Assembly: GCA_963783575.1 (NCBI GenBank)
Contig: CAWAOD010000009.1
Location: 512,001 to 576,000 of the forward strand
Reading direction: 5' to 3'
Source of the DNA: an uncultured Spirochaetota bacterium
Lineage (GTDB): Bacteria > Spirochaetota > Brevinematia > Brevinematales > JAOACQ01
Length of the DNA: 64,000 bases
This document shows positions 1-64,000 of the stretch, one piece after another. The notes below the pieces were generated by a model. The model made no database searches and was not told the origin of the DNA. It saw nothing but the letters and a program-made list of their open reading frames with translations. Position 1 is the first letter of the stretch; every line of letters begins with the position of its first letter. A program made the translations under genes and the position numbers.

Positions 1-1065
1 AAAGAGGATTTTAATTTAATAGGTGTCAGCAGCTATAGAAATCAAGCCAGGCTTGAGAAAATAATTTCTGAATTTCAACCCCGGTATGTCTGTCTTAAAA
101 AAGAGGATTATGATTTTATGAAAAAATTCCCCGGTATTGAATTCTTTCATGGGGAAAGTGGTTTGTCCGAATTAGCCTCACTTCCGGGCGCAGATACCAT
201 CATAATAGCTGTTTCTGGCATAGCTGGCCTCTACCCGACTATATCGGCGATAAAAAGCAAAAAAAGAATTCTATCGGCAAATAAGGAATCGATTGTTGCA
301 GCAGGCGAGATAATAAACAGGCTTTTATCCGAAAATCAAGCTTCCATAATTCCGATCGACAGCGAACATAATGCGATATTTAACATTTTCAGCAGGATGC
401 AGAAAAATTTTGTAAAAAACATTATTCTTACCGCTTCGGGAGGGCCATTTTTAAACAGGGAAATTACAAAAGATGTTAAAGTTGAAGATGTTTTAGATCA
501 TCCAACCTGGGAAATGGGCAGCTGCATAACGGTAAACAGTGCGACTATGATGAATAAAGGCTTTGAAGTTATTGAAGCCCACCATCTCTTCCATCTGGAT
601 TATAAACAGATAAAGGTACTTATCCATCCCCAGTCGCTGGCTCATGGAATTGTTGAGACTATTGACGGGACTTATTTTATTGCCGCATCCCCAAGTGATA
701 TGCGTTACCCCATAGCGCTTTCATTATTTTATCCGGAAATTCCTTCTCAAAAGTTTCCGCCGCTGGATTTAACAAATAAGCCTTTTGAATTTTTTGAACC
801 CGATTATAAGAAGTTTCCATTATTGAAACTTGCATATGAGGCCGGCAGGGAAGGAGGGCTTTTACCGGCTGTTTTAAATGCGGCAAACGAAGTTGTGGTG
901 GATGCGTTTTTGGATAATAGGGCGGATTTCTATTCATTAGCATCAATTATTCAAAAAATAGTTGAAATGTTTATTAACCGACCGGCATTAACGCTAACTA
1001 TAGAGGAAATACTGGAAGCAGACCGTCTTGCCAGATCAAATGCGCTGAGCTTATTAGCCCGCTAA
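1..1065 (+). CDS. dxr: 1-deoxy-D-xylulose-5-phosphate reductoisomerase (5' end outside the window)
   Basis: Frame is open from base 1; motifs ANKES, PIDSEHNAIF, LTASGGPF, HPTWEMG, NSATMMNKGFEVIEA, VLNAANE. Confidence 0.97.
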   Translation, partial: KEDFNLIGVSSYRNQARLEKIISEFQPRYVCLKKEDYDFMKKFPGIEFFHGESGLSELASLPGADTIIIAVSGIAGLYPTISAIKSKKRILSANKESIVAAGEIINRLLSENQASIIPIDSEHNAIFNIFSRMQKNFVKNIILTASGGPFLNREITKDVKVEDVLDHPTWEMGSCITVNSATMMNKGFEVIEAHHLFHLDYKQIKVLIHPQSLAHGIVETIDGTYFIAASPSDMRYPIALSLFYPEIPSQKFPPLDLTNKPFEFFEPDYKKFPLLKLAYEAGREGGLLPAVLNAANEVVVDAFLDNRADFYSLASIIQKIVEMFINRPALTLTIEEILEADRLARSNALSLLAR

Positions 1066-1128
1066 TTTTGATAATTTTCTTCCTTTAATATAAAATGAAT
1101 GGGTTATTTGGTTTATAGGAGACTTATT

Positions 1129-1878
1129 ATGATTCCAGTCTCAGTTAAATTCCTTGGCATTAAAATAACATCAATGACCAGAGATGAATTAAAGGAATTT
1201 CTAATTCAAACAATTTACGATAAAGAAAGGTTCAGAGTACTTTTTATTGATGAAAGAAAGATGTTTGTAAGCATATTCAATAAAGAGTTTCAAAATATCA
1301 TTAATAATAGTGAAATTGTGCTTTGTTCATCACAAACTGTAGCCTGGATGATAAAAGTTCTGACCGGGAAAGTCATCCCGATAATTATGCCGGTAACAAT
1401 ATTCCTTGATTTTATGAGGGCCTCGGATGAAATGAATTATACGGTATTTTTATTCGGAGGGAATAAATCAACATCTTTAGAAACGATTAAAAGAATAAGA
1501 AAATCATTTTCTCAGGCAAGGATCGTGGGAAATTACCGTTCCAACATTAAAAACAAAGAACTGGAAGACGTTCTTACAACAATCCGAAAGAGTTCTCCCC
1601 AGATATTTTTTGCAAGTTATGGCGGTGGTTATAAACAGGAAAAATGGCTTACCGGCAATGCAGGTTATTTTCAAAATTCCATCGTAGTTGGTCTGGACAG
1701 CGCGTTTCATATTATAGCAGGCAAACAAAAAATGCCTCCATTATGGTTCCAAAAAAAGGGCTGGAACGGATTCTTTTTATTTTTAACGCGTCCTTATAAT
1801 GTTTTAAGATTATTCCGGTTAACCGTATTATTCTTTATTACTATTTATAAAAAAATATTTTCAAAAAAGCAGGAATAA
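1129..1878 (+). CDS. WecB/TagA/CpsF family glycosyltransferase
   Basis: VFLFGG...IVGNY, SPQIFFASYGGGYKQEKW, AGKQKMPPLWFQKKGWNGFF match the family pattern; AGGAGA RBS supports ATG 1129. Confidence 0.8.
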   Translation: MIPVSVKFLGIKITSMTRDELKEFLIQTIYDKERFRVLFIDERKMFVSIFNKEFQNIINNSEIVLCSSQTVAWMIKVLTGKVIPIIMPVTIFLDFMRASDEMNYTVFLFGGNKSTSLETIKRIRKSFSQARIVGNYRSNIKNKELEDVLTTIRKSSPQIFFASYGGGYKQEKWLTGNAGYFQNSIVVGLDSAFHIIAGKQKMPPLWFQKKGWNGFFLFLTRPYNVLRLFRLTVLFFITIYKKIFSKKQE

Positions 1879-1882
1879 GTTA

Positions 1883-2932
1883 ATGAACCCAGTAATCAAA
1901 CCTGTATTTCTTCATGATGACAGGCTATATATAATAGATCAGAGACTTCTTCCTAATGAAGAAAAAATAATTGAACTTAGAAATGAGGATGAAGTTTATA
2001 GCGCGATCAAAACCCTCTCTGTAAGAGGTGCCCCGGCAATCGGAATTGCTGCGGCATATGGAGTTTATATTTCACTTAAGAATAAGAGTATTTCTAATAA
2101 AACAGTGTTTATAGAAAAGGCCATAGAGATCATCGAGCGAATTTCACTTAGCCGTCCAACGGCATTTAATCTTTTTTATGCAATGGACAGGATGAAAAAG
2201 TTATTAAATCCCTATATGACCAATACTGAAATTCTCAGTATGATTAAAGCGGAGGCTGAGGCGATCCATAATGAGGATATTGAAAAATCGATAAAAATCG
2301 CGGATTTCGGGTTAAGCGTGATCCCGGATAAAGCAAGGATCATCAGCCACTGTAATGCGGGCGGGCTTGCGACTGGCGGCCTTGGAACATCGCTTGCCGT
2401 AATTTACAGGGCTTTTCAGGAAAAAAAAGATATATTCGTTTATGTTGATGAAACAAGGCCTTTACTCCAGGGGTCAAGACTAACCGCCTGGGAATTAAGC
2501 AAAGCCGGTATAAAATATAAGATTATTTCCGACAGTATGGCAGGCTTATTAATGCAAAAAAATCTTGTTGATCTGGTGCTGGTCGGAGCCGACAGAATTG
2601 CCGCAAACGGTGATTTTGCAAATAAGATAGGTACTTATCCCCTGGCTGTACTTGCTCATTATCATGGAATTCCATTCTATACTGCTGCCCCGGTTTCAAC
2701 ATTCGATTTTACAATAAATTGCGGAAATGAAATACCCATAGAAGAAAGGGATAAAGATGAATTATTGAGCTTTAATGGCGTAAGAATAGCCCCAATTGAT
2801 GCGGATGCTTATAATCCGGCATTTGACGTGACTCCCGGAAGCCTTGTTACAGGAATAATTACTGAATTTGGGGTCATTTACCCGCCATTAAAATCAAATT
2901 TAATGAAAATTTCCGGGTTAACCCGAAAATGA
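1883..2932 (+). CDS. mtnA: S-methyl-5-thioribose-1-phosphate isomerase
   Basis: IIDQRLLP, VRGAPAIG, SRPTAFNL, HCNAGGLAT, DETRPLLQGSRLTAWEL, NKIGTY, NPAFDVTP. Confidence 0.96.
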   Translation: MNPVIKPVFLHDDRLYIIDQRLLPNEEKIIELRNEDEVYSAIKTLSVRGAPAIGIAAAYGVYISLKNKSISNKTVFIEKAIEIIERISLSRPTAFNLFYAMDRMKKLLNPYMTNTEILSMIKAEAEAIHNEDIEKSIKIADFGLSVIPDKARIISHCNAGGLATGGLGTSLAVIYRAFQEKKDIFVYVDETRPLLQGSRLTAWELSKAGIKYKIISDSMAGLLMQKNLVDLVLVGADRIAANGDFANKIGTYPLAVLAHYHGIPFYTAAPVSTFDFTINCGNEIPIEERDKDELLSFNGVRIAPIDADAYNPAFDVTPGSLVTGIITEFGVIYPPLKSNLMKISGLTRK

Positions 2933-2952
2933 TATGATAAAAGGATAAAACC

Positions 2953-4104
2953 ATGTTCGGTATGAAAAAAAAATTGGATCTTGGTATTTTAATCGGAGAA
3001 AACAGGCATAATTATTTATCTTTTGACGAATATACGGAACATTTTCTTCTGCCGTTCTCACCGCGTTTTACAAATATAGATTTTGCCGTAAGTTCCCTAT
3101 CATCAATCGACATAAAAAATATTGTAATTCTGGCAAAGCGGGATAAAGATATCATACTTAATTATGTTGTAAAAGGCTGGCCGTCGATCAATTTTTTTGT
3201 CTTCGATTATATTGATATAAAAGAAAAATTTCTTCAGTTTGTATCGGAATATACTCAGGAACATTCCCTTGAACTAATAGTTATTATGAAAGGAAACTTC
3301 CCGGTCTGGTTTGATATGAAGTTTTTAAAAGAAGTGATGGAGAAGTCTGAAAATATTGCGATTAGAACCAAATATGAGAAGGAATATGTATTTTCCGGTA
3401 TTGTTGTTGAAAAGAATATCTTTATTAAAAAATATGAAAATCTTATTTTTGATGAATCAAATCTGGATGTTGACATTATACAAAAAATCACCGATGAATT
3501 CAAAATGCATACTATTGATGCCAGTGGATATATTATGCCTTTCAGAAGTTTAAAAGAATACTACAATATTCATATCGACATGCTTGATGATTACCTTGTA
3601 TTTGACCGTTTTAATGCTTATGTTCCGATCAGAGGCGATCTTGCAATGAATATAACGTCAAACCTGGGCCGCGGTTCACATATCATTAATTCAATAATGG
3701 GTGAAAATGTTGAGATTTCAGGTAAAATTGAGAATTCAGTCATTTTCTCAAATGTAAAAGTCGGCCGAAATGCTTATATAAAAAATTCTCTTATATTTCC
3801 GGGGAACCATATCGGGAGCAATGTACAGATTATTAATTCAATTATTGACGAATTCTCTGAAGATAATACTCTTCCTAATATTGAGCCGTATTCGGTAATC
3901 GGGAATGATAAACCTTCAGGAATAAATGAAAAATTCCCCGATATTCTTAATTTTGGAGTTACCCTTATCGGTAAAGACGCCAGACTTCCCGCCAGCACAA
4001 AAATAGGGGCAAATTGCTACCTCGACAGTTTTATTCCGGCATCGGTAATCAGGGAAAATAAAAAAATTAATGATGGAGTATCAATATTAAGGGAAAATCC
4101 TTAA
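2953..4104 (+). CDS. Glucose-1-phosphate adenylyltransferase-like protein (GlgC/GlgD-like, degenerate nucleotidyltransferase motif, C-terminal left-handed beta helix)
   Basis: LLPFSPRFTNIDFAVSS resembles the GlgC VPFGGKYRIIDF segment; C-terminal hexapeptide repeats (IENSVIFSNVKVG); canonical GGxGxRL absent. Confidence 0.65.
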   Translation: MFGMKKKLDLGILIGENRHNYLSFDEYTEHFLLPFSPRFTNIDFAVSSLSSIDIKNIVILAKRDKDIILNYVVKGWPSINFFVFDYIDIKEKFLQFVSEYTQEHSLELIVIMKGNFPVWFDMKFLKEVMEKSENIAIRTKYEKEYVFSGIVVEKNIFIKKYENLIFDESNLDVDIIQKITDEFKMHTIDASGYIMPFRSLKEYYNIHIDMLDDYLVFDRFNAYVPIRGDLAMNITSNLGRGSHIINSIMGENVEISGKIENSVIFSNVKVGRNAYIKNSLIFPGNHIGSNVQIINSIIDEFSEDNTLPNIEPYSVIGNDKPSGINEKFPDILNFGVTLIGKDARLPASTKIGANCYLDSFIPASVIRENKKINDGVSILRENP

Positions 4105-4220
4105 TCTATTGAATATATATTTCTAATAAGTTGCCCATCGTCCCCGCCTTTCAAAAAATTATGACAATTCGAAATAAACCATTCTTAAATTAACATTCAA
4201 TATAAAATAGTTGTTGGCAT

Positions 4221-4249
4221 TTGACAATAATTATTTTTTCATTTATAAT
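4221..4249 (+). promoter_or_regulatory. Consensus sigma70 promoter of the speE fusion gene
   Basis: TTGACA (4221-4226), 17-bp spacer, TATAAT (4244-4249). Confidence 0.85.
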
Positions 4250-4276
4250 TGGCATATGCTAAAATAGGAGAATGGA

Positions 4277-6048
4277 ATGGGGCTGATCAAAAAGCAGAAT
4301 GAATTGTGGTTTTTGAAGATCTTTATAATGATGTGACTTATGGTTTTAAGGTTTCAAAAGTATTGGTTCCCGAGGCCAATACCGGCATTCAAAAAATTAT
4401 GATTCTGGATACCGAAAGGCTGGGCCGCGTTCTTATTCTGGATGGTATAGTCCAGCTTACTGAGGAGGACGAGGGAATTTATCATGAATGGATTACTCAC
4501 TGGCCGCTGTTTTCACTGGACAAGACTGGCAAGAACGTGCTGATAATCGGAGGCGGGGACGGCGGTGTCGCCCGTGAAGTTCTGCGGCACAGGTCGGTCA
4601 AAAATTTAACAATGGTTGAAATTGACAGAATGGTTGTGGATAAATGCAGGGAATACTTGCACTCTTTATCGGAAGGCGTCTGGGATGATCCGCGTTTTAA
4701 ACTTCTGATTGGCGACGGCGCTGAAGCTTTACGGTCTCTAAAAGATAAATTTGATGTGATTATTATAGACTCTATCGATCCTATAGGACCTGCCAAAAGT
4801 TTCTTCAGTACCGAATTTTATCAAAGCGTTTATGATTCTCTCAAAGACGGTGGTATAGCGGTTCATCAAACCGGTTCTTTGATTTTACAGCCTTCCGAAT
4901 GTCCTGGAAGCTGGCGTCAGATAGAACGTTCTTTTGATGATATCCTCGTCATGCAATTCAGCAATGTAAGTTATATGGGCGGCCCTTTCAGCCTGACAGC
5001 CGGTTCAAAAGGCAGGAATGTTTTTCAAAAAGCTGTACAAAACTCGAAAAAAGTCTATAAAAAATCAGGCATAAAATGCAGCTGGTATTCTCCAAATATT
5101 CCAGCGATTGTTTACCCTGAGTTTCAGAAACGTATGGAACAGGATAAATACGGTGAAGAAGTTATTATGGATATAGAATTGAGAAATAATAAAATCCCGC
5201 CGGTGGAAAAAGTTACCGAATGGAGCAGACAAACTTGTGAAGCCATTAATATGAGGGCATTCGGTACACCATTAGTATCTAAACAAGAATTCGGTGAAGG
5301 TGATACTCTGGTACAGTACGTTGAGACCAGCGCCATTAATTACCGGCAGTATGGTTCAAACGGATGCGCTTATCTGCCTGTGAATGATGCCGTTAAATAT
5401 TCGCTTGGTTATTTCGGGGCCATTAAAGGGGCTTTTTGGCATATTCCCAGGGGTTCATTTGCAGGACTAAGCGAGATCCGTAAACACAGTCTTATTTATA
5501 TGGCAGAGTTATCACAGAACGGGAATAATCTGAAACACACTGATAAAATATACAGGGCAAAACTCATTAATTGTATGGAAGTGCTAACGGGAAATTTCAA
5601 ACTTTCTGTAGAAGAGGGTTTTTCGCCTGCTTTTGAATTGATTATTGATCTTTATAACTGCGATTATAGAACTATTTCTTCCTCAACAGCAGTAGCCAAA
5701 TGGGCTTCGCTCGATCTATGTAAGGCAGCCGGGCTGAAACCGTTAGGAAAAGCGGACGCCCCTGATTTCGGCCATGCCAAGAAAAAAACCTCCGGGCCTT
5801 CTGTTACCCAGTTTCTGAAACACGGCTCCAATATCAGTCATTATTCAGAAAACTGGCTTATGATCCTAATTAACATTGTTTCTGCCAAACCGTTTTCCAT
5901 CCGCGAAGTCCTTGCTTCGGCCTTTAAGTATTTTAAGGGTGAAAGGGCTGTGTGCTGGCTTTTGCCCCGTGGATGCGGCGGCAAAAATCTTAAGCGGATC
6001 GCCGAAAAGACATTGATTTTTGAGGTAATGAAAAAAGACCTGGAGTAA
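4277..6048 (+). CDS. speE: Spermidine synthase fused to two C-terminal SpeD/AdoMetDC-like domains (ORF track start 4306; likely true start 4277 with one T missing in the T-run near 4310)
   Basis: LDGIVQLTEEDEGIYHE, VLIIGGGDGG, VEID, IIIDSIDPIGPA; C-terminal repeats YGEEVIMD...QYVETSAIN...IPRG and FELIIDLYNC...SVTQFL...LPRG; AGGAG + ATG 4277 would give MGLIKKQNELWFFEDLY. Confidence 0.85.
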
Positions 6049-6083
6049 CCCGGTCAAATTACCCCCTTTTAAGGAGGTTTAAA

Positions 6084-6353
6084 GTGCCTGCAACAAACGC
6101 TTTTATCAGGTTTATAGGTTTCATAAAAGGTTTTCTATACGAAATAGTAGGCTTTGATACAGCCAATTTTGCACTGACAACCAGAAGAAAAATGGAACAT
6201 ATGCTCATGCTTGTAACCATAGGCGATTTGCTCGGCATACCGATCATGCCGTCATATTATAGTATTCGCTTTCTGCCTTATTTTGTTTCTCAAATATCCG
6301 CCTGGAAAAAAAGCATGTTGCGTGAAAGGGATTTTATTGACTCTTTATTTTGA
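6084..6353 (+). CDS. Small hypothetical protein resembling the short proteins found beside cstA/arsA genes
   Basis: Strong RBS AAGGAGG; motif MLMLVTIGDLLGIPIMPSYYSIRFLPY...WKKSMLRERD. Confidence 0.5.
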   Translation: MPATNAFIRFIGFIKGFLYEIVGFDTANFALTTRRKMEHMLMLVTIGDLLGIPIMPSYYSIRFLPYFVSQISAWKKSMLRERDFIDSLF

Positions 6354-6416
6354 TATTCACTTTGATAAAAACAATGTTTTTTTATAGCTAAGCATATACA
6401 GATATTTGGAGGATAT

Positions 6417-6881
6417 ATGCCGCGTCCCATGAAATGCAGAAAAATCGACTTCAGCCCGACAACCCTTTTTTTTAAGCCCGCTGGCATTCCTTTAAGAGAA
6501 TTGGAAATAATCACCTTAACTCTGGATGAACTTGAAGCAGTTCGTCTTGCTGATTTCCAATGTTTATATCAGGAGGAAGCTGCTCAAAAAATGAATATCT
6601 CAAGACAAACATTTGGAAATATTATATCATCAGCAAGAAGTAAAATTGCGGATGCGCTTATTAATGGGAAAGCCATAAAAATTGAAGGAGGTTTTGTTGA
6701 TATAGTTGAAAGAAAATTTATTTGTTATGACTGCAAACATGAATGGACTTTACCCTTTGGAACAGGTCATCCAGCCAAATGTCCCGAGTGTCAAGGCGTT
6801 AATGTACACCGTAATCCTGAAGATCGTGGGCAATCTCATCATGGCAGAGGTTGCAGACATCAAAATAATGGAAATCAATAA
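6417..6881 (+). CDS. DUF134 putative DNA-binding protein with C-terminal Zn ribbon
   Basis: MPRPMKCRKI, FKPAG, DELEAVRLADF, QEEAAQKMNISRQTFG; CYDC...CPEC. Confidence 0.88.
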   Translation: MPRPMKCRKIDFSPTTLFFKPAGIPLRELEIITLTLDELEAVRLADFQCLYQEEAAQKMNISRQTFGNIISSARSKIADALINGKAIKIEGGFVDIVERKFICYDCKHEWTLPFGTGHPAKCPECQGVNVHRNPEDRGQSHHGRGCRHQNNGNQ

Positions 6882-6894
6882 ATAGAAGAAATTT

Positions 6895-7251
6895 ATGGAA
6901 ATCATAGGCTTTAGTATTCTTGGAGCTATTAACGGCACTTTGAGCGGCTTTTTAGGAATAGGCGGTGCAATGATTATTATACCTGTTTTAGTTTATATTT
7001 TTGGTTTCGATCAGAAAACGGCACAGTGTACAACTCTTTTACTGATGCTTCCGCCCATTGGCCTTTTTGCGGCGCTTGAATATCATAAAGCAGGTTTTAC
7101 CAATATTAAAGCAGGAATTTTTATTGCTATATTTTTCATAATTGGAAGTTGGATTTCCAGTAAATTTGCGGTCAAATTGAATCCCGATATTATCAGAAAA
7201 ATATTTGCCTGTTCTTTAATGCTAATATCGATCAGAATGTTTTTTAAATAA
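6895..7251 (+). CDS. TauE/SafE sulfite exporter family membrane protein (half-size)
   Basis: SGFLGIGGAMIIIPVL, QKTAQCTTL, hydrophobic. Confidence 0.8.
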   Translation: MEIIGFSILGAINGTLSGFLGIGGAMIIIPVLVYIFGFDQKTAQCTTLLLMLPPIGLFAALEYHKAGFTNIKAGIFIAIFFIIGSWISSKFAVKLNPDIIRKIFACSLMLISIRMFFK

Positions 7252-7265
7252 ATATTTTTGGAGGA

Positions 7266-7640
7266 ATGTATATGATTTTAGCTATCCCAACGGAAAACAT
7301 GAGCGGAGATCTTTCTGTTGTTTATGGACACTTTGGTAGCGCACCCTTTTATGCTTTTTACAATTCATCTAATGAAAAATTAGATTTTGTTGACAACGGC
7401 AATAAAGAGCATGAGCATGGCCAGTGCCAGCCGGTAGATGAATTGATGGAAAAGAAGGTTGAAGCAGTTATTTGCAATGGAATGGGACTTCGTGCTATCA
7501 ATAATCTTAATTCACTTAGCATCAAAGTTTATTTTGCCGACAATGCCCTTAATGTTGGTGAAATTGTAACGATGTTTAAAAATGGTGAATTAAAAGAGCT
7601 TCTTTCCGCTAATGCTTGCCAGCACCATAATTGCCATTGA
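7266..7640 (+). CDS. NifB/NifX family (FeMo-cofactor biosynthesis-like) protein
   Basis: HFGSAPFY, HEHGQC, VICNGMGLRA, C-terminal CQHHNCH. Confidence 0.85.
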   Translation: MYMILAIPTENMSGDLSVVYGHFGSAPFYAFYNSSNEKLDFVDNGNKEHEHGQCQPVDELMEKKVEAVICNGMGLRAINNLNSLSIKVYFADNALNVGEIVTMFKNGELKELLSANACQHHNCH

Positions 7641-7729
7641 TTAGTCTATTCAACCAATTTCCCCATAGTCAGCACAAGGATAGCATTACCCATGTTTCTT
7701 CCCTGTGCTGATATTTTAGAGGTAAATTT

Positions 7730-8106
7730 ATGGTAAATATTACAAAAATCCGGGCGCGTTATGAAGAAAACGACCAAATGGGATTTATCCATCATTCAAA
7801 ACACATAGTCTGGATGGAACTTGCAAGAATGAATTTATTTCGTGAATGTGGCGTAAGTTGTCGTGAGCTTGAAACAAACGGTATTCTTTTACCTGTTACT
7901 CAAGTTATTACAAAATATGCTTCTCCGGCTTACTTTGATAATGAAGTTTATATTCATGCGGCTTTTACAAAAATCTCTCATGCTAAATTCGTGTAGATTA
8001 TTTAATTTTCAGGAATGAAAAAGAACGGCTTTGTTATGGTTATACCGAACATTGTTTTTTAACTAAAGAAACAAAAAAAACGATATGTTCCAGAGCAGGT
8101 TTATAA
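7730..8106 (+). CDS. Acyl-CoA thioesterase (YbgC/4HBT family), frameshifted near 7990
   Basis: RARYEENDQMGFIHHS, WMELAR, YASPAYFD; continues in another frame as VDYLIFRNEKERLCYGYTEHCF. Confidence 0.75.
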
Positions 8107-8198
8107 TAAGCTTAAATTATCAAAAACGGCAGCATATTGGAAAACCAGCAAAGTGGTCTGAAAAAGTTCCTAAACTAAAATATTTAATGGAGAACATT

Positions 8199-8967
8199 AT
8201 GCCCTATTTGCAATTTTATAATAAAAAAATATTTTATAACATTACAGGAAAAGGTTCTCCGTTGCTTTTGCTTCATAATGGGTTTTACAGCACCGCAACT
8301 TGGGATGGTATAAGAGAACAGTTCGCAAAGCACTTTATGGTGATTGATTATGACCGTTATGGATATGGCAAGTCAAGGTTTTCCGGCGAAACTACCGATA
8401 CTGGTACACATGCTGACATTGTTGAAGCAGGAGTACTAGAATTATCAGAGGTTATCAAGGCTTTAAATTTGGATACTGTGAAAATAGTGGGACATTGTAT
8501 TGGTGGGGCCATCTCTTTTTTATATGCAGTTCGAAATCCTGGTAAGGTCAAAAAATTAGTACCCGTATCTGTTGGGTATTATGGTGATGAAACGTCCATA
8601 TTAAAAACCGGACTTACCTTTAGATCATTTGATGATCTCAATCCAATCGTAAAATCCCTTGTTATATCAGGCTCATGGTGACAAAAATTATGCAGAGGAA
8701 TTTTTTAATAAAATACGCCATTCAAAGAATAGTTATATCATGTCGGAAACATATGATATTCGAGAAGAAATAAAACAAATTGATTGTCCTGTTTTCATTG
8801 TTAACGGGGATAGGGATTATTATTTTAATGTCTTTCAACCTCTTGAAATTTATGAAATGTTAAAAAGAAAGGCAAAATTGTGGATTGCGCCTGGAGTTGG
8901 GCATGATGTGCATTTGGAATCCCCCAATTATTTTGTTTCCTATCTTCTTGATTTTCTAAAGGATTAG
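8199..8967 (+). CDS. Alpha/beta hydrolase, frameshifted at the CCC near 8657 (ORFs 8085..8681 + 8659..8967)
   Basis: LLLLHNG, DYDRYGYGKS, GHCIGG (Cys at the nucleophile position), NGDRD, GVGHDVH; GGAG RBS before ATG 8199. Confidence 0.8.
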
Positions 8968-9036
8968 ATATAAAAACATATGATCCATTTACTGTTTTTC
9001 ATAAAATATTCGGAATATTAATTCTAGGAGAAAGTT

Positions 9037-9681
9037 ATGACTGACTGGAACGATTTATTTAAAAATCAAGACTTGGTTATTAATGAGCCTAATGTAAAAC
9101 TGGTAGAATACTTTGAAACAATAAAAAAAATAGATTTCCCACAAAATATTATTGATCTTGGTTGTGGAACTGGCAGACACTCTGTTTGTTTCGCCGAAAA
9201 AGGTTATAAAGTCCATGCTGTTGATTCATCTGTAAATGCGCTTGAAATTTTAAAACAAAACATTAAACCTAATTATGATATTCAGATTTCACAATTAGAT
9301 TTACAAGACCTTTCCACCATTCAAGAAAAGTTTGATTTTGCTGTATGTATAAATGTTTTAAGTCACGGCAAATATAATGAAATTGAAAAAATGTTTTATG
9401 AAATCGAGCGAATAATTAAAAATAATGGAATACTTTTTTTGATAATAACTCCTGTTGAATTTTATAAATATGTAGCTGGACCAGATACTATAGAGGTTGA
9501 AAAAAACTCTTTTTTACATATTAATGCTCCAGACGGCGATATAATTCACCATTTTTTTACTGAAGAAGAAGTCAGACATTTATTAAGAAATTATCAGGAT
9601 GTATCAGTTAAAAATATTATGGAATACAGCCCTTGGCAAAAAAAGGAAGTTGAACATTTTTTGGTAATCGCAAAAAAATAA
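9037..9681 (+). CDS. Class I SAM-dependent methyltransferase
   Basis: IIDLGCGTGRH, AVDSS, FDFAVC, RIIKNNG. Confidence 0.9.
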   Translation: MTDWNDLFKNQDLVINEPNVKLVEYFETIKKIDFPQNIIDLGCGTGRHSVCFAEKGYKVHAVDSSVNALEILKQNIKPNYDIQISQLDLQDLSTIQEKFDFAVCINVLSHGKYNEIEKMFYEIERIIKNNGILFLIITPVEFYKYVAGPDTIEVEKNSFLHINAPDGDIIHHFFTEEEVRHLLRNYQDVSVKNIMEYSPWQKKEVEHFLVIAKK

Positions 9682-9878
9682 ACGAAATTAAACGGGTGCT
9701 AAAAAAAGATGGAATGCTTTTTATAGTTAATGGATACCCTAAAGTGGGGACAAAATGGTATGATATTGTGAAATTTAAGAATGACAATGAATACAGGTCT
9801 TTTTTAACAAAATGCGGTTTCAGGGAAATTATCATAGATATTGAAAAAAATACAATAATGATAAGAGCATTTAAGTGA
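9681..9878 (+). pseudogene. C-terminal remnant of another methyltransferase
   Basis: Reads NEIKRVLKKDGMLFIVN...LTKCGFREI (motif III and C-terminus) with no N-terminal SAM-binding motif. Confidence 0.5.
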
Positions 9879-9897
9879 TTTCCCATAAGGTGGTTTT

Positions 9898-10719
9898 ATG
9901 AAAATAGTTACCTTACTTGATAATGTTGTTTATGGAAACCGTCTATGTGCTGAACATGGCCTTTCTTTTTATATTGAATCAGATGAAAATAAGGTATTAT
10001 TTGATACCGGGCAAAGTGATAATTTTATTAAAAACGCGCAAATTCTTGGAATAGATATTTCAAAAGTAGATTCACTTATTTTAAGTCATGGCCATTATGA
10101 CCACACGGGCGGCCTTGAGGCTTTTTGCAGGATAAACCATAAAGCAATGATTTATGCCAAAGAAGGTTTATTTGTTTCAAAATATAAAAATAAAACAGAC
10201 TTTATCGGTACAAAATATAATAATTCTTTATTTGACAATAGAATCCGGATTGTAAAAAAGAAAATCGAATTATACCCAAATTTTTTCATTATGCCTATTA
10301 TTAATATAGAAAATACCTGGGATACACATTTTAATGAATTTTTCATCAAGCCGGATAAAATATTTCTTGAAGATAATTTTGAGGATGAACAATTTATTGT
10401 ATTTGTAAATAATAATAAAATGAATATAATCAGCGGCTGCTCACACAGAGGAATTTCAAATATTATTCAGTCGGCAGTGGAAATTTTTCAACTTCCCATT
10501 AATTTTGTTCTGGGCGGTTTTCATCTGAAAGACGCTGATAACGATCTTACTTGCAGATTAATACATGAACTATTAAAATACGATATCGAAAGAATTGGTG
10601 TTTGTCATTGCACTGGAATTGAAAAATATCCGGAAATTAAGGAAGTTTTTAAGAATAAAGCATTTTATAGCTTTACTGGAAATGTTATTGATGAATTAAT
10701 CAAATCAGAGAGGAAATGA
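9898..10719 (+). CDS. MBL-fold metallo-hydrolase
   Basis: AEHGLSF, LFDTG, SHGHYDHTGG, GCSHRG, GGFHL, CHCTG. Confidence 0.92.
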   Translation: MKIVTLLDNVVYGNRLCAEHGLSFYIESDENKVLFDTGQSDNFIKNAQILGIDISKVDSLILSHGHYDHTGGLEAFCRINHKAMIYAKEGLFVSKYKNKTDFIGTKYNNSLFDNRIRIVKKKIELYPNFFIMPIINIENTWDTHFNEFFIKPDKIFLEDNFEDEQFIVFVNNNKMNIISGCSHRGISNIIQSAVEIFQLPINFVLGGFHLKDADNDLTCRLIHELLKYDIERIGVCHCTGIEKYPEIKEVFKNKAFYSFTGNVIDELIKSERK

Positions 10720-10860
10720 AATTTTATTTAATTGAATTTATTGTTTGAAAAAACATTAAATTAATTTTGACTTATTGATAACTTTATCGTATTATTAAGA
10801 TAATGCAATTAATATTGATGCTATTAAAGTCTTGTCTGAATATAATAAGGAGTTGAAATA

Positions 10861-11434
10861 ATGGCTAATAACTTTAATCCAAAGAATATGGAAAGTCTGG
10901 ATGTACCTGAAAGAAAAAAATCCTGCCGGCAGAAGAATTATTGAGGAAAATTGGATTGAAAGAAGGCGATGTATTTCTTGATATCGGAGCAGGCAGCGGT
11001 TATTTTACTTTCCCTGCCGCCGGGATTTTGGGAAATCAGGGCAGGATAATATCGATAGATTCGTCTTCAGTTATGATAGAAGAATTAAAGCGGAAAGCTA
11101 TTGCAAAAGGTTATCATAATATTGATATTCGATTGTCTCAAGAATATGAATTAAATTTGAAAAATGAAAAAGCTGATATCGCTTTTATGAGCCTTGTTCT
11201 ACATGATAGATAGAAGACAAAAATAGATTTATTACAGGAGTAAAGTCTTCACTAAATCTAAATGGGAGAATCATAATCATAGAGTGGCTGCGAAAAACTA
11301 TGGAAAAAGGCCCGCCGATACTTGACAGGGTATCTCTGGAAGAAGTTGAAGAACTTTTGAAATCCACAGGTTTTACAATTTTACAGAGTAAAATTTACAA
11401 TGACTATTTTTACTATATTATTGGTAAGATTTGA
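10861..11434 (+). CDS. Class I SAM-dependent methyltransferase with two frameshifts (near 10914-10920 and near 11207)
   Basis: AAGGAG + ATG 10861 gives MANNFNPKNMESLDVPERKK; then FLDIGAGSGYF and SLVLH; then LNLNGRIIIIEW...GPP to TGA 11434. Confidence 0.75.
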
Positions 11435-11478
11435 TTATTAATTTATAACTTATTTTTAAAAAATTATGGAGGTATTTT

Positions 11479-11691
11479 ATGCCAAAGAACATGGGAATGA
11501 TTGATCGTATAATCCGGGTCATACTGGCAATTGTTGTGGCTATCCTGTTTTTCACAAAACAGATTTCAGGAATCGCCGTTATAATTCTTGGTATCATTGC
11601 TATAATATTCATACTGACGAGCATCTTTGGTTTCTGCCCGCTGTATTTTCCTTTTGGTATTTCAACAAAGAAAAAAGAAGCGGCTAAATAA
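11479..11691 (+). CDS. DUF2892 (YgaP-like) small membrane protein
   Basis: KNMGMIDRIIR...GFCPLYFPFGIST. Confidence 0.88.
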   Translation: MPKNMGMIDRIIRVILAIVVAILFFTKQISGIAVIILGIIAIIFILTSIFGFCPLYFPFGISTKKKEAAK

Positions 11692-11704
11692 CAGAGCTTT
11701 TAAT

Positions 11705-11738
11705 ACGGCCCCGGCAGCCTAGGCCGTCACTATTTTTT
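11705..11738 (+). terminator. Probable intrinsic terminator
   Basis: ACGGCC...GGCCGT stem followed by a T-rich tail after the DUF2892 gene. Confidence 0.45.
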
Positions 11739-11750
11739 GTGGAGTAATTA

Positions 11751-12104
11751 GTGGCAGAAATTTTACGAATTTCAGAATCAGAAATTCGTGATACAATGTT
11801 TAATGGCGAGTTTTCTTCATCTATCACATCATCTAATCGAAATGTAGGCGTTATCCTCACACAGGATTGGTGCCCTCAATGGACTTATATGGAACGATGG
11901 ATTCAAGCTATGCCGAATAGGGACGATCTGGACTTATATCTCGTTAAATATAATAGAGAATGCTATTTTGAAGAATTTATGAGTTTCAAGGAAAATTGCT
12001 GGAAGAACGGCCTTATACCATATGTACGATATTATAAAAATGGAATATTAATCGGAACGTCCAATGCTTTATCGTTGCAGAATTTTCTTAATAAATGGGC
12101 CTGA
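11751..12104 (+). CDS. Thioredoxin-like hypothetical protein (single Cys, WCPQW)
   Basis: LTQDWCPQW and IPYVRYYKNG cis-Pro-like loop. Confidence 0.55.
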   Translation: MAEILRISESEIRDTMFNGEFSSSITSSNRNVGVILTQDWCPQWTYMERWIQAMPNRDDLDLYLVKYNRECYFEEFMSFKENCWKNGLIPYVRYYKNGILIGTSNALSLQNFLNKWA

Positions 12105-12225
12105 ATATAATTTTATACCCATTCAATCTATCAGCAATAAACAGGCGTTCTAATGTGCACCGTTTTTAATAGCCGAAAAGACCATGGTTTCCAGTGCGCT
12201 GATGTGCTCAATTATAATTAATTCC

Positions 12226-12642
12226 TTACATCTTATTTTTTTGCTGGAATTCCCTGAGCCGCTTGTTCAATTTAATGTATGTTCTGTACCAGAAAATCAT
12301 AATTGAAAGCCCGATTATTTCGGAAATAATAAGAAGCCATAAATAAATTGATATTATTCTTAATCCTGAAAGCCAGGAGCCAAGGACAGTCCCTGCCGCA
12401 ATTATTAAACATACTGTCAAAAAAGCCGGTAAAGGCAGCTTTCCGGCATAAACCATAAAGATTACAGAGGCGGCGCTTGCAAATAGACCGATACACACTC
12501 CGGCAATACCGCCATATAATGAATATGGGTAAAGGCTGGCTCTCATTAACAAAACAGCACTGGATCCCACTAAAGTACCGATAATCGCTCCGATCAGAAT
12601 CGAGATTAATAATGTTCTTAATATTTCTTTCGTCATTTTCAT
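12226..12642 (-). CDS. Four-TM membrane protein, LytTR-associated (putative inhibitor)
   Basis: Four hydrophobic segments; C-terminal KLNKRLREFQ; directly downstream of LytTR. Confidence 0.65.
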   Translation of the reverse strand: MKMTKEILRTLLISILIGAIIGTLVGSSAVLLMRASLYPYSLYGGIAGVCIGLFASAASVIFMVYAGKLPLPAFLTVCLIIAAGTVLGSWLSGLRIISIYLWLLIISEIIGLSIMIFWYRTYIKLNKRLREFQQKNKM

Positions 12643-12649
12643 ACTTTCC

Positions 12650-13222
12650 TCACATGCTCAGGATTTCTTTAAAACCCGGCGCATAAATCCTTGCGACCTC
12701 AAGTTCTTCAGGCTTTTCTTTAAGTTTCAGAAGCAGCCTACCGCCGAACCATGGTATGATCTCGGAAATCCAGAAAAGGTTTACTATGCATGATTTTCCG
12801 ATACGGACAAATCCATTGTTTCTTAATTCATGTTCTATTTCATAAAGCTTGCCTTCAACTTCGAAAGACCCTTCCATAGTTGAGGCATAAACAGTATTAC
12901 CATCCGAATGGAAATAACGGATCATATTAAAATCAAACACTTTGTATCTATCGTTTTTCTTACCGGTTATGTATTTTTTGGCTGAGATATTCCCATCTTC
13001 CGATAGTATCCCATCTTGGAATAGAAGCGATCCAATAAGACCGGCTATATCTTCGTTGATGCCCGGCCCGAAAAGGATAACAACACCCGTTTCCGGCAGG
13101 GGTTGTCCTCTTTCCGCAAGAACCAGGGCAGAATCATCGCTTATTGTCCATCCACTACCTTCGATTAAGCGTTCAATAAAATCCTTAATATTTTTTTCGG
13201 CTAGAATTTTAATTCCTGGCAT
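12650..13222 (-). CDS. LytTR family transcriptional regulator without a canonical receiver domain
   Basis: IRYFHSDGN, KLYEIE, GFVRIGKSCIVN, PWFGGRLLLKL, LEVARIY. Confidence 0.9.
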   Translation of the reverse strand: MPGIKILAEKNIKDFIERLIEGSGWTISDDSALVLAERGQPLPETGVVILFGPGINEDIAGLIGSLLFQDGILSEDGNISAKKYITGKKNDRYKVFDFNMIRYFHSDGNTVYASTMEGSFEVEGKLYEIEHELRNNGFVRIGKSCIVNLFWISEIIPWFGGRLLLKLKEKPEELEVARIYAPGFKEILSM

Positions 13223-14978
13223 TCTGCCTCCGTTTATCTTCTTTCGAAATAGATTTACCTACATTTCTATAAACCTGGTTTGAATTATAAGCCCATAATG
13301 CCGTTTCAAGGCTCCAGGTTTTCCAAAGTGTAATAAGAAATTTTCTTTTTAAAGTTCTATTAGAGTAAATTCTCCAGCTGCATTTTTCAAGTTTTCTGTT
13401 GAATTCTTCATCCGTAATGTTTTTAAGACGGTAAGTTAATTCCGACATATCATAGTGCACCCAGTTAGCTTTTTCCAGAGGATATTTCAGCCTTTTTTCC
13501 CGACTGTACTGTTCAAATAACCGGGTTCCGGGCAGGGGAGTTAGAATGGTGGTTTGAATGGAGTCGATTGCTTCTCTGCAGATATATTTTGATTTATTTT
13601 CCATGCTGTCTAGAGTTTCTGAGTCGGAACCGAAAATGAATGCGCCCAGAACAGCGATTCCATGGTGATGGATTTTTTCAAAAGCCTTTTTATAATCGGT
13701 ATTAATATTCAAGTGTTTATTCATCGATTCAAGTTCCGCCGGATTTGAAGATTCCAGTCCGATAAAAACCATCTTACAGCCGCTTTTCTGCGCCCAATAA
13801 AGCATCTCATCATTTAAGCCGAAATTAATCGAAGCCTGGCAGAACCATGATTTCCCCATTTTTCTTTCCGCCATTCCCCTGAAAATAGCAATGGCCCTTT
13901 CTTCGGCTTCCTTCCCATAGCCAAGTATATTATCATCAGCAAAGAATAAAAGAGATGTTTCTATATTTACAATCTCCTCAAGAACTTCATTTACCGGGCG
14001 CTGCCTGTATTTTCTGCCGTTGAAGGCGGAAACGCTGCAGAAATAACAGTCCATAGGACAGCCGCGGGATGTCTGCACCGCCGCGAAAGCATATTCCGGA
14101 CTGAAAATATCCCTGCGGGGAACGGCTGAGCCAGACAATTCCGGATAGCCTCCTCTGTATAAAGGTTTCAGCCGCTTCGATTCAAAATCTATGATTACAT
14201 CTTTCCATACCGTTTCTGCTTCTCCTATAACCACGGCATCAACAAATTTGCCGGCTTCCTCCGGGCACATGGACGCATGAATTCCGCCCATAACAACAGG
14301 TATTCCTTTTTGTTTGTATTGTCCGGCGATCTCATAGGCCCTTGCAGCCGAAGATGTAAAAGCTGTTATGCCGGCAAGATCGGCTTCCTCAAATACAAAC
14401 GGATTGATGTTTTCGTCAATAAGCTTAATTTCGTAATCATCCGGCGTTAAAGAGGCAATTATTCCAAGGCCAAGCGGCGGGAATCTGGATGAATTATTAA
14501 TTGTAAGCCCGGATTTAGTAAGATTTACAGGATTAATCAAAACGAGCTTTTTTTTACTGTTTAAAAGAATATTGATCTTATCAATATTCTTATTTTCTTC
14601 ATGTTTTTTATCTTCCCGGCGGATCTTTCTCAGAATAAGAAATATCGATAAGATATAGATCAAAAGACTCAGGAAAAAGCATATGGAGAAAGATATGACA
14701 GCATCGGCACGCCTGGGTATGCATACAGAAGTAATGATTATTGTCGGAATGGAAAAAAATATGAATGGAAGTAAATATGGAGTTTTTTTATTCAATTTTA
14801 AAATTGCATACCGGTTTTTTATTGATTCCTTTAAAGCAGAGATAGTTGTAAATGAAAACCAGAAAAGGTAGGATGCAAAGCTAATTATCATACCGGGTTC
14901 ACGAGGAATGAAAAAAAAGGATGTTACTGTAGTGAAGATTAAAAAAATGAGCAGAGGCAAATACGCAATTTTAAACAT
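13209..14978 (-). CDS. B12-binding (class B) radical SAM protein with an N-terminal four-TM domain
   Basis: FPPLGL, VVMGGIHAS, VIGEAE, TSRGCPMDCYFC, FADDN, IGLES, LTPLPGT; hydrophobic first ~115 aa. Confidence 0.9.
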   Translation of the reverse strand: MFKIAYLPLLIFLIFTTVTSFFFIPREPGMIISFASYLFWFSFTTISALKESIKNRYAILKLNKKTPYLLPFIFFSIPTIIITSVCIPRRADAVISFSICFFLSLLIYILSIFLILRKIRREDKKHEENKNIDKINILLNSKKKLVLINPVNLTKSGLTINNSSRFPPLGLGIIASLTPDDYEIKLIDENINPFVFEEADLAGITAFTSSAARAYEIAGQYKQKGIPVVMGGIHASMCPEEAGKFVDAVVIGEAETVWKDVIIDFESKRLKPLYRGGYPELSGSAVPRRDIFSPEYAFAAVQTSRGCPMDCYFCSVSAFNGRKYRQRPVNEVLEEIVNIETSLLFFADDNILGYGKEAEERAIAIFRGMAERKMGKSWFCQASINFGLNDEMLYWAQKSGCKMVFIGLESSNPAELESMNKHLNINTDYKKAFEKIHHHGIAVLGAFIFGSDSETLDSMENKSKYICREAIDSIQTTILTPLPGTRLFEQYSREKRLKYPLEKANWVHYDMSELTYRLKNITDEEFNRKLEKCSWRIYSNRTLKRKFLITLWKTWSLETALWAYNSNQVYRNVGKSISKEDKRRQNARN

Positions 14979-14989
14979 AAACCCTCCAT

Positions 14990-15733
14990 TCAGCCTTTAT
15001 AATTTTCAAGATTTTCGGCAGCCGATTTTCCTTCCGGAAGATTTGTTCCCAGTTTACCCTGTAATTCAACCGATTTTTTCCAGTAATTAACTGCGTTTTC
15101 AATATTGCCTTTATTTTTTTCCATATTTCCAAGGTAATAATATGCAACTATCATATATCCCTCAATATCCGGATTATTCATGTAATAAGATTCGACAAAA
15201 CCATAGTCTTCTTCTGCAATTTTTGATTTATTGAAAAAACCAGGTAAATTTGCAAAATAATTTGCCCTCATATAATGGGCATACCATTCCATTCCAGCTC
15301 CTTTGGAAAGTTTTACGGCCCTGTCAAAAATACCGGAAGAGGTATTCACTTTTAAGAATTGCACAAAAGAATTTGATGAATCCCTTACGGCCAATGAATA
15401 ACCGAGCGCGTTATAAATAAGGCCCAGTGAATTTGTGGGGTCCTTCTTTAAAAATTTTTCCGTGTATTCAAGTATTTTTTCAGAAGCCCCCTTTTCCGGG
15501 TTTTTATTGGGTGAAGAAAGAGCGCCGTATAAAATTCCAACGGCAAGATCGGCATAATAATCATCCGGTTCATTTAAAATCTTATTTCTGTATTCATCAA
15601 TTTTATTATGAATAATATCATAATCCTGTCCAAAATAAACGTTTAACTTGAAACATTCTTCATAATCGGTACAAAATGCAAACCCTGTTATAAAAATCAG
15701 GCAGCATAAAATGGCTGGAAATTTTTTAGTCAT
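14990..15733 (-). CDS. Exported TPR-like alpha-helical protein
   Basis: Signal-like N-terminus; LPGFFNKSKIA; AYYYLGNMEKNKGNIENAVNYWKKSV TPR motif. Confidence 0.7.
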   Translation of the reverse strand: MTKKFPAILCCLIFITGFAFCTDYEECFKLNVYFGQDYDIIHNKIDEYRNKILNEPDDYYADLAVGILYGALSSPNKNPEKGASEKILEYTEKFLKKDPTNSLGLIYNALGYSLAVRDSSNSFVQFLKVNTSSGIFDRAVKLSKGAGMEWYAHYMRANYFANLPGFFNKSKIAEEDYGFVESYYMNNPDIEGYMIVAYYYLGNMEKNKGNIENAVNYWKKSVELQGKLGTNLPEGKSAAENLENYKG

Positions 15734-15762
15734 ATAATTCTCTCCTTAAATTATTTATTCAT

Positions 15763-15830
15763 ATTATATCAGAAATTTTCATTGAATAATATCAAAATAT
15801 GACAAGAGGTTTTTTTTTAATGATAAGAGG
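15763..15830 (-). promoter_or_regulatory. Promoter with -10 TATAAT, poor -35 and a LytTR-type direct repeat
   Basis: ATTATA at 15763-15768 (TATAAT on minus); ATGACAAGAGG (15799-15809) and ATGATAAGAGG (15820-15830), period 21 bp. Confidence 0.6.
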
Positions 15831-15906
15831 CTTTACGAAACTATAAAAGGATTTCTACAATATTTTTATGAATTGAATCGAAAGAGATGTTTTGATGAAA
15901 AATTAA

Positions 15907-17238
15907 TTAATCTTCAGCGTTGTAAACAATCTTTCCCCGGGATAGAGTATATTTTACCGCACCATGGAATGTTCTGCCTGTAAAAGCGCTGTTTTTACCT
16001 TTTGAAATAAAGGATGATTTTGTGATAGTTACCGGTTCGTCCGGATTAAAGATTGTCAAGTCCGCATATTTACCTTCTTCAATAACGCCCCGGGCAATAC
16101 CTAGAATTTGCGAGGGTTTGTATGACACAAGATTGATCCAGTCAATCATTGTGATTTTCCCTTTCTTTACCAGTTCGGAAAATGTTACGGGAAGAAATGT
16201 CTCGAATCCGACTGTCCCGAAAGGCGCTTTGTCGAATCCCAGGCCTTTTTCCTCTTCGGTATGCGGGGCATGATCGGTTGCTATTGCATCTATCAGGCCT
16301 TCAATAACAACGGATTCTATCGCTCTTCTGTCAGATTCGGGCCTGAGCGGAGGGTTTATCTTTTTATCGGTATCGGAAAATGAAATAATGTCGCTTTCAG
16401 ATAAAGTCAGATGATGCGGAGTACAATCGCAGGTAAAAAGGCCCGGATAAGTTTTTTTCAAATATCTTATTGCTTCGGCCGATTTTTCAGTTGAAATATG
16501 AGTAAAATGTACTTTCTCACCAATCATTCCTGCTATGTTTCCCAGCCTCAGAATGTCAAGGCTCTCGCTTTCCGCAGGCTGGCCTTTTATACCGAATTTT
16601 TGTTCAATCTTTCCATAACTAACGCGGAAAGGGATACCCTGATTATCCTTAGCAAGAAAATCGGTCTCCGGGTGTTCGATCAGTAGGGCCGAAGATTCTT
16701 TAGCCAGCCGGCAAACTTCGGTTATTGTTTTATAATTCTGGATGGCGCTGCCGTCGTCACTAAAACAGGCGCAGCCTGCCGCAGTGTTTTTTATAAAATC
16801 AACGGGATCAATTCCTTTGCGGCCTTTTGTCATGGAAGAGGCTATAAGGACTTCAATAACGGCTTTTACGTCAATTATTTCCTTTAATTTCCTGATAATA
16901 TCCGGATTATCAATGGCAGGCTCGGTATTAGGCATTGCGACAACGGTTGCTATGCCGCCTTTGGCCGCGGATAAAGTGCCTGATTCTATCGTCTCTTTAT
17001 TAGTCTGTCCCGGCTCTCTCAGGTGGGAATGCATATCCACAAGACCAGGAATTATATAAAAAGATTCTGCATCGATGACTTTCCTGCCTGACATTTCGAT
17101 ATTCCGGGCAATTTTAACTATTATTCCCTCTTTTATAAGAAGATCAAGTTTTTCCCCGTTGATTTTATTTTTATAATCGAAAACCAGGCCGTTTTTTACA
17201 ATTATAATATGATCTCCGGAGTTTATATTTTTTATCAT
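15907..17238 (-). CDS. pyrC: Dihydroorotase
   Basis: PGLVDMHSHLREPG, AMPNTEP, HFTHIS, DCTPHHL, KINPPLR, IATDHAPH. Confidence 0.95.
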   Translation of the reverse strand: MIKNINSGDHIIIVKNGLVFDYKNKINGEKLDLLIKEGIIVKIARNIEMSGRKVIDAESFYIIPGLVDMHSHLREPGQTNKETIESGTLSAAKGGIATVVAMPNTEPAIDNPDIIRKLKEIIDVKAVIEVLIASSMTKGRKGIDPVDFIKNTAAGCACFSDDGSAIQNYKTITEVCRLAKESSALLIEHPETDFLAKDNQGIPFRVSYGKIEQKFGIKGQPAESESLDILRLGNIAGMIGEKVHFTHISTEKSAEAIRYLKKTYPGLFTCDCTPHHLTLSESDIISFSDTDKKINPPLRPESDRRAIESVVIEGLIDAIATDHAPHTEEEKGLGFDKAPFGTVGFETFLPVTFSELVKKGKITMIDWINLVSYKPSQILGIARGVIEEGKYADLTIFNPDEPVTITKSSFISKGKNSAFTGRTFHGAVKYTLSRGKIVYNAED

Positions 17239-17403
17239 AGTATATTACCTAACGATGTTTTTTCAAATAACGGATAGTTTTCTGTGGCAAGCCCATTCGA
17301 TTCCACAGGGCAGGATTTGTCGAATCCATTCTTGATATTAGTAGCAATAATGTAGCTGCTTATGATACATAGTGACTGAGTAATTATCGAATATTTGTGA
17401 TTT

Positions 17404-17970
17404 TCAGTCAAAATTTGAAACCGCTTTTTCTTCATTTATTTTATGCAGAGATAAAGCGATCATATATTTATTATATTCGTAGCTTCCATTATAAACCGGT
17501 ATCAGCGAATACATCCTAAGCGCCGCTTCACCGAGCGCTTTCCTTGAATTGAAGCGGATCTTCTGATTGGGATATTTTTTACCAATTTCTTCAAGAGCGC
17601 TCATAAAAATCCATTTTTTCTTTTCGGCTCCCAGTTCCCAGATATCATAAATCAGGGAATAATCCGAAATATTATAGCTTTTAAGGAAATCATTTTTTAC
17701 AATATTATAGCGGGTGCTCATCTTGTCAATCAGTATAGATACCCCGGCTTCTTCCAGAAATTCCGAATAATCCTCAAGATAATTTGTGATATAAACAATT
17801 TTCTGGCCGGGATCGGCAGTCATCACCCGCACATAGGTTTTGATCCCATCATCTATGATAATCTGATAATCCACTCCCTCGCAGTGCTCAACAAGACGGT
17901 AATATGCATCTAAAAAATATGTCCTGATCGAAAGACGTTCTTTCAAATCCATTAACTCGAATTTACCCAT
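17404..17970 (-). CDS. Hypothetical protein
   Basis: Long ORF; GGAGG RBS precedes ATG 17970 (MGKFELMDL); no recognised motif. Confidence 0.6.
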   Translation of the reverse strand: MGKFELMDLKERLSIRTYFLDAYYRLVEHCEGVDYQIIIDDGIKTYVRVMTADPGQKIVYITNYLEDYSEFLEEAGVSILIDKMSTRYNIVKNDFLKSYNISDYSLIYDIWELGAEKKKWIFMSALEEIGKKYPNQKIRFNSRKALGEAALRMYSLIPVYNGSYEYNKYMIALSLHKINEEKAVSNFD

Positions 17971-18201
17971 AAAGCCTCCCGAATAATTTACTAAATTTGC
18001 AAACCGGGTCAATAAACCGGCACTCCGCCTGGTAGATTCTTTATTCAATTATATACCCGGCTTGGGAATCTTGCAACAGAAAATAGTTTTATTTTTAAAT
18101 TTTACTGATCAAAGTTATTATATGTAATATTAATCGTTTGATACACAGTTGGCCAGTAAAAAATAAAATATTTTAAAATTATGTACCGCTAGAGGGCGGG
18201 C

Positions 18202-18361
18202 TATTAACGGGCAGAACGCGCCGACGTAATGTCCTTTTTGAGCCCGCCTTTAACTCACCTCCTGTTTCAACCGGAATTTCATTCCGTACAGATTGGCGGG
18301 ACACTCCTCCGAGTTGCTCTCAAAAAGGACATTCCATCTCTGCTATTCTTACCCGTAAATC
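18202..18361 (+). repeat. Long imperfect inverted repeat with attC-like architecture
   Basis: Perfect 15-bp arms AATGTCCTTTTTGAG (18228-18242) / CTCAAAAAGGACATT (18319-18333); outer arms TATTAAC-GGGCA-GAACGCGC ... GCTATTC-TTACCC-GTAAATC. Confidence 0.55.
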
Positions 18362-18444
18362 TATGCGCAATCGTTGCGCTACCGAACTAACGTACGGCTG
18401 GCTATGTGATTATAGGGTTGACTCAATAAGCGTCCCTTCGGCAA

Positions 18445-19421
18445 CAGACTGTGTGAAAACTCAGTAAAATTTTATAGTAAAATCGATTAATTATACAAAA
18501 ACTCCATTTTTTGATATATTTTTCAAGCTAAAAAAATCTTAGTTTCAAAAATCTATCCGAATACGATAAACGATGGTTTATTAGCATCAAACCAGAGTCA
18601 TAAGTCTCTTTATTCCCAATATATTCAATACTTTTATTAAATTATGAATGAATCCTGCCAAACTGGATTCCGTCAGAACGCCATCCTTTCCCTTCATTAA
18701 AAAATAACTGTAACCCATATTCCTTTTTATCGATCCAAATGGATGTTCACATATCTCTTTCCTTTTCTCTATGATCTTTTTCCCGGCTTCAGAACGAATT
18801 TTCCTCTTGAAGTTCTCAATTTCTTCTTTTCTAACTGGTACTTTGATACTTCGTCCTTCCACGCTTTCAGTACACTTATTTCTTACTTCACATTGGCTGC
18901 ATAAGCCGCACTTGTACCTGACTATCTCTTTTCCTCCATTGACCTTCTCTACTTTTTTCCCATTTCTCACTAATGGGTTTCCCTCCGGACAATAATAAAC
19001 ATCTTGTCCCGGATCATATTTGAATTTATCAACCTGGTATTCAATCGTCTTGAAATCCGGCGCTAGTCGTCCAGTCAGCCACATCAACTCTGTGTTTCTT
19101 CGGCACTCTCTCTCTAATTTCCTGCTTGTCCTGATTTTATTCAAATATCCGTAAATATAGATTTTTAAAAGTATTTCGGATTTATATGAACTTCTGCCGG
19201 TTGATGCTTCTTTTACTTTAAAACCAACTCCTTTCATATTTAGCTTATCAACAAAAATATCTATAAACCTTACCGGATCTTCTTCTCCTAACAGATCTTC
19301 CAGTGTTTCATTGAACAGAACTATCTGATCCCTTGATTCTCCCTCAATATGCTTCATCTTTTACTCCGATTATTTTTGTTCTAATAATTATAGCATATTT
19401 ACTGTGTTTTCACACAGTCTG
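18445..19421 (-). mobile_element. Internally deleted IS1182-family element (977 bp)
   Basis: TIRs CAGACTGTGTGAAAACTCAGTAAA / TTTACTGTGTTTTCACACAGTCTG (23 of 24 match); contains transposase ORF 18587..19357. Confidence 0.88.
18587..19357 (-). pseudogene. IS1182-family transposase with an in-frame internal deletion
   Basis: N-terminal IYGYLNKIRTSRKLERE...APDFKTI joined directly to C-terminal FKYD...YCPEG...CEHPFGSIK; central DDE core missing. Confidence 0.85.
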
Positions 19422-19557
19422 CATACTCAGGGCAGGCTCTTGCTCCCATGGTTATTTGGCTTCATTCCTAATTAAAACAATTCTTTTATGCTCAATATTA
19501 ACTTATAATCATCGGTTCTTTTTGGTTATTGGCCGGCTTTTCGGGAGATTATTATTA

Positions 19558-19587
19558 TTGACATTCATTAATTTAAAATGCTATAAT
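19558..19587 (+). promoter_or_regulatory. Strong sigma70-like promoter facing the cassette-like genes
   Basis: TTGACA, 18-bp spacer ending in TGC, TATAAT (extended -10). Confidence 0.6.
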
Positions 19588-19668
19588 AAAAATGTTTCTA
19601 TCGTTGATCGTAAGCTAATTGGTAAATAATGCACGTATTTACTAAATTTTAAAAAAGTTCGTATTTAT

Positions 19669-19756
19669 ACCTGATTTAAGGATAATATAAGAAGTTCGTA
19701 TATTATCTCTGAATCGCAGGGAAATACGAGTAAACTTCACTTATATTGAGTTAGGT
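19669..19756 (+). repeat. attC-like hairpin
   Basis: AATATAAG-AAGTT-CGTAT...ATACG-AG-TAAACTTC-ACTTATATT stem ending in core site GTTAGGT; degenerate inverse core ACCTGAT. Confidence 0.5.
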
Positions 19757-20007
19757 GAAAAGTCACAGCATACTAATTTTACTCCAAATGTTCAGCGTCC
19801 TACCGAACTTAATTAACAACGTGTCTTTAAGCTTAACTAATTATAAATTATAGAGTTATGTTTAAAGGAGGATATATAAAATGAAAAAAATAGTATCTTG
19901 GATTTTTATGGTTTTGGTTGGAATATTGTTTGTGTTTTATTCTTGTTCAACAACGCCTGATACTTCAAGTAGTTCAAATTCTACAAGCAATACAAATTCG
20001 ATAACTA

Positions 20008-21140
20008 GTGCTTAATTGCGTAAGTTAACGATAGTATTTCTTAATTGAGAACCTTTCACTTCCCGTTTTCTCCACACAAAAGGTTTTGCGGTTTCAGTGT
20101 ATGCTTTAACAAATGCATCTATTGCTTCTCTCAATTCTTCCGTGTTTTTAAAACTGGCGCCTCTAAGAGCTTTTCGGCTCATAATACCAAACCATATTTC
20201 CACCTGATTTAACCAACTTGCCGAAGTAGGCGTGTAATGAAAAAAAACATTCTTATTCCGGGATAACCATTCATCGTTCTTTTTGTGAATACAATAATTG
20301 TCTAAAATTACATGAATTTCTTTATCTTTTGAAACATCTACCACCACTCTATCCATAAACTCAAGAAATTCAATACGTCTTTTGTATTCAGTAGTTTGGG
20401 TGTGTATTAACCCTGTAGCTACTTCCAGCGCAGCAAATAGGTTCAGCGTTCCATTTCTTTTATATGTACTTTTGTATCCTCTTACAATTTTTCCATTATC
20501 CGTCTCTACATAGCCGGTTGTCCTTTCCAACGCTTGAATACCAGGTTTTTCGTCTACAGATATAACCAATGCATTCATCGGCGGATTTAAATACAACCCA
20601 ATAATATTTGTGGCTTTTGTCGAAAATTCAGGATCAGTGCTGACACACCAACTTCGCTGTCGGGATAAGCAAATTCCTTCTTTTCTTAAAACCCTCCATA
20701 CCGCATGCGTTGATGTGTTTAAATGTTTTGCTAAAGCCGGACCATCCCAAATTGCCTGCCCGATAGGCGGTGTTTTTTCCAGAGTTTCTAAAACTTTGTC
20801 CCTGAAATTCTGCCCATATATTTTTGGCTTTCCTGACCTGGGCAGATCATACAATCCATCAATTCCTTTTTGCTGAAATCTTTTTTTCCAATCAATAACC
20901 GTATTTGGTCTTATGTGAAGGTCAGCCGCAATCTCAGATACATTTTGTCCTTTCAGGCTATTGACAATTATTTTCGCCCTCTCTACAAGTCGCGCTTCCA
21001 TAGTTCGGCTTCTCACCCAACTATCAAGAATAATTTCATCCGCTTTGGTGCATGTTATAACTTGCGTTTTCTTAGACATACAACCTCCTTTTTTATGTCT
21101 AAGATTATAATTAATAACGCTTATTATTGCAATTAAGCAC
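20008..21140 (-). mobile_element. IS630-family element, copy 1 (1133 bp)
   Basis: TIRs GTGCTTAATTGC / GCAATTAAGCAC; inserted at CTAG with TA duplication (20006-20007, 21141-21142). Confidence 0.95.
20012..21079 (-). CDS. IS630 family transposase
   Basis: HTH region, SVDEKPGIQAL, ILDNY, TSASWLNQVEIWF. Confidence 0.95.
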   Translation of the reverse strand: MSKKTQVITCTKADEIILDSWVRSRTMEARLVERAKIIVNSLKGQNVSEIAADLHIRPNTVIDWKKRFQQKGIDGLYDLPRSGKPKIYGQNFRDKVLETLEKTPPIGQAIWDGPALAKHLNTSTHAVWRVLRKEGICLSRQRSWCVSTDPEFSTKATNIIGLYLNPPMNALVISVDEKPGIQALERTTGYVETDNGKIVRGYKSTYKRNGTLNLFAALEVATGLIHTQTTEYKRRIEFLEFMDRVVVDVSKDKEIHVILDNYCIHKKNDEWLSRNKNVFFHYTPTSASWLNQVEIWFGIMSRKALRGASFKNTEELREAIDAFVKAYTETAKPFVWRKREVKGSQLRNTIVNLRN

Positions 21141-22227
21141 TAGTTCTATTACTTCTTCTTCTACAACTAGTAGTTTAAGTTCTTCAATTTCTTCAAGCTC
21201 AGTTTCTTCAGCAAATTCAAGTTCTTCTATATTTGTTATCACAACAAATTATACTCTTTCCTGTTCTACAAATGCAACAACAAATTATTCTTGGTTGAAC
21301 AATTTTTCAACCACTAATAGTTATGTTGTTAGTAATTTTAATATAAGTAATCAGATTATAGCTTCATTCTATCTTACTTTATCCAATATGCTTACTAATT
21401 CTCAATTAGCTCATTTCTGGACAAATAACTATACATCAAATGTAATCACTAATGTACTGACAAATCTTACTGGAACTGGCACAGCACCAATTTGGCAGAC
21501 TGTGTTTTTTGATGATTTTAATAGAGCAGATACAGCTTGGGGAGATATTGGAAATAATTGGTATATTATAACTAATAATTTTCAATATACAAATAATGGG
21601 ATGATGAAAATATCTAATAATGAGGTTTATTCTGAAATTCAAGAAACGGGTGTTAGTTTTTCAACCATGCCTTGTGCTGTTTATAAGCAATCAGTAAATT
21701 TTACTAATAAAATAGTAAAAATTTCAACAAAATTTAAAACAGATTCATCAACTGGAAATTTCTTTTGTATTGCGGCATGGAATAATAACCTTTCAGAAAA
21801 TTTTTCTTGTGGTATTGGTCAAGCTGTAGGTTTAGGGGATATTTATACATCATGCACTTATAATAATGCAACAGGGTTTACTAATATCTCAAGTACCAAT
21901 TATACAATTACATTAAATACTTACTATCTTATTGAGTTCATTATTGATAGTACCAATTTAAATGTCATACACAAAGATTTGCCTAATAGTAATATTTTAT
22001 GTTCTGTATCAACAATAACTTATACTAATATTAATCCTAGTAAAATAGTCATTAGCGGTAATCAAAATCAGCATAAATTATTTTTTGATGATCTAAAAAT
22101 TGAAAAGTTTGAATAAATTACAATAATTGATTTAAATATTTGTTTGATTTAGACTAAATGAAATATTTTAATTAACGATTCAAACGGCATCCGTGGCGTT
22201 TTTGTACTGACGATTGCTATTCTATTC

Positions 22228-22481
22228 GCACAACGAGACTATAGAAAAAGTGGATTTTTGAGAAATATCTGAAATATGCTGCGGTGTTCGACCTGCGTTG
22301 CGGCTCCGGTCTGCGCTCCTCGAGTTCGCCCGACAGGCCTTATTATTTTGGAGGAAGAACTATGATATACAATAGCTTTAAGGTACGAAACAAGATTATG
22401 TTCGGGCTCACCATGTTTGCAAGCCTAAGCGCACGGTGCTAGCGCTAAGGCTGCAAACACCGTATAGATATACAGTTGTAC
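22228..22481 (+). repeat. attC-like intercassette element
   Basis: Starts GCACAAC and ends GTTGTAC; internal hairpin TGTTTGCAAGCCTAAGCGC...GCGCTAAGGCTGCAAACA. Confidence 0.5.
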
Positions 22482-22555
22482 GAAATATTGCGGATCGAAA
22501 CTGGCGGTTAAATCTGCCCACCGTCCGTGGTGGGCTAAAGATATGGAGTAAATGT

Positions 22556-23071
22556 ATGGCAAACTCAAGGGATGATTTTGATAAAACAGTATTAGAAGCT
22601 TTAGCTAAAAGATCGTCTTATGTGTGCTCCAATCCTTATTGTAGAGCCCAATAGCACCATCTGGAATTGATACTTCAAAATATATTTATGTTGGTGTTGC
22701 TTCTCATATTTCGGCAGCAGCATCAGGTGGCCCCAGGATATAATCCATCACTTAGCCCAGAACAGCGTAGTTCAATTGAAAATGCCATATTTCTTTGCTC
22801 TACTTGCAGTAATATGATTGATAAAAATAATGGTCTTGATTTTCCAATTGAAGTTTTAAAAAAGTGGAAAAATGATCATGAAATCTGGGTAAGATCACAA
22901 TTAAACAAATCAGTATCTGCAAAGTTACATATCGTAAATGGAGAGCATAATGCAAGTGGCATTGGAACAATTACTGGCTTGGAAATTAAAAGTCCAACTA
23001 TCATAAAACCGGGCACTAAAGTTACAGCAGAAGGTATTGGTAATATAACAGGAACAAAAATTGGAGGATAA
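22556..23071 (+). CDS. HNH endonuclease-like protein with two frameshifts (near 22650 and 22735)
   Basis: Reconstructs as MANSRDDF...LAKRSSYVCSNPYC...GVASHISAAASGGPRY...NAIFLCSTCSNMID; GGAG RBS. Confidence 0.75.
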
Positions 23072-23073
23072 TT

Positions 23074-23301
23074 ATGGAAGTTACAAGTTATTTTGGTTAT
23101 ATTTGCCCTAATTGTAAATCAACTATTGATATTGGTGCAATTGTAGGAAGCAGTAAAATACTATGCCCTACTTGTAAAACAGAAATGGTGCCAAATAAAA
23201 ATGGTAGATCAGTTGGGACAAATGTTCATTGTAAAAATTGTAATAGTAGTTTTGGGTTAATAAACTCAGATAAATGCCCAAATTGCGGAACACCATTTTA
23301 A
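23074..23301 (+). CDS. Small multi-Zn-ribbon protein
   Basis: Four CxxC motifs (CPNC, CPTC, CKNC, CPNC); GGAGG RBS. Confidence 0.75.
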   Translation: MEVTSYFGYICPNCKSTIDIGAIVGSSKILCPTCKTEMVPNKNGRSVGTNVHCKNCNSSFGLINSDKCPNCGTPF

Positions 23302-23649
23302 ATAAGTAATGTTGAAGTAAAAGACTCAACCCCCGTGGCTACAGTTTTTTAGTAATACATTCGACCCGGAATACTTGCACAACAGCTATGTAGAAAAAGT
23401 CTAATTACGAAAGCAGTTTTCCTCTCCATCCGTTCCAAAAATATTTTATTAGCCGGATAGCATTGAATTTCTTTAAAACAGGACTCAAATCCAGCAATTG
23501 TAATTGTCCCGTAGCGGTTTCCCAGTTAGCTTAGGATAAAGGAATAAACCATGCTGAAAATGTTAAGCACATTATCCACTTTTATAAAAATAGAATCGTG
23601 AATATGGCAGCACAGGATGTGCGTCAGCAGTGAATCAAAACAGGCGATG

Positions 23650-23777
23650 CACTGAGCCTGTCGAAGTGATGTTTTATTGAGTTGCTTTTTAATAAAAAAT
23701 ATGTTTCATGAAAATTGGATGCTCCATTACATAAAATATATCTACGCTATGGAAACCATGCTCGGCAAGCTCAGCAT
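23650..23777. repeat. REP-like palindromes (CTTCGnCAnGCTCAG family)
   Basis: CACTGAGCCTGTCGAAGTG (23650-23668) and ATGCTCGGCAAGCTCAGCAT (23758-23777); relatives at 18434/19422, 29524 and 53378-53452. Confidence 0.6.
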
Positions 23778-23795
23778 AAACTCCGGGCGCACGGA

Positions 23796-25647
23796 TGATT
23801 TTGCTGAAAAATAATGTAAAAAAACAACCGTCTTTTCCAAATTTTAAATATTTTTTAATTTTTACCTAAGACACAGATCAATTTTGCCTTACGTCATTAT
23901 TTACCTCTTTTTTCCCGGATTCTTTGAGCATTATACCCTCTATGTTACTCTATTAAGCCAATATTCCTTCAGATATTGGCAACTTTTGTTGTAATGACAA
24001 TATTTTCTTAATATATCTTTTGAAGTTCACCGCTGCCCCTGTCATTAAATACTGGAATTGTCTGCCTTCTGTTCCTTTATATTTTATTTTCCTGAGTCCA
24101 TGAAATCTTACCGATTCGCTGATTGTGCCTTCTACCTGCGCCCTTACACTCATTTCGCTTTTAAATTTAGCGGTTTTTTGTTCTTCCCTCCGTTTTCTCA
24201 AATGATCGTAATCCATCCCGACTCTTATTATGCGCATCTTTTCCCTTCCGGCTACACAATCTTTGAAGAAGGCGCAGGCCATACATTCATTCTTTGGAAA
24301 TATTATACAATAAGCATTATCACCATTTTTTTTATGTCTTTCACTTCTAACGCCCTTCGGACAGGTAGCTGTCAGGTTTTTCATATCAATCTTGAAATTT
24401 TCTAATTTAAAATTCTTTGGCTTTAATGAAGTGTCTTTCTGTACATAACCCATCAGATTTTCTCCACGTTCTTCGAATTCCCTTATTGCCGTTCCGCTTA
24501 AATAATTTGTATCTGCATATGTCTTATCAGGCTTCAAGCCCCTTTCATCATTCATCTCTTTGAGCTTAGGAAGAATTTTATTATCATTCTCATTCGCAGG
24601 CTGTTGTATCATACCGACTATAAAATTGATTTCCCCTTTCTCCGCGGTTTCAACAACATGGCACTTTTCTCCTACCCAACTTGTTTTACCCTTTTTGCCC
24701 AGTTTCAATGTCGGATCGTCAGGCGTGAAAATCGTTTGCTTCGGGGTTACTATTTCTTCCACTTCAATGAATTCTTTATTCCCCACTTCCTTTGTCCGGA
24801 TGATCACATTCTCAGAAAAAATAGTTTCCATAATCTCTAATTGCCTCAATTCTTTAAGGCTTTCTGCCGGATTATCCATAATGCCCCTCTTAATCCTGAA
24901 ACCGTCTTCAACAATCTCTGCCTGCCTGTCTCCCCGTTTTTCTTTTGATAATCCGAAGGAACTGAAATCTTTACTGTAACGTTCCTGTATATCATCCGGA
25001 ATCATCTTGTTATAATATTCAGGGTCAATTTTTCCTATCTCTATAACAACCCATTTTACTGCCCGAAACAGAAGATCAGTAGTGGATATTCTGTTTAAAT
25101 GCTTTACAACATGAGTCGCATCAATCCTTTGCTTGGCATGGTCTCTAATGAAACCCTTTTTCTTGATTTGATTTAATAGAGTGTCAAATATGATGCACAT
25201 TTTATCGTTTTCTATAAGTCTTTTCCTGAATACGCAAAGTGTGCTGGCTTCAAAGATATCCTTAGCGGCAACTTCAAGATGCAGGCCAATTTTCCAGTCA
25301 AGTCTTGTGTTAACGGCTTTTACCGTTTCATCGTCGGACAGTGATTCTTTCCATTGAAGTAATGTTACCATAGCAAGGAATGAAGGTGATCTGCAATTTC
25401 TTCCAACGTCTGAATAACAATCTTTAAAAGGCTCGTTATTAAATATTGGGAAAAGCTCTTTACTGAACACTTGCATTGGATCGGAAGGCTTCAGGAAATC
25501 TTTCATCACTATATGTGCCGAATAGAGACTTTCTTCTTTTTCTTTTGGTAAAGACATATAAGTCCTCATTTGTAAATTATTATTAATATTATAACACGTA
25601 TCTATATAAATAGCGATGATTGCCCTCTACATTTTTCAGCAAAATCA
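23796..25647 (-). mobile_element. IS1182-family element (1852 bp)
   Basis: Perfect 17-bp TIRs TGATTTTGCTGAAAAAT / ATTTTTCAGCAAAATCA; flanked by CGGA / AGGA. Confidence 0.85.
23953..25569 (-). CDS. IS1182-family transposase
   Basis: LLQWKESLSD, QRIDATHV, GEKCHVVET, YADTNY, TCPKG, CMACAFFKDC, RAQVEGTISE. Confidence 0.88.
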   Translation of the reverse strand: MRTYMSLPKEKEESLYSAHIVMKDFLKPSDPMQVFSKELFPIFNNEPFKDCYSDVGRNCRSPSFLAMVTLLQWKESLSDDETVKAVNTRLDWKIGLHLEVAAKDIFEASTLCVFRKRLIENDKMCIIFDTLLNQIKKKGFIRDHAKQRIDATHVVKHLNRISTTDLLFRAVKWVVIEIGKIDPEYYNKMIPDDIQERYSKDFSSFGLSKEKRGDRQAEIVEDGFRIKRGIMDNPAESLKELRQLEIMETIFSENVIIRTKEVGNKEFIEVEEIVTPKQTIFTPDDPTLKLGKKGKTSWVGEKCHVVETAEKGEINFIVGMIQQPANENDNKILPKLKEMNDERGLKPDKTYADTNYLSGTAIREFEERGENLMGYVQKDTSLKPKNFKLENFKIDMKNLTATCPKGVRSERHKKNGDNAYCIIFPKNECMACAFFKDCVAGREKMRIIRVGMDYDHLRKRREEQKTAKFKSEMSVRAQVEGTISESVRFHGLRKIKYKGTEGRQFQYLMTGAAVNFKRYIKKILSLQQKLPISEGILA

Positions 25648-25651
25648 AGGA

Positions 25652-25802
25652 TGGGTTCACTGAAAAATGAGTTAAATTTTGAAAACTATAATCAACCTTT
25701 TCTAATTGCATTTATAATTCATTGTTATAAAATAGGATATGATACCAATAAAATACTGTTTATTAAACATTTTAAGATTTATGCTGATTTTCAGTGAACC
25801 CA
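25652..25802. mobile_element. 151-bp MITE-like element
   Basis: Perfect 15-bp TIRs TGGGTTCACTGAAAA / TTTTCAGTGAACCCA, flanked on both sides by AGGA. Confidence 0.8.
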
Positions 25803-25971
25803 AGGATGCGCCATTATATCCACTCTTCAATATATAAGCCAGTGGCGAACGCCAGTTCGCCAAATAACACGATGTTATATGTGGCTTTACGGCAAAGTGC
25901 TTCCCCCTTGACAATTGAATTTTTGATAATTATCATGAAGAAAGTTTAATATTGATAGTCAGGAGGGTAAA

Positions 25972-26793
25972 ATGAACCGGCAGAAATCGGAAAAAACAAT
26001 ACTAATAACAGGCTCATCTTCGGGGATCGGTAAGGAAACGGCACTGTACTTTTCCGAAAAAGGGTGGAATGTTATCGCAACAATGCGCAATCCTTCAGGA
26101 AGAAAGCCTGATTTTCCGTCAGAAAATATAGAATTGCTTCCGCTGGATGTTACCGATATATCATCAATTAGAAACGCTATAAAATTTACGGTTGAGAAAT
26201 ACGGAAGAATCGATGCGCTGGTTAATAATGCCGGATATGCCGTAGAAGGCATATTTGAAGCATCAACTTCAGGTGAAGCCGAAAAACAGTTTAAAACAAA
26301 TGTTCTTGGGCTTATGGATGCCGTCCGTGAAATAATCCCAGTATACAGGGAACAGAAAAGCGGTTTAATTATTAACGTGGCTTCAATCGGCGGGCGTATA
26401 GGTTTTCCATTTTACAGCATTTACAACAGCTCGAAATGGGCGGTGGAGGGATTTTCAGACGCTCTTCATTATGAATTGGAGCCTTTAAATATAAAAGTTA
26501 AAATAATTGAGCCTGGATTGATACTAACTGATTTTTATAATCGCTCCATGGTCAGGGCTGAAAAACTGCAACCCTATAATATCATTTTAGAAAGGGCGAA
26601 TAAAAAAAGCAATGATATGATGAAAACAGGTTCACATCCCAGGGTTATTGCAAAATTAATTTATAAAGCCGCAATGGATAAAAGCAATAAGTTACGTTAT
26701 TCGGGCGGATCGGGAGCTAAAATCATTCTCCTGTTAAGAAAGATTTTGCCAGATTCCCTTTTTTTCCCGATTCTCAAATCAGTTATTATATAA
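25972..26793 (+). CDS. Short-chain dehydrogenase/reductase
   Basis: TGSSSGIG, VNNAGY, YNSSK, IEPG. Confidence 0.95.
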   Translation: MNRQKSEKTILITGSSSGIGKETALYFSEKGWNVIATMRNPSGRKPDFPSENIELLPLDVTDISSIRNAIKFTVEKYGRIDALVNNAGYAVEGIFEASTSGEAEKQFKTNVLGLMDAVREIIPVYREQKSGLIINVASIGGRIGFPFYSIYNSSKWAVEGFSDALHYELEPLNIKVKIIEPGLILTDFYNRSMVRAEKLQPYNIILERANKKSNDMMKTGSHPRVIAKLIYKAAMDKSNKLRYSGGSGAKIILLLRKILPDSLFFPILKSVII

Positions 26794-26816
26794 CAACCGC
26801 CGGATATAAATTGAAT

Positions 26817-27149
26817 CTATTCCCTGAACATTGAGAGAAGCATTTTAAAACGCTTTTCAGCTTTGACGGCATGTGGTATTTCTGCAGGAATCATGAGCAT
26901 CTCACCCTCTTTGACTTCGATGCTTTTTCCCCCGATTGTAATTTTAGCCTGTCCCTCGGCAATCAGCGCAAAAGCATCGAATGGGGCAGTATGTTCGCTT
27001 AAATTCTGACCTTCATCAAAGGAAAAGAGTGTGATGGTTCCCGATTTATTTTCGTAAATTGTCCTGCTTACGATAGACTCAATCGAGTATTCAATTGAAT
27101 TCTTTAAATCAAAAGGCAATTTTTCAGATTTTAAATTTTCTTTATCCAT
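26817..27149 (-). CDS. Cupin domain protein
   Basis: TLFSFDEGQNLSEHTAPFDA, IPAEIPHAVKA. Confidence 0.9.
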   Translation of the reverse strand: MDKENLKSEKLPFDLKNSIEYSIESIVSRTIYENKSGTITLFSFDEGQNLSEHTAPFDAFALIAEGQAKITIGGKSIEVKEGEMLMIPAEIPHAVKAEKRFKMLLSMFRE

Positions 27150-27182
27150 ATACAATTCCTTAAGCATTTTTGAACTCAGCAG

Positions 27183-28247
27183 TTATTTTATTTCAAAACA
27201 CTTACCTTTTTCTTTTTTACTGCATTGTCCCGTTACCTGCCCGCAACGATAGCAGATTTCATTTTTCAATTCTTTATTGTCAAAAAAATCTTTTATGTTC
27301 TGAAGAGTTGTGCTTGCGATATTTGTCAGGGCTTCCTTTGTAAAGAAAGCCTGATGCGAGGTTATAAGCACATTATTGAATGTGAGAAGCCTCGCCAGAA
27401 TATCATCATTGATGTTCTGGCTTGAAAAATCCTCAAAGAAATACTCACTTTCCTCTTCATATACATCTAGCCCGGCATATCCTATTTTCCCGCTCTTCAG
27501 CCCGGCGATAAGCGCTTTTGTATCAATCAATTTACCTCGGCTTGTATTGATAAGCATTACCCCGTCTTTCATTGCGCCGATGCTTTCCTTATTTATTAAA
27601 TATTGAGTTTCCGGTGTCAATGGGCAGTGCAGCGAAATTATATCGGAATTTTTATAAAGAGTCCCAAGATCAGTATATTCAAAACCGGTTTTTTCAGCAA
27701 GTTCTTTATTTGGAAATGCATCATTAGCCAGTACTTTCATGCCAAAGCCTTTTAAAATATTGATTAAAACTTTCCCGATCTGCCCTGTACCTATAATACC
27801 GGCTGTTTTACCGTACATATCAAAACCGAGAAGGCCTGTAATTGTAAAATTATTATCCTGTGTCCTATAATAAGCTTTATGAGTACGGCGGTTAAGAGTT
27901 AGCATCATCGCCACGGCATGCTCGGCTACCGCGTAAGGGGAATATGCCGGAACCCTTACTACGTGTATGTTTTCATATGCCGATTTGAGGTCAATATTAT
28001 TGTATCCGGCGCTTCTTAGGGCAATAAGCTTGATTCCATAATCTTTAAGCGTTTTAATAACTTCAGCAGTGGCAATATCATTCACAAAAAGGCAGACAGT
28101 ATCAAAACCCTTTGCAAGAGTTATTGTGTCCACTGTTAAATGACCGTTGAAAAACTTCAGTTCATATCCGAATTTCTTATTTGCTTTTTCAAAAAAAATA
28201 ATGTCGTAAGGCTTAGCATCATAAAAAGCTATTCTTTTTGTACTCAT
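27183..28247 (-). CDS. ldhA: D-lactate / 2-hydroxyacid dehydrogenase
   Basis: LRSAGYNN, VPAYSPYAVAEH, GTGQIG, INTSRG, LDVYEEE, SHQAFFT; AGGAG before ATG 28247. Confidence 0.88.
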   Translation of the reverse strand: MSTKRIAFYDAKPYDIIFFEKANKKFGYELKFFNGHLTVDTITLAKGFDTVCLFVNDIATAEVIKTLKDYGIKLIALRSAGYNNIDLKSAYENIHVVRVPAYSPYAVAEHAVAMMLTLNRRTHKAYYRTQDNNFTITGLLGFDMYGKTAGIIGTGQIGKVLINILKGFGMKVLANDAFPNKELAEKTGFEYTDLGTLYKNSDIISLHCPLTPETQYLINKESIGAMKDGVMLINTSRGKLIDTKALIAGLKSGKIGYAGLDVYEEESEYFFEDFSSQNINDDILARLLTFNNVLITSHQAFFTKEALTNIASTTLQNIKDFFDNKELKNEICYRCGQVTGQCSKKEKGKCFEIK

Positions 28248-28281
28248 AAGATTTCTCCTAAAAAATTTAAATTTATGATTA

Positions 28282-28673
28282 TCAATCAAGCAGTCTTTTC
28301 TCTCCCTTAATATTCATAATCCCGGTTATATCCCGTTTGTTTCCAGCGTCCCAAGATATGCTCCGTTTGAATCCCTGACAGGGAAATACTCTATTAGAAT
28401 TGTTTTTCCGCCCAGATTTATCCAGAAAGAAGCTTCATTCCTGATGCCGCCGCGAAAATCATCAAGGATTTTCTGTACAATGTGCATGCTTTTCGGAGGA
28501 TGGCATTTCTGGACCTGCCTGCCAAGATCCATCTTTGTCCTTGGGAATATTCTCCCTTTTGCCGGTGTATTAAAAAACTTAACCCTGTCTTCGGCGTCAA
28601 CAAAAGACACATCAACGGGAAGGCTATCCATCACGGATTCAATTGTTTCAAACGATAAGTCTCTTAAATTCAT
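28282..28673 (-). CDS. PAS domain protein (DUF438 partner), frameshifted near 28335
   Basis: LPVDVSFVD, CHPPKS, YFPVRD; alternative frame ends DITGIMNIKGEKRLLD-stop. Confidence 0.8.
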
Positions 28674-28713
28674 AATAAAGCTCCTTATAATAATAAAAAT
28701 TGATTTTACAGCG

Positions 28714-29499
28714 CTATTTTAAATCAAAATAACCGAGATTGTCGCATTCTTCCTTGATTTCCTTCCATTCCTCGTCCGGAATAACTTTGAGAGCCGTTAC
28801 ATAAAGAATATGCTCTTCTTTCTGGGTATGTACGGAAAACTTTTCGAGAAGGCGCGTTACTGTATTTTCTAACACACGTAAAAGCTCGGAATACGTCATT
28901 CCGTTATTCTTATCCAATAATCTAAGTATCTCTTTTTTTTGCTCCTTCATTTCCGTATGCTCTGCCCACATAATCGCCGGAGGCTGTTCAATTCCATGTT
29001 TTTCAAGAACAGGAAAGAGCGTGTTTTCCTGCCTGACATTATGATTTTCGGCTTCCATCAATCTCTGCGCAAATTTTCGAATAATAATCAGTTCCTCTTC
29101 AGCTTCATTATAACCCGCCTTCTGTTTTGCCCTTATTACAGCAAATCTCAATTCCTCCATTATCTTCAGGATAAACCTGTGCTCTTCCTGGAATCGATGA
29201 ATCGGATGCCAATCCGGAACTTTTAAATTAGGATTTTCAATAGCATCTTTGAAAAGAAGAAGGTGAATATCGCATGCGTTCATAAGGTCATCCTGGCTGT
29301 ATCCTTCCTTAACAAGCTCGTTTTCTGCCATTGCTATTACAAGGGGGTTGGCCACGGCTATAATATCCTTGAATTCGGTTTTAATTTTATCCAGGTTTTC
29401 CATGCATGCTTTTCCGCTTAATTTTTTCATTAGCTCTTTAACCTGATTCTTTGTCTCTTCAAATGTCAATTTCTTCTCATCTCTAAGTATCTGCTCCAT
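28714..29499 (-). CDS. DUF438 / hemerythrin-like domain protein
   Basis: CDIH, HPIHRFQEEH, HNVRQENTLFP, PPAIMWAEH, HTQKEEHILY. Confidence 0.85.
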   Translation of the reverse strand: MEQILRDEKKLTFEETKNQVKELMKKLSGKACMENLDKIKTEFKDIIAVANPLVIAMAENELVKEGYSQDDLMNACDIHLLLFKDAIENPNLKVPDWHPIHRFQEEHRFILKIMEELRFAVIRAKQKAGYNEAEEELIIIRKFAQRLMEAENHNVRQENTLFPVLEKHGIEQPPAIMWAEHTEMKEQKKEILRLLDKNNGMTYSELLRVLENTVTRLLEKFSVHTQKEEHILYVTALKVIPDEEWKEIKEECDNLGYFDLK

Positions 29500-29523
29500 G
29501 TTTCCCTCCTTCAACAAGAGTTC

Positions 29524-29542
29524 CCCTTCGCCAGGCTCAGGG
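29524..29542. repeat. REP-like palindrome
   Basis: CCCTTCGCCAGGCTCAGGG in the tetR-DUF438 intergenic region. Confidence 0.55.
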
Positions 29543-29568
29543 ACCACAGGCCTATAAAAGTATATTCC

Positions 29569-30153
29569 TTAATATTTTTTAATCAGTTTTGTCAATGCTT
29601 CCCAGAAGCTCTTAAAATCATCCTTCAGGTTGGTGCCGTAATTGGAAAGCCTCCAGTGCGTTACCATAAACCGGAAAGTACCGGCAATCATATAAAAAAG
29701 AATGTCTTTTCCTATATCATTGCGTACCTCCCCTGAATTAATGCATCCGTCTATGATTTCGGTAATTACCCTTTGATTCATTGACATAATTTCATAGACT
29801 TTATTTGAAAGCCTAGAATCATTGGGAAAAAGCTCCTCGGAAAAAATTACTACCATCAATGCCGGATTATCGACGAAATCATCACATCTTGTTTTAAGAA
29901 TGCGGTAAATTTTATCAAGACCGCATATATTCTCTTTTGAAACCAAATTTAAAAGTCCTGATGCCCTGTTTTCAAAATATTCCAGTACCGACAATAGAAT
30001 ATCCGATTTACTTTTAAAATGCCGGTATATTGCCGCTTCTGAAATACCGACACTTTTTGCTATACTTTTTGTAGTCAAACTTTCAATGCCGGATTTTGCA
30101 ATTATTCTCATCGATGCTTCAACTATTTCATCCTGCCTTTTAGTGAGCCCCAT
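29569..30153 (-). CDS. TetR/AcrR family regulator
   Basis: LTTKSIAKSVGISEAAIYRHFKSK helix-turn-helix. Confidence 0.93.
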   Translation of the reverse strand: MGLTKRQDEIVEASMRIIAKSGIESLTTKSIAKSVGISEAAIYRHFKSKSDILLSVLEYFENRASGLLNLVSKENICGLDKIYRILKTRCDDFVDNPALMVVIFSEELFPNDSRLSNKVYEIMSMNQRVITEIIDGCINSGEVRNDIGKDILFYMIAGTFRFMVTHWRLSNYGTNLKDDFKSFWEALTKLIKKY

Positions 30154-30164
30154 AATGACTCCTA

Positions 30165-31297
30165 GTGCTTAAATGCGTAAGTTAACGATAGTATTTCTTA
30201 ATTGAGAACCTTTCACTTCCCGTTTTCTCCACACAAAAGGTTTTGCGGTTTCAGTGTATGCTTTAACAAATGCATCTATTGCTTCTCTCAATTCTTCCGT
30301 GTTTTTAAAACTGGCGCCTCTAAGAGCTTTTCGGCTCATAATACCAAACCATATTTCCACCTGATTTAACCAACTTGCCGAAGTAGGCGTGTAATGAAAA
30401 AAAACATTCTTATTCCGGGATAACCATTCATCGTTCTTTTTGTGAATACAATAATTGTCTAAAATTACATGAATTTCTTTATCTTTTGAAACATCTACCA
30501 CCACTCTATCCATAAACTCAAGAAATTCAATACGTCTTTTGTATTCAGTAGTTTGGGTGTGTATTAACCCTGTAGCTACTTCCAGCGCAGCAAATAGGTT
30601 CAGCGTTCCATTTCTTTTATATGTACTTTTGTATCCTCTTACAATTTTTCCATTATCCGTCTCTACATAGCCGGTTGTCCTTTCCAACGCTTGAATACCA
30701 GGTTTTTCGTCTACAGATATAACCAATGCATTCATCGGCGGATTTAAATACAACCCAATAATATTTGTGGCTTTTGTCGAAAATTCAGGATCAGTGCTGA
30801 CACACCAACTTCGCTGTCGGGATAAGCAAATTCCTTCTTTTCTTAAAACCCTCCATACCGCATGCGTTGATGTGTTTAAATGTTTTGCTAAAGCCGGACC
30901 ATCCCAAATTGCCTGCCCGATAGGCGGTGTTTTTTCCAGAGTTTCTAAAACTTTGTCCCTGAAATTCTGCCCATATATTTTTGGCTTTCCTGACCTGGGC
31001 AGATCATACAATCCATCAATTCCTTTTTGCTGAAATCTTTTTTTCCAATCAATAACCGTATTTGGTCTTATGTGAAGGTCAGCCGCAATCTCAGATACAT
31101 TTTGTCCTTTCAGGCTATTGACAATTATTTTCGCCCTCTCTACAAGTCGCGCTTCCATAGTTCGGCTTCTCACCCAACTATCAAGAATAATTTCATCCGC
31201 TTTGGTGCATGTTATAACTTGCGTTTTCTTAGACATACAACCTCCTTTTTTATGTCTAAGATTATAATTAATAACGCTTATTATTGCAATTAAGCAC
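30165..31297 (-). mobile_element. IS630-family element, copy 2 (1133 bp)
   Basis: Same ends as copy 1 with one substitution in the left TIR; CTAG target and TA duplication. Confidence 0.95.
30169..31236 (-). CDS. IS630 family transposase
   Basis: Identical to the 20012..21079 protein except the last residue (N to I). Confidence 0.95.
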   Translation of the reverse strand: MSKKTQVITCTKADEIILDSWVRSRTMEARLVERAKIIVNSLKGQNVSEIAADLHIRPNTVIDWKKRFQQKGIDGLYDLPRSGKPKIYGQNFRDKVLETLEKTPPIGQAIWDGPALAKHLNTSTHAVWRVLRKEGICLSRQRSWCVSTDPEFSTKATNIIGLYLNPPMNALVISVDEKPGIQALERTTGYVETDNGKIVRGYKSTYKRNGTLNLFAALEVATGLIHTQTTEYKRRIEFLEFMDRVVVDVSKDKEIHVILDNYCIHKKNDEWLSRNKNVFFHYTPTSASWLNQVEIWFGIMSRKALRGASFKNTEELREAIDAFVKAYTETAKPFVWRKREVKGSQLRNTIVNLRI

Positions 31298-31302
31298 TAG
31301 CA

Positions 31303-31355
31303 ATGTTAGTAAATGTTCACTTACATAATATACTAAACAAATAGTGATTCGTCAA
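31303..31355 (-). promoter_or_regulatory. tetR promoter and operator, displaced by IS630
   Basis: Minus strand TTGACG-17-TATATT; imperfect palindrome ATGTTAGTAAATGTTCACTTACAT (31303-31326). Confidence 0.6.
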
Positions 31356-31577
31356 GTTTTCCCTTTTATAAAGTTTAACCGGAATATTTCTATAATTTAT
31401 AATTACTTGTAATAATTATAATATTTGACATAATTACTTATATTTATCATAAATTGCATCTTTTTTTATCAAAATAATATTATAAAAATAGGAAATGATG
31501 GGACAAAGCACTTAAAATCAATTTGATTTTTTAAGATAAATGCATTATATTTTAAAGAAATTATTGGAGGTATTTTT

Positions 31578-33071
31578 ATGAAAATCAGGATTAAATGGGC
31601 TCTATTTCTGGCGGTTTTCCTCTTTACTACCGGAGGTGTGATATTCATTTCCTATAATGGAATATTTTCAAAAAGTCTGAATTTTGAAACTAATAATACA
31701 CAAGTCGCGAATATCGATGGTATGGACATTGCGGTTAAGCTTCAGAATGTTTACAGGAATATCGCAAAATCGGTAATGCCGGCTGTGGTAAGTATTAATG
31801 TTGAAAGTGTTCAGGTTGTACAGAATCCTTACAGCCAGTTTTTTAACGATCCTTTTTTCAGACAGTTTTTCGGAGACCAGGGCGGCGGAGGAAATAATAT
31901 GCCGAAGGAATTCAAGCAGAAACTACAGGCTCTTGGATCCGGTTTTATAATAACAAAAGACGGGTACCTGTTCAGCAACGCTCACGTCGTGAAAGATGCA
32001 ACAAAAATTGTCGTTATTCTGGCTGACAACCGTCAGTTCACTGCGAAACTCATCGGCTTAGATCCGGAGACGGATATTGCCCTCTTAAAGATCAACGCCA
32101 ATAATCTGCCTGTTGTTTACCTCGGTGATTCCGGAGAAGTTCAGGTAGGCGATTCTGTTATGGCAATAGGCAATCCGTTTGGATTAAGCGGTACTTTTAC
32201 AGCGGGAGTTGTCAGCGCTGTCGGAAGACAGGGTATGACTTCCGGGTTCCAGAAATTCATCCAGACTGATGCTGCTGTTAACCCGGGTAATTCAGGGGGA
32301 CCGCTTGTTAATCTTAAAGGCCAGGTTGTAGCCATTAATGCAGCGATCAAAACGCAATCCGGCGGTTACGAGGGAATAAGTTTTGCCATACCTATCAATA
32401 TTGCTAAAAATATAGCAGAGCAGCTCTTATCAACGGGTAAGATTCAGCGCGGTTATCTGGGAATAAATATTATGCCTGTTGATTCTCCGACGCGTAAGAT
32501 GCTAGGACTTCAAGAAAACGAGGGAGTAATGGTTTCCAAAGTGGAAAAGGGAAGTTCAGCAGAAAAAGCAGGTATTAAAAAAGGTGATATTGTTACAAAA
32601 GTGAACGGTGAATTAGTCAATAATCCCGATGATTTGCAGTCCGATATCGGCGGAATTAAGCCTGGAACCGTTGTAAATCTGGAGATATTCAGGGATAAAA
32701 AGAAAATGGAATTGAATGCCAAATTAAGTGAAAGACCTTCGGAAACGACAAACATTAATCCGAAACAGCAGGGAGAAGAAAATCCAAGTACTGAATCTTA
32801 TGAATACCTGGGCGCCACATTCGGGCCGGCTGCCCAATCGATTTTGGATGATAACGGCGCGGATCATGGCGTAATCGTCAAGGATATAAAAGATGACAGT
32901 ATATTATCGGGAGTTCTTGACAGTGGAGTCATCGTATCATCGATCAACGGAACCGAGATCAAGAATCTTGAGGATTTAAAAGCGTTCGCCGGTAATAATA
33001 AAAACACTAAATCATTTACATTTCTTATTGTATACAATGGATTTATGTACTACAAAAGTGTTGAGAAATAA
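31578..33071 (+). CDS. htrA: Do/HtrA family serine endoprotease with two PDZ domains
   Basis: LGSGF, SNAHVV, DIALLKI, QTDAAVNPGNSGGPL, RGYLGI. Confidence 0.95.
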   Translation: MKIRIKWALFLAVFLFTTGGVIFISYNGIFSKSLNFETNNTQVANIDGMDIAVKLQNVYRNIAKSVMPAVVSINVESVQVVQNPYSQFFNDPFFRQFFGDQGGGGNNMPKEFKQKLQALGSGFIITKDGYLFSNAHVVKDATKIVVILADNRQFTAKLIGLDPETDIALLKINANNLPVVYLGDSGEVQVGDSVMAIGNPFGLSGTFTAGVVSAVGRQGMTSGFQKFIQTDAAVNPGNSGGPLVNLKGQVVAINAAIKTQSGGYEGISFAIPINIAKNIAEQLLSTGKIQRGYLGINIMPVDSPTRKMLGLQENEGVMVSKVEKGSSAEKAGIKKGDIVTKVNGELVNNPDDLQSDIGGIKPGTVVNLEIFRDKKKMELNAKLSERPSETTNINPKQQGEENPSTESYEYLGATFGPAAQSILDDNGADHGVIVKDIKDDSILSGVLDSGVIVSSINGTEIKNLEDLKAFAGNNKNTKSFTFLIVYNGFMYYKSVEK

Positions 33072-33092
33072 TAGTTTTAAATAAGGGTAATA

Positions 33093-33124
33093 AAAGGCCG
33101 CCTTAATATGGCGGCCTTTATTTT
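33093..33124 (+). terminator. Rho-independent terminator
   Basis: AAAGGCCGCC-TTAATAT-GGCGGCCTTT followed by ATTTT. Confidence 0.85.
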
Positions 33125-33170
33125 ACATCCGGTTTTTAATAATTATTTTTGAAAGGAGATAGCAATTAAT

Positions 33171-33932
33171 ATGGATCATTTTCTTTTAGTCATATTTTTT
33201 TATTTTTTAAGCTGTTCGTTTTTAGGATGGATTGTTGAATCCGGTTTTAGGTCGATGATTGAAAAACGGATAGTAAATTCAGGTTTTCTATCGGGTCCAA
33301 TTATTCCTATATATGGGTTCGGGGCTGTTTTAATATATATCTTATCATTAATGATTTCCACATTGCTGCCTTTCTGGATTCTTATTATCATCAGTATGAT
33401 TATTCCGGCAATTCTGGAATATATTACATCTTTTTTGATGGAAAAAATCCTTTCCATCAAATTATGGGACTATTCCGGTGAAAAATTGAATATTAAAGGA
33501 AGAATTTGCCTCAAATTCAGTTTAATCTGGGCTGTTTTGACTTTAATTACGGTATTTTTTATACAACCGCTTTTTATCGGCTGGTTTAATGCCTGGAAGG
33601 ATTCTACAATTTATTTTATGGGGGGAATGGGTGTTATGTATCTGGCTACCGATATTTACTATTCAGGAAAACTTTATTTCAATTATGTGGAAGTCCTTAA
33701 AAAGATCAGGGAAAAGGTAGTGATACCCCAGTTTAAACTTATAATCGGCAATATGTCAGGCAGGGATATCCCATCCGAATTAAAGCGTTTTTTAAAGCCG
33801 CTGAAAACATTTTCATTCCTGCGGAAAGAAATTAATGCCAATATGCAGGTTTTCCCCGCACAGTTTATAAATTTGTTAAAAAGAACAATTGACCCTTATT
33901 TTACAAAGGAGGGTAGATCTGATAAAAAATAA
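33171..33932 (+). CDS. Putative ABC transporter permease (CmpB-like family)
   Basis: GWIVES, NSGFLSGPIIPIYGFG, LEYITS, LWDYS, GRICL. Confidence 0.82.
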   Translation: MDHFLLVIFFYFLSCSFLGWIVESGFRSMIEKRIVNSGFLSGPIIPIYGFGAVLIYILSLMISTLLPFWILIIISMIIPAILEYITSFLMEKILSIKLWDYSGEKLNIKGRICLKFSLIWAVLTLITVFFIQPLFIGWFNAWKDSTIYFMGGMGVMYLATDIYYSGKLYFNYVEVLKKIREKVVIPQFKLIIGNMSGRDIPSELKRFLKPLKTFSFLRKEINANMQVFPAQFINLLKRTIDPYFTKEGRSDKK

Positions 33933-34396
33933 TTCCTGTCCCGACTTTTGGAAAATAGCAAATCCTGTAATAACCCATCCGGAATTTCTAAAACAAAAGA
34001 GCATAATTCATCACAATGAAAGCCTTTACGTACATTCTATCGATGTCGCGATTAAAGCCTATTCACTTTCCGGGTTTTTTCATATAAAACCAATACCCAG
34101 CGTTCGGGGAGCCCTGCTTCATGATTTTTTCCATTATGACTGGAGAAAAAAGAAATTTCCCTTTCCTAGGTTCCATGCCTTTCGAGCATGGCAGGATAGC
34201 TATGGAAAATGCTGAACTGCATTTCGGACCTCTTTCGAAAGCTGAAAAAGACGCGATCAGGCATCATATGTGGCCACTTTCCATTGTACCTCCGCACACC
34301 GGCGCGGCATGGATGGTGACAATCGCGGATAAGATAATAACAGCGAGGGATATTATTAGATGGCTGCAGCGGGTTATTAAAAAAAAGATAAAATAA
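33919..34396 (+). CDS. HD-domain phosphohydrolase, frameshifted near 34180 (start approximate)
   Basis: HHNESLYVHS, GALLHDFFHYDW, then FEHGRIA...IRHHMWPL...VTIADK. Confidence 0.78.
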
Positions 34397-34539
34397 GCTT
34401 GCCGGATCATACCGATTGGGAATAATTCATGATCTTCGAGGGCCGTATTGATAATCCTGTCTCGAAGTATTAAAACAATCACTATTACCGTTATGCATGA
34501 AGAAATATCAAAGCCGCCCTGTACGAAATAAGTTCAATA

Positions 34540-35355
34540 TCATACGGCAAGCGATCGTATGAAAGTATCTACGCCGGGGATTCCTCCTTCATCCATTGCT
34601 TTAATCGATTGCGTGCCGATAATCGCAATCTCGACTTTACCCTTAAGAAAATCGATATCACTTTTTCCCTTAACGCCGAAACCAAGGGCCAACGGTAAAT
34701 TTGTAGATTTGCGGCATCTTTCAAGATATTTATCGAGCCCGATTGAGAAACTCGTTTGCATGCCTGTAATACCTCTCCGGGCGACGCAATAGATAAAGCC
34801 ATCGGCTAAATTTGATATATTTTTCATCCTTTCATCCGGAGTAGTAGGGGAATAAAGAAATACCGGAGAAAGGCCATGTTTTTTCATTGCACCGATATAT
34901 TCCCCGCCTTCCTCAAAAGGCAGATCAGGTACTATGGCCCCTTTTAAGCCGTAACCGTCAATAATCCCGGCGAATCTTTCCACGCCGAATTTGTACAGGA
35001 TATTGTAGTAGCTCATAAAAAGGAAAGGAATATTAAATTCGGAAGCGGCTTTTTCCGCGAAATCAAGGCAGTTCTGAACTGTAATTCCCTTTGAAAGGGA
35101 TAATTGATTAGCGTTAAGGATTACCGGCCCGTCCGCAACCGGTTCTGAAAAAGGTATCTGAAGCTCCATTAGGTCGACACCGGCTTCGACCATTATTCTT
35201 ACAATTTCGTAAGATTCCTCAAGCGTCGGATAGCCGATCACAATATGAGTCATTATAAGTATATCTTTCTTTTTAAGAGCAGATCTGATATATTCTTCAA
35301 GAGATGTTTTTCTCAACAATGCTTTATTATCCATTGATAATGCTTTATTATCCAT
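34540..35355 (-). CDS. trpA: Tryptophan synthase alpha chain
   Basis: GVDLMELQIPFSEPVADGPVI, MSYYN, IVPDLP, GFIYC, GITG, LGFGV. Confidence 0.95.
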   Translation of the reverse strand: MDNKALSMDNKALLRKTSLEEYIRSALKKKDILIMTHIVIGYPTLEESYEIVRIMVEAGVDLMELQIPFSEPVADGPVILNANQLSLSKGITVQNCLDFAEKAASEFNIPFLFMSYYNILYKFGVERFAGIIDGYGLKGAIVPDLPFEEGGEYIGAMKKHGLSPVFLYSPTTPDERMKNISNLADGFIYCVARRGITGMQTSFSIGLDKYLERCRKSTNLPLALGFGVKGKSDIDFLKGKVEIAIIGTQSIKAMDEGGIPGVDTFIRSLAV

Positions 35356-36586
35356 TGTATTCCTCCGCTTTTTTCTTAATGAATTCCTTCCATTCCGGAT
35401 CGCCGAAAGCATCGGCGACAGTGAAGATATCCTTGTCTCCCCGGCCGGATTGATTAATAATAACAATATCGTCTTTACTCATTCCAGGAATTTCTCTGAA
35501 AGCCCCTGCAAAAGCATGTGAGGATTCAAGCGCGGGTATTAGCCCCTCCTTCCTGATTGTTAAGGACATTGCGTCGATAACTTCCCTGTCGGTAGCGGAT
35601 TCAAAACGTACTGAAGCTATTGTACGCCGGTTATCTTTTAGATCGGCCAGAATTGGCGACACTCCGACATAATCCAGACCGGCTGCAACACTGTGAGTTT
35701 CCTTCATCTGTCCATCGTTATCCTGAAGGAACAATGTCTTATATCCCTGCGCCACTCCGGGACTTGCGTCGTTTGAGGTAAGCCTTACGGCATGCTTTTT
35801 TGTATTGAGTCCGTAGCCTGCCGCCTCAACGCCTATTAATTCAACCGGGTCATTGAAGAATCCGCTGAAAATTCCCATGGCGTTTGATCCTCCCCCGACG
35901 CAAGCATAAATCCTGTCCGGCAGTTTCCCCTCGATTTCCAGAATCTGTTTTCTGGCTTCTTTACCGATTATTGATTGGAAATAAGTTACCATTTCGGGGA
36001 AGGGATGGGGGCCGCAGGCCGTACCCAAAACATAGTGAGTGCTGTCCATATTTGTCACCCAATCGCGCATCGCCGCATTGATGGCGTCCTTTAAAATCCT
36101 TGTGCCGTTTTTTACAGCAACAACGGTTGCCCCAAGACGTTCCATCCAGAATACATTCGGCCGCTGGCGCATTACATCGACCTCTCCCATATATACAGTG
36201 CATTCGAACCCGAATTTTGCCGCCATTGTTGCGGTGGCTACACCATGCTGGCCGGCTCCGGTTTCTGCAATAACCCTTTTTTTGCCCATACGTTTGACAA
36301 GAAGCCCCTGTCCCATAACATTGTTGGCTTTATGCGCACCTGTATGGTTTAAATCTTCACGTTTGACATATATCCTGGCACCTCCGAAATAATCCGTAAG
36401 ATTTTCTGCAAAAGTCAAAGGCGTCGGGCGGCAGGAATAATTCGACATAATTCTTACATATTCCTCCCAGAAAGAAGGATCGTTTTTTGCCCGAGTGAAT
36501 TCGGCAATCAAATCCTCAATGGTCGAAACCAGTATCTCAGGAACAAAAATCCCGCCGAAATTTCCATAATACCCTCTATTTGTCAT
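35348..36586 (-). CDS. trpB: Tryptophan synthase beta chain
   Basis: KREDLNHTGAHK, AETGAGQHG, CVGGGSNA, GLDYVGV, ALESSHA, SGRGDKD. Confidence 0.97.
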   Translation of the reverse strand: MTNRGYYGNFGGIFVPEILVSTIEDLIAEFTRAKNDPSFWEEYVRIMSNYSCRPTPLTFAENLTDYFGGARIYVKREDLNHTGAHKANNVMGQGLLVKRMGKKRVIAETGAGQHGVATATMAAKFGFECTVYMGEVDVMRQRPNVFWMERLGATVVAVKNGTRILKDAINAAMRDWVTNMDSTHYVLGTACGPHPFPEMVTYFQSIIGKEARKQILEIEGKLPDRIYACVGGGSNAMGIFSGFFNDPVELIGVEAAGYGLNTKKHAVRLTSNDASPGVAQGYKTLFLQDNDGQMKETHSVAAGLDYVGVSPILADLKDNRRTIASVRFESATDREVIDAMSLTIRKEGLIPALESSHAFAGAFREIPGMSKDDIVIINQSGRGDKDIFTVADAFGDPEWKEFIKKKAEEYNG

Positions 36587-36616
36587 TTTAGACTCCTGGA
36601 ATTATTTATCATATAA

Positions 36617-37348
36617 TTAACTGATACAAAGAGTTTGAGAAAACACGAATTGATCTGTCCTACAGATTATTTCTGAATAAATTACATTCGATGCCTGCTT
36701 GAAATGAATGAATCTCTTCACCATTAATACCGGAGTTTCTTTTGATAACATCATAAGTTCCTTTATTCTTAATTCCGGGTAATAAATCTCAAAAGTCTGT
36801 TTTCCTCCAACCGGCTTCATATAATAATAATCCCTGACAATTTCGGAAAGGTGTTTTGTTTTAAGATCGTATTTGTCGATTCCTGGCAAAACGGCTTCAT
36901 CCAGATATATATCTTCAAAAAGGAAAGGATTTTCTCCAATTTTATGTATACGTGACAAAAAATATGCTTTTCTTCCAAGGAACGGATTATCTTTAGACTG
37001 CTTTTTTAACGGAAGTGTTATTAACTTAATATCTGTTAAATATTCAGTTTTTATTGATATTCCCTTGTTAAAAAATGCCGCGCTGGTTCCAGCCAGGGAG
37101 AAAAGGTCTACCTCAATGCGGACTGCATTTACAAAACTTCCTGATCCTTTCTTTTTTTCAATAATGTTTTTTCTTACAAGGCTTTCTATTGCCTGCCTGA
37201 CTGTTGGCCGGCCGATACCGTATTTTTTTGATAATTCATTTTCAGATGGGATTTTCGATCCGGGCAAAAACTCCTTAGATTCGATCTTTCCTTGGATTAT
37301 CAAAGCCAATTGATGATAAAGAGGTACCGGTGAATCCGGATTAAGCAT
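36617..37348 (-). CDS. GntR family regulator (HutC/UTRA type)
   Basis: PLYHQL, IPSENEL, RPTVRQAI, GSGSFV; UTRA-like C-terminus. Confidence 0.92.
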   Translation of the reverse strand: MLNPDSPVPLYHQLALIIQGKIESKEFLPGSKIPSENELSKKYGIGRPTVRQAIESLVRKNIIEKKKGSGSFVNAVRIEVDLFSLAGTSAAFFNKGISIKTEYLTDIKLITLPLKKQSKDNPFLGRKAYFLSRIHKIGENPFLFEDIYLDEAVLPGIDKYDLKTKHLSEIVRDYYYMKPVGGKQTFEIYYPELRIKELMMLSKETPVLMVKRFIHFKQASNVIYSEIICRTDQFVFSQTLCIS

Positions 37349-37374
37349 AAATCCTCCGCGATTATTATATAGTT

Positions 37375-37408
37375 ATTATATATTAATTATGTAAAGATGT
37401 CAAGACAT
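37375..37408 (-). promoter_or_regulatory. Consensus promoter of gntR-trpBA with an overlapping palindromic operator
   Basis: Minus strand TTGACA (37403-37398)-17-TATAAT (37380-37375); near-palindrome ATGTCAAGACAT (37397-37408). Confidence 0.75.
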
Positions 37409-37712
37409 GTTATCATGTAATAATTAAATATTTTGAAGTATGATAGTTAATTACAATGATAATATAATTATTTTTATTGCAAAATATCTTTCTTTATCCT
37501 AAAATTAATTTGTTATCCAATACGATATATCGATATTGATATTGTTTGGATAAAACTCACTTAATATGAGGTAACAATAATATCCGAGGTTTTCGATTAC
37601 TCTGCTATTTCATCCCTAGTAAATTGTCTTCTCACAGGATGTAAATTATTTTATAATAAATAGTTGTAAAACAAAGTACTAGAAAATTTCATTATTTATA
37701 ATATTTTCATTC

Positions 37713-37728
37713 TGGCATAAAAATTGCT
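37713..37728 (+). promoter_or_regulatory. Sigma54 (-24/-12) promoter upstream of the exbB-exbD-tonB operon
   Basis: TGGCAT-AAAAA-TTGCT, with correct GG-N10-GC spacing. Confidence 0.7.
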
Positions 37729-37838
37729 AATTATTTTATTAATTAAGAATCGTCAATGCGGGTATTTTTTGGGATTAATTCCGCAAAACTGAGATGAATT
37801 AAAGGATCACGCGGAACACTTGTTAAACTGGAGAAATT

Positions 37839-38621
37839 ATGAATCTTAAATCAATCCTCTTAATTGCAACTTTATTTTGCTTTTCTAACTTACTCTATTG
37901 TAATGATATTAAAATTGACAGTAATAATCAGATCAATCAGGGAAGCTTGATACTTCTGACATCGGTTGAGAAAACTGTTTCTAAAACCTTTATAGGATCT
38001 TTTATTGAATATACTATTCAGGGCGGGATATTGTTATACGCCGTTTATGCTTTGATTATCGCCGGAATTTTTATTATTATTAATATAATGAAAGCTCAAT
38101 ACAGGATAAAAATAACAGATGAAAAATTAATTCGGCTGATCGGTAATACCAGTCTACCGGATATTCTGGAATATATAGAAAATAACAGTTCCAGTTTTGG
38201 TATTATATTACAAAATATTTACAGTTTATTGAAAGAGGGGTATTCGAATCTGGAAATGAAAATATTTGTGAAAATGGAAACCGAATTGTTAAGTCTGGGA
38301 TTAAAGAAAGAATTCACAAGCATAAAATCCATAATCTTTTTTATCATACTTACCGGCTTTCTTGGAACAGTAGTGAATTTTATGTTTATATTGCATAAAT
38401 TTGGATTTATCGATCAAATCACAATTAAATTAATATCAAATGGGTTAATGGATGCATTTATACCTTTACAGTTAGGCCTGATTTCAGGTTTGATTTTTGG
38501 AATTTGTTATTATTTTCTGCTGAGGAATGCGGAAAATATTTACCGGTTCACATTATCGGCTGGAAATGAATTCATAGAAAAGATATCGAAAGGTAAACAG
38601 GTTGAGAATACAAATAATTAA
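37839..38621 (+). CDS. Divergent MotA/TolQ/ExbB family protein with an N-terminal signal-like extension
   Basis: QGG..LY TM1, LTGFLGTVVNF, LMDAFIPLQLGL. Confidence 0.7.
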   Translation: MNLKSILLIATLFCFSNLLYCNDIKIDSNNQINQGSLILLTSVEKTVSKTFIGSFIEYTIQGGILLYAVYALIIAGIFIIINIMKAQYRIKITDEKLIRLIGNTSLPDILEYIENNSSSFGIILQNIYSLLKEGYSNLEMKIFVKMETELLSLGLKKEFTSIKSIIFFIILTGFLGTVVNFMFILHKFGFIDQITIKLISNGLMDAFIPLQLGLISGLIFGICYYFLLRNAENIYRFTLSAGNEFIEKISKGKQVENTNN

Positions 38622-38657
38622 CCATGCTTACGTTTTAATAAAAATGGAGGAAAAGAG

Positions 38658-39287
38658 ATGTTTGAAGGTAAAAGTATTCTGGAAGTACTGCAGATGGGCG
38701 GACTTACAATGTATGTTATGCTGTTCTGTTCGGTGCTTTCACTGGCTGTTATTCTGGAAAGAGTCGTTTATTTAAACAGGGGAACAAGAATAAAAAGAAT
38801 ACATTTTATGGATAAGTTAAGAACTGTTCTCGAAAATAAGAAAGTGGAGGAAGCGGCAGAAATTTGTAATAAGGTTAAAAATCCTTACTCAAGGGTTGTC
38901 CGTTCCGGATTAAATATGTTTGGAAAGGGAGAGGTCAAAATAAACAACGCCATGGAACGCCAGATCAGCATTGAGGTTAATGAAATGGAAAAATTTACAA
39001 ATATTCTCGGAACCATAGGCGGTACGGTTGTTTATATCGGGTTGTTTGGCACGGTTATTGGAATCATAAAGGCTTTCCAGGATATAGCCACAAGCGCAAA
39101 CGCCGGAGGCGGTATGAATACGGTTATTACAGGGATTGCAGAAGCCCTGGTTTCTACCGCGACGGGTATAAGCGTTGCCGTTCCTGCGGTTATAGCATAT
39201 AATATGCTTATGAAGAGAATAAGCAATATCACCAATGATATGGAACTATGCGCATCGGAAGTCAAAGATCTGCTGAGGGATGAATAA
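38658..39287 (+). CDS. exbB: ExbB/TolQ proton channel
   Basis: YIGLFGTVIGII, GIAEALVSTATGISVAVPA. Confidence 0.9.
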   Translation: MFEGKSILEVLQMGGLTMYVMLFCSVLSLAVILERVVYLNRGTRIKRIHFMDKLRTVLENKKVEEAAEICNKVKNPYSRVVRSGLNMFGKGEVKINNAMERQISIEVNEMEKFTNILGTIGGTVVYIGLFGTVIGIIKAFQDIATSANAGGGMNTVITGIAEALVSTATGISVAVPAVIAYNMLMKRISNITNDMELCASEVKDLLRDE

Positions 39288-39708
39288 GATGAAAACGAGA
39301 TCGGATAAAAAGAGACTAATGGTAGACATCAATATCACTCCTTTTACCGATGTGGTATTGGTTCTGCTCATTATTTTTATGGTTGCAACTCCTGTGATCT
39401 ACCAGAAGAATTTAAAGATAAACCTGCCTCAGGCAAAAGCCGCGAAATCCGACGAAAAACCTCAGAAGGTAATTGTGTCTATAAATGATCTGGGTGAAGT
39501 ATATATTGATAATGTAAAATATAATATAAGTAATGATATTGAAAAAATAAGATCCAAAATTATAGCTGCCGCGGGTACCAGCCAGGATTCCACGGTTATG
39601 GTGAACGGCGATAAAAACTGCAAATATGATTACATTATCCAGGTTATTGACCTGGTTAAAGATTTAGGAATTAAAAGAATAATGCTGGGAGCTGAGGTAA
39701 AGAAATAG
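39280..39708 (+). CDS. exbD: ExbD/TolR
   Basis: INITPFTDVVLVLLIIFMV, NLPQA, GDK. Confidence 0.92.
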   Translation: MNKMKTRSDKKRLMVDINITPFTDVVLVLLIIFMVATPVIYQKNLKINLPQAKAAKSDEKPQKVIVSINDLGEVYIDNVKYNISNDIEKIRSKIIAAAGTSQDSTVMVNGDKNCKYDYIIQVIDLVKDLGIKRIMLGAEVKK

Positions 39709-39711
39709 ATT

Positions 39712-40356
39712 ATGAGAATTAAAATATTTTTTGTCGCTTCTCTTATTCTTCATCTGCTGGTCTTTTATGTTTCAACCTTAAAGCTGAATATAATAAAAAA
39801 GGATGATATCGATACTTCATATATTCAGATCCAGGAGGCTCCGCCTCCTCCGCCACCTTTGAAAGTAAAGGATGTTAAAACATTTGCCGCAAACACTGAA
39901 AGCGAACCGGCCCAGGTTTCCAATAAAACCTCGGTACAGACAAATAACCAGGACCAGACAAACAAGGCCGCCGATACAAAAGCCAACGCTGGTGTTGAGG
40001 GAGGCGTGGAAGGCGGAGTACCCGGAGGGGTTGTCGGAGGAGTTCTTGGAGCCTCGCTTACAAATTATGTCCCGTTCTATCTGGTAGAGGAGCTTCCTCA
40101 GCCACTCTCGCCGATAGAAGTGCCTCCGTATCCGGAAGAAGCCAGAAGGCTTGGGATTGAAGGCAAGGTAGTAATGCAGATTTATATTGACGATAAAGGC
40201 ATTGTAAGGAATGTCGAGGTTTCAAAGTCACCTGATGAGAAACTGTCCGAGGCTTCAAAGAAAGCTATATACAACGCCAAATTTAAGCCCGCCAGGCTAA
40301 ACGGAATGGCAAGGGCGGTTAGTATGCAGATGGTTTTTCGTTTTAAACTGGAATAA
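39712..40356 (+). CDS. tonB: Energy transducer TonB
   Basis: SLILH TM, poly-Pro, GVEGGVEGGVPGG linker, PPYPEEARRLGIEGKV, FKPA. Confidence 0.9.
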   Translation: MRIKIFFVASLILHLLVFYVSTLKLNIIKKDDIDTSYIQIQEAPPPPPPLKVKDVKTFAANTESEPAQVSNKTSVQTNNQDQTNKAADTKANAGVEGGVEGGVPGGVVGGVLGASLTNYVPFYLVEELPQPLSPIEVPPYPEEARRLGIEGKVVMQIYIDDKGIVRNVEVSKSPDEKLSEASKKAIYNAKFKPARLNGMARAVSMQMVFRFKLE

Positions 40357-40391
40357 AAAATAAGATTATTTTTGCCGAACGGAGGTTTATT

Positions 40392-40691
40392 ATGGCGGAA
40401 CATCCACTTAGTACAATAATGAATAATGACCCGGCTTTAATGGAATTAATCAAGAAAAGCGATGATTTGATCTATAGTGACGGAGCCTTGCCTAAAAAAT
40501 TCAAACTGCTTATTGCAATGGCTTTCGACGCGGCAAACGGCGCTGTTCAAGGCGTGAAAAGCCTCGCTCAATCGGCGCTTAAAGCCGGCGCTACAAAGGA
40601 AGAAATTATGGAGACTCTAAGGGTCGCTTATCAATTAAGCGGTGTCGGAAGTGTTTACACAGCTTCCCAGGGGCTTAAAGACCTGTTCTGA
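40392..40691 (+). CDS. Carboxymuconolactone decarboxylase/AhpD family protein
   Basis: DGALPKKFKLLIAMA, ALKAGATKEEIME. Confidence 0.85.
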   Translation: MAEHPLSTIMNNDPALMELIKKSDDLIYSDGALPKKFKLLIAMAFDAANGAVQGVKSLAQSALKAGATKEEIMETLRVAYQLSGVGSVYTASQGLKDLF

Positions 40692-40704
40692 TGTGCTGTA
40701 AATA

Positions 40705-41131
40705 TTAAGGGAACAAAAGATTCTTTACTATCAGGCCGTAAAAGCTTTTTTCTCCCGATTGATAATACCATCCCATCTGTGAAAAGCAGCTTGAGCAGAA
40801 AGCAAAACTCCAGGTAAAACCCGGGAACCATGTGAATTCTTCTGCCGGTTCTCCCCGTACTATACAGCCGGGAGCAGAATAAAAACAGCTTATTTCATAA
40901 GAAATTCCGGCTGGATTTTTGAATGTCTGGTTTATTTTTCCGTTCATACTTATGGAGTATATTAATTTCGTAATTTTTTTTCCGCAAAAAGCGCAAAGAA
41001 TGTCTTTTTTGTTTTCCTCAACTTTTTCTCTATCTTTTAGTAAAATCTCAAGATCCGGTTTGATAATGATGTCATTTTTTTTTAAGAAATATGGAAACCG
41101 ATCAAAATTGGTTAATAATAATTGCATATTC
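40705..41131 (-). CDS. Bacterial cereblon-family (CULT/Yippee-like) protein (start uncertain, 41131-41208)
   Basis: CAFC, NPAG, FTWFPGFTW, CSSC, MGWYY. Confidence 0.85.
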
Positions 41132-41497
41132 ATAGCTTTATCCATACTTAATTTCATAAAGTATCGGTTCAATAAAAAAAGGATGTTTAAAAAATTTCTA
41201 AACTGCATATATATAATAAACAGATTTTTATGAATTTAAAAATATTTTTCGATTATTTAATGAATATCTCATCTTTGTGATGCCAGTATTATTTCACCAC
41301 CAAGGCCGAAATTTAGTTTTCTGACGCCGGATTTTAATATAAAATCCGTATATATTTTATTAGATTATTAAACCAATTAAAATTAGACATAATTCAACCC
41401 GAATATTAATCAATATCCATATAAAAAGAGGGATTAAATAAGAAATTTACTATAAAATAAGATATTATTGTATGAATCATTGGTTTTGGAGAATCAA

Positions 41498-43012
41498 ATG
41501 AAAAATGTGAAAATTTTTATCTCTTTTATTCTTGTAATTCTAACATCATCTTTTGATTATGCATCTCAAACCAGGCTGGATTCCTTTAACGCTGAGGGAT
41601 ATATTCCCGATTACGAGTATGACACGATCAATATAAATCCCGCTTTTTTGCTGGATTCCGATAAAATCGGCATATCAGTATATACAGGATTTGAAAATTA
41701 TAAAAGATCTTCAACAACAAGCAACGAATATATGAATTCATCAACCAATATTTCTTCAATGGATAGTAATAATGTATCCTATTTGAATATGAACCCTTCA
41801 TTCTTTATTAACATACCAATATTAACAAATTTAGAAATCGGATTATATTATAATCCTAATATTAATATTGAATATTCATATTATTTCAGTGGTTCTAATC
41901 AAAATTACCCTTATACTTATGAGAATACTTATAATAATTCCATTATAATGCCGCTTTCAATGGATTTATTTCTCGGCGTTAAACTCGGTAATATAAAAGC
42001 CTGCATTGAATACTCAATGATTATTATGTATAACGGATCTACAAATGAACCCAGGGACAACGGAATATTGGATACAAATGCCTATCAAATCGGCGATTCA
42101 AGTTTATCCTCATATGGAGGAAAAGCGGGAGCCTTATTGAATCTCGGGAATATCGATTTAGGAGCGAGCCTTGGTTTCAATTATAGCTCAGTAATTATAA
42201 ATGATCCTTCATATTATTATGCGCCGAACAATTTCTTTCTTGCCCAGGATAATTCGACAGGTTATAATATCTTTCCGACACTATTTATGCAGTATAAATT
42301 TGATGATTATTCCACAATCAGGTTTGTTCTGGATGGCAGATATTCAACCTATACAAAAGATACGTTTTTTAATAAAGATAATTACCTTCAGATTTATCCA
42401 AATTCACAGGATATGCTGAATAACTATAAAATTCAGGCAGTGGATAATGAATATTACGGTAAAATTTCAATGAGTATTTTTAAGGGAGAGCCGCAATTCA
42501 ATCTTTGGTTTGCAGGAATCAACATTATGGGTACTGCAGGAAGCTATACATATAGCTTTAACATAAATCAGAACCCTGTTCAAAGCGGCCAGAAATATAT
42601 TTCGTATGCTAATAATCAGGAAATCAGCAGCTCAATATCAACTGGGTTCGAAGGCAGAGTGATATCTGTTTTCATTCCAAGGGTTGGTATTAATCTTAAT
42701 TTATTCGATTATACCTTTAATCAGAATTCGGTCGTCGACAGCTACAGCGATTCGGCGTTACAAGTTCAGGACACAACAACGGTTTCAAATAGAACGTCCC
42801 AGTATACTTTTTTCAATAATATAACTTTAAGCGCGGGGTTGGGTTACATGCCGGTTGAGAATTTATTAATAGAAGCCGGAATGAATAGTTTTTTTTCGAT
42901 TGGGATTTACAGCCAAACGGATGAACCCGATTTAACGCAGGGAGTCCAGCCGAAAGAAACTTTATCAGGATACGACATTCGCTTATTCCTTAATGTAAGC
43001 TGCTGGTTCTAA
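41498..43012 (+). CDS. Putative outer-membrane beta-barrel protein
   Basis: Signal peptide, amphipathic beta strands, C-terminal aromatic residue (VSCWF); GGAG before ATG 41498. Confidence 0.65.
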   Translation: MKNVKIFISFILVILTSSFDYASQTRLDSFNAEGYIPDYEYDTININPAFLLDSDKIGISVYTGFENYKRSSTTSNEYMNSSTNISSMDSNNVSYLNMNPSFFINIPILTNLEIGLYYNPNINIEYSYYFSGSNQNYPYTYENTYNNSIIMPLSMDLFLGVKLGNIKACIEYSMIIMYNGSTNEPRDNGILDTNAYQIGDSSLSSYGGKAGALLNLGNIDLGASLGFNYSSVIINDPSYYYAPNNFFLAQDNSTGYNIFPTLFMQYKFDDYSTIRFVLDGRYSTYTKDTFFNKDNYLQIYPNSQDMLNNYKIQAVDNEYYGKISMSIFKGEPQFNLWFAGINIMGTAGSYTYSFNINQNPVQSGQKYISYANNQEISSSISTGFEGRVISVFIPRVGINLNLFDYTFNQNSVVDSYSDSALQVQDTTTVSNRTSQYTFFNNITLSAGLGYMPVENLLIEAGMNSFFSIGIYSQTDEPDLTQGVQPKETLSGYDIRLFLNVSCWF

Positions 43013-43025
43013 AACCGTATATTTA

Positions 43026-43448
43026 TCATAAAAGTTCTTTCAATTGATTGGATATATCTTTTTGTTTATCGCGTAGTTTTGAATTCAATTTTTCTTTATA
43101 CCGGTGGATTGAAATTGAAAAAAGAATACTAATTATTTCCGATAAAATTACCAGAAAAGTTAAATATTGTATTTTTTTAAGCCCAAAAGCATATGCGCCG
43201 GTAAAAGTTCCAACTGCGCTTATTATTATTAATGCCAGGTAAGAGAAGAACAGTTTATGGGTTTTCAGAATTTTATAAAAAAAGAGTGATGCCGCAATGT
43301 TGGAACAGCCGATGCAGATTCCTATAAACCCGCCTTTCAGCATAAAATCAAGCATAGGCGATTTTTCTATAAAAATTATCGGGAGTCCTGCGATACTTCC
43401 TAATATAAACGAGCAAATCAATACAATTATGATCTCAAACCACGCCAT
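43026..43448 (-). CDS. Four-TM membrane protein, LytTR-associated
   Basis: Paralog of 12226..12642 (GGFIGICIG, SEII, KLNSKLR). Confidence 0.65.
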   Translation of the reverse strand: MAWFEIIIVLICSFILGSIAGLPIIFIEKSPMLDFMLKGGFIGICIGCSNIAASLFFYKILKTHKLFFSYLALIIISAVGTFTGAYAFGLKKIQYLTFLVILSEIISILFSISIHRYKEKLNSKLRDKQKDISNQLKELL

Positions 43449-43460
43449 AAACTTCTCCCG

Positions 43461-44009
43461 TCATATTCCCAGGAATTCCTTGAATTCCCGCACATAATTT
43501 CTGGATACTTCGATCTCTTCCTTTCTGTTTTTCATTTTCAGGAGAAGTCTTCCGCCAAACCAGGGGTAAACCTCTTGAACCTGAATGATATTAATAATAT
43601 ATGATTTACTAATCCTTATAAATCCGGCTTCAATGTATTCTTTTTCTATTTCATAGAGTTTTTTCGAAATCTCAAAACGGTTATCCCCGGATTGGCAGAA
43701 CACGGTGTTTCCATCCGCTAAAAAATAATTTATTTCATTAATATTAATAAGATTATATGATTCCCCCTTCCTGCCGGCAAGGATCGTGTTCATCCTGGTT
43801 GTTCCCTGAGCCTGGATGCTGTCAAGAAAATCCAAAAGGGAATTTATTTCCTTTTCATCGAAAACAATAGTAATGCCATTTTCCGAGACTGGAAAATTTT
43901 TATCGGCGATATGGAAATTTGAACCGGTTGAAATATCAATATTCCTTGCCTGAAGCAGTTCAACCAGAATTCTTTTATTCAATTCCGAGCATAGCAGATC
44001 AACGGTCAT
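43461..44009 (-). CDS. LytTR family regulator
   Basis: INYFLADGN, KLYEIE, GFIRISKSYIIN, PWFGGRLLLKM, IEVSRNY. Confidence 0.9.
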   Translation of the reverse strand: MTVDLLCSELNKRILVELLQARNIDISTGSNFHIADKNFPVSENGITIVFDEKEINSLLDFLDSIQAQGTTRMNTILAGRKGESYNLININEINYFLADGNTVFCQSGDNRFEISKKLYEIEKEYIEAGFIRISKSYIINIIQVQEVYPWFGGRLLLKMKNRKEEIEVSRNYVREFKEFLGI

Positions 44010-44089
44010 TTTAGGTTCCTTTCTAATTTTAATATTAGGATATATTTTATTACCATTTTTTTCAAGCAAATGCAGAAATAATATGATCG

Positions 44090-45661
44090 TTAAAAGGGAA
44101 AATCATCCTGATTCTTCATTAAACCGGATTTATCATTCAATTCTCTGCTTGGTGGCATTATTTCCTTTTTTCTGGCTATGGATTGTATGACCAGCCCTTC
44201 TACATAAATGGCCTTCGGATTGACAGGGCAGGCATACTCGCATGCGCCGCAGCCCACGCATACCGCCTGGTCGACAATGGGAGCAAAAAGTCCCTTTTTT
44301 TTATAAGGAATCACATCAACAGCTTTGGTGGGGCAGTGTTCCGAGCATGCCGTACAGGGTTTCTCCTTCTGGTATACTATGCAGTTATCTTTTAATAGAT
44401 TTGCCTGGCCTATCTGCTTAAGACTTTTTTCAATCTCTGTCAATTTATTCAGCGCTCCAGTGGGGCAAACCTCGGTACATCTGGTACATTCATAAAGACA
44501 ATAACCCCTATCATAATCAAGCCTTGGCTGAAGAATTGAAAATATCCCATATTCAAGAACGGAAGGCCGGATTATCTGATTCGGGCATACAGCCGTGCAT
44601 AGATTACAGGCTGTACAGCGTTCCGTAAAAAGCCTTCGGGCCTTTGCTCCGGGAGGCATTACCGCTTCTTTTTTTTTGAATGGAAGGAATTTGCTGTAAA
44701 CCGAAGCGTTTATAAAACGCGGTAACAGCAAAATAAGAATAATTATTGAACTCGTTTTAATTGAGGTTTTTATAAATTCCCGCCTCGAATTTGTGCTTTT
44801 ATTTTCAGGCTGAAAATTTTTAATTTTTTGCGGAAAACCATAGGTGATTGCTTTTACTGGGCAAACATCCATACAATCCATACAGGAGACACAGCGGTAA
44901 GAATCGATTGATTTATTTACCGTATCAATGCACTCAGAGCGGCAAATCCCGGTGCAAAGCCCGCATTTCAAACAATGCTCTTTATTTATCCGGAACTTAA
45001 AAATCTGTGTCCTTGATAAAATGCTAAGCACTGCTCCGGTAGGACACAAAAGATTACAATAAATCCTGCCCCGGAAAAAAGAAAGAAAACCTATTAAGGC
45101 AAAAAATACTGCCGAATAAACTAATACCGGAATTCCCGGATAATAATCCGTCATAGGTTTTAAGAATGTAAGTCCGGCGTGGTTGAAAATATATGAAATG
45201 TTGTTGTTAATCAGGTTTAGAACCGGCCTGAAAAGATTGGTTGTTATCCTGCCGAATACACTGAAAGGCTCAAAGTAAATAAAGAAAAAATTCATACCCA
45301 GTATGAAAATAATTATATATATGGCAAAAAATCCATAATGAAAGTAAAATAGCGGTTTATGATAACGGAAAATCATTTTCTTGAAAAATTTTTTCTTTAT
45401 GAAGATAAAAAAGTCCTGCAGTGTCCCTAGAGGGCAGATTAATGAACAGTACCATCTTCCGAAAAAAGCCGATAGAGCCAGAATAAAAAGAATAATTATT
45501 GATGAGATGGAAAAAGCGGTGATAAATTTAAAAATTCCAGGAAAAATCTGCAATACAGGTAAAATATTGCTTAAAATGTTCGATATTTCAAGCAGGCGGA
45601 GAAACAGAAAAAAATATAGGGTAAAAAAAATAATGCTTATAATAATCCGTATAATTTTCAA
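44090..45661 (-). CDS. Membrane 4Fe-4S protein (NapH/NapG-like fusion)
   Basis: GRWYCSLICPLG, GRIYCNLLCPTG, many CxxCxxCxxxCP motifs, internal SRREF. Confidence 0.88.
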   Translation of the reverse strand: MKIIRIIISIIFFTLYFFLFLRLLEISNILSNILPVLQIFPGIFKFITAFSISSIIILFILALSAFFGRWYCSLICPLGTLQDFFIFIKKKFFKKMIFRYHKPLFYFHYGFFAIYIIIFILGMNFFFIYFEPFSVFGRITTNLFRPVLNLINNNISYIFNHAGLTFLKPMTDYYPGIPVLVYSAVFFALIGFLSFFRGRIYCNLLCPTGAVLSILSRTQIFKFRINKEHCLKCGLCTGICRSECIDTVNKSIDSYRCVSCMDCMDVCPVKAITYGFPQKIKNFQPENKSTNSRREFIKTSIKTSSIIILILLLPRFINASVYSKFLPFKKKEAVMPPGAKARRLFTERCTACNLCTAVCPNQIIRPSVLEYGIFSILQPRLDYDRGYCLYECTRCTEVCPTGALNKLTEIEKSLKQIGQANLLKDNCIVYQKEKPCTACSEHCPTKAVDVIPYKKKGLFAPIVDQAVCVGCGACEYACPVNPKAIYVEGLVIQSIARKKEIMPPSRELNDKSGLMKNQDDFPF

Positions 45662-45673
45662 TCAAATACCCGG

Positions 45674-46591
45674 TTAAAGAGAAATTCTTTTAATATTCCG
45701 GCCTTCTGTTGACATATTTCCGACATGCCGTTCATGTGCGAGCCTAATGTGGCTGATATCTGCCGGATCGCTGAAGCCGAAAATTTTAGCCGCAGCGGCA
45801 TCAGCTAGAACAATATCGGTAGAGATCAAAAGATTTTTTAAAATATCCGGTTTATTACCCTGTAGGCCTCGCGGGCCGTATTGTTTCATTACAGCATAAG
45901 CATCGACAACAGTAAGGTCCGGTTTGCGGAATTTTGCGAAATCGACAATACAACCGTCAAGATCGCCATGCCAGTAGTTTCTGTTGTAAACAACTCCCAT
46001 TAAATTTTTCATCCCTATTGTAAGCTGGGTAGACGAATGGCTTTTTAAAACCGGTACATTTATGAATACATCAGCTTCCATAAAGGCTTCGTGTACTTCC
46101 GCATCCGGCAATGAAGAAGCCCCGGGAATTTTTACTTTTTGATAATATTTTCTTTCTTCTCCCGGTATTATTATTGCTCCTGCGTCTCTGGCGGCTTTCT
46201 CGATACCGCTTTTCTTGTAGCTTTCCTGGTTATTATCACAGGAATGGTCGAAAACGGTAACCTTTTTTGCACCCGCTTCAAGGCAATGTTCAATAATCCT
46301 GGTTATCAGTCCGGGATTTGTTGTCGCCGCCATTTCCGGTTCAACCGCCCAGCCGATATTCGGTTTAACCAGCACAGTCTGGCCTTTTTTTACAAAATTA
46401 CCCATTCCTCCGAAAGCCGCAATTCCCGCGTCAAACATCGCTTCGGGTTCTCCCCCCCGAACAGCGGCCATTTCAAGCGCTGATGCAGGTTTATCCAGCC
46501 CGAATAGAAAATCTGTTTTACTTAATATTGCGGCTGCTCCGGCTGCCGCACCGATTCGTACGGTCTTTCTGAAGAATTCCCTTCGATCCAT
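45674..46591 (-). CDS. DUF362 protein with a Tat signal
   Basis: MDRREFF, VLVKPNIGW, TTNP, NVPVLKSH, MKNLMG. Confidence 0.9.
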   Translation of the reverse strand: MDRREFFRKTVRIGAAAGAAAILSKTDFLFGLDKPASALEMAAVRGGEPEAMFDAGIAAFGGMGNFVKKGQTVLVKPNIGWAVEPEMAATTNPGLITRIIEHCLEAGAKKVTVFDHSCDNNQESYKKSGIEKAARDAGAIIIPGEERKYYQKVKIPGASSLPDAEVHEAFMEADVFINVPVLKSHSSTQLTIGMKNLMGVVYNRNYWHGDLDGCIVDFAKFRKPDLTVVDAYAVMKQYGPRGLQGNKPDILKNLLISTDIVLADAAAAKIFGFSDPADISHIRLAHERHVGNMSTEGRNIKRISL

Positions 46592-46690
46592 ACAAACCTC
46601 CTATTTTAATGTTATATTTTATAATTTCAGAATTACAAATTACAATAGTCCTTTCAGCTCATTTTCAATGCTGCCGATTGATAATAAAAT

Positions 46691-47407
46691 TTAAACCTTT
46701 TTTTCAATAAACCTGCCGATTATAAGTGTCAGTTCAAAAAGAAGGTATAGCGGTATACCGACAAGCATCTGGGATAAAATGTCGGGAGGAGAAAATATGC
46801 CTGAAATTACTGCTATCAGGACAATAATATGCTTTCTATACTTTGATAATGTTTTTACCGTTAGAACTCCAAATCTTATCAATATAAGTAAAAACAACGG
46901 CGTCTGAAATAAAAACCCCAAAATTACCAGAAAATTAATCAATAAATCATAGTAATCCTTCATTCCCCATAAGGGCATAATATTGTCTCCGGAGCCGAAT
47001 GTTATAAAAAAATGTATGGCTGCGGGAATGATAAGCCGGTAAGCAAAAAGCGCCCCGCCTGTAAAAATTACTGGTATTATTATTATTCCTATAACAAACG
47101 GCGCTTTTTCACTTTTTTGAAGCGCTGGAAATACAAAAGATGTTACCTGGAAAAGAGTGAAAGGTGTGGATAATACAGCGCCCATGAGAAAAGCCAGCTT
47201 CATATATACAAGGAACTTCTCAAAAGGTTTGAAATAATTTAAGTGAATACTGAGCCTTGAAAGCGGTTCCTGAAAAAAGAAAACAGCTTTTTCCGTAAAA
47301 AAAAGGGAAATGATAAAACACGCGAAGAAAACCGCCAGAACCGATATGATTTTATGTCGCAGAACCTCCAGATGATCAAGATAGGTCAATTTATTTTTCC
47401 CGGCCAT
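46691..47407 (-). CDS. tatC: Twin-arginine translocase TatC
   Basis: DHLEVLR, FVFPAL, FQTP, SPPDILSQ, LFE. Confidence 0.93.
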   Translation of the reverse strand: MAGKNKLTYLDHLEVLRHKIISVLAVFFACFIISLFFTEKAVFFFQEPLSRLSIHLNYFKPFEKFLVYMKLAFLMGAVLSTPFTLFQVTSFVFPALQKSEKAPFVIGIIIIPVIFTGGALFAYRLIIPAAIHFFITFGSGDNIMPLWGMKDYYDLLINFLVILGFLFQTPLFLLILIRFGVLTVKTLSKYRKHIIVLIAVISGIFSPPDILSQMLVGIPLYLLFELTLIIGRFIEKKV

Positions 47408-47412
47408 AATTT

Positions 47413-47658
47413 TTATTGTTTACTTTTATTTATATTTCTTTTAACGTTCTTTTTTACTGCATTTTTTTTTCTTGGAGCGGATGTTTTTTTTACAGAATCA
47501 GTTTTTTTCTCTGGTTCCTCATCAAGGCCTTCAAGGCCTTTTTTGAATTCGCGGACGCCTTTACCGAAAGACCGGGCCAATTCAGGTATCCTGTTTGCTC
47601 CGAAAAGTATCAGAATGATCAGAACTATGACCAGGATGTGACCCCAGCTTATACCCAT
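47413..47658 (-). CDS. tatA: Twin-arginine translocase TatA
   Basis: LILFGANRIPELARSFGKGVREFKK. Confidence 0.93.
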   Translation of the reverse strand: MGISWGHILVIVLIILILFGANRIPELARSFGKGVREFKKGLEGLDEEPEKKTDSVKKTSAPRKKNAVKKNVKRNINKSKQ

Positions 47659-47735
47659 TATACGCCTCTTTTAAAATATGTATATTTTATATTATTGGCT
47701 GAATTCTGTCAAAAACGGAAACTTCATATGAGACA

Positions 47736-48656
47736 TCATCCGGAAGCTGCAGATAAATAGTTTGTTCCGTATGGATTGTATATTAAATTGATCTTAGATG
47801 GGAAAATCCTTACATCGAATCTTTTGCCGTAAAAAAGCTCCCCATCCATATGAACGACGACATCCTCATCGGTTTCAATAAGTATTTTATCAACCTGAAA
47901 ATACTCTACAACCTTATCGTATATATGACTGCCTTTTAGAACTGCTAAAAGTTCCTTAATCCGGACAAGCAAAGATAGTTTCTTTACGGAACAGATATCA
48001 AATAACCCGTCATTCGCTACTGCCAGTGGGGTTAAAGCAAAACCGCCTCCGAATCTCCTTCCGTTTCCAATGGTTGTGATAAAATATCTGGCATCGCTTA
48101 TCTTTCCGTTTGCAGAAATACGCATCTTTTTCTCTTTATAAAAGAGTAAATTCTTAAACACCTGCCGCCAGTAACTTGATTTTTTCCCGCTATTTGCCTG
48201 CATATCATTGAAATTTTCGGAAGCCACCTGCGCATCAAAACCGAACCCGATTCCATTTATAAAATAACGGTCATTACATAAACCGACATCCAGTTTTACG
48301 GTATGCAATTCAAAAAATATATCCCAGTCCCTGCTTGTGAAATGTTCTGAAAACCCCAGAATATGAATAAAATCATTTCCAGTACCCGCTGAAACAGTAC
48401 CGAATGTAATATTCTCCCTGTCAACAAGAGCCTGCGCGGCCTCATTAAATGTTCCATCCCCGCCGACCGCAATAATATAACGGTATCCCTTATCGGCATA
48501 AACTCTTGCTATTTCTGTAGCATGACCTTTTCTTTGCGTAAAAGTAATTTCGGCTTCAAGATGATGCAGTTTTATCATTTCTTTAACCGTTTCAGCAAAT
48601 TGACCGGCGTAACCGTTCCCAGCTACAGGATTGATAATAAATGCCCATCTCTCCAT
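47736..48656 (-). CDS. Diacylglycerol/lipid kinase family protein
   Basis: NPVAG, GGDGTFNE, GTGNDF, GFDA, HMDGE. Confidence 0.92.
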   Translation of the reverse strand: MERWAFIINPVAGNGYAGQFAETVKEMIKLHHLEAEITFTQRKGHATEIARVYADKGYRYIIAVGGDGTFNEAAQALVDRENITFGTVSAGTGNDFIHILGFSEHFTSRDWDIFFELHTVKLDVGLCNDRYFINGIGFGFDAQVASENFNDMQANSGKKSSYWRQVFKNLLFYKEKKMRISANGKISDARYFITTIGNGRRFGGGFALTPLAVANDGLFDICSVKKLSLLVRIKELLAVLKGSHIYDKVVEYFQVDKILIETDEDVVVHMDGELFYGKRFDVRIFPSKINLIYNPYGTNYLSAASG

Positions 48657-48689
48657 AATTAAACACCGCCAATTAAACAGAGTGTGATT

Positions 48690-49329
48690 TCAATCTTCTT
48701 TTCCCGTGCAATTAATGCAAAACTTTCCTTTAGCCTTCTCAAAAGATTCTTTGCCTTCAATAAAAGAATAATATGCGATGCCCAGTGCCCCGATGGAATC
48801 AATATAACCGATTCTGAAAAAAGAGTATAACACACTTGATAAAAGAAGTATAGCGGATAAATAAATGCATGTTTTTTGTGCAATCGGCATCGGCAAGAAT
48901 AGCATCGGAATTTAATCTCTTGCCGGCGTATTTCTTTAAATTCATCAGGAACACCATCGATACGATCGATACTATCGAAATTATTATTCCCCAAAAAGTT
49001 GTAGAAGGTTTATGACCCAGATACAAATTGTAAATAACTGTCAGCATTAAACCTGCGGTTAATATATAAAAAGAAATTCCTGTTATCCTAAGAGCCGTTT
49101 TTTCAAATTTATCATTCTTTTCTTCATTATTCCGGTTCAGGCGAACAATCATACGCCAGATTCCAATACCTGACAATACTTCGATAAAAGAATCCAGGCC
49201 GAATCCGAACAACGTCAGGGACTCATCGGCTGCGCCGAAATAGACCGATGCCAGCCCCTCCAGAATATTGTAAAATACGGTTATTACCGCAAGCACTAAT
49301 GCCAGATTCCATAATTTATTATTTTCCAT
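48690..49329 (-). CDS. Cation transporter (CDF-related membrane protein), frameshifted in an A6 run near 48875
   Basis: YNILEG, FGLDSFIE, ADADCTK continuing as TCIYLSAILL...EGKE in another frame. Confidence 0.8.
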
Positions 49330-49348
49330 TAAGACCTCAAACTTTTCT

Positions 49349-49786
49349 TTAGGCCATACTGCATTCTTTACAGATACCGTAAAGATCCAGGCGGTGTCGT
49401 ATTAATTTAAAACCGTATTTTAAAGCGATACCTTCCTGGAGCTTTTCAATCTCGGGACTGCTCACTTCTATCAATTTACCGCATTTTATACAGACCATAT
49501 GATCGTGGTGGAGATATTCATCCCTGAGTTCATACCTTACTTTACCGTCCTCCAGGTGAAGTTCATTACAAATACCGCACTTTGTAAACAGTTTAAGCGA
49601 ACGGTATACTGTGGCAATCCCAATTCCCGGGTATTTTTCAGAAATCAGCCTGTGCAGTTCTTCAGCGGATTGATGTTTGCCGGTTTGATACAGAATTTCA
49701 AGAATTTCTTCCCTCTGCTTGCTGAACCTTAAATGATTTTTAGTGATGTAGGCATTTAAAACAACCAATTTTTCTTTTAATGGCAA
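49349..49786 (-). CDS. fur: Fur family transcriptional regulator
   Basis: SKQREEIL, HQSAEEL, IATVYRSL, HHDHMVCIKCG, CKEC; probable TTG start. Confidence 0.88.
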   Translation of the reverse strand: MPLKEKLVVLNAYITKNHLRFSKQREEILEILYQTGKHQSAEELHRLISEKYPGIGIATVYRSLKLFTKCGICNELHLEDGKVRYELRDEYLHHDHMVCIKCGKLIEVSSPEIEKLQEGIALKYGFKLIRHRLDLYGICKECSMA

Positions 49787-49799
49787 TTTACCCTTCTTA

Positions 49800-49846
49800 T
49801 TGATAGTAATAATTATTATTGTAGAAACAATAAATATTTTCGTCAA
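49800..49846 (-). promoter_or_regulatory. fur promoter with an AT-rich Fur-box-like palindrome
   Basis: Minus strand TTGACG-17-TACAAT; GATAGTAATAATTATTATT immediately downstream. Confidence 0.5.
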
Positions 49847-50065
49847 TTATTGTGAATTATTTATTGATAATACTGATAAGATATTTTGATTATTTTTATA
49901 TGAAGGCTTCTTTATTTTTTATAATTGGTCCGGTGTATAAATAAAGATCCTCGAGGTATTAAAATCAGAAAAACTGAAAGTATCTTATATTGGAATTCCC
50001 TCGGTAGAGCTCGGGATAAACTCCGCATAGCTTTGAGGAATTAAACTGGTCAAGCGGCACGCTTG

Positions 50066-51334
50066 TTAAGATAAAATCAACCCTGGTACCGGAAACTTCA
50101 GGCACATCTCTTCAACTTCTTTTTTTACGATTTCCAGTTCAGTTTCATTCTTATAACTTTTGAGCGCCCGGATAATCCATCCGCCGATTTTTATCATTTC
50201 GGATTCCTTCATTCCCCGTGTTGTGGCAGCCGGAGTTCCAAGCCTGATACCGCTTGGTTTTAGAGGCGGATTTGGGTCATCTGGTATAACCTGTTTATTT
50301 GTAGTTATTGAAACCCTGTCAAGTACCTGTTCAGCCAGTTTACCGTCAATACCGAAACTCTTTACTGTATCAAGAACCATCATATGGTTATCCGTACCGT
50401 TCGTAACAAGTCTGGCACCTTTTTCCATTAGAGTTTGTGAAAGTACTTTTGCATTATTCAATATCTGTACGGCATAATCTTTAAACCCGGGTTCAAGGGC
50501 CTTGCCTAAGGTAACTGCAATAGCCGCGACCGTATGCATATGCGGACCTCCCTGCAGGCCTGGGAACACAGATTTATCAATGATGCCGGAGTACTGCTGT
50601 CTGCACATAATCAGTGCACCTCTTGGCCCTCTGAGGCTTTTATGGGTCGTTGCCGTAACTATATCGAATCCGTAATCAAAGGGGTTTTTCATAACCCCTC
50701 CGGCTATTAAACCGCCTATGTGAGCAACATCTGCCATGGTTAAAGCCCCAACCTCATCAGCAACGGCTTTAAAATCCTTATAATCGTAATCCCTGGGGTA
50801 GGATGTATAGCCACAAAGAACGATTTTGGGTTTTGTTTCCCTCGCAATTTTCATGAGATGGTCAAAATCGATTTTTCCCTTATTTTCCGGGTCTGTTTTA
50901 TAGCGGACAAAATTGAATATTTTTCCCATATGTGATACGGGTGCTCCATGGGTTAAATGTCCTCCATGGGAAAGATCCATTCCCAGAACTGTGTCACCGG
51001 GCTTCAGAAAGGCGAGGTAAACAGCCTGGTTCATCGGTGAACCCGACAAGGCCTGAACATTGACGTGTTCACAGCGGAAAAGCCTTTTTGCCCTTTCAAT
51101 TGCCAGAAGCTCGATTTTGTCGGTAAATTCCTGGCCCCCGTAATATCTCCTGCCTGGATATCCTTCCGAATATTTGTTTGTGAAAACTGAGCCGTTTGCG
51201 GCAAGTACTTCAGGGTAGGTATAATTTTCAGACGGGATAAGTTCAATTCCCTTTTTTTCCCTAATTTCTTCCCCAAGAATTGCATTAAATACTTCAGGAT
51301 CGTTATTTTTCAGCATCTCCCAATTCTTATCCAT
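50066..51334 (-). CDS. glyA: Serine hydroxymethyltransferase
   Basis: ELIPSENY, NKYSEGYPGRRYYGG, GGHLTHG, TTHKSLRGPRG, QGGP, SGIRLGT. Confidence 0.97.
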   Translation of the reverse strand: MDKNWEMLKNNDPEVFNAILGEEIREKKGIELIPSENYTYPEVLAANGSVFTNKYSEGYPGRRYYGGQEFTDKIELLAIERAKRLFRCEHVNVQALSGSPMNQAVYLAFLKPGDTVLGMDLSHGGHLTHGAPVSHMGKIFNFVRYKTDPENKGKIDFDHLMKIARETKPKIVLCGYTSYPRDYDYKDFKAVADEVGALTMADVAHIGGLIAGGVMKNPFDYGFDIVTATTHKSLRGPRGALIMCRQQYSGIIDKSVFPGLQGGPHMHTVAAIAVTLGKALEPGFKDYAVQILNNAKVLSQTLMEKGARLVTNGTDNHMMVLDTVKSFGIDGKLAEQVLDRVSITTNKQVIPDDPNPPLKPSGIRLGTPAATTRGMKESEMIKIGGWIIRALKSYKNETELEIVKKEVEEMCLKFPVPGLILS

Positions 51335-51421
51335 AATTTTCATCCTTTTTAATAATTAATTAGATGATATTATATATGACCGGTTTTAAAAACTCAAAAA
51401 CTTGACCGGATTTTCTAAAAA

Positions 51422-52273
51422 TCAGTTTCTTGTTTTGGGTTCAAGTATTAGCCCTTTTTCAATTGTTTCACCGTCCAGAATCCAGATCTGGTCGTTGGCT
51501 TGGCTTTCCAACTTAATTAGACGCCTTTTCGGGGATTTTTCAATATAAAAAATCATAGATTCGGTAAACTGCTTTAATAAAGCAGCAAGGAAAGGATCGG
51601 CGCATACCATGACAACTTTGTCAGTGTTAAAAACGCCGAGCGGAGTTTCTATCTTTTCTTCACCGATTTTGGTCAATGTTCCGATGACAGGTTCTTTTGT
51701 CGCCGGATTGAAAAGGTTAAATGCTCCTCCTCCGTCCCAGTTGAGAAGCCGTCCGCCCCAGAATACAAATGCGTCATAGTACCAGAGAGGGTATGATGTG
51801 TCGATATTTTTGGTTGTAAAACGCTGTTCCCTTGATTCATACCCGTCCCAAAAGCGGGCGACCGTCGTATAATTTGAACCAAATGTCATATCGTAGAAGT
51901 AAAGACCTTTGTTATCATTTTTATTTACAAATTCATCAGTATCATCCAGATGGTACTTTGTCATAGAAGCTGTATTAAGGTCAACGATGGCGTACCAGGT
52001 ATAATTGGTATAATTTGAAGGCCTTTTTTCCTTTGATGTGAAAATATAACGATTTAGATAGGCTTTAACCTTGTTTTTTGTGACAAACCGGGTGATCATA
52101 TTGAATTCCCCGTATTTTTCCCTGCCAATATAAATAGTATAATGAAGGTTTTCACCGTCCGGGATTTCCACATTGCTTCTCAATGTCATAGGATGTGTCT
52201 TTCCTGATACAATAGCGGCAAAGGCAGTGAATGCCAGTATTGAAAAAATCCTCAATAAAGATTTACTTTTCAT
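51422..52273 (-). CDS. Secreted hypothetical protein (paralog 1 of the ADPF family; DUF3108-like)
   Basis: Signal peptide; DGENLHY, WDGYE, EKIETPLGVFNT, ADPFL, EKSPKRRL. Confidence 0.7.
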   Translation of the reverse strand: MKSKSLLRIFSILAFTAFAAIVSGKTHPMTLRSNVEIPDGENLHYTIYIGREKYGEFNMITRFVTKNKVKAYLNRYIFTSKEKRPSNYTNYTWYAIVDLNTASMTKYHLDDTDEFVNKNDNKGLYFYDMTFGSNYTTVARFWDGYESREQRFTTKNIDTSYPLWYYDAFVFWGGRLLNWDGGGAFNLFNPATKEPVIGTLTKIGEEKIETPLGVFNTDKVVMVCADPFLAALLKQFTESMIFYIEKSPKRRLIKLESQANDQIWILDGETIEKGLILEPKTRN

Positions 52274-52405
52274 AATAAACCTCTTTAAAACAAAATGCAA
52301 AAATTTCTTTTTGCTTCGGATAAATCATACAAACTTGCGGTAATTTTTTCAATAGGACTATCGCCTCAAAATACTTGAATATAATTGGGTAAATGGCCTT
52401 ATTTA

Positions 52406-53323
52406 TTATTCTCTTATTTTATTAATAAGACCGATTCGGTTCTTGATGTGTAATTTTTTATAAATATTGTAAATATGATTTTTTACAGTTTTTATGGAAA
52501 TAAATAGTTCCTGTGCTATAATTCCGCTTGTCTGGCCCCGTATTATCCTGAAAATTATCTCTTTTTCCCTTGATGAAATTTCATATTTCAGAAAGAAATT
52601 TTCTGGGATTTCAATAGGTAAAATCATTTCTGCCTTCAGACGCAATTCTTTTCTAATCAAAAAAATCAAACATAGATTATATAAAAGGTAATAAATCAGT
52701 ACAGGTATAGTGAGATTAGAATAAAAATTATAAAAAAGTGTTCGATTTAGATAAATTTCTCCTAAAAATCCTGGGATGATTATTCCTGAAATGCTGATTG
52801 TAAGCGTTATAAACCATTCAAAGGATGTAATTTTTGCACGGATGGACCAGAGAAGAACGGATAAATAAATGAACATAATTATCTCGGTTATCTGCAGGAT
52901 TAATTCATTTCTAAGAACTAAAGTTTTTAATGGTTTGAAAAATATTAACAAATAAGGAAGCAGATATACAGCTAGAGCTATTATCGCAACAGTTAGCGGA
53001 AAAATAAATATTTTTTTTCCCGGATCGTTTTTGAGTGAACGGATCAGTGTAATCTGGATAAAATAAATATAGAAAAATATAGTCAAGATATATATATAAT
53101 AATAAAGAGCTTTCAAATAGCTGATGTAAAAGAAAGGATAATTTATCCAGACATAATAAACAGCCATCATTAGCACCATAATAATAAAGAGAAAAATTGA
53201 AACAAAAACCTGGTCAAGAATCATTCTTACTTTTTTTTGAAGATAAGTAAAAAGGAGGACCCCGGTTATGGCAAACCCAATAATTATAGAAATGAGAAAT
53301 AAGACTAGAAGAATTATATTCAT
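52406..53323 (-). CDS. Membrane-bound LuxR-type regulator (multi-TM sensor + C-terminal HTH)
   Basis: About 7 hydrophobic segments; ISSREKEII, IAQELFISIKTVKNHIYNIYKKL. Confidence 0.88.
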   Translation of the reverse strand: MNIILLVLFLISIIIGFAITGVLLFTYLQKKVRMILDQVFVSIFLFIIMVLMMAVYYVWINYPFFYISYLKALYYYIYILTIFFYIYFIQITLIRSLKNDPGKKIFIFPLTVAIIALAVYLLPYLLIFFKPLKTLVLRNELILQITEIIMFIYLSVLLWSIRAKITSFEWFITLTISISGIIIPGFLGEIYLNRTLFYNFYSNLTIPVLIYYLLYNLCLIFLIRKELRLKAEMILPIEIPENFFLKYEISSREKEIIFRIIRGQTSGIIAQELFISIKTVKNHIYNIYKKLHIKNRIGLINKIRE

Positions 53324-53347
53324 TAATTTTCTCTGCTTATTATTTTA

Positions 53348-53489
53348 AATATGGGCAGTTCCAAAAACTCCGCATAAGTCACCCTAAGCTTGACGAATGG
53401 GTGACAAGTTTTGATGTAATTATAGTCATACTTCGTCAAGCTCAGTATGACACTTATGGCATAAATTAGTTTTTAGAACTGCTCATATT
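53348..53489. mobile_element. REPIN/MITE-like element containing an inverted REP pair
   Basis: TIRs AATATGGGCAGTTCCAAAAACT / AGTTTTTAGAACTGCTCATATT (20 of 22 match); internal GTCACCCTAAGCTTGACGAATGGGTGAC and GTCATACTTCGTCAAGCTCAGTATGAC. Confidence 0.7.
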
Positions 53490-53545
53490 ATAATTGAAAT
53501 ACTGAAAAAGTGAAATCTAAATTGATTTGTAATTTTAATGTTGAA

Positions 53546-54688
53546 TCATGTTTTTTTGATCAATTCATCCAGGGCAATATCGGTACGGCTTTTACAGACT
53601 GTTACAAATGAAAAAACATACGCTGTGAATGAATCCGATCCAGGCTCCAGGGTTAATATATGCCTTTTAAGGTTTGAATTCTTTGTGATTTTATACATTC
53701 GAGCCTCGTCTATTAAAATATATGTTTTACCATTTGATTCGGTTTTAATATCTTCACCCCTGTCATCAATATCGACAGGCTTTGCGTCCTGATAAATATA
53801 AACTTTAAAGTTTGTTTCTCCGGCAGGTTTAATAACAAGATTTGCTTCTGCGGCTATATAATTCATTATAAGCTTACCGCTGCCTGGTGAACCGGAAAAT
53901 TTTACACTATCATACCGCGCATCCCATTTTCCATGAAGATAAAAATTATCAGGCAAAACTTTATTAGGTTGTTTATAATTAGCGGTATCGTCTTTTATGA
54001 ATCCATCGGCATTTCCAATAATACCCCGGCTATAGCCAAGATATGTTACAGGTGTGATACGGTAGCAAATTGCGCCCTCCTTATCTGCATTACGGATAGG
54101 CTCCATTATTTCGGGAAGATCGACTTTGGGATCTTTCTCCTGAAGAAGTTTCTGGATCATTGTCTCGACATTGCCGTAATTCCTTTCGCCATAAGATATG
54201 TAACGTAAAATCCCGTTTTTATCGAAAATATACTTTGCTGGCCAGGCATGATTTCTGAAGATATACCAAAAAATATAATCATTATCCATTACAACGGGAT
54301 AAAGGATCCCCATTTCACGGACAGCATTTACAATATTTTCCCTTTCCTCTCCGAATGAAAACTCCGGTGTATGAACTCCAATAATCATTAATCCTTTATC
54401 ACTATATCTCTTATACCACTCCTTCATATAAGGAATTGTACGAATAAAATTTATACTGGTATATTCCCAGAAATCGATCATTACGACCTTGCCTTTAAGA
54501 TTGCTGAGAACTTCCGGACTGCCATTTATCCAGGCGTTTGTTTCAAAATTGGGAAGTATAGGCATTGATATTTTATTTGAAAATAAATCCTCCGGATCAT
54601 ATCGTGAATCATTGGTTTTATTTTTGCCGTAACTTAACATTCCAAATGATATTATAAATAATATAATAGGTAATTTTAAAACCTTCAT
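53546..54688 (-). CDS. DipZ-like redoxin protein lacking CxxC
   Basis: LKGKVVMIDFWEYTSINFIRTIPY, IGVHTPEF, NHAWPAKY, TYLGY, ARMY. Confidence 0.85.
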   Translation of the reverse strand: MKVLKLPIILFIISFGMLSYGKNKTNDSRYDPEDLFSNKISMPILPNFETNAWINGSPEVLSNLKGKVVMIDFWEYTSINFIRTIPYMKEWYKRYSDKGLMIIGVHTPEFSFGEERENIVNAVREMGILYPVVMDNDYIFWYIFRNHAWPAKYIFDKNGILRYISYGERNYGNVETMIQKLLQEKDPKVDLPEIMEPIRNADKEGAICYRITPVTYLGYSRGIIGNADGFIKDDTANYKQPNKVLPDNFYLHGKWDARYDSVKFSGSPGSGKLIMNYIAAEANLVIKPAGETNFKVYIYQDAKPVDIDDRGEDIKTESNGKTYILIDEARMYKITKNSNLKRHILTLEPGSDSFTAYVFSFVTVCKSRTDIALDELIKKT

Positions 54689-54938
54689 GCTTTTGTCTTT
54701 TCCTAATAAATATTAATTAATAATAATCAATTAAAGTAATGTCGTCAATGAAAAAAATGAGGTGAGAATAAATTTAAAAAGCCATTCCTTTTCCTTTATG
54801 GATCGGAGTTTTAATAATTTTATTTCACTGCCTGATATAAACCACTTGACAATTTATTATGCCGTCTTATCATAATTATATTTAAAATCATCAATATGTA
54901 TGAAAAAATATATCAAATTATAATTCAGGAGATTAATT

Positions 54939-56771
54939 ATGAGGAAAATTTGTTTGCTGTTTTTTGTTATGTTTGTTATTTCAATATTCAGCGCTATCGG
55001 TGCGCAGGAAAGTATCGAAACAAGAGTTGAGTCGATACTTAATCAAATGACGATGGATGAAAAAGTTGGCCAGATGGTTCAAATTGAAAGGTCTGCGATT
55101 AGTGCGGCAGAAGTTGGAAATTATTTCATCGGTTCGGTATTAAGCGGTGGAAATGACGTGCCTGCCGGAATAACAGCCGAGAAGTTAGCAGATATGATTG
55201 ATCCTTACTTCAAGCAGGCCATGAACACAAGGCTTAAAATACCGCTTATTTACGGTATCGACTCCGTTCATGGATTTAGTTCTATAGTTGGAACAGTTGT
55301 TTTCCCTCATAATATAGGCATGGGCGCAACGCATAACCCCACACTTACAGAGAAAAAGGCTGTTATAACAGCCGATGAAACAGCAGCAACGGGAATACGC
55401 TGGGCTTTTGCGCCCTGCATCGCAGTTGTCCAGGACATACGATGGGGGAGGACATATGAAAGCTTTGGTGAAAACACGAAATTGGTTTCATCATTGGGAG
55501 CGGCTACTGTTAAAGGGCTTCAGGGAGAACTTACGAATTCATGGAATATTGCGGCATGCGCCAAGCATTATATCGGGGACGGCGCAACAGAATACGGAAC
55601 AGGGTCTTTCGGGGCGATTGACCAGGGGGACGCAAAAATCACGGAAGAAGTATTAAGAAATAAGTTTCTCCCGCCATACAGCGAAGCAGTTAAAGCCGGC
55701 GTTAAAACAATTATGGTTTCGTATTCCGGCTGGAATGGGGTTAAGATGCATATGCAGAAGTACCTGATTACAGATATTTTAAAAGGCGAATTAAAATTTC
55801 AGGGATTTGTTGTGTCCGATTATGACGCCCTTCTTGAATTACCGGGGAATTCCGCGGATCAAATAAACGCGTCGGTAAATGCCGGGATAGATATGTTTAT
55901 GCTTTCTAAAAATTACATGGATTTTATCAATACCGTGAAAGCCCTTGTCAAAGATGGAAAAATACCGGTTTCCAGGATTGATGATGCTGTCAGCCGTATC
56001 ATTAAGGTAAAGTTGGAAATGGGACTGTTTGAAAAACCCTTTGCCGATAAAAACCTTTTAAAGGATGTCGGATCTAAAGAGCACAGGGAAGCGGCGAGGG
56101 AATGCGTCAGAGAGTCGATGGTGCTGTTAAAGAATCAAAATGGGATTTTACCGCTGTCTAAAAAAGTGAGAAAGATTTTTGTGGCCGGAAAAAGCGCCGA
56201 CGATATCGGCAATCAGTGCGGAGGATGGACGGTAACCTGGCAGGGCGGCAGCGGTAATACAACATCCGGAACCACGATTCTGCAGGCAATTAAAAAAACA
56301 GTTGATTCCAGCACTAAGGTTGTTTATGATAAATCAGGGAATGGCGCCTCAGGAGCCGACGCGGCGATTGTTGTGGCCGGTGAAAAACCTTACGCTGAGT
56401 TTTTCGGGGATATTTACAAATCCAGCCCATCAGCTCTCTGGATTATAAATTATAGTAAATCACTAAAGCTTAGCGATGAAGACTTGCGGACTATAGATAA
56501 TGTTAAAAAAGCCGGTATTCCTCTTGTTATAATCCTGATATCGGGACGGCCTTTACTGATTAACGACGTTCTTGATAAGAGCGATGCCTTCATCGCCGCA
56601 TGGCTTCCGGGAACTGAAGGACAGGGTGTCGCGGATGTAATTTTCGGGGATTACAATCCTACAGGCAGGCTTTCATTTTCCTGGCCGAAGGATGAAAGCC
56701 AGATACCGGTTGGAAAAATAGATTCCGGAAACCAGCCGTTATTTCCATTCGGTTATGGGCTAAACTATTAA
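54939..56771 (+). CDS. GH3 beta-glucosidase/exo-glucanase, exported
   Basis: EKVGQM, DSVHG, RWGRTYES, AKHYIGDG, VVSDY, GEKPYAE, WLPGTEG, FPFGYGL. Confidence 0.95.
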   Translation: MRKICLLFFVMFVISIFSAIGAQESIETRVESILNQMTMDEKVGQMVQIERSAISAAEVGNYFIGSVLSGGNDVPAGITAEKLADMIDPYFKQAMNTRLKIPLIYGIDSVHGFSSIVGTVVFPHNIGMGATHNPTLTEKKAVITADETAATGIRWAFAPCIAVVQDIRWGRTYESFGENTKLVSSLGAATVKGLQGELTNSWNIAACAKHYIGDGATEYGTGSFGAIDQGDAKITEEVLRNKFLPPYSEAVKAGVKTIMVSYSGWNGVKMHMQKYLITDILKGELKFQGFVVSDYDALLELPGNSADQINASVNAGIDMFMLSKNYMDFINTVKALVKDGKIPVSRIDDAVSRIIKVKLEMGLFEKPFADKNLLKDVGSKEHREAARECVRESMVLLKNQNGILPLSKKVRKIFVAGKSADDIGNQCGGWTVTWQGGSGNTTSGTTILQAIKKTVDSSTKVVYDKSGNGASGADAAIVVAGEKPYAEFFGDIYKSSPSALWIINYSKSLKLSDEDLRTIDNVKKAGIPLVIILISGRPLLINDVLDKSDAFIAAWLPGTEGQGVADVIFGDYNPTGRLSFSWPKDESQIPVGKIDSGNQPLFPFGYGLNY

Positions 56772-56857
56772 TTATTGATTTACAATGATTGCCTCAGAAA
56801 CAAGGAGTTTTATAAAGTGTCTCTGTGGCAAAAATATTATTTTAAACGGAGTTATCG

Positions 56858-58405
56858 ATGACTAAATATTTTACAAAAGAAAATTTGTTAAGTGAAAATG
56901 CCATTATCGCTTATTTTGTTTTGATCAAAATTATCATTACTTTATATCCGTATCAATACGGCATATTCCGTGATGTATTTTTGTATATTTCGATGAGTGA
57001 ACATCTTGGATTGGGTTATCTTGAAGTTCCACCAATTTCTCCATTTGTCCTCGCAATTGTGAGGTATTTTGTCGATACTTCATATTTTTCGATGCACATC
57101 ATTCAGGCAATCCTCGGTTCTGCATTTATCATAATTACCGCCTTAATGGCTAAAAAAATGGGCGGAGGTAAAATTGCCGTTCTGATAACCCTTGCCTGCA
57201 CCACGTTTGCACCCCAGTACATCGGCAGCGATGCAAATTTCGACTATAACACATTCAACAGGTTATTCTGGGCGCTGGCATTATATTCGATTTTGCTGTT
57301 ACTGGCATCAGAAAATAGAAAATACTGGATTTACTTCGGAATAGCCGCGGGATTCGGGCTTCTTTCGAAAATCACCATGCTTTACCTGGGTTTCGGGCTT
57401 TTTCTGGCTTTTTTAGCGGCCAGGGACAGGAAATATTTATTCGATAAAAGGTTTATTTTCGGAGGTTTGATTGCCCTCGCCATATTTCTTCCGTTTATTT
57501 TGTGGCAGGCTTATTACGGCTTTCCCATTATCGAATATTTAGCAAACTATAAAACCAAGCTTTACCAGGCATCCCCGCTGGAATATTTTACATCACAGAT
57601 AATTAATATGAATCTTTTTTCAATCCTTGTATGGATACCGGGATTATACTATTTTTTATTCAATAAAGAAGGTAAAAAATACCGGGTCTTCGGCCTGGGA
57701 TATATCATTATCGCGGCAATTTTTGTTATTCAGAAAGCGAAATATTACCTGATCGATCCTTATTATTCGGTATTGTTTGCAGGCGGGGCGGTTTACTTAA
57801 CAGGGATAATTGAAAAATATAAAATGGAGTGGCTTAAGCAACCCCTGATTTACTCAGTAATAATATGCGGCGTGGTATCGATACCCCTGGCACGGCCCAT
57901 CCTTCCACCGGAAGTTTATATCAAATATTCCCGGGCAATAGGGATAGGAAACGGTGTGTCAAAAGGTGAAATTTACAAAACAAGCGATCTTCCCCAATAT
58001 TTTGCCGACCAGTTCGGCTGGGAGGAAATGGCGCAGAAAGTTGCCGGAGTTTATCAGTCGCTTAGTAATGAAGATAAAAAGAAGGCCTGCATTTACGCAA
58101 GGAATTACGGCGAAGCCGGGGCGCTGCATTATTACAGGCAGAAATACGGTTATCCCGATCCTATCTGCAGCCATAACATCTTTTATTTCTGGGGGCCGGG
58201 TAATTATACCGGCGAGATTGTAATAGTGGTCGGAATATATGAAAAGGATAAAGACACTCTTGTACAAAATTTTGACAGCGTGACGGAGGCGGACAGGATT
58301 TACAATAAATACGCCATGCCGCAGGAGAATAATCCCGTTTATCTATGCAAGGGACTGCATGGAAATTTGAAGGAGTTCTGGAAGAAAATAAAACTTTTTA
58401 TTTGA
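56858..58405 (+). CDS. GT-C membrane glycosyltransferase (GT39/ArnT-like)
   Basis: YGIFRDVFLY, GYLEVPP, GLLSKITM, PFILWQ, NYGEAGAL; many TM segments. Confidence 0.85.
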   Translation: MTKYFTKENLLSENAIIAYFVLIKIIITLYPYQYGIFRDVFLYISMSEHLGLGYLEVPPISPFVLAIVRYFVDTSYFSMHIIQAILGSAFIIITALMAKKMGGGKIAVLITLACTTFAPQYIGSDANFDYNTFNRLFWALALYSILLLLASENRKYWIYFGIAAGFGLLSKITMLYLGFGLFLAFLAARDRKYLFDKRFIFGGLIALAIFLPFILWQAYYGFPIIEYLANYKTKLYQASPLEYFTSQIINMNLFSILVWIPGLYYFLFNKEGKKYRVFGLGYIIIAAIFVIQKAKYYLIDPYYSVLFAGGAVYLTGIIEKYKMEWLKQPLIYSVIICGVVSIPLARPILPPEVYIKYSRAIGIGNGVSKGEIYKTSDLPQYFADQFGWEEMAQKVAGVYQSLSNEDKKKACIYARNYGEAGALHYYRQKYGYPDPICSHNIFYFWGPGNYTGEIVIVVGIYEKDKDTLVQNFDSVTEADRIYNKYAMPQENNPVYLCKGLHGNLKEFWKKIKLFI

Positions 58406-58442
58406 TGTATTATCCTATTAAAATGAAAATGGAGGCTAAAAA

Positions 58443-59006
58443 ATGAAAGTTTTAGGTTTAATGGGAAGTCCGCGGAAAAATGGAAACACTTTTACCTTTC
58501 TTAACCGGGCTCTTGAAGGGGCCAGAGAAACCGGCGCGGATACGGATATTATTTTTGTGAATGATTTAAATATCCGCGGATGCCAGCGCTGTAATGCGCA
58601 TTTTCAGACTGGACAATGCATATTAAAAGACGACATGCGGCAGGTTTATGAAAAGATAAACAAATCGGATGTTATTATTTTCGCTTCCCCCAATTATCTG
58701 GGACAGATGACCGGCCAGTTGAAAATTGTTTATGATAGATTATATGCTTATACCGGAAAAGATGATAAAATAACATTATATAATCCAAAGGATAAAAAAG
58801 CAGGGCTTATTATGCCCCAGCGACAGCCGGATACTTCGGCTTATTCAAATTATGTCAAAATTGTAATGTATTATTTAAACCTGTATTTTGCCGGCAGGTC
58901 AAAAATCCTGATTGGTTCGGGATTGAGAGACGCGGGCGATGCGGCACGGAATACTGGATTTATGGAATCCGCTTACAACTTTGGAAAAGAATTGGCGCAG
59001 AGTTAA
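58443..59006 (+). CDS. Flavodoxin family / iron-sulfur flavoprotein-like protein
   Basis: GSPRKNGNT, CQRCNAH...C, KDDM, ASPNY. Confidence 0.88.
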   Translation: MKVLGLMGSPRKNGNTFTFLNRALEGARETGADTDIIFVNDLNIRGCQRCNAHFQTGQCILKDDMRQVYEKINKSDVIIFASPNYLGQMTGQLKIVYDRLYAYTGKDDKITLYNPKDKKAGLIMPQRQPDTSAYSNYVKIVMYYLNLYFAGRSKILIGSGLRDAGDAARNTGFMESAYNFGKELAQS

Positions 59007-59045
59007 AAAAGTTTCCGGCTGCTTCTTCCGGAAAGGAGAAAAACA

Positions 59046-59396
59046 ATGTCATCCGATAAAAGTTTTGTTGATTTCCTGGTCGATCAAATGGGAAATAAAG
59101 GTACAATAACCAGTAAAAAAATGTTTGGCGAATATGCGATTTATTATGACGGTAAGGTTGTCGCGCTTGTTAGCGATAACCAGCTTTTTGTAAAGCCTAC
59201 GGAAGGCGGAAGATCATTTATCGGGAACGTTGTTGAGGCTCCGGCTTACCCTGGAGCGAAAAAGAGCTTTCTGATTGAAGACAAATTCGAAGACAGTGAA
59301 TGGATAAGCCAATTAATAAGAATAACCGCTGATGAACTTCCGGATCCTAAACCAAAAAAGGGATATTCATCCAGGAGAAAAAGTGAATATTTTTGA
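59046..59396 (+). CDS. TfoX/Sxy N-terminal domain protein
   Basis: KKMFGEYAIY, DNQLFVKPT, PAYPGAK. Confidence 0.88.
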   Translation: MSSDKSFVDFLVDQMGNKGTITSKKMFGEYAIYYDGKVVALVSDNQLFVKPTEGGRSFIGNVVEAPAYPGAKKSFLIEDKFEDSEWISQLIRITADELPDPKPKKGYSSRRKSEYF

Positions 59397-59877
59397 AGCC
59401 GCTTATACAGGCGATTTAAGCATGATAAAGAATTATATAAAATACGGCGGAAATATTAACGAAACCAATATTACCGGCAGCACACTTTTAATGGTGGCGG
59501 CTACATACGGGCAGTCTGAAACCGTTAAAATCCTTATAGGCGCGGGCGCTAATGTTAACGCCGTTAACTATGACGGTATGACTGCCTTAATGTGGGCAAT
59601 GTCATTAATGGGAAACCTTGATACTGTGAAACTTTTAATCGGAGCCGGGGCCGATGTTAACGCGAAATATATCACAAGCAATATGGCCGGTACAACGGCT
59701 TTAATGCTTGCGGCAGGATCAGGTTCGGCAGATATTGTAGAATTGCTTATCGAAGCGGGAGCAGATATAAACGCAAGGGATAATGAGGGTAAAACCGCTT
59801 TAGGCCGGGCTTCTGAATTCGGCCATACCGGTATAGTAAATATGTTGAAAGAAGCAGGTGCAGAAGACAAAAATTAA
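59383..59877 (+). CDS. Ankyrin repeat protein
   Basis: Repeated G.TALM.A...LLI.AGADVNA; AGGAG before GTG 59383. Confidence 0.92.
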   Translation: MNIFEAAYTGDLSMIKNYIKYGGNINETNITGSTLLMVAATYGQSETVKILIGAGANVNAVNYDGMTALMWAMSLMGNLDTVKLLIGAGADVNAKYITSNMAGTTALMLAAGSGSADIVELLIEAGADINARDNEGKTALGRASEFGHTGIVNMLKEAGAEDKN

Positions 59878-59895
59878 TAAAAGAAATTCACAGGA

Positions 59896-62133
59896 CTATT
59901 TGTTGGAAACATTACCATTTTCAATATCATAAGCATGAATCATTGCCCAGACGGCGTTTTCTCGCATATAATAATTGGCCCGGGCTTTAGAAAAATTGGA
60001 TGTCCATGCTTCAGGCGCATTAAACCAGAACTGGGGTTTTTCGTTTAACCAGATTCCGTTATAAAGGCTGCTGCCGATCTCTTCGGCCTCGTTAGTCATC
60101 CCTTCCTGTACCATACCGGCCGCGACAGACCATGCCACCCCGCCCCATACTTCGCTTGTCTGCTCCGAGGAATAATCCATTTTACCATCTGAATAAATAA
60201 CATTTACAGGGCCGAATTTTCCATTTCCAAAACTTTTAAAATTTTTCTTATATACGGTCTTGAACGCCTTTTTCACATGATCTTTTTGCAAGATATCCGG
60301 CAGACCGCAGGCCTTCGCGTACCATTGCCCGCAAAGCTGGTCAAGCATAATCCGTGTATTTTCAGAACCAGTATCCATTTTATAATAATTGCCTGTCCAG
60401 AGCTTTTTTTCAAAACTATTCCGTGATTTAATGAACCAATCCCTGTATTCTTTTGCTTTTGTGGTATCTCCCATAACCTTTGCTATCTCCTGCGCCGCTT
60501 CGCAGGCCGCAAGAAGCAAACCGCCGCAGTAGGATGTATTTCCCATCAGACTCATATTATCATAAGTCTGATCGGCTCCTAAACTGTTAGGCAACCCATC
60601 ATTATCGGAATCCTGGCTTTTAACTTTGTCAAGGGCTTTGATAATTGAAGGCCAGCAGTATTTAAGAAAATTAGTATCGCTTTTACCGGTCAATGCCCAG
60701 TCTCTATAAACCATCAGGACAAATTTTGAGTTGAGGTCCTTCCATTGTGTAGAATCCTGGTAATTATACTCATTCCATTTTGTAAAAACGGTATTGATTC
60801 CTCCGAAATCATGAGCGCAGGTTCCTATAGGCGCAGGCCTGTCTTTTCTTTCAGTTGTGATGCTGTCGCTGAACTGCCTTACGCATTGCTTGTCGATCTC
60901 AGGCCAGAACATAACCAGCGGCCAGGATCCGTAAAAACGCACATCTGAAGTTCCGTAAAACAGATAAGTAAATGATTCAAGATGACTGAACATATCCTCA
61001 TCGGGATTATCGATCTGGCCGGAAGCCGCGCCAGCTTCCCAGATAGTCCCTCCGGCGAAATAATAATAAAGTTCATTAAAAGCTGTTGTTTTAAGCCATT
61101 TGGGGTATTTTGAATTATTTAATATTTCAGACTGCCATTTATCGACATAATCTTCCCATTTCTGCCGGTTGTCCAGGGCTTCAACGGCAATTGACATTGA
61201 GTTCAGGCCCGATCTTCCGAAATACCTTGTATATTCCCTGAAGTATTTATGAGGAAAATATAAATCGGTAAGGCAGATAGGATTATCCCAGGCAAGTATT
61301 ATGGGAATATCCACAGATTCGCCGGGCTGTAAAACGGCTTTAACCGCAATGGCTCCGGTTTTATCCTGGCCTGTCTTATTACCCAATTTTCCGTCAGCAG
61401 AAAAATCCGATTCAAAGGTGTTGAGGTTGGAGGCCGAAGCATATGTTACAAGGGTTTTATCGCTATTGTCTGCCGCCATTATAAATTCAGTTTCGGACTG
61501 GCTTTTAGCTGCTTGTGTTCCATCCCTCCTGAGTATTAAATATGTTTTGCCGTCAATATTTGTTACTTGCGTATGATGCCCCGAAGAATTATTCCAGATA
61601 AACATAACGCTCACTTCAACAGCTTCACTGAATGTATTGGTGATTTCCCATTCGTATACAGCAGCCGGATAACTTGAAAGCCGGTAATCCCCGGCAATTA
61701 TAGGGCTGAACTGGCAAACCTTTGCTTTACATAAAAATTTATCGCCGTAATAATCGACCCAGGACTTTGGAAAAAGTGAATAATACATCGCCTGGTCTTT
61801 TCCCAATGAATCAGCATTTAGTTTAAGTGTAACCGGTTTTCCGCTTTGAGGTTTTTGATAAAAATAAAATCCGCATTTATCGTCAACTTCAAGGGTGTTC
61901 TGTCCGGTAAGGAATCTTTTATAAAACATTCCGTCATTCCGCCAGGTTATTGTTCCGGCTCCGAAGCCTCCGGCGGGCGCCCCGTCTTTATATCCGGGCG
62001 CCGCAACATCGCGGCTCCATGCAGTCTCAGGAATTAAAATCGACGCATGCATATGCGCCGGGTTCAATACGACGCTTAAAATCATAAAACATAATAAAAA
62101 CATAAGCAATAATCGGCCTGATTTTTTCCGCAT
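59896..62133 (-). CDS. GH116 beta-glucosidase/glucosylceramidase, exported
   Basis: GAPAGGFGAG, FSHLES, DVRFYGS, HDFG, WKDLNSKF, DQTYD, DQLCGQWY, EVWGG, PEAW, YMR. Confidence 0.93.
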   Translation of the reverse strand: MRKKSGRLLLMFLLCFMILSVVLNPAHMHASILIPETAWSRDVAAPGYKDGAPAGGFGAGTITWRNDGMFYKRFLTGQNTLEVDDKCGFYFYQKPQSGKPVTLKLNADSLGKDQAMYYSLFPKSWVDYYGDKFLCKAKVCQFSPIIAGDYRLSSYPAAVYEWEITNTFSEAVEVSVMFIWNNSSGHHTQVTNIDGKTYLILRRDGTQAAKSQSETEFIMAADNSDKTLVTYASASNLNTFESDFSADGKLGNKTGQDKTGAIAVKAVLQPGESVDIPIILAWDNPICLTDLYFPHKYFREYTRYFGRSGLNSMSIAVEALDNRQKWEDYVDKWQSEILNNSKYPKWLKTTAFNELYYYFAGGTIWEAGAASGQIDNPDEDMFSHLESFTYLFYGTSDVRFYGSWPLVMFWPEIDKQCVRQFSDSITTERKDRPAPIGTCAHDFGGINTVFTKWNEYNYQDSTQWKDLNSKFVLMVYRDWALTGKSDTNFLKYCWPSIIKALDKVKSQDSDNDGLPNSLGADQTYDNMSLMGNTSYCGGLLLAACEAAQEIAKVMGDTTKAKEYRDWFIKSRNSFEKKLWTGNYYKMDTGSENTRIMLDQLCGQWYAKACGLPDILQKDHVKKAFKTVYKKNFKSFGNGKFGPVNVIYSDGKMDYSSEQTSEVWGGVAWSVAAGMVQEGMTNEAEEIGSSLYNGIWLNEKPQFWFNAPEAWTSNFSKARANYYMRENAVWAMIHAYDIENGNVSNK

Positions 62134-62212
62134 GCTAAGCTCCTTTAAAACTAATGCTGACATTCTATCCAGTAATACAATTTATGTCAAAAAAAGGTTT
62201 AGGCTGAAAAAT

Positions 62213-63067
62213 TCAATATTTAATAACATTGGAAATTTCTTCCAGGCCGATATCCTCTCCGACGGCGCTATGAACCCAGACGGTAAGCCGCCTGCCGGAT
62301 TTTTCAACTGATAAGTACGCCTGCCTTGAATAAGAATCTATGAGTTGGCCAATAAACGGATCAGCTACAATCATTGAGTATTTTATAGTTATAAAATCCC
62401 CGGCTTTTGTTTTAATATTTTCTTCTTTTATCGCCTTTAAAAAGCCCGGCATCAATTCTTTCAATATTTCAGGGACTGACCAATACAAAATGCCAGGTTT
62501 ATCAACATCCAGAAAACATGGTGTAAAAATTGGCCCATAAAAAACATCAAGGACAGGGAAATCCGGTTTCATCATAATTTTCGTACTTTTACCTTTAAAT
62601 TCATAACCGTTCCAGCTTTTACTTTCCAATTCAATCCTATTATTATTCTTGTTAATCCGGTAATACCGGTAATATTCACCGCCGTCTTTTTCGTTTGTTA
62701 TATCCGGCCAATAATATTTTAACTCAAGCAAAGATCCCGTATCCAGGGATATTATCGCGAATCCGTTATAATTTGTGTAATTTATTGGAAGCTCTCTGTC
62801 TCTGTCAGTAAAAATTGTCTCATTATAAATCCAGGCACACCTGCCGTATTTTTTAGTGTTTGTGAGTATTGTCACAAAATACAAATCAGCAAATTTTTCA
62901 CCGTTCTTATACCTTCCATATTTTAAAAATTCTCCATTCTGAATAAGTGGATTTTGTACCGGTTTGAGTGGTATATTTTCAACCTTTCCAGCCATGGAGT
63001 AAACAAAACCAGAAATAAAAGTTTGAAATAAAATGACAATTAAAAATATGGGTATGTTCTTAATCAT
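62213..63067 (-). CDS. Secreted hypothetical protein (paralog 2 of the ADPF family)
   Basis: VENIPLKP, NGEFLKYG, WNGYE, ENIKTKAGDF, ADPFIGQL, EKSGRRL. Confidence 0.7.
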   Translation of the reverse strand: MIKNIPIFLIVILFQTFISGFVYSMAGKVENIPLKPVQNPLIQNGEFLKYGRYKNGEKFADLYFVTILTNTKKYGRCAWIYNETIFTDRDRELPINYTNYNGFAIISLDTGSLLELKYYWPDITNEKDGGEYYRYYRINKNNNRIELESKSWNGYEFKGKSTKIMMKPDFPVLDVFYGPIFTPCFLDVDKPGILYWSVPEILKELMPGFLKAIKEENIKTKAGDFITIKYSMIVADPFIGQLIDSYSRQAYLSVEKSGRRLTVWVHSAVGEDIGLEEISNVIKY

Positions 63068-63108
63068 ATAATATCTCCTTAGAATAAGTTAGGCAACCTA
63101 GCCATAAA

Positions 63109-63966
63109 TTAATGAACCAGAATATTAGATACTTCTTCAAGTTGATTTACTATACCGATACCTTGTATTCTTAAAATTAGCCTTCTTTCCGAATTTTCAA
63201 GACAAAAAAAAGTTTCTTTTGTATATGATTCCATTAACTGTCCCAGGAAAGGGTCTGCCACTAAAAAACTCAACTTTATCGCATTAAATTGACCTATTTT
63301 TGTCTGCAGAGTTTCTTTTGCATAGAATTTATAAGTAACGGGAACCGGCTCTTTCAAAATCTCAGGCACGACAAAATAAGAAACACCGGGTGAAGCCGTA
63401 TCAAGAAATCTGGGAGCAAAATATACACCGGACTTTAAGTCCCATATCGGAAACCCCGTTTTGAATTTTACTTTATTTTTTCTGATTTTCACTTCATATC
63501 CATTCCAAACTTTACTTTCAAATTCAATGAAATCTTTATCTTTTCCAATATAATACCGCCAGAAAAATTCATTATTAACTGCTTCTAAAGCACTGCCACC
63601 AACTTCATTTGTACTGCTTGATTTAACCGATTCGATTATTGAAGCTTTATCAACCGATATTAAAAGATACCTGGAATAATCCATATAAAATACCGGAAGT
63701 TTCTGATTACCATCTGCCGCAATTTCCTCAATATATATTTTTACATAGGTTTGTCCATTCTTATCTTCAATAATTCTGGATACAATGTATTCGTCGGCAT
63801 ATTTCTCTCCGGCTTTGTATTTTCCGTATCGAAGAAATTCGCCATCCTGAATCACCAGCTTAGCGGCCGGTTTCAACGGTATATTTTCCACGCTGACTGA
63901 TATGGGGTAACATACACGGATAATTGCAGCTAAACAAACTATTATTTCAATTAATTTAACTTTCAC
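63109..63966 (-). CDS. Secreted hypothetical protein (paralog 3 of the ADPF family)
   Basis: VENIPLKP, DGEFLRYG, WNGYE, ETLQTKIGQF, ADPFLGQL, ENSERRL. Confidence 0.7.
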   Translation of the reverse strand: MKVKLIEIIVCLAAIIRVCYPISVSVENIPLKPAAKLVIQDGEFLRYGKYKAGEKYADEYIVSRIIEDKNGQTYVKIYIEEIAADGNQKLPVFYMDYSRYLLISVDKASIIESVKSSSTNEVGGSALEAVNNEFFWRYYIGKDKDFIEFESKVWNGYEVKIRKNKVKFKTGFPIWDLKSGVYFAPRFLDTASPGVSYFVVPEILKEPVPVTYKFYAKETLQTKIGQFNAIKLSFLVADPFLGQLMESYTKETFFCLENSERRLILRIQGIGIVNQLEEVSNILVH

Positions 63967-64000
63967 TTTTATCCTCCCACCAATTAAAATTCTAAAATAT

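Follow-up and report, generated by a model that had tools for sequence, protein, structure and literature searches.

A spermidine synthase fused to a duplicated pyruvoyl decarboxylase module, probably ornithine-specific, with a predicted split active site

We describe a conserved protein family in which a spermidine synthase (SpeE) domain is followed by two homologous units of the SpeDC type. SpeDC is a pyruvoyl-dependent L-ornithine decarboxylase derived from class 1b S-adenosylmethionine decarboxylase (AdoMetDC) (Li et al. 2023, PMC10407285). We consider it reasonably probable that intact members are one-chain polyamine synthases, in which a duplicated and reciprocally degenerated SpeDC-type module would form a single pyruvoyl site and convert ornithine to putrescine for the fused SpeE, while a separate AdoMetDC gene would supply decarboxylated SAM. 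Judged from sequence and modelled structure, SpeE joined to a split-site, probably ornithine-specific pyruvoyl decarboxylase is a real, conserved, and apparently undescribed variant. One copy lies in the window, the 64,000-nucleotide stretch of DNA from an uncultured Spirochaetota bacterium analyzed here.

Results

Domain architecture and distribution of the fusion

The main open frame of the fusion gene in the window (4306..6048, plus strand, as are all features of the gene given below) encodes 580 aa counted from GTG; family members are mostly 581-600 aa long. Residues 3-271 form an aminopropyltransferase domain (4312..5118, with GGGDGG at 4549-4566 and DSIDP at 4768-4782) that scored 278.6 bits against PRK00811 (cut-off 260), 168.7 against PF01564 (cut-off 22.9), and 243.9 against TIGR00417, just below the cut-off of 249.55. 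Its best solved relative, by sequence and by fold, is E. coli SpeE. Using the dcSAM-binding GGGD(G/C)G motif, EID, and the catalytic DS(T)DP motif as markers, we found GGGD-G and both Asp to be invariant (109/109). The hhhhGGGD(G/C)G segment also fits the spermine synthase pattern, and this motif does not set spermidine synthases apart (PMC11107197).

The last 300 residues consist of two homologous units, unit 1 (5149..5520) and unit 2 (5620..6045). Comparison of their profiles with hhalign gave a probability of 96.7 and an E value of 3.5e-10, with 28% identity over 121 columns that include a C-terminal helix-strand extension. The initial annotation had read the gene as SpeE with two related AdoMetDC-like units at its C terminus, and the SpeE scores, the profile comparison, and the fold match given below all bear this out. 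The motifs that it listed are likewise present: FWHIPRG and CWLLPRG (PRG at 5446-5454 in unit 1 and 5965-5973 in unit 2) and, in unit 1 but not in unit 2, E-T-S at 5323-5331. The PF02675 search that it suggested gave a divided answer, as unit 2 touched the model below the cut-off (18.2 bits vs. 25) and unit 1 had no Pfam match. We therefore refer to the AdoMetDC fold on the basis of structure prediction and profiles rather than of a Pfam match. Searches of PDB sequences returned only matches to SpeE for the whole family and only chance ABC-transporter matches for unit 2, and a PHROGs search with the units gave nothing significant. For annotation, the architecture corrects two labels: the family is now listed as plain spermidine synthase, and the Pfam touch would wrongly call its tail an AdoMetDC.

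A survey of the architecture across genomes, also proposed at the outset, showed it to be conserved. Searching with the C-terminal region retrieved 155 proteins forming a family of ∼590 aa (lengths refer to the 120 matches listed), and the records named among the matches listed come from Aminicenantes, Acidobacteria, and one Patescibacteria. SpeE and both units, recognized by motif, share one frame in 73 of 80 metagenome loci; one more locus is full length but was missed by the unit 1 expression, and six are cut at contig ends. Among the 41 genomes around the window's own, 8 carry the fusion, all within the window's bacterial family. Full-length fusions occur in 4 of the 201 genomes of G042's phylum, and a scan of genome contigs with a single protein query gave four loci. 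A search for stand-alone unit 1 proteins yielded four fragments only.

Complementary losses and a predicted single active site

The catalytic residues are divided between the two units. Unit 1 carries Gln337, Glu340-Thr341-Ser342, Arg347, and Cys354; Ser342 (5329-5331) is the predicted pyruvoyl residue, and Arg347 occupies the position of the catalytic His. Unit 2, presumably not self-cleaving, has a PDFGHAKKKT loop, Ser499, Gln502, Gly507, His512 (codon 5839-5841), Tyr513, and Asn516; Gly507 stands at the pyruvoyl-Ser position, and the Cys is absent. To set the register, we compared the units, without gaps, to the ODC domain of Desulfotignum validated by Li et al. (Fig. S5 of PMC10407285); the same paper reports that processing requires Ser63, His68, and Cys83. 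In the 109 other full-length members, E, T, S, the Arg at the His position, and Cys of unit 1 are invariant (109/109), as are the Gly at the Ser position, His, and Asn of unit 2 (109/109), which again lacks the Cys. The same pattern recurs in 135/135 proteins selected by regular expression.

We modelled the structure of an intact paralog from the window's genome, P0009 (described below), whose module spans residues 286-594, with Thr351-Ser352 and Cys370 in unit 1 and His526 in unit 2. AlphaFold2 predicted its two-unit module as one compact domain (pLDDT 93.5, pTM 0.93) with a pseudo-dimeric fold, in which two half-enzymes form the two-sheet sandwich characteristic of AdoMetDC. The top fold match (model 1-306) was 1msv, the proenzyme of human class 2 AdoMetDC (8% identity, Z 17.4, rmsd 3.8, 240 aligned), so the structure prediction called for by the initial annotation supports an AdoMetDC-like fold. 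The trypanosome prozyme (Z 16.7) and the spermine synthase N-domain (Z 7.4) also matched, and unit 2 matched the T. maritima class 1b AdoMetDC 1vr7 (Z 13.3, rmsd 3.1, 119 aligned), with Foldseek in agreement. In the T. maritima structure, we take the His to reach the Ser of the partner protomer across the dimer interface; which protomer gives His68, Ser55, and Glu72, as well as a ribose-binding role for Glu72, is likewise assumed in our comparison. All 109 of 109 family members have Asn at the Glu72 position.

In the class 2 AdoMetDC of T. brucei, pyruvoyl 86 and Cys100 belong to the first half of the chain and Tyr243 and Ser249 to the second (PMC5201418). Because unit 1 has the Ser and Cys, unit 2 has the His, and the class 2 enzyme is split in a like manner, the fusion module is predicted to hold one shared active site rather than two. 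Reciprocal residue loss and the predicted fold support the single-chain asymmetric pseudo-dimer of the initial annotation, in which one half would be processed by self-cleavage. That proposal had left the second half as either structural or complementary; since unit 2 retains the His that unit 1 has lost, it would be complementary and not merely structural.

Both units are of the SpeDC sequence type

To compare sequence types, we used HMMs built from viral-contig genes with the SpeDC motif (60 nonredundant) or with ESH..HTWPE (65 with and 9 without the F-x-P-x-G Pro); these reference genes were chosen by motif, not by assay, and six of the input sequences came from bacterial loci. The SpeDC HMM outscored the ESH..HTWPE HMMs for 119/119 copies of unit 1 (medians 36.9 vs. 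4.4 bits) and for 119/119 copies of unit 2 (30.7 vs. 2.5). With the selecting motif cut away, the N-terminal part alone preferred SpeDC in 119/119 for each unit, and the C-terminal part alone did so in 48/119 for unit 1 and 107/119 for unit 2. An unbiased phmmer search of 1.84 billion representatives returned 71 matches, and Q-x-x-E-[TS]-S was present in 51 of the 60 outside the family (counted after dropping three short or spurious rows). Neither unit shows the class 1b AdoMetDC combination of E-S-H..H-T-W-P-E, conserved Pro, and Ser/His/Cys in one domain, and the window protein did not match the class 2 AdoMetDC model PF01536.

Four diagnostic residues of SpeDC, which we placed tentatively from Fig. 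S5 of PMC10407285, are retained in part. Gln and Thr are present (Q-x-x-E-T-S in unit 1, with Thr in 109/109; Gln of unit 2 in 108/109). The Phe after the His is Tyr in 103/109 and Phe in 6/109 copies of unit 2. Both units lack the Tyr that precedes the last Asp-x-Phe-Ser-Cys motif; this Tyr is found in 55/60 SpeDC-motif proteins and in the single-unit fusions P0131 and P0145. Further invariant departures from SpeDC are an Asn for Asp before the last motif (both units), the HAKKKT loop, and an Asn-Trp pair. Membership in the SpeDC clade is not absolute, because one arginine decarboxylase (ADC) falls inside it (PMC10407285) and one bona fide AdoMetDC falls inside the phage ODC clade (PMC9992855). 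By these sequence comparisons, the fusion module is probably not an AdoMetDC.

Single-unit fusions and the origin of the module

We found eight full fusions of SpeE to a single SpeDC unit (418-469 aa) and two more in a later search. The single domain of one, P0131, unites the unit 1 motifs MKPFGEP, QLIETSAI, and ANIFTC with the unit 2 motifs APDFGHGKNKTAGPSV and HYS-x-HWL, and it also bears the PRGSF extension. P0131 grouped with both units in a quick tree (support 92, 129 rows) and in a careful tree (98/94, 34 rows). Its branch is short (0.27), and the stems of unit 1 and unit 2 are long (1.05 and 0.83), which fits a duplication followed by reciprocal loss. A 100/100 branch puts both units with SpeDC; the fusion lineage is nested within SpeDC in the quick tree and adjoins canonical SpeDC from outside in the careful one. 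AU tests did not reject trees with either unit moved to the AdoMetDC side (p 0.11 for unit 1 and 0.20 for unit 2). The alignments comprise about 125 columns, and no root was inferred.

The single-unit fusion P0131 likely represents the state before duplication. The history would then run from SpeDC to a SpeE-SpeDC fusion with a C-terminal extension, as in P0131, and on to an internal duplication in which one of two symmetric sites was lost. We lean, with little more than even confidence, toward the broader view that living bacteria keep, within the ODC branch, the whole route presumed for eukaryotic AdoMetDC: SpeDC, its fusion to SpeE (P0131, P0206, P0216), and duplication with reciprocal loss, giving one polypeptide that leads from ornithine to polyamine and holds one asymmetric pyruvoyl site; no such enzyme type appears in the papers searched. 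If true, this would be an independent and dissectable replay of the passage from a symmetric homodimer to a one-site pseudo-dimer, with the unduplicated form still at hand as a reference; in eukaryotic AdoMetDC, the corresponding change happened too long ago for sequences to reveal its course.

AdoMetDC genes and putrescine routes in carrier genomes

A separate AdoMetDC or a candidate for one is present in 14/15 carrier genomes, which fall into about three groups of kin rather than being independent trials; these genes are of three different types. In the window's bacterial family, 7/7 fusion-bearing relatives have a class 1a SpeD (over the TIGR03331 cut-off in the one relative tested) and no stand-alone SpeE, and four family members without the fusion have neither. 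The class 1a SpeD was considered as the origin of the module and rejected, as it is a separate gene in these relatives. In 4/4 Aminicenantes/Acidobacteriota genomes with the fusion, the SpeD is of class 1b and has the Pro. The remaining type comes from G101, G137, and G223, each of which has a 407-aa class-2-like candidate found in 0/12 other carriers; with no PF02675 gene, these three genomes at first resembled a counter-example.

In 8/8 carriers of the window's family, we found no SpeA-length PF02784 frame, AguA, arginase-family gene, AAT-fold decarboxylase over the cut-off, or PvlArgDC, and 4/4 noncarriers have AguA and SpeA-length frames (identified by length only). The arginase-family and AguA searches covered carriers other than G101, G137, and G223. 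Li et al. recognized ODCs in genomes where two SpeD homologs accompany a single SpeE and an agmatine route is lacking (PMC10407285). The carriers fit this setting in that 14/15 have a further AdoMetDC or candidate and that neither canonical ODC/ADC nor an agmatine route was found in 8/8 family carriers; G041 and G043 (2/4 Aminicenantes-group genomes) are exceptions, each with both an arginase-family gene and a decarboxylase of the AAT fold. For lineages without an annotated ODC or ADC, the fusion would predict a hidden source of putrescine.

The window's own genome (89.85% complete) yielded no separate AdoMetDC and no rpoD over the cut-off. Since rpoD is the neighbor of speD in three relatives and is likewise missing here, we infer an assembly gap where speD would be. 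A carboxyspermidine route is present in this genome.

Proposed mechanism and alternatives

In the reading we favor, unit 1 of an intact member would self-cleave at Thr-Ser to form the pyruvoyl group, unit 2 would give the His across the internal interface, and ornithine would be decarboxylated to putrescine at the shared site. The SpeE domain would then add to putrescine an aminopropyl group from decarboxylated SAM made by a separate gene. The product would be spermidine; it may instead be spermine, because the SpeE motif fits the spermine synthase pattern and the window's genome has the carboxyspermidine route. The initial annotation had mentioned, as a side option, a multistep enzyme leading from putrescine or agmatine to spermidine; its putrescine-to-spermidine part is the better reading.

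The same split site could act on another basic amino acid (arginine, lysine, or 2,4-diaminobutyrate), and the product would then be aminopropylagmatine, aminopropylcadaverine, or norspermidine. The invariant departures from SpeDC (Asn for Asp, the HAKKKT loop, Asn-Trp, and the missing Tyr) point that way, as do the ADC inside the SpeDC clade, the one tree in which the fusion lineage is sister to canonical SpeDC, and the alternation of the fusion with SpeA-length genes within the family. However, the Gln and Thr diagnostics are retained, none of the SpeD homologs tested by Li et al. used lysine (PMC10407285), and no agmatinase or AguA that could use agmatine was found in 8/8 family carriers. 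We regard another substrate as unlikely.

In the main reading of the initial annotation, the module would be an AdoMetDC that makes decarboxylated SAM for the fused SpeE; such an enzyme would parallel, in bacteria, the class 2 AdoMetDC of eukaryotes. Class 2 AdoMetDC is indeed the top fold match, the window's genome shows no other AdoMetDC, AU tests leave the AdoMetDC side open, one AdoMetDC lies in the phage ODC clade (PMC9992855), and fusions of AdoMetDC to aminopropyltransferases are known (PMC11107197, PMC12803844). Nevertheless, both units are SpeDC-type in 119/119, 14/15 carriers have a separate AdoMetDC or candidate (in the window's family, only fusion carriers do), the T. maritima Glu72 position is Asn in 109/109, and the family carriers yielded no other source of putrescine. 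An AdoMetDC is thus not supported as the main reading, and we think it quite improbable. A catalytically dead module with a scaffolding or regulatory role, as in human spermine synthase with its domain of AdoMetDC descent and in the trypanosome prozyme, seems very improbable. Each unit by itself lacks residues needed for processing, and both of those proteins are fold matches (Z 7.4 and 16.7), but the losses in the two units are exactly complementary, and a scaffold would not need the Ser, Cys, and His that are kept in 109/109.

The window copy is damaged

The copy in the window differs from the ornithine-to-polyamine enzyme proposed for intact members, as it is probably nonfunctional as assembled. 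The initial annotation had taken 4277..6048 as a single frame, and this does not hold. A ribosome-binding site (AGGAG, 4266-4270) precedes the likely true start, ATG 4277, which reads the family N terminus MGLIKKQNELWF (4266..4336 with the ribosome-binding site and stop codon). This frame breaks at a T5 run at 4310-4314 and ends after 19 aa at a stop codon at 4334-4336, out of frame with the main open frame by one base within the T run. Programmed frameshifting was considered at this site and judged unlikely because the other 109 full-length members read in frame. Unit 1 has also suffered an in-frame deletion of 18 nt at 5364..5369, with ATGCGC as microhomology; ATGCGC occurs twice, 18 nt apart, in the copies of the relative G011. 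The six missing residues include the N, F, and T of the family motif N-x-F-T-C, invariant in 109/109 other full-length members, and with them the strand before the catalytic Cys is gone. In this copy, Ile replaces Thr157 in the catalytic SpeE motif (DSIDP vs. DSTDP in 108/109 members). The paralog P0009, on contig C3 of the same genome, is intact, 594 aa long, and 68% identical to the window copy.

The gene lies in a block (4182..9878, plus strand) homologous to blocks of G011, with 68-77% DNA identity in pieces, that holds several broken genes besides the fusion, among them a thioesterase-like gene with a frameshift near 7987 and a hydrolase split at 8085-8967. A sigma70-type promoter, TTGACA-17-TATAAT (4221..4249, plus strand), followed downstream by the palindrome GCATATGC, agrees with the consensus at 12/12 positions, in line with the initial annotation. 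Its assignment to the fusion gene alone is rejected: in G011, the homologous promoter heads a block of Mrp-ATPase, fusion, small ORF, DUF134, and NifX-type genes in which the Mrp-type gene stands first, and the window's genome holds 116 perfect promoters of this kind. A link to mtnA had been suggested too. The gene is indeed present two genes upstream of the fusion (1883-2932; above the TIGR00512 cut-off), but no mtnA homolog was found at 14 other loci or at 80 metagenome loci, so that a functional coupling is rejected and the proximity is incidental.

Whether the lesions belong to the cell or to the assembly affects this copy only. Assembly errors in a gene intact in the cell are somewhat less likely than not, and a recently decayed duplicate in a mobile block is slightly more likely. 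Consistent with error, the frameshift is a single base in a T run, several neighboring genes show one-base breaks, and the remaining frame is open, with only eight substitutions at highly conserved columns, like the most divergent intact members. On the other side, an 18-nt loss at a 6-nt direct repeat is the pattern of a slippage deletion, the intact paralog renders the window copy dispensable, and only 1/32 other tested genes elsewhere in the genome is frameshifted (4/35 when three hits of one repeated transposase-like gene are included). In one public DNA run, two contigs equal the window at 4430-4580 and 5136-5231 with no differences; none of the run's contigs spans either lesion.

Discussion

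Several parts of this picture are already published: SpeDC itself, fusions with AdoMetDC placed N-terminal to an aminopropyltransferase, and SpeD-SpeDC tandems, among them one kind whose second half is degraded. The available parts of PMC10407285, PMC12803844, PMC11107197, PMC8503589, PMC5201418, and PMC9992855 contain no description of SpeE joined to one SpeDC unit or to two, and a literature search, in which subscription journals were mostly outside coverage, returned no report of either fusion.

The module resembles SpeDC (PMC10407285) in the sequence type of both units (C..I.MK.FG, FG-loop, Q-x-I-E-T-S) and in its genomic setting, where canonical ODC/ADC is missing and a separate AdoMetDC is also encoded. 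SpeDC is found as a stand-alone protein or C-terminal to SpeD in a fusion, and a single unit holds the Ser, His, and Cys (PMC10407285), whereas in the present fusion, the unit is doubled, the triad is split between the copies, the diagnostic Tyr is lost, and the module stands behind SpeE. Two SpeD-fold units per chain are also seen in the SpeD1-SpeD2 fusions of Desulfotignum, Ca. Omnitrophica, and Victivallis, the last of which is cleaved in one unit only (PMC10407285). Those proteins combine an intact AdoMetDC with an active or degraded SpeDC and are encoded upstream of a separate speE (PMC10407285). Here, in contrast, the two units descend from one ancestor and are both of the SpeDC type, each of them is incomplete, and the chain includes SpeE. 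Bacterial AdoMetDC-aminopropyltransferase fusions and animal spermine synthase likewise join a SpeD-fold domain to an aminopropyltransferase, and there, a single N-terminal class 1b AdoMetDC supplies the aminopropyl donor (PMC11107197, PMC12803844); our module is C-terminal and doubled and would supply the amine acceptor instead.

The closest structural parallel is the eukaryotic class 2 AdoMetDC (human 1msv, T. brucei), with which the module shares a predicted two-sheet sandwich of two fused half-enzymes. As in T. brucei, where Pvl86 and C100 lie in the first half and Y243 and S249 in the second (PMC5201418), the pyruvoyl Ser and the Cys of the module belong to the N-terminal half. The C-terminal extension of both units also resembles the presumed class 2 intermediate (Fig. 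7 legend of PMC5201418). Unlike class 2 enzymes, however, the module has halves of the SpeDC type, is fused to SpeE, is 8% identical, and does not match PF01536, and the likeness is best read as a parallel origin. In architecture, the fusion resembles a class 2 AdoMetDC, and in chemistry, it likely resembles SpeDC, whose sequence marks it carries only in part.

Copies and Genomic Context of the Fusion Gene

The window gene has a paralog that is intact, P0009, with 68% identity to it; we located this copy on the minus strand of contig C3 in the same genome (positions 222052–223836; locus L002, 454–2238). The related genome G011 contains three matches; two have identical scores, and a frameshift splits the third.

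In the window, mtnA is separated from the fusion by a GlgD/GlgC-like gene (2953–4104), whose product's match is confined to the C-terminal part and falls far below the cut-off. Immediately 3′ of the promoter's −10 box sits the palindrome GCATATGC (4252–4259), possibly an operator; G011 has a similar one. The palindrome precedes a block encoding a cory-CC-star-like small ORF, DUF134, a short TauE, and NifB/NifX-like proteins (6084–7640). Also downstream of the fusion, thioesterase-like (7730–8158), alpha/beta-hydrolase-like (8085–8967), and methyltransferase-like (10861–11400) genes are all broken by frameshifts or stops.

Single-unit fusions of SpeE to SpeDC (P0131, P0133, P0137, P0138, P0145, P0146, P0160, P0168, P0206, and P0216; 418–469 aa) carry Ser, His, and Cys all within one domain. 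One of them, P0145, clusters with stand-alone SpeDC and may represent a fusion event of its own.

A Second Spermidine Route and a Candidate AdoMetDC

The window's genome also encodes a carboxy(nor)spermidine decarboxylase with a dehydrogenase-like partner (contig C9, 198832–201182; see also locus L019, 776–3118). In the relative G001, such a pair lies directly upstream of the fusion, and its decarboxylase scores above the TIGR01047 cut-off. This pair constitutes a second spermidine route, which would likewise require putrescine; with it present, the fused SpeE may make a longer polyamine.

In genomes of the same order, SpeD homologs also occur as stand-alone proteins; these are about 128 aa long and contain the motif Q-L-I-x-T-S-A-I (loci L038; L039, 2948–3334; L040; L041, 2993–3379). 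A SET-domain-like gene adjoins the homolog in L038 and L039.

Of the 15 genomes that carry the fusion, four have no class 1 SpeD; in three of these, and in no other carrier, we found a 407-aa protein (L368, 661–1884, plus strand; L369, 1375–2598, and L370, 1354–2577, both minus strand). It matches PF01536 weakly (E about 1e-4), with the motifs IEESHAS..EVNTCG in its N-terminal half and FDPPGYT..IALHVTP in its C-terminal half. Its best ten Atlas matches all belong to the PF01536 family or clan (scores up to 0.83), which we treat as a lead only, and a PDB sequence search with the protein returned no match. We regard the protein as a candidate for a class-2-like AdoMetDC in bacteria, one that has diverged strongly from those with solved structures.
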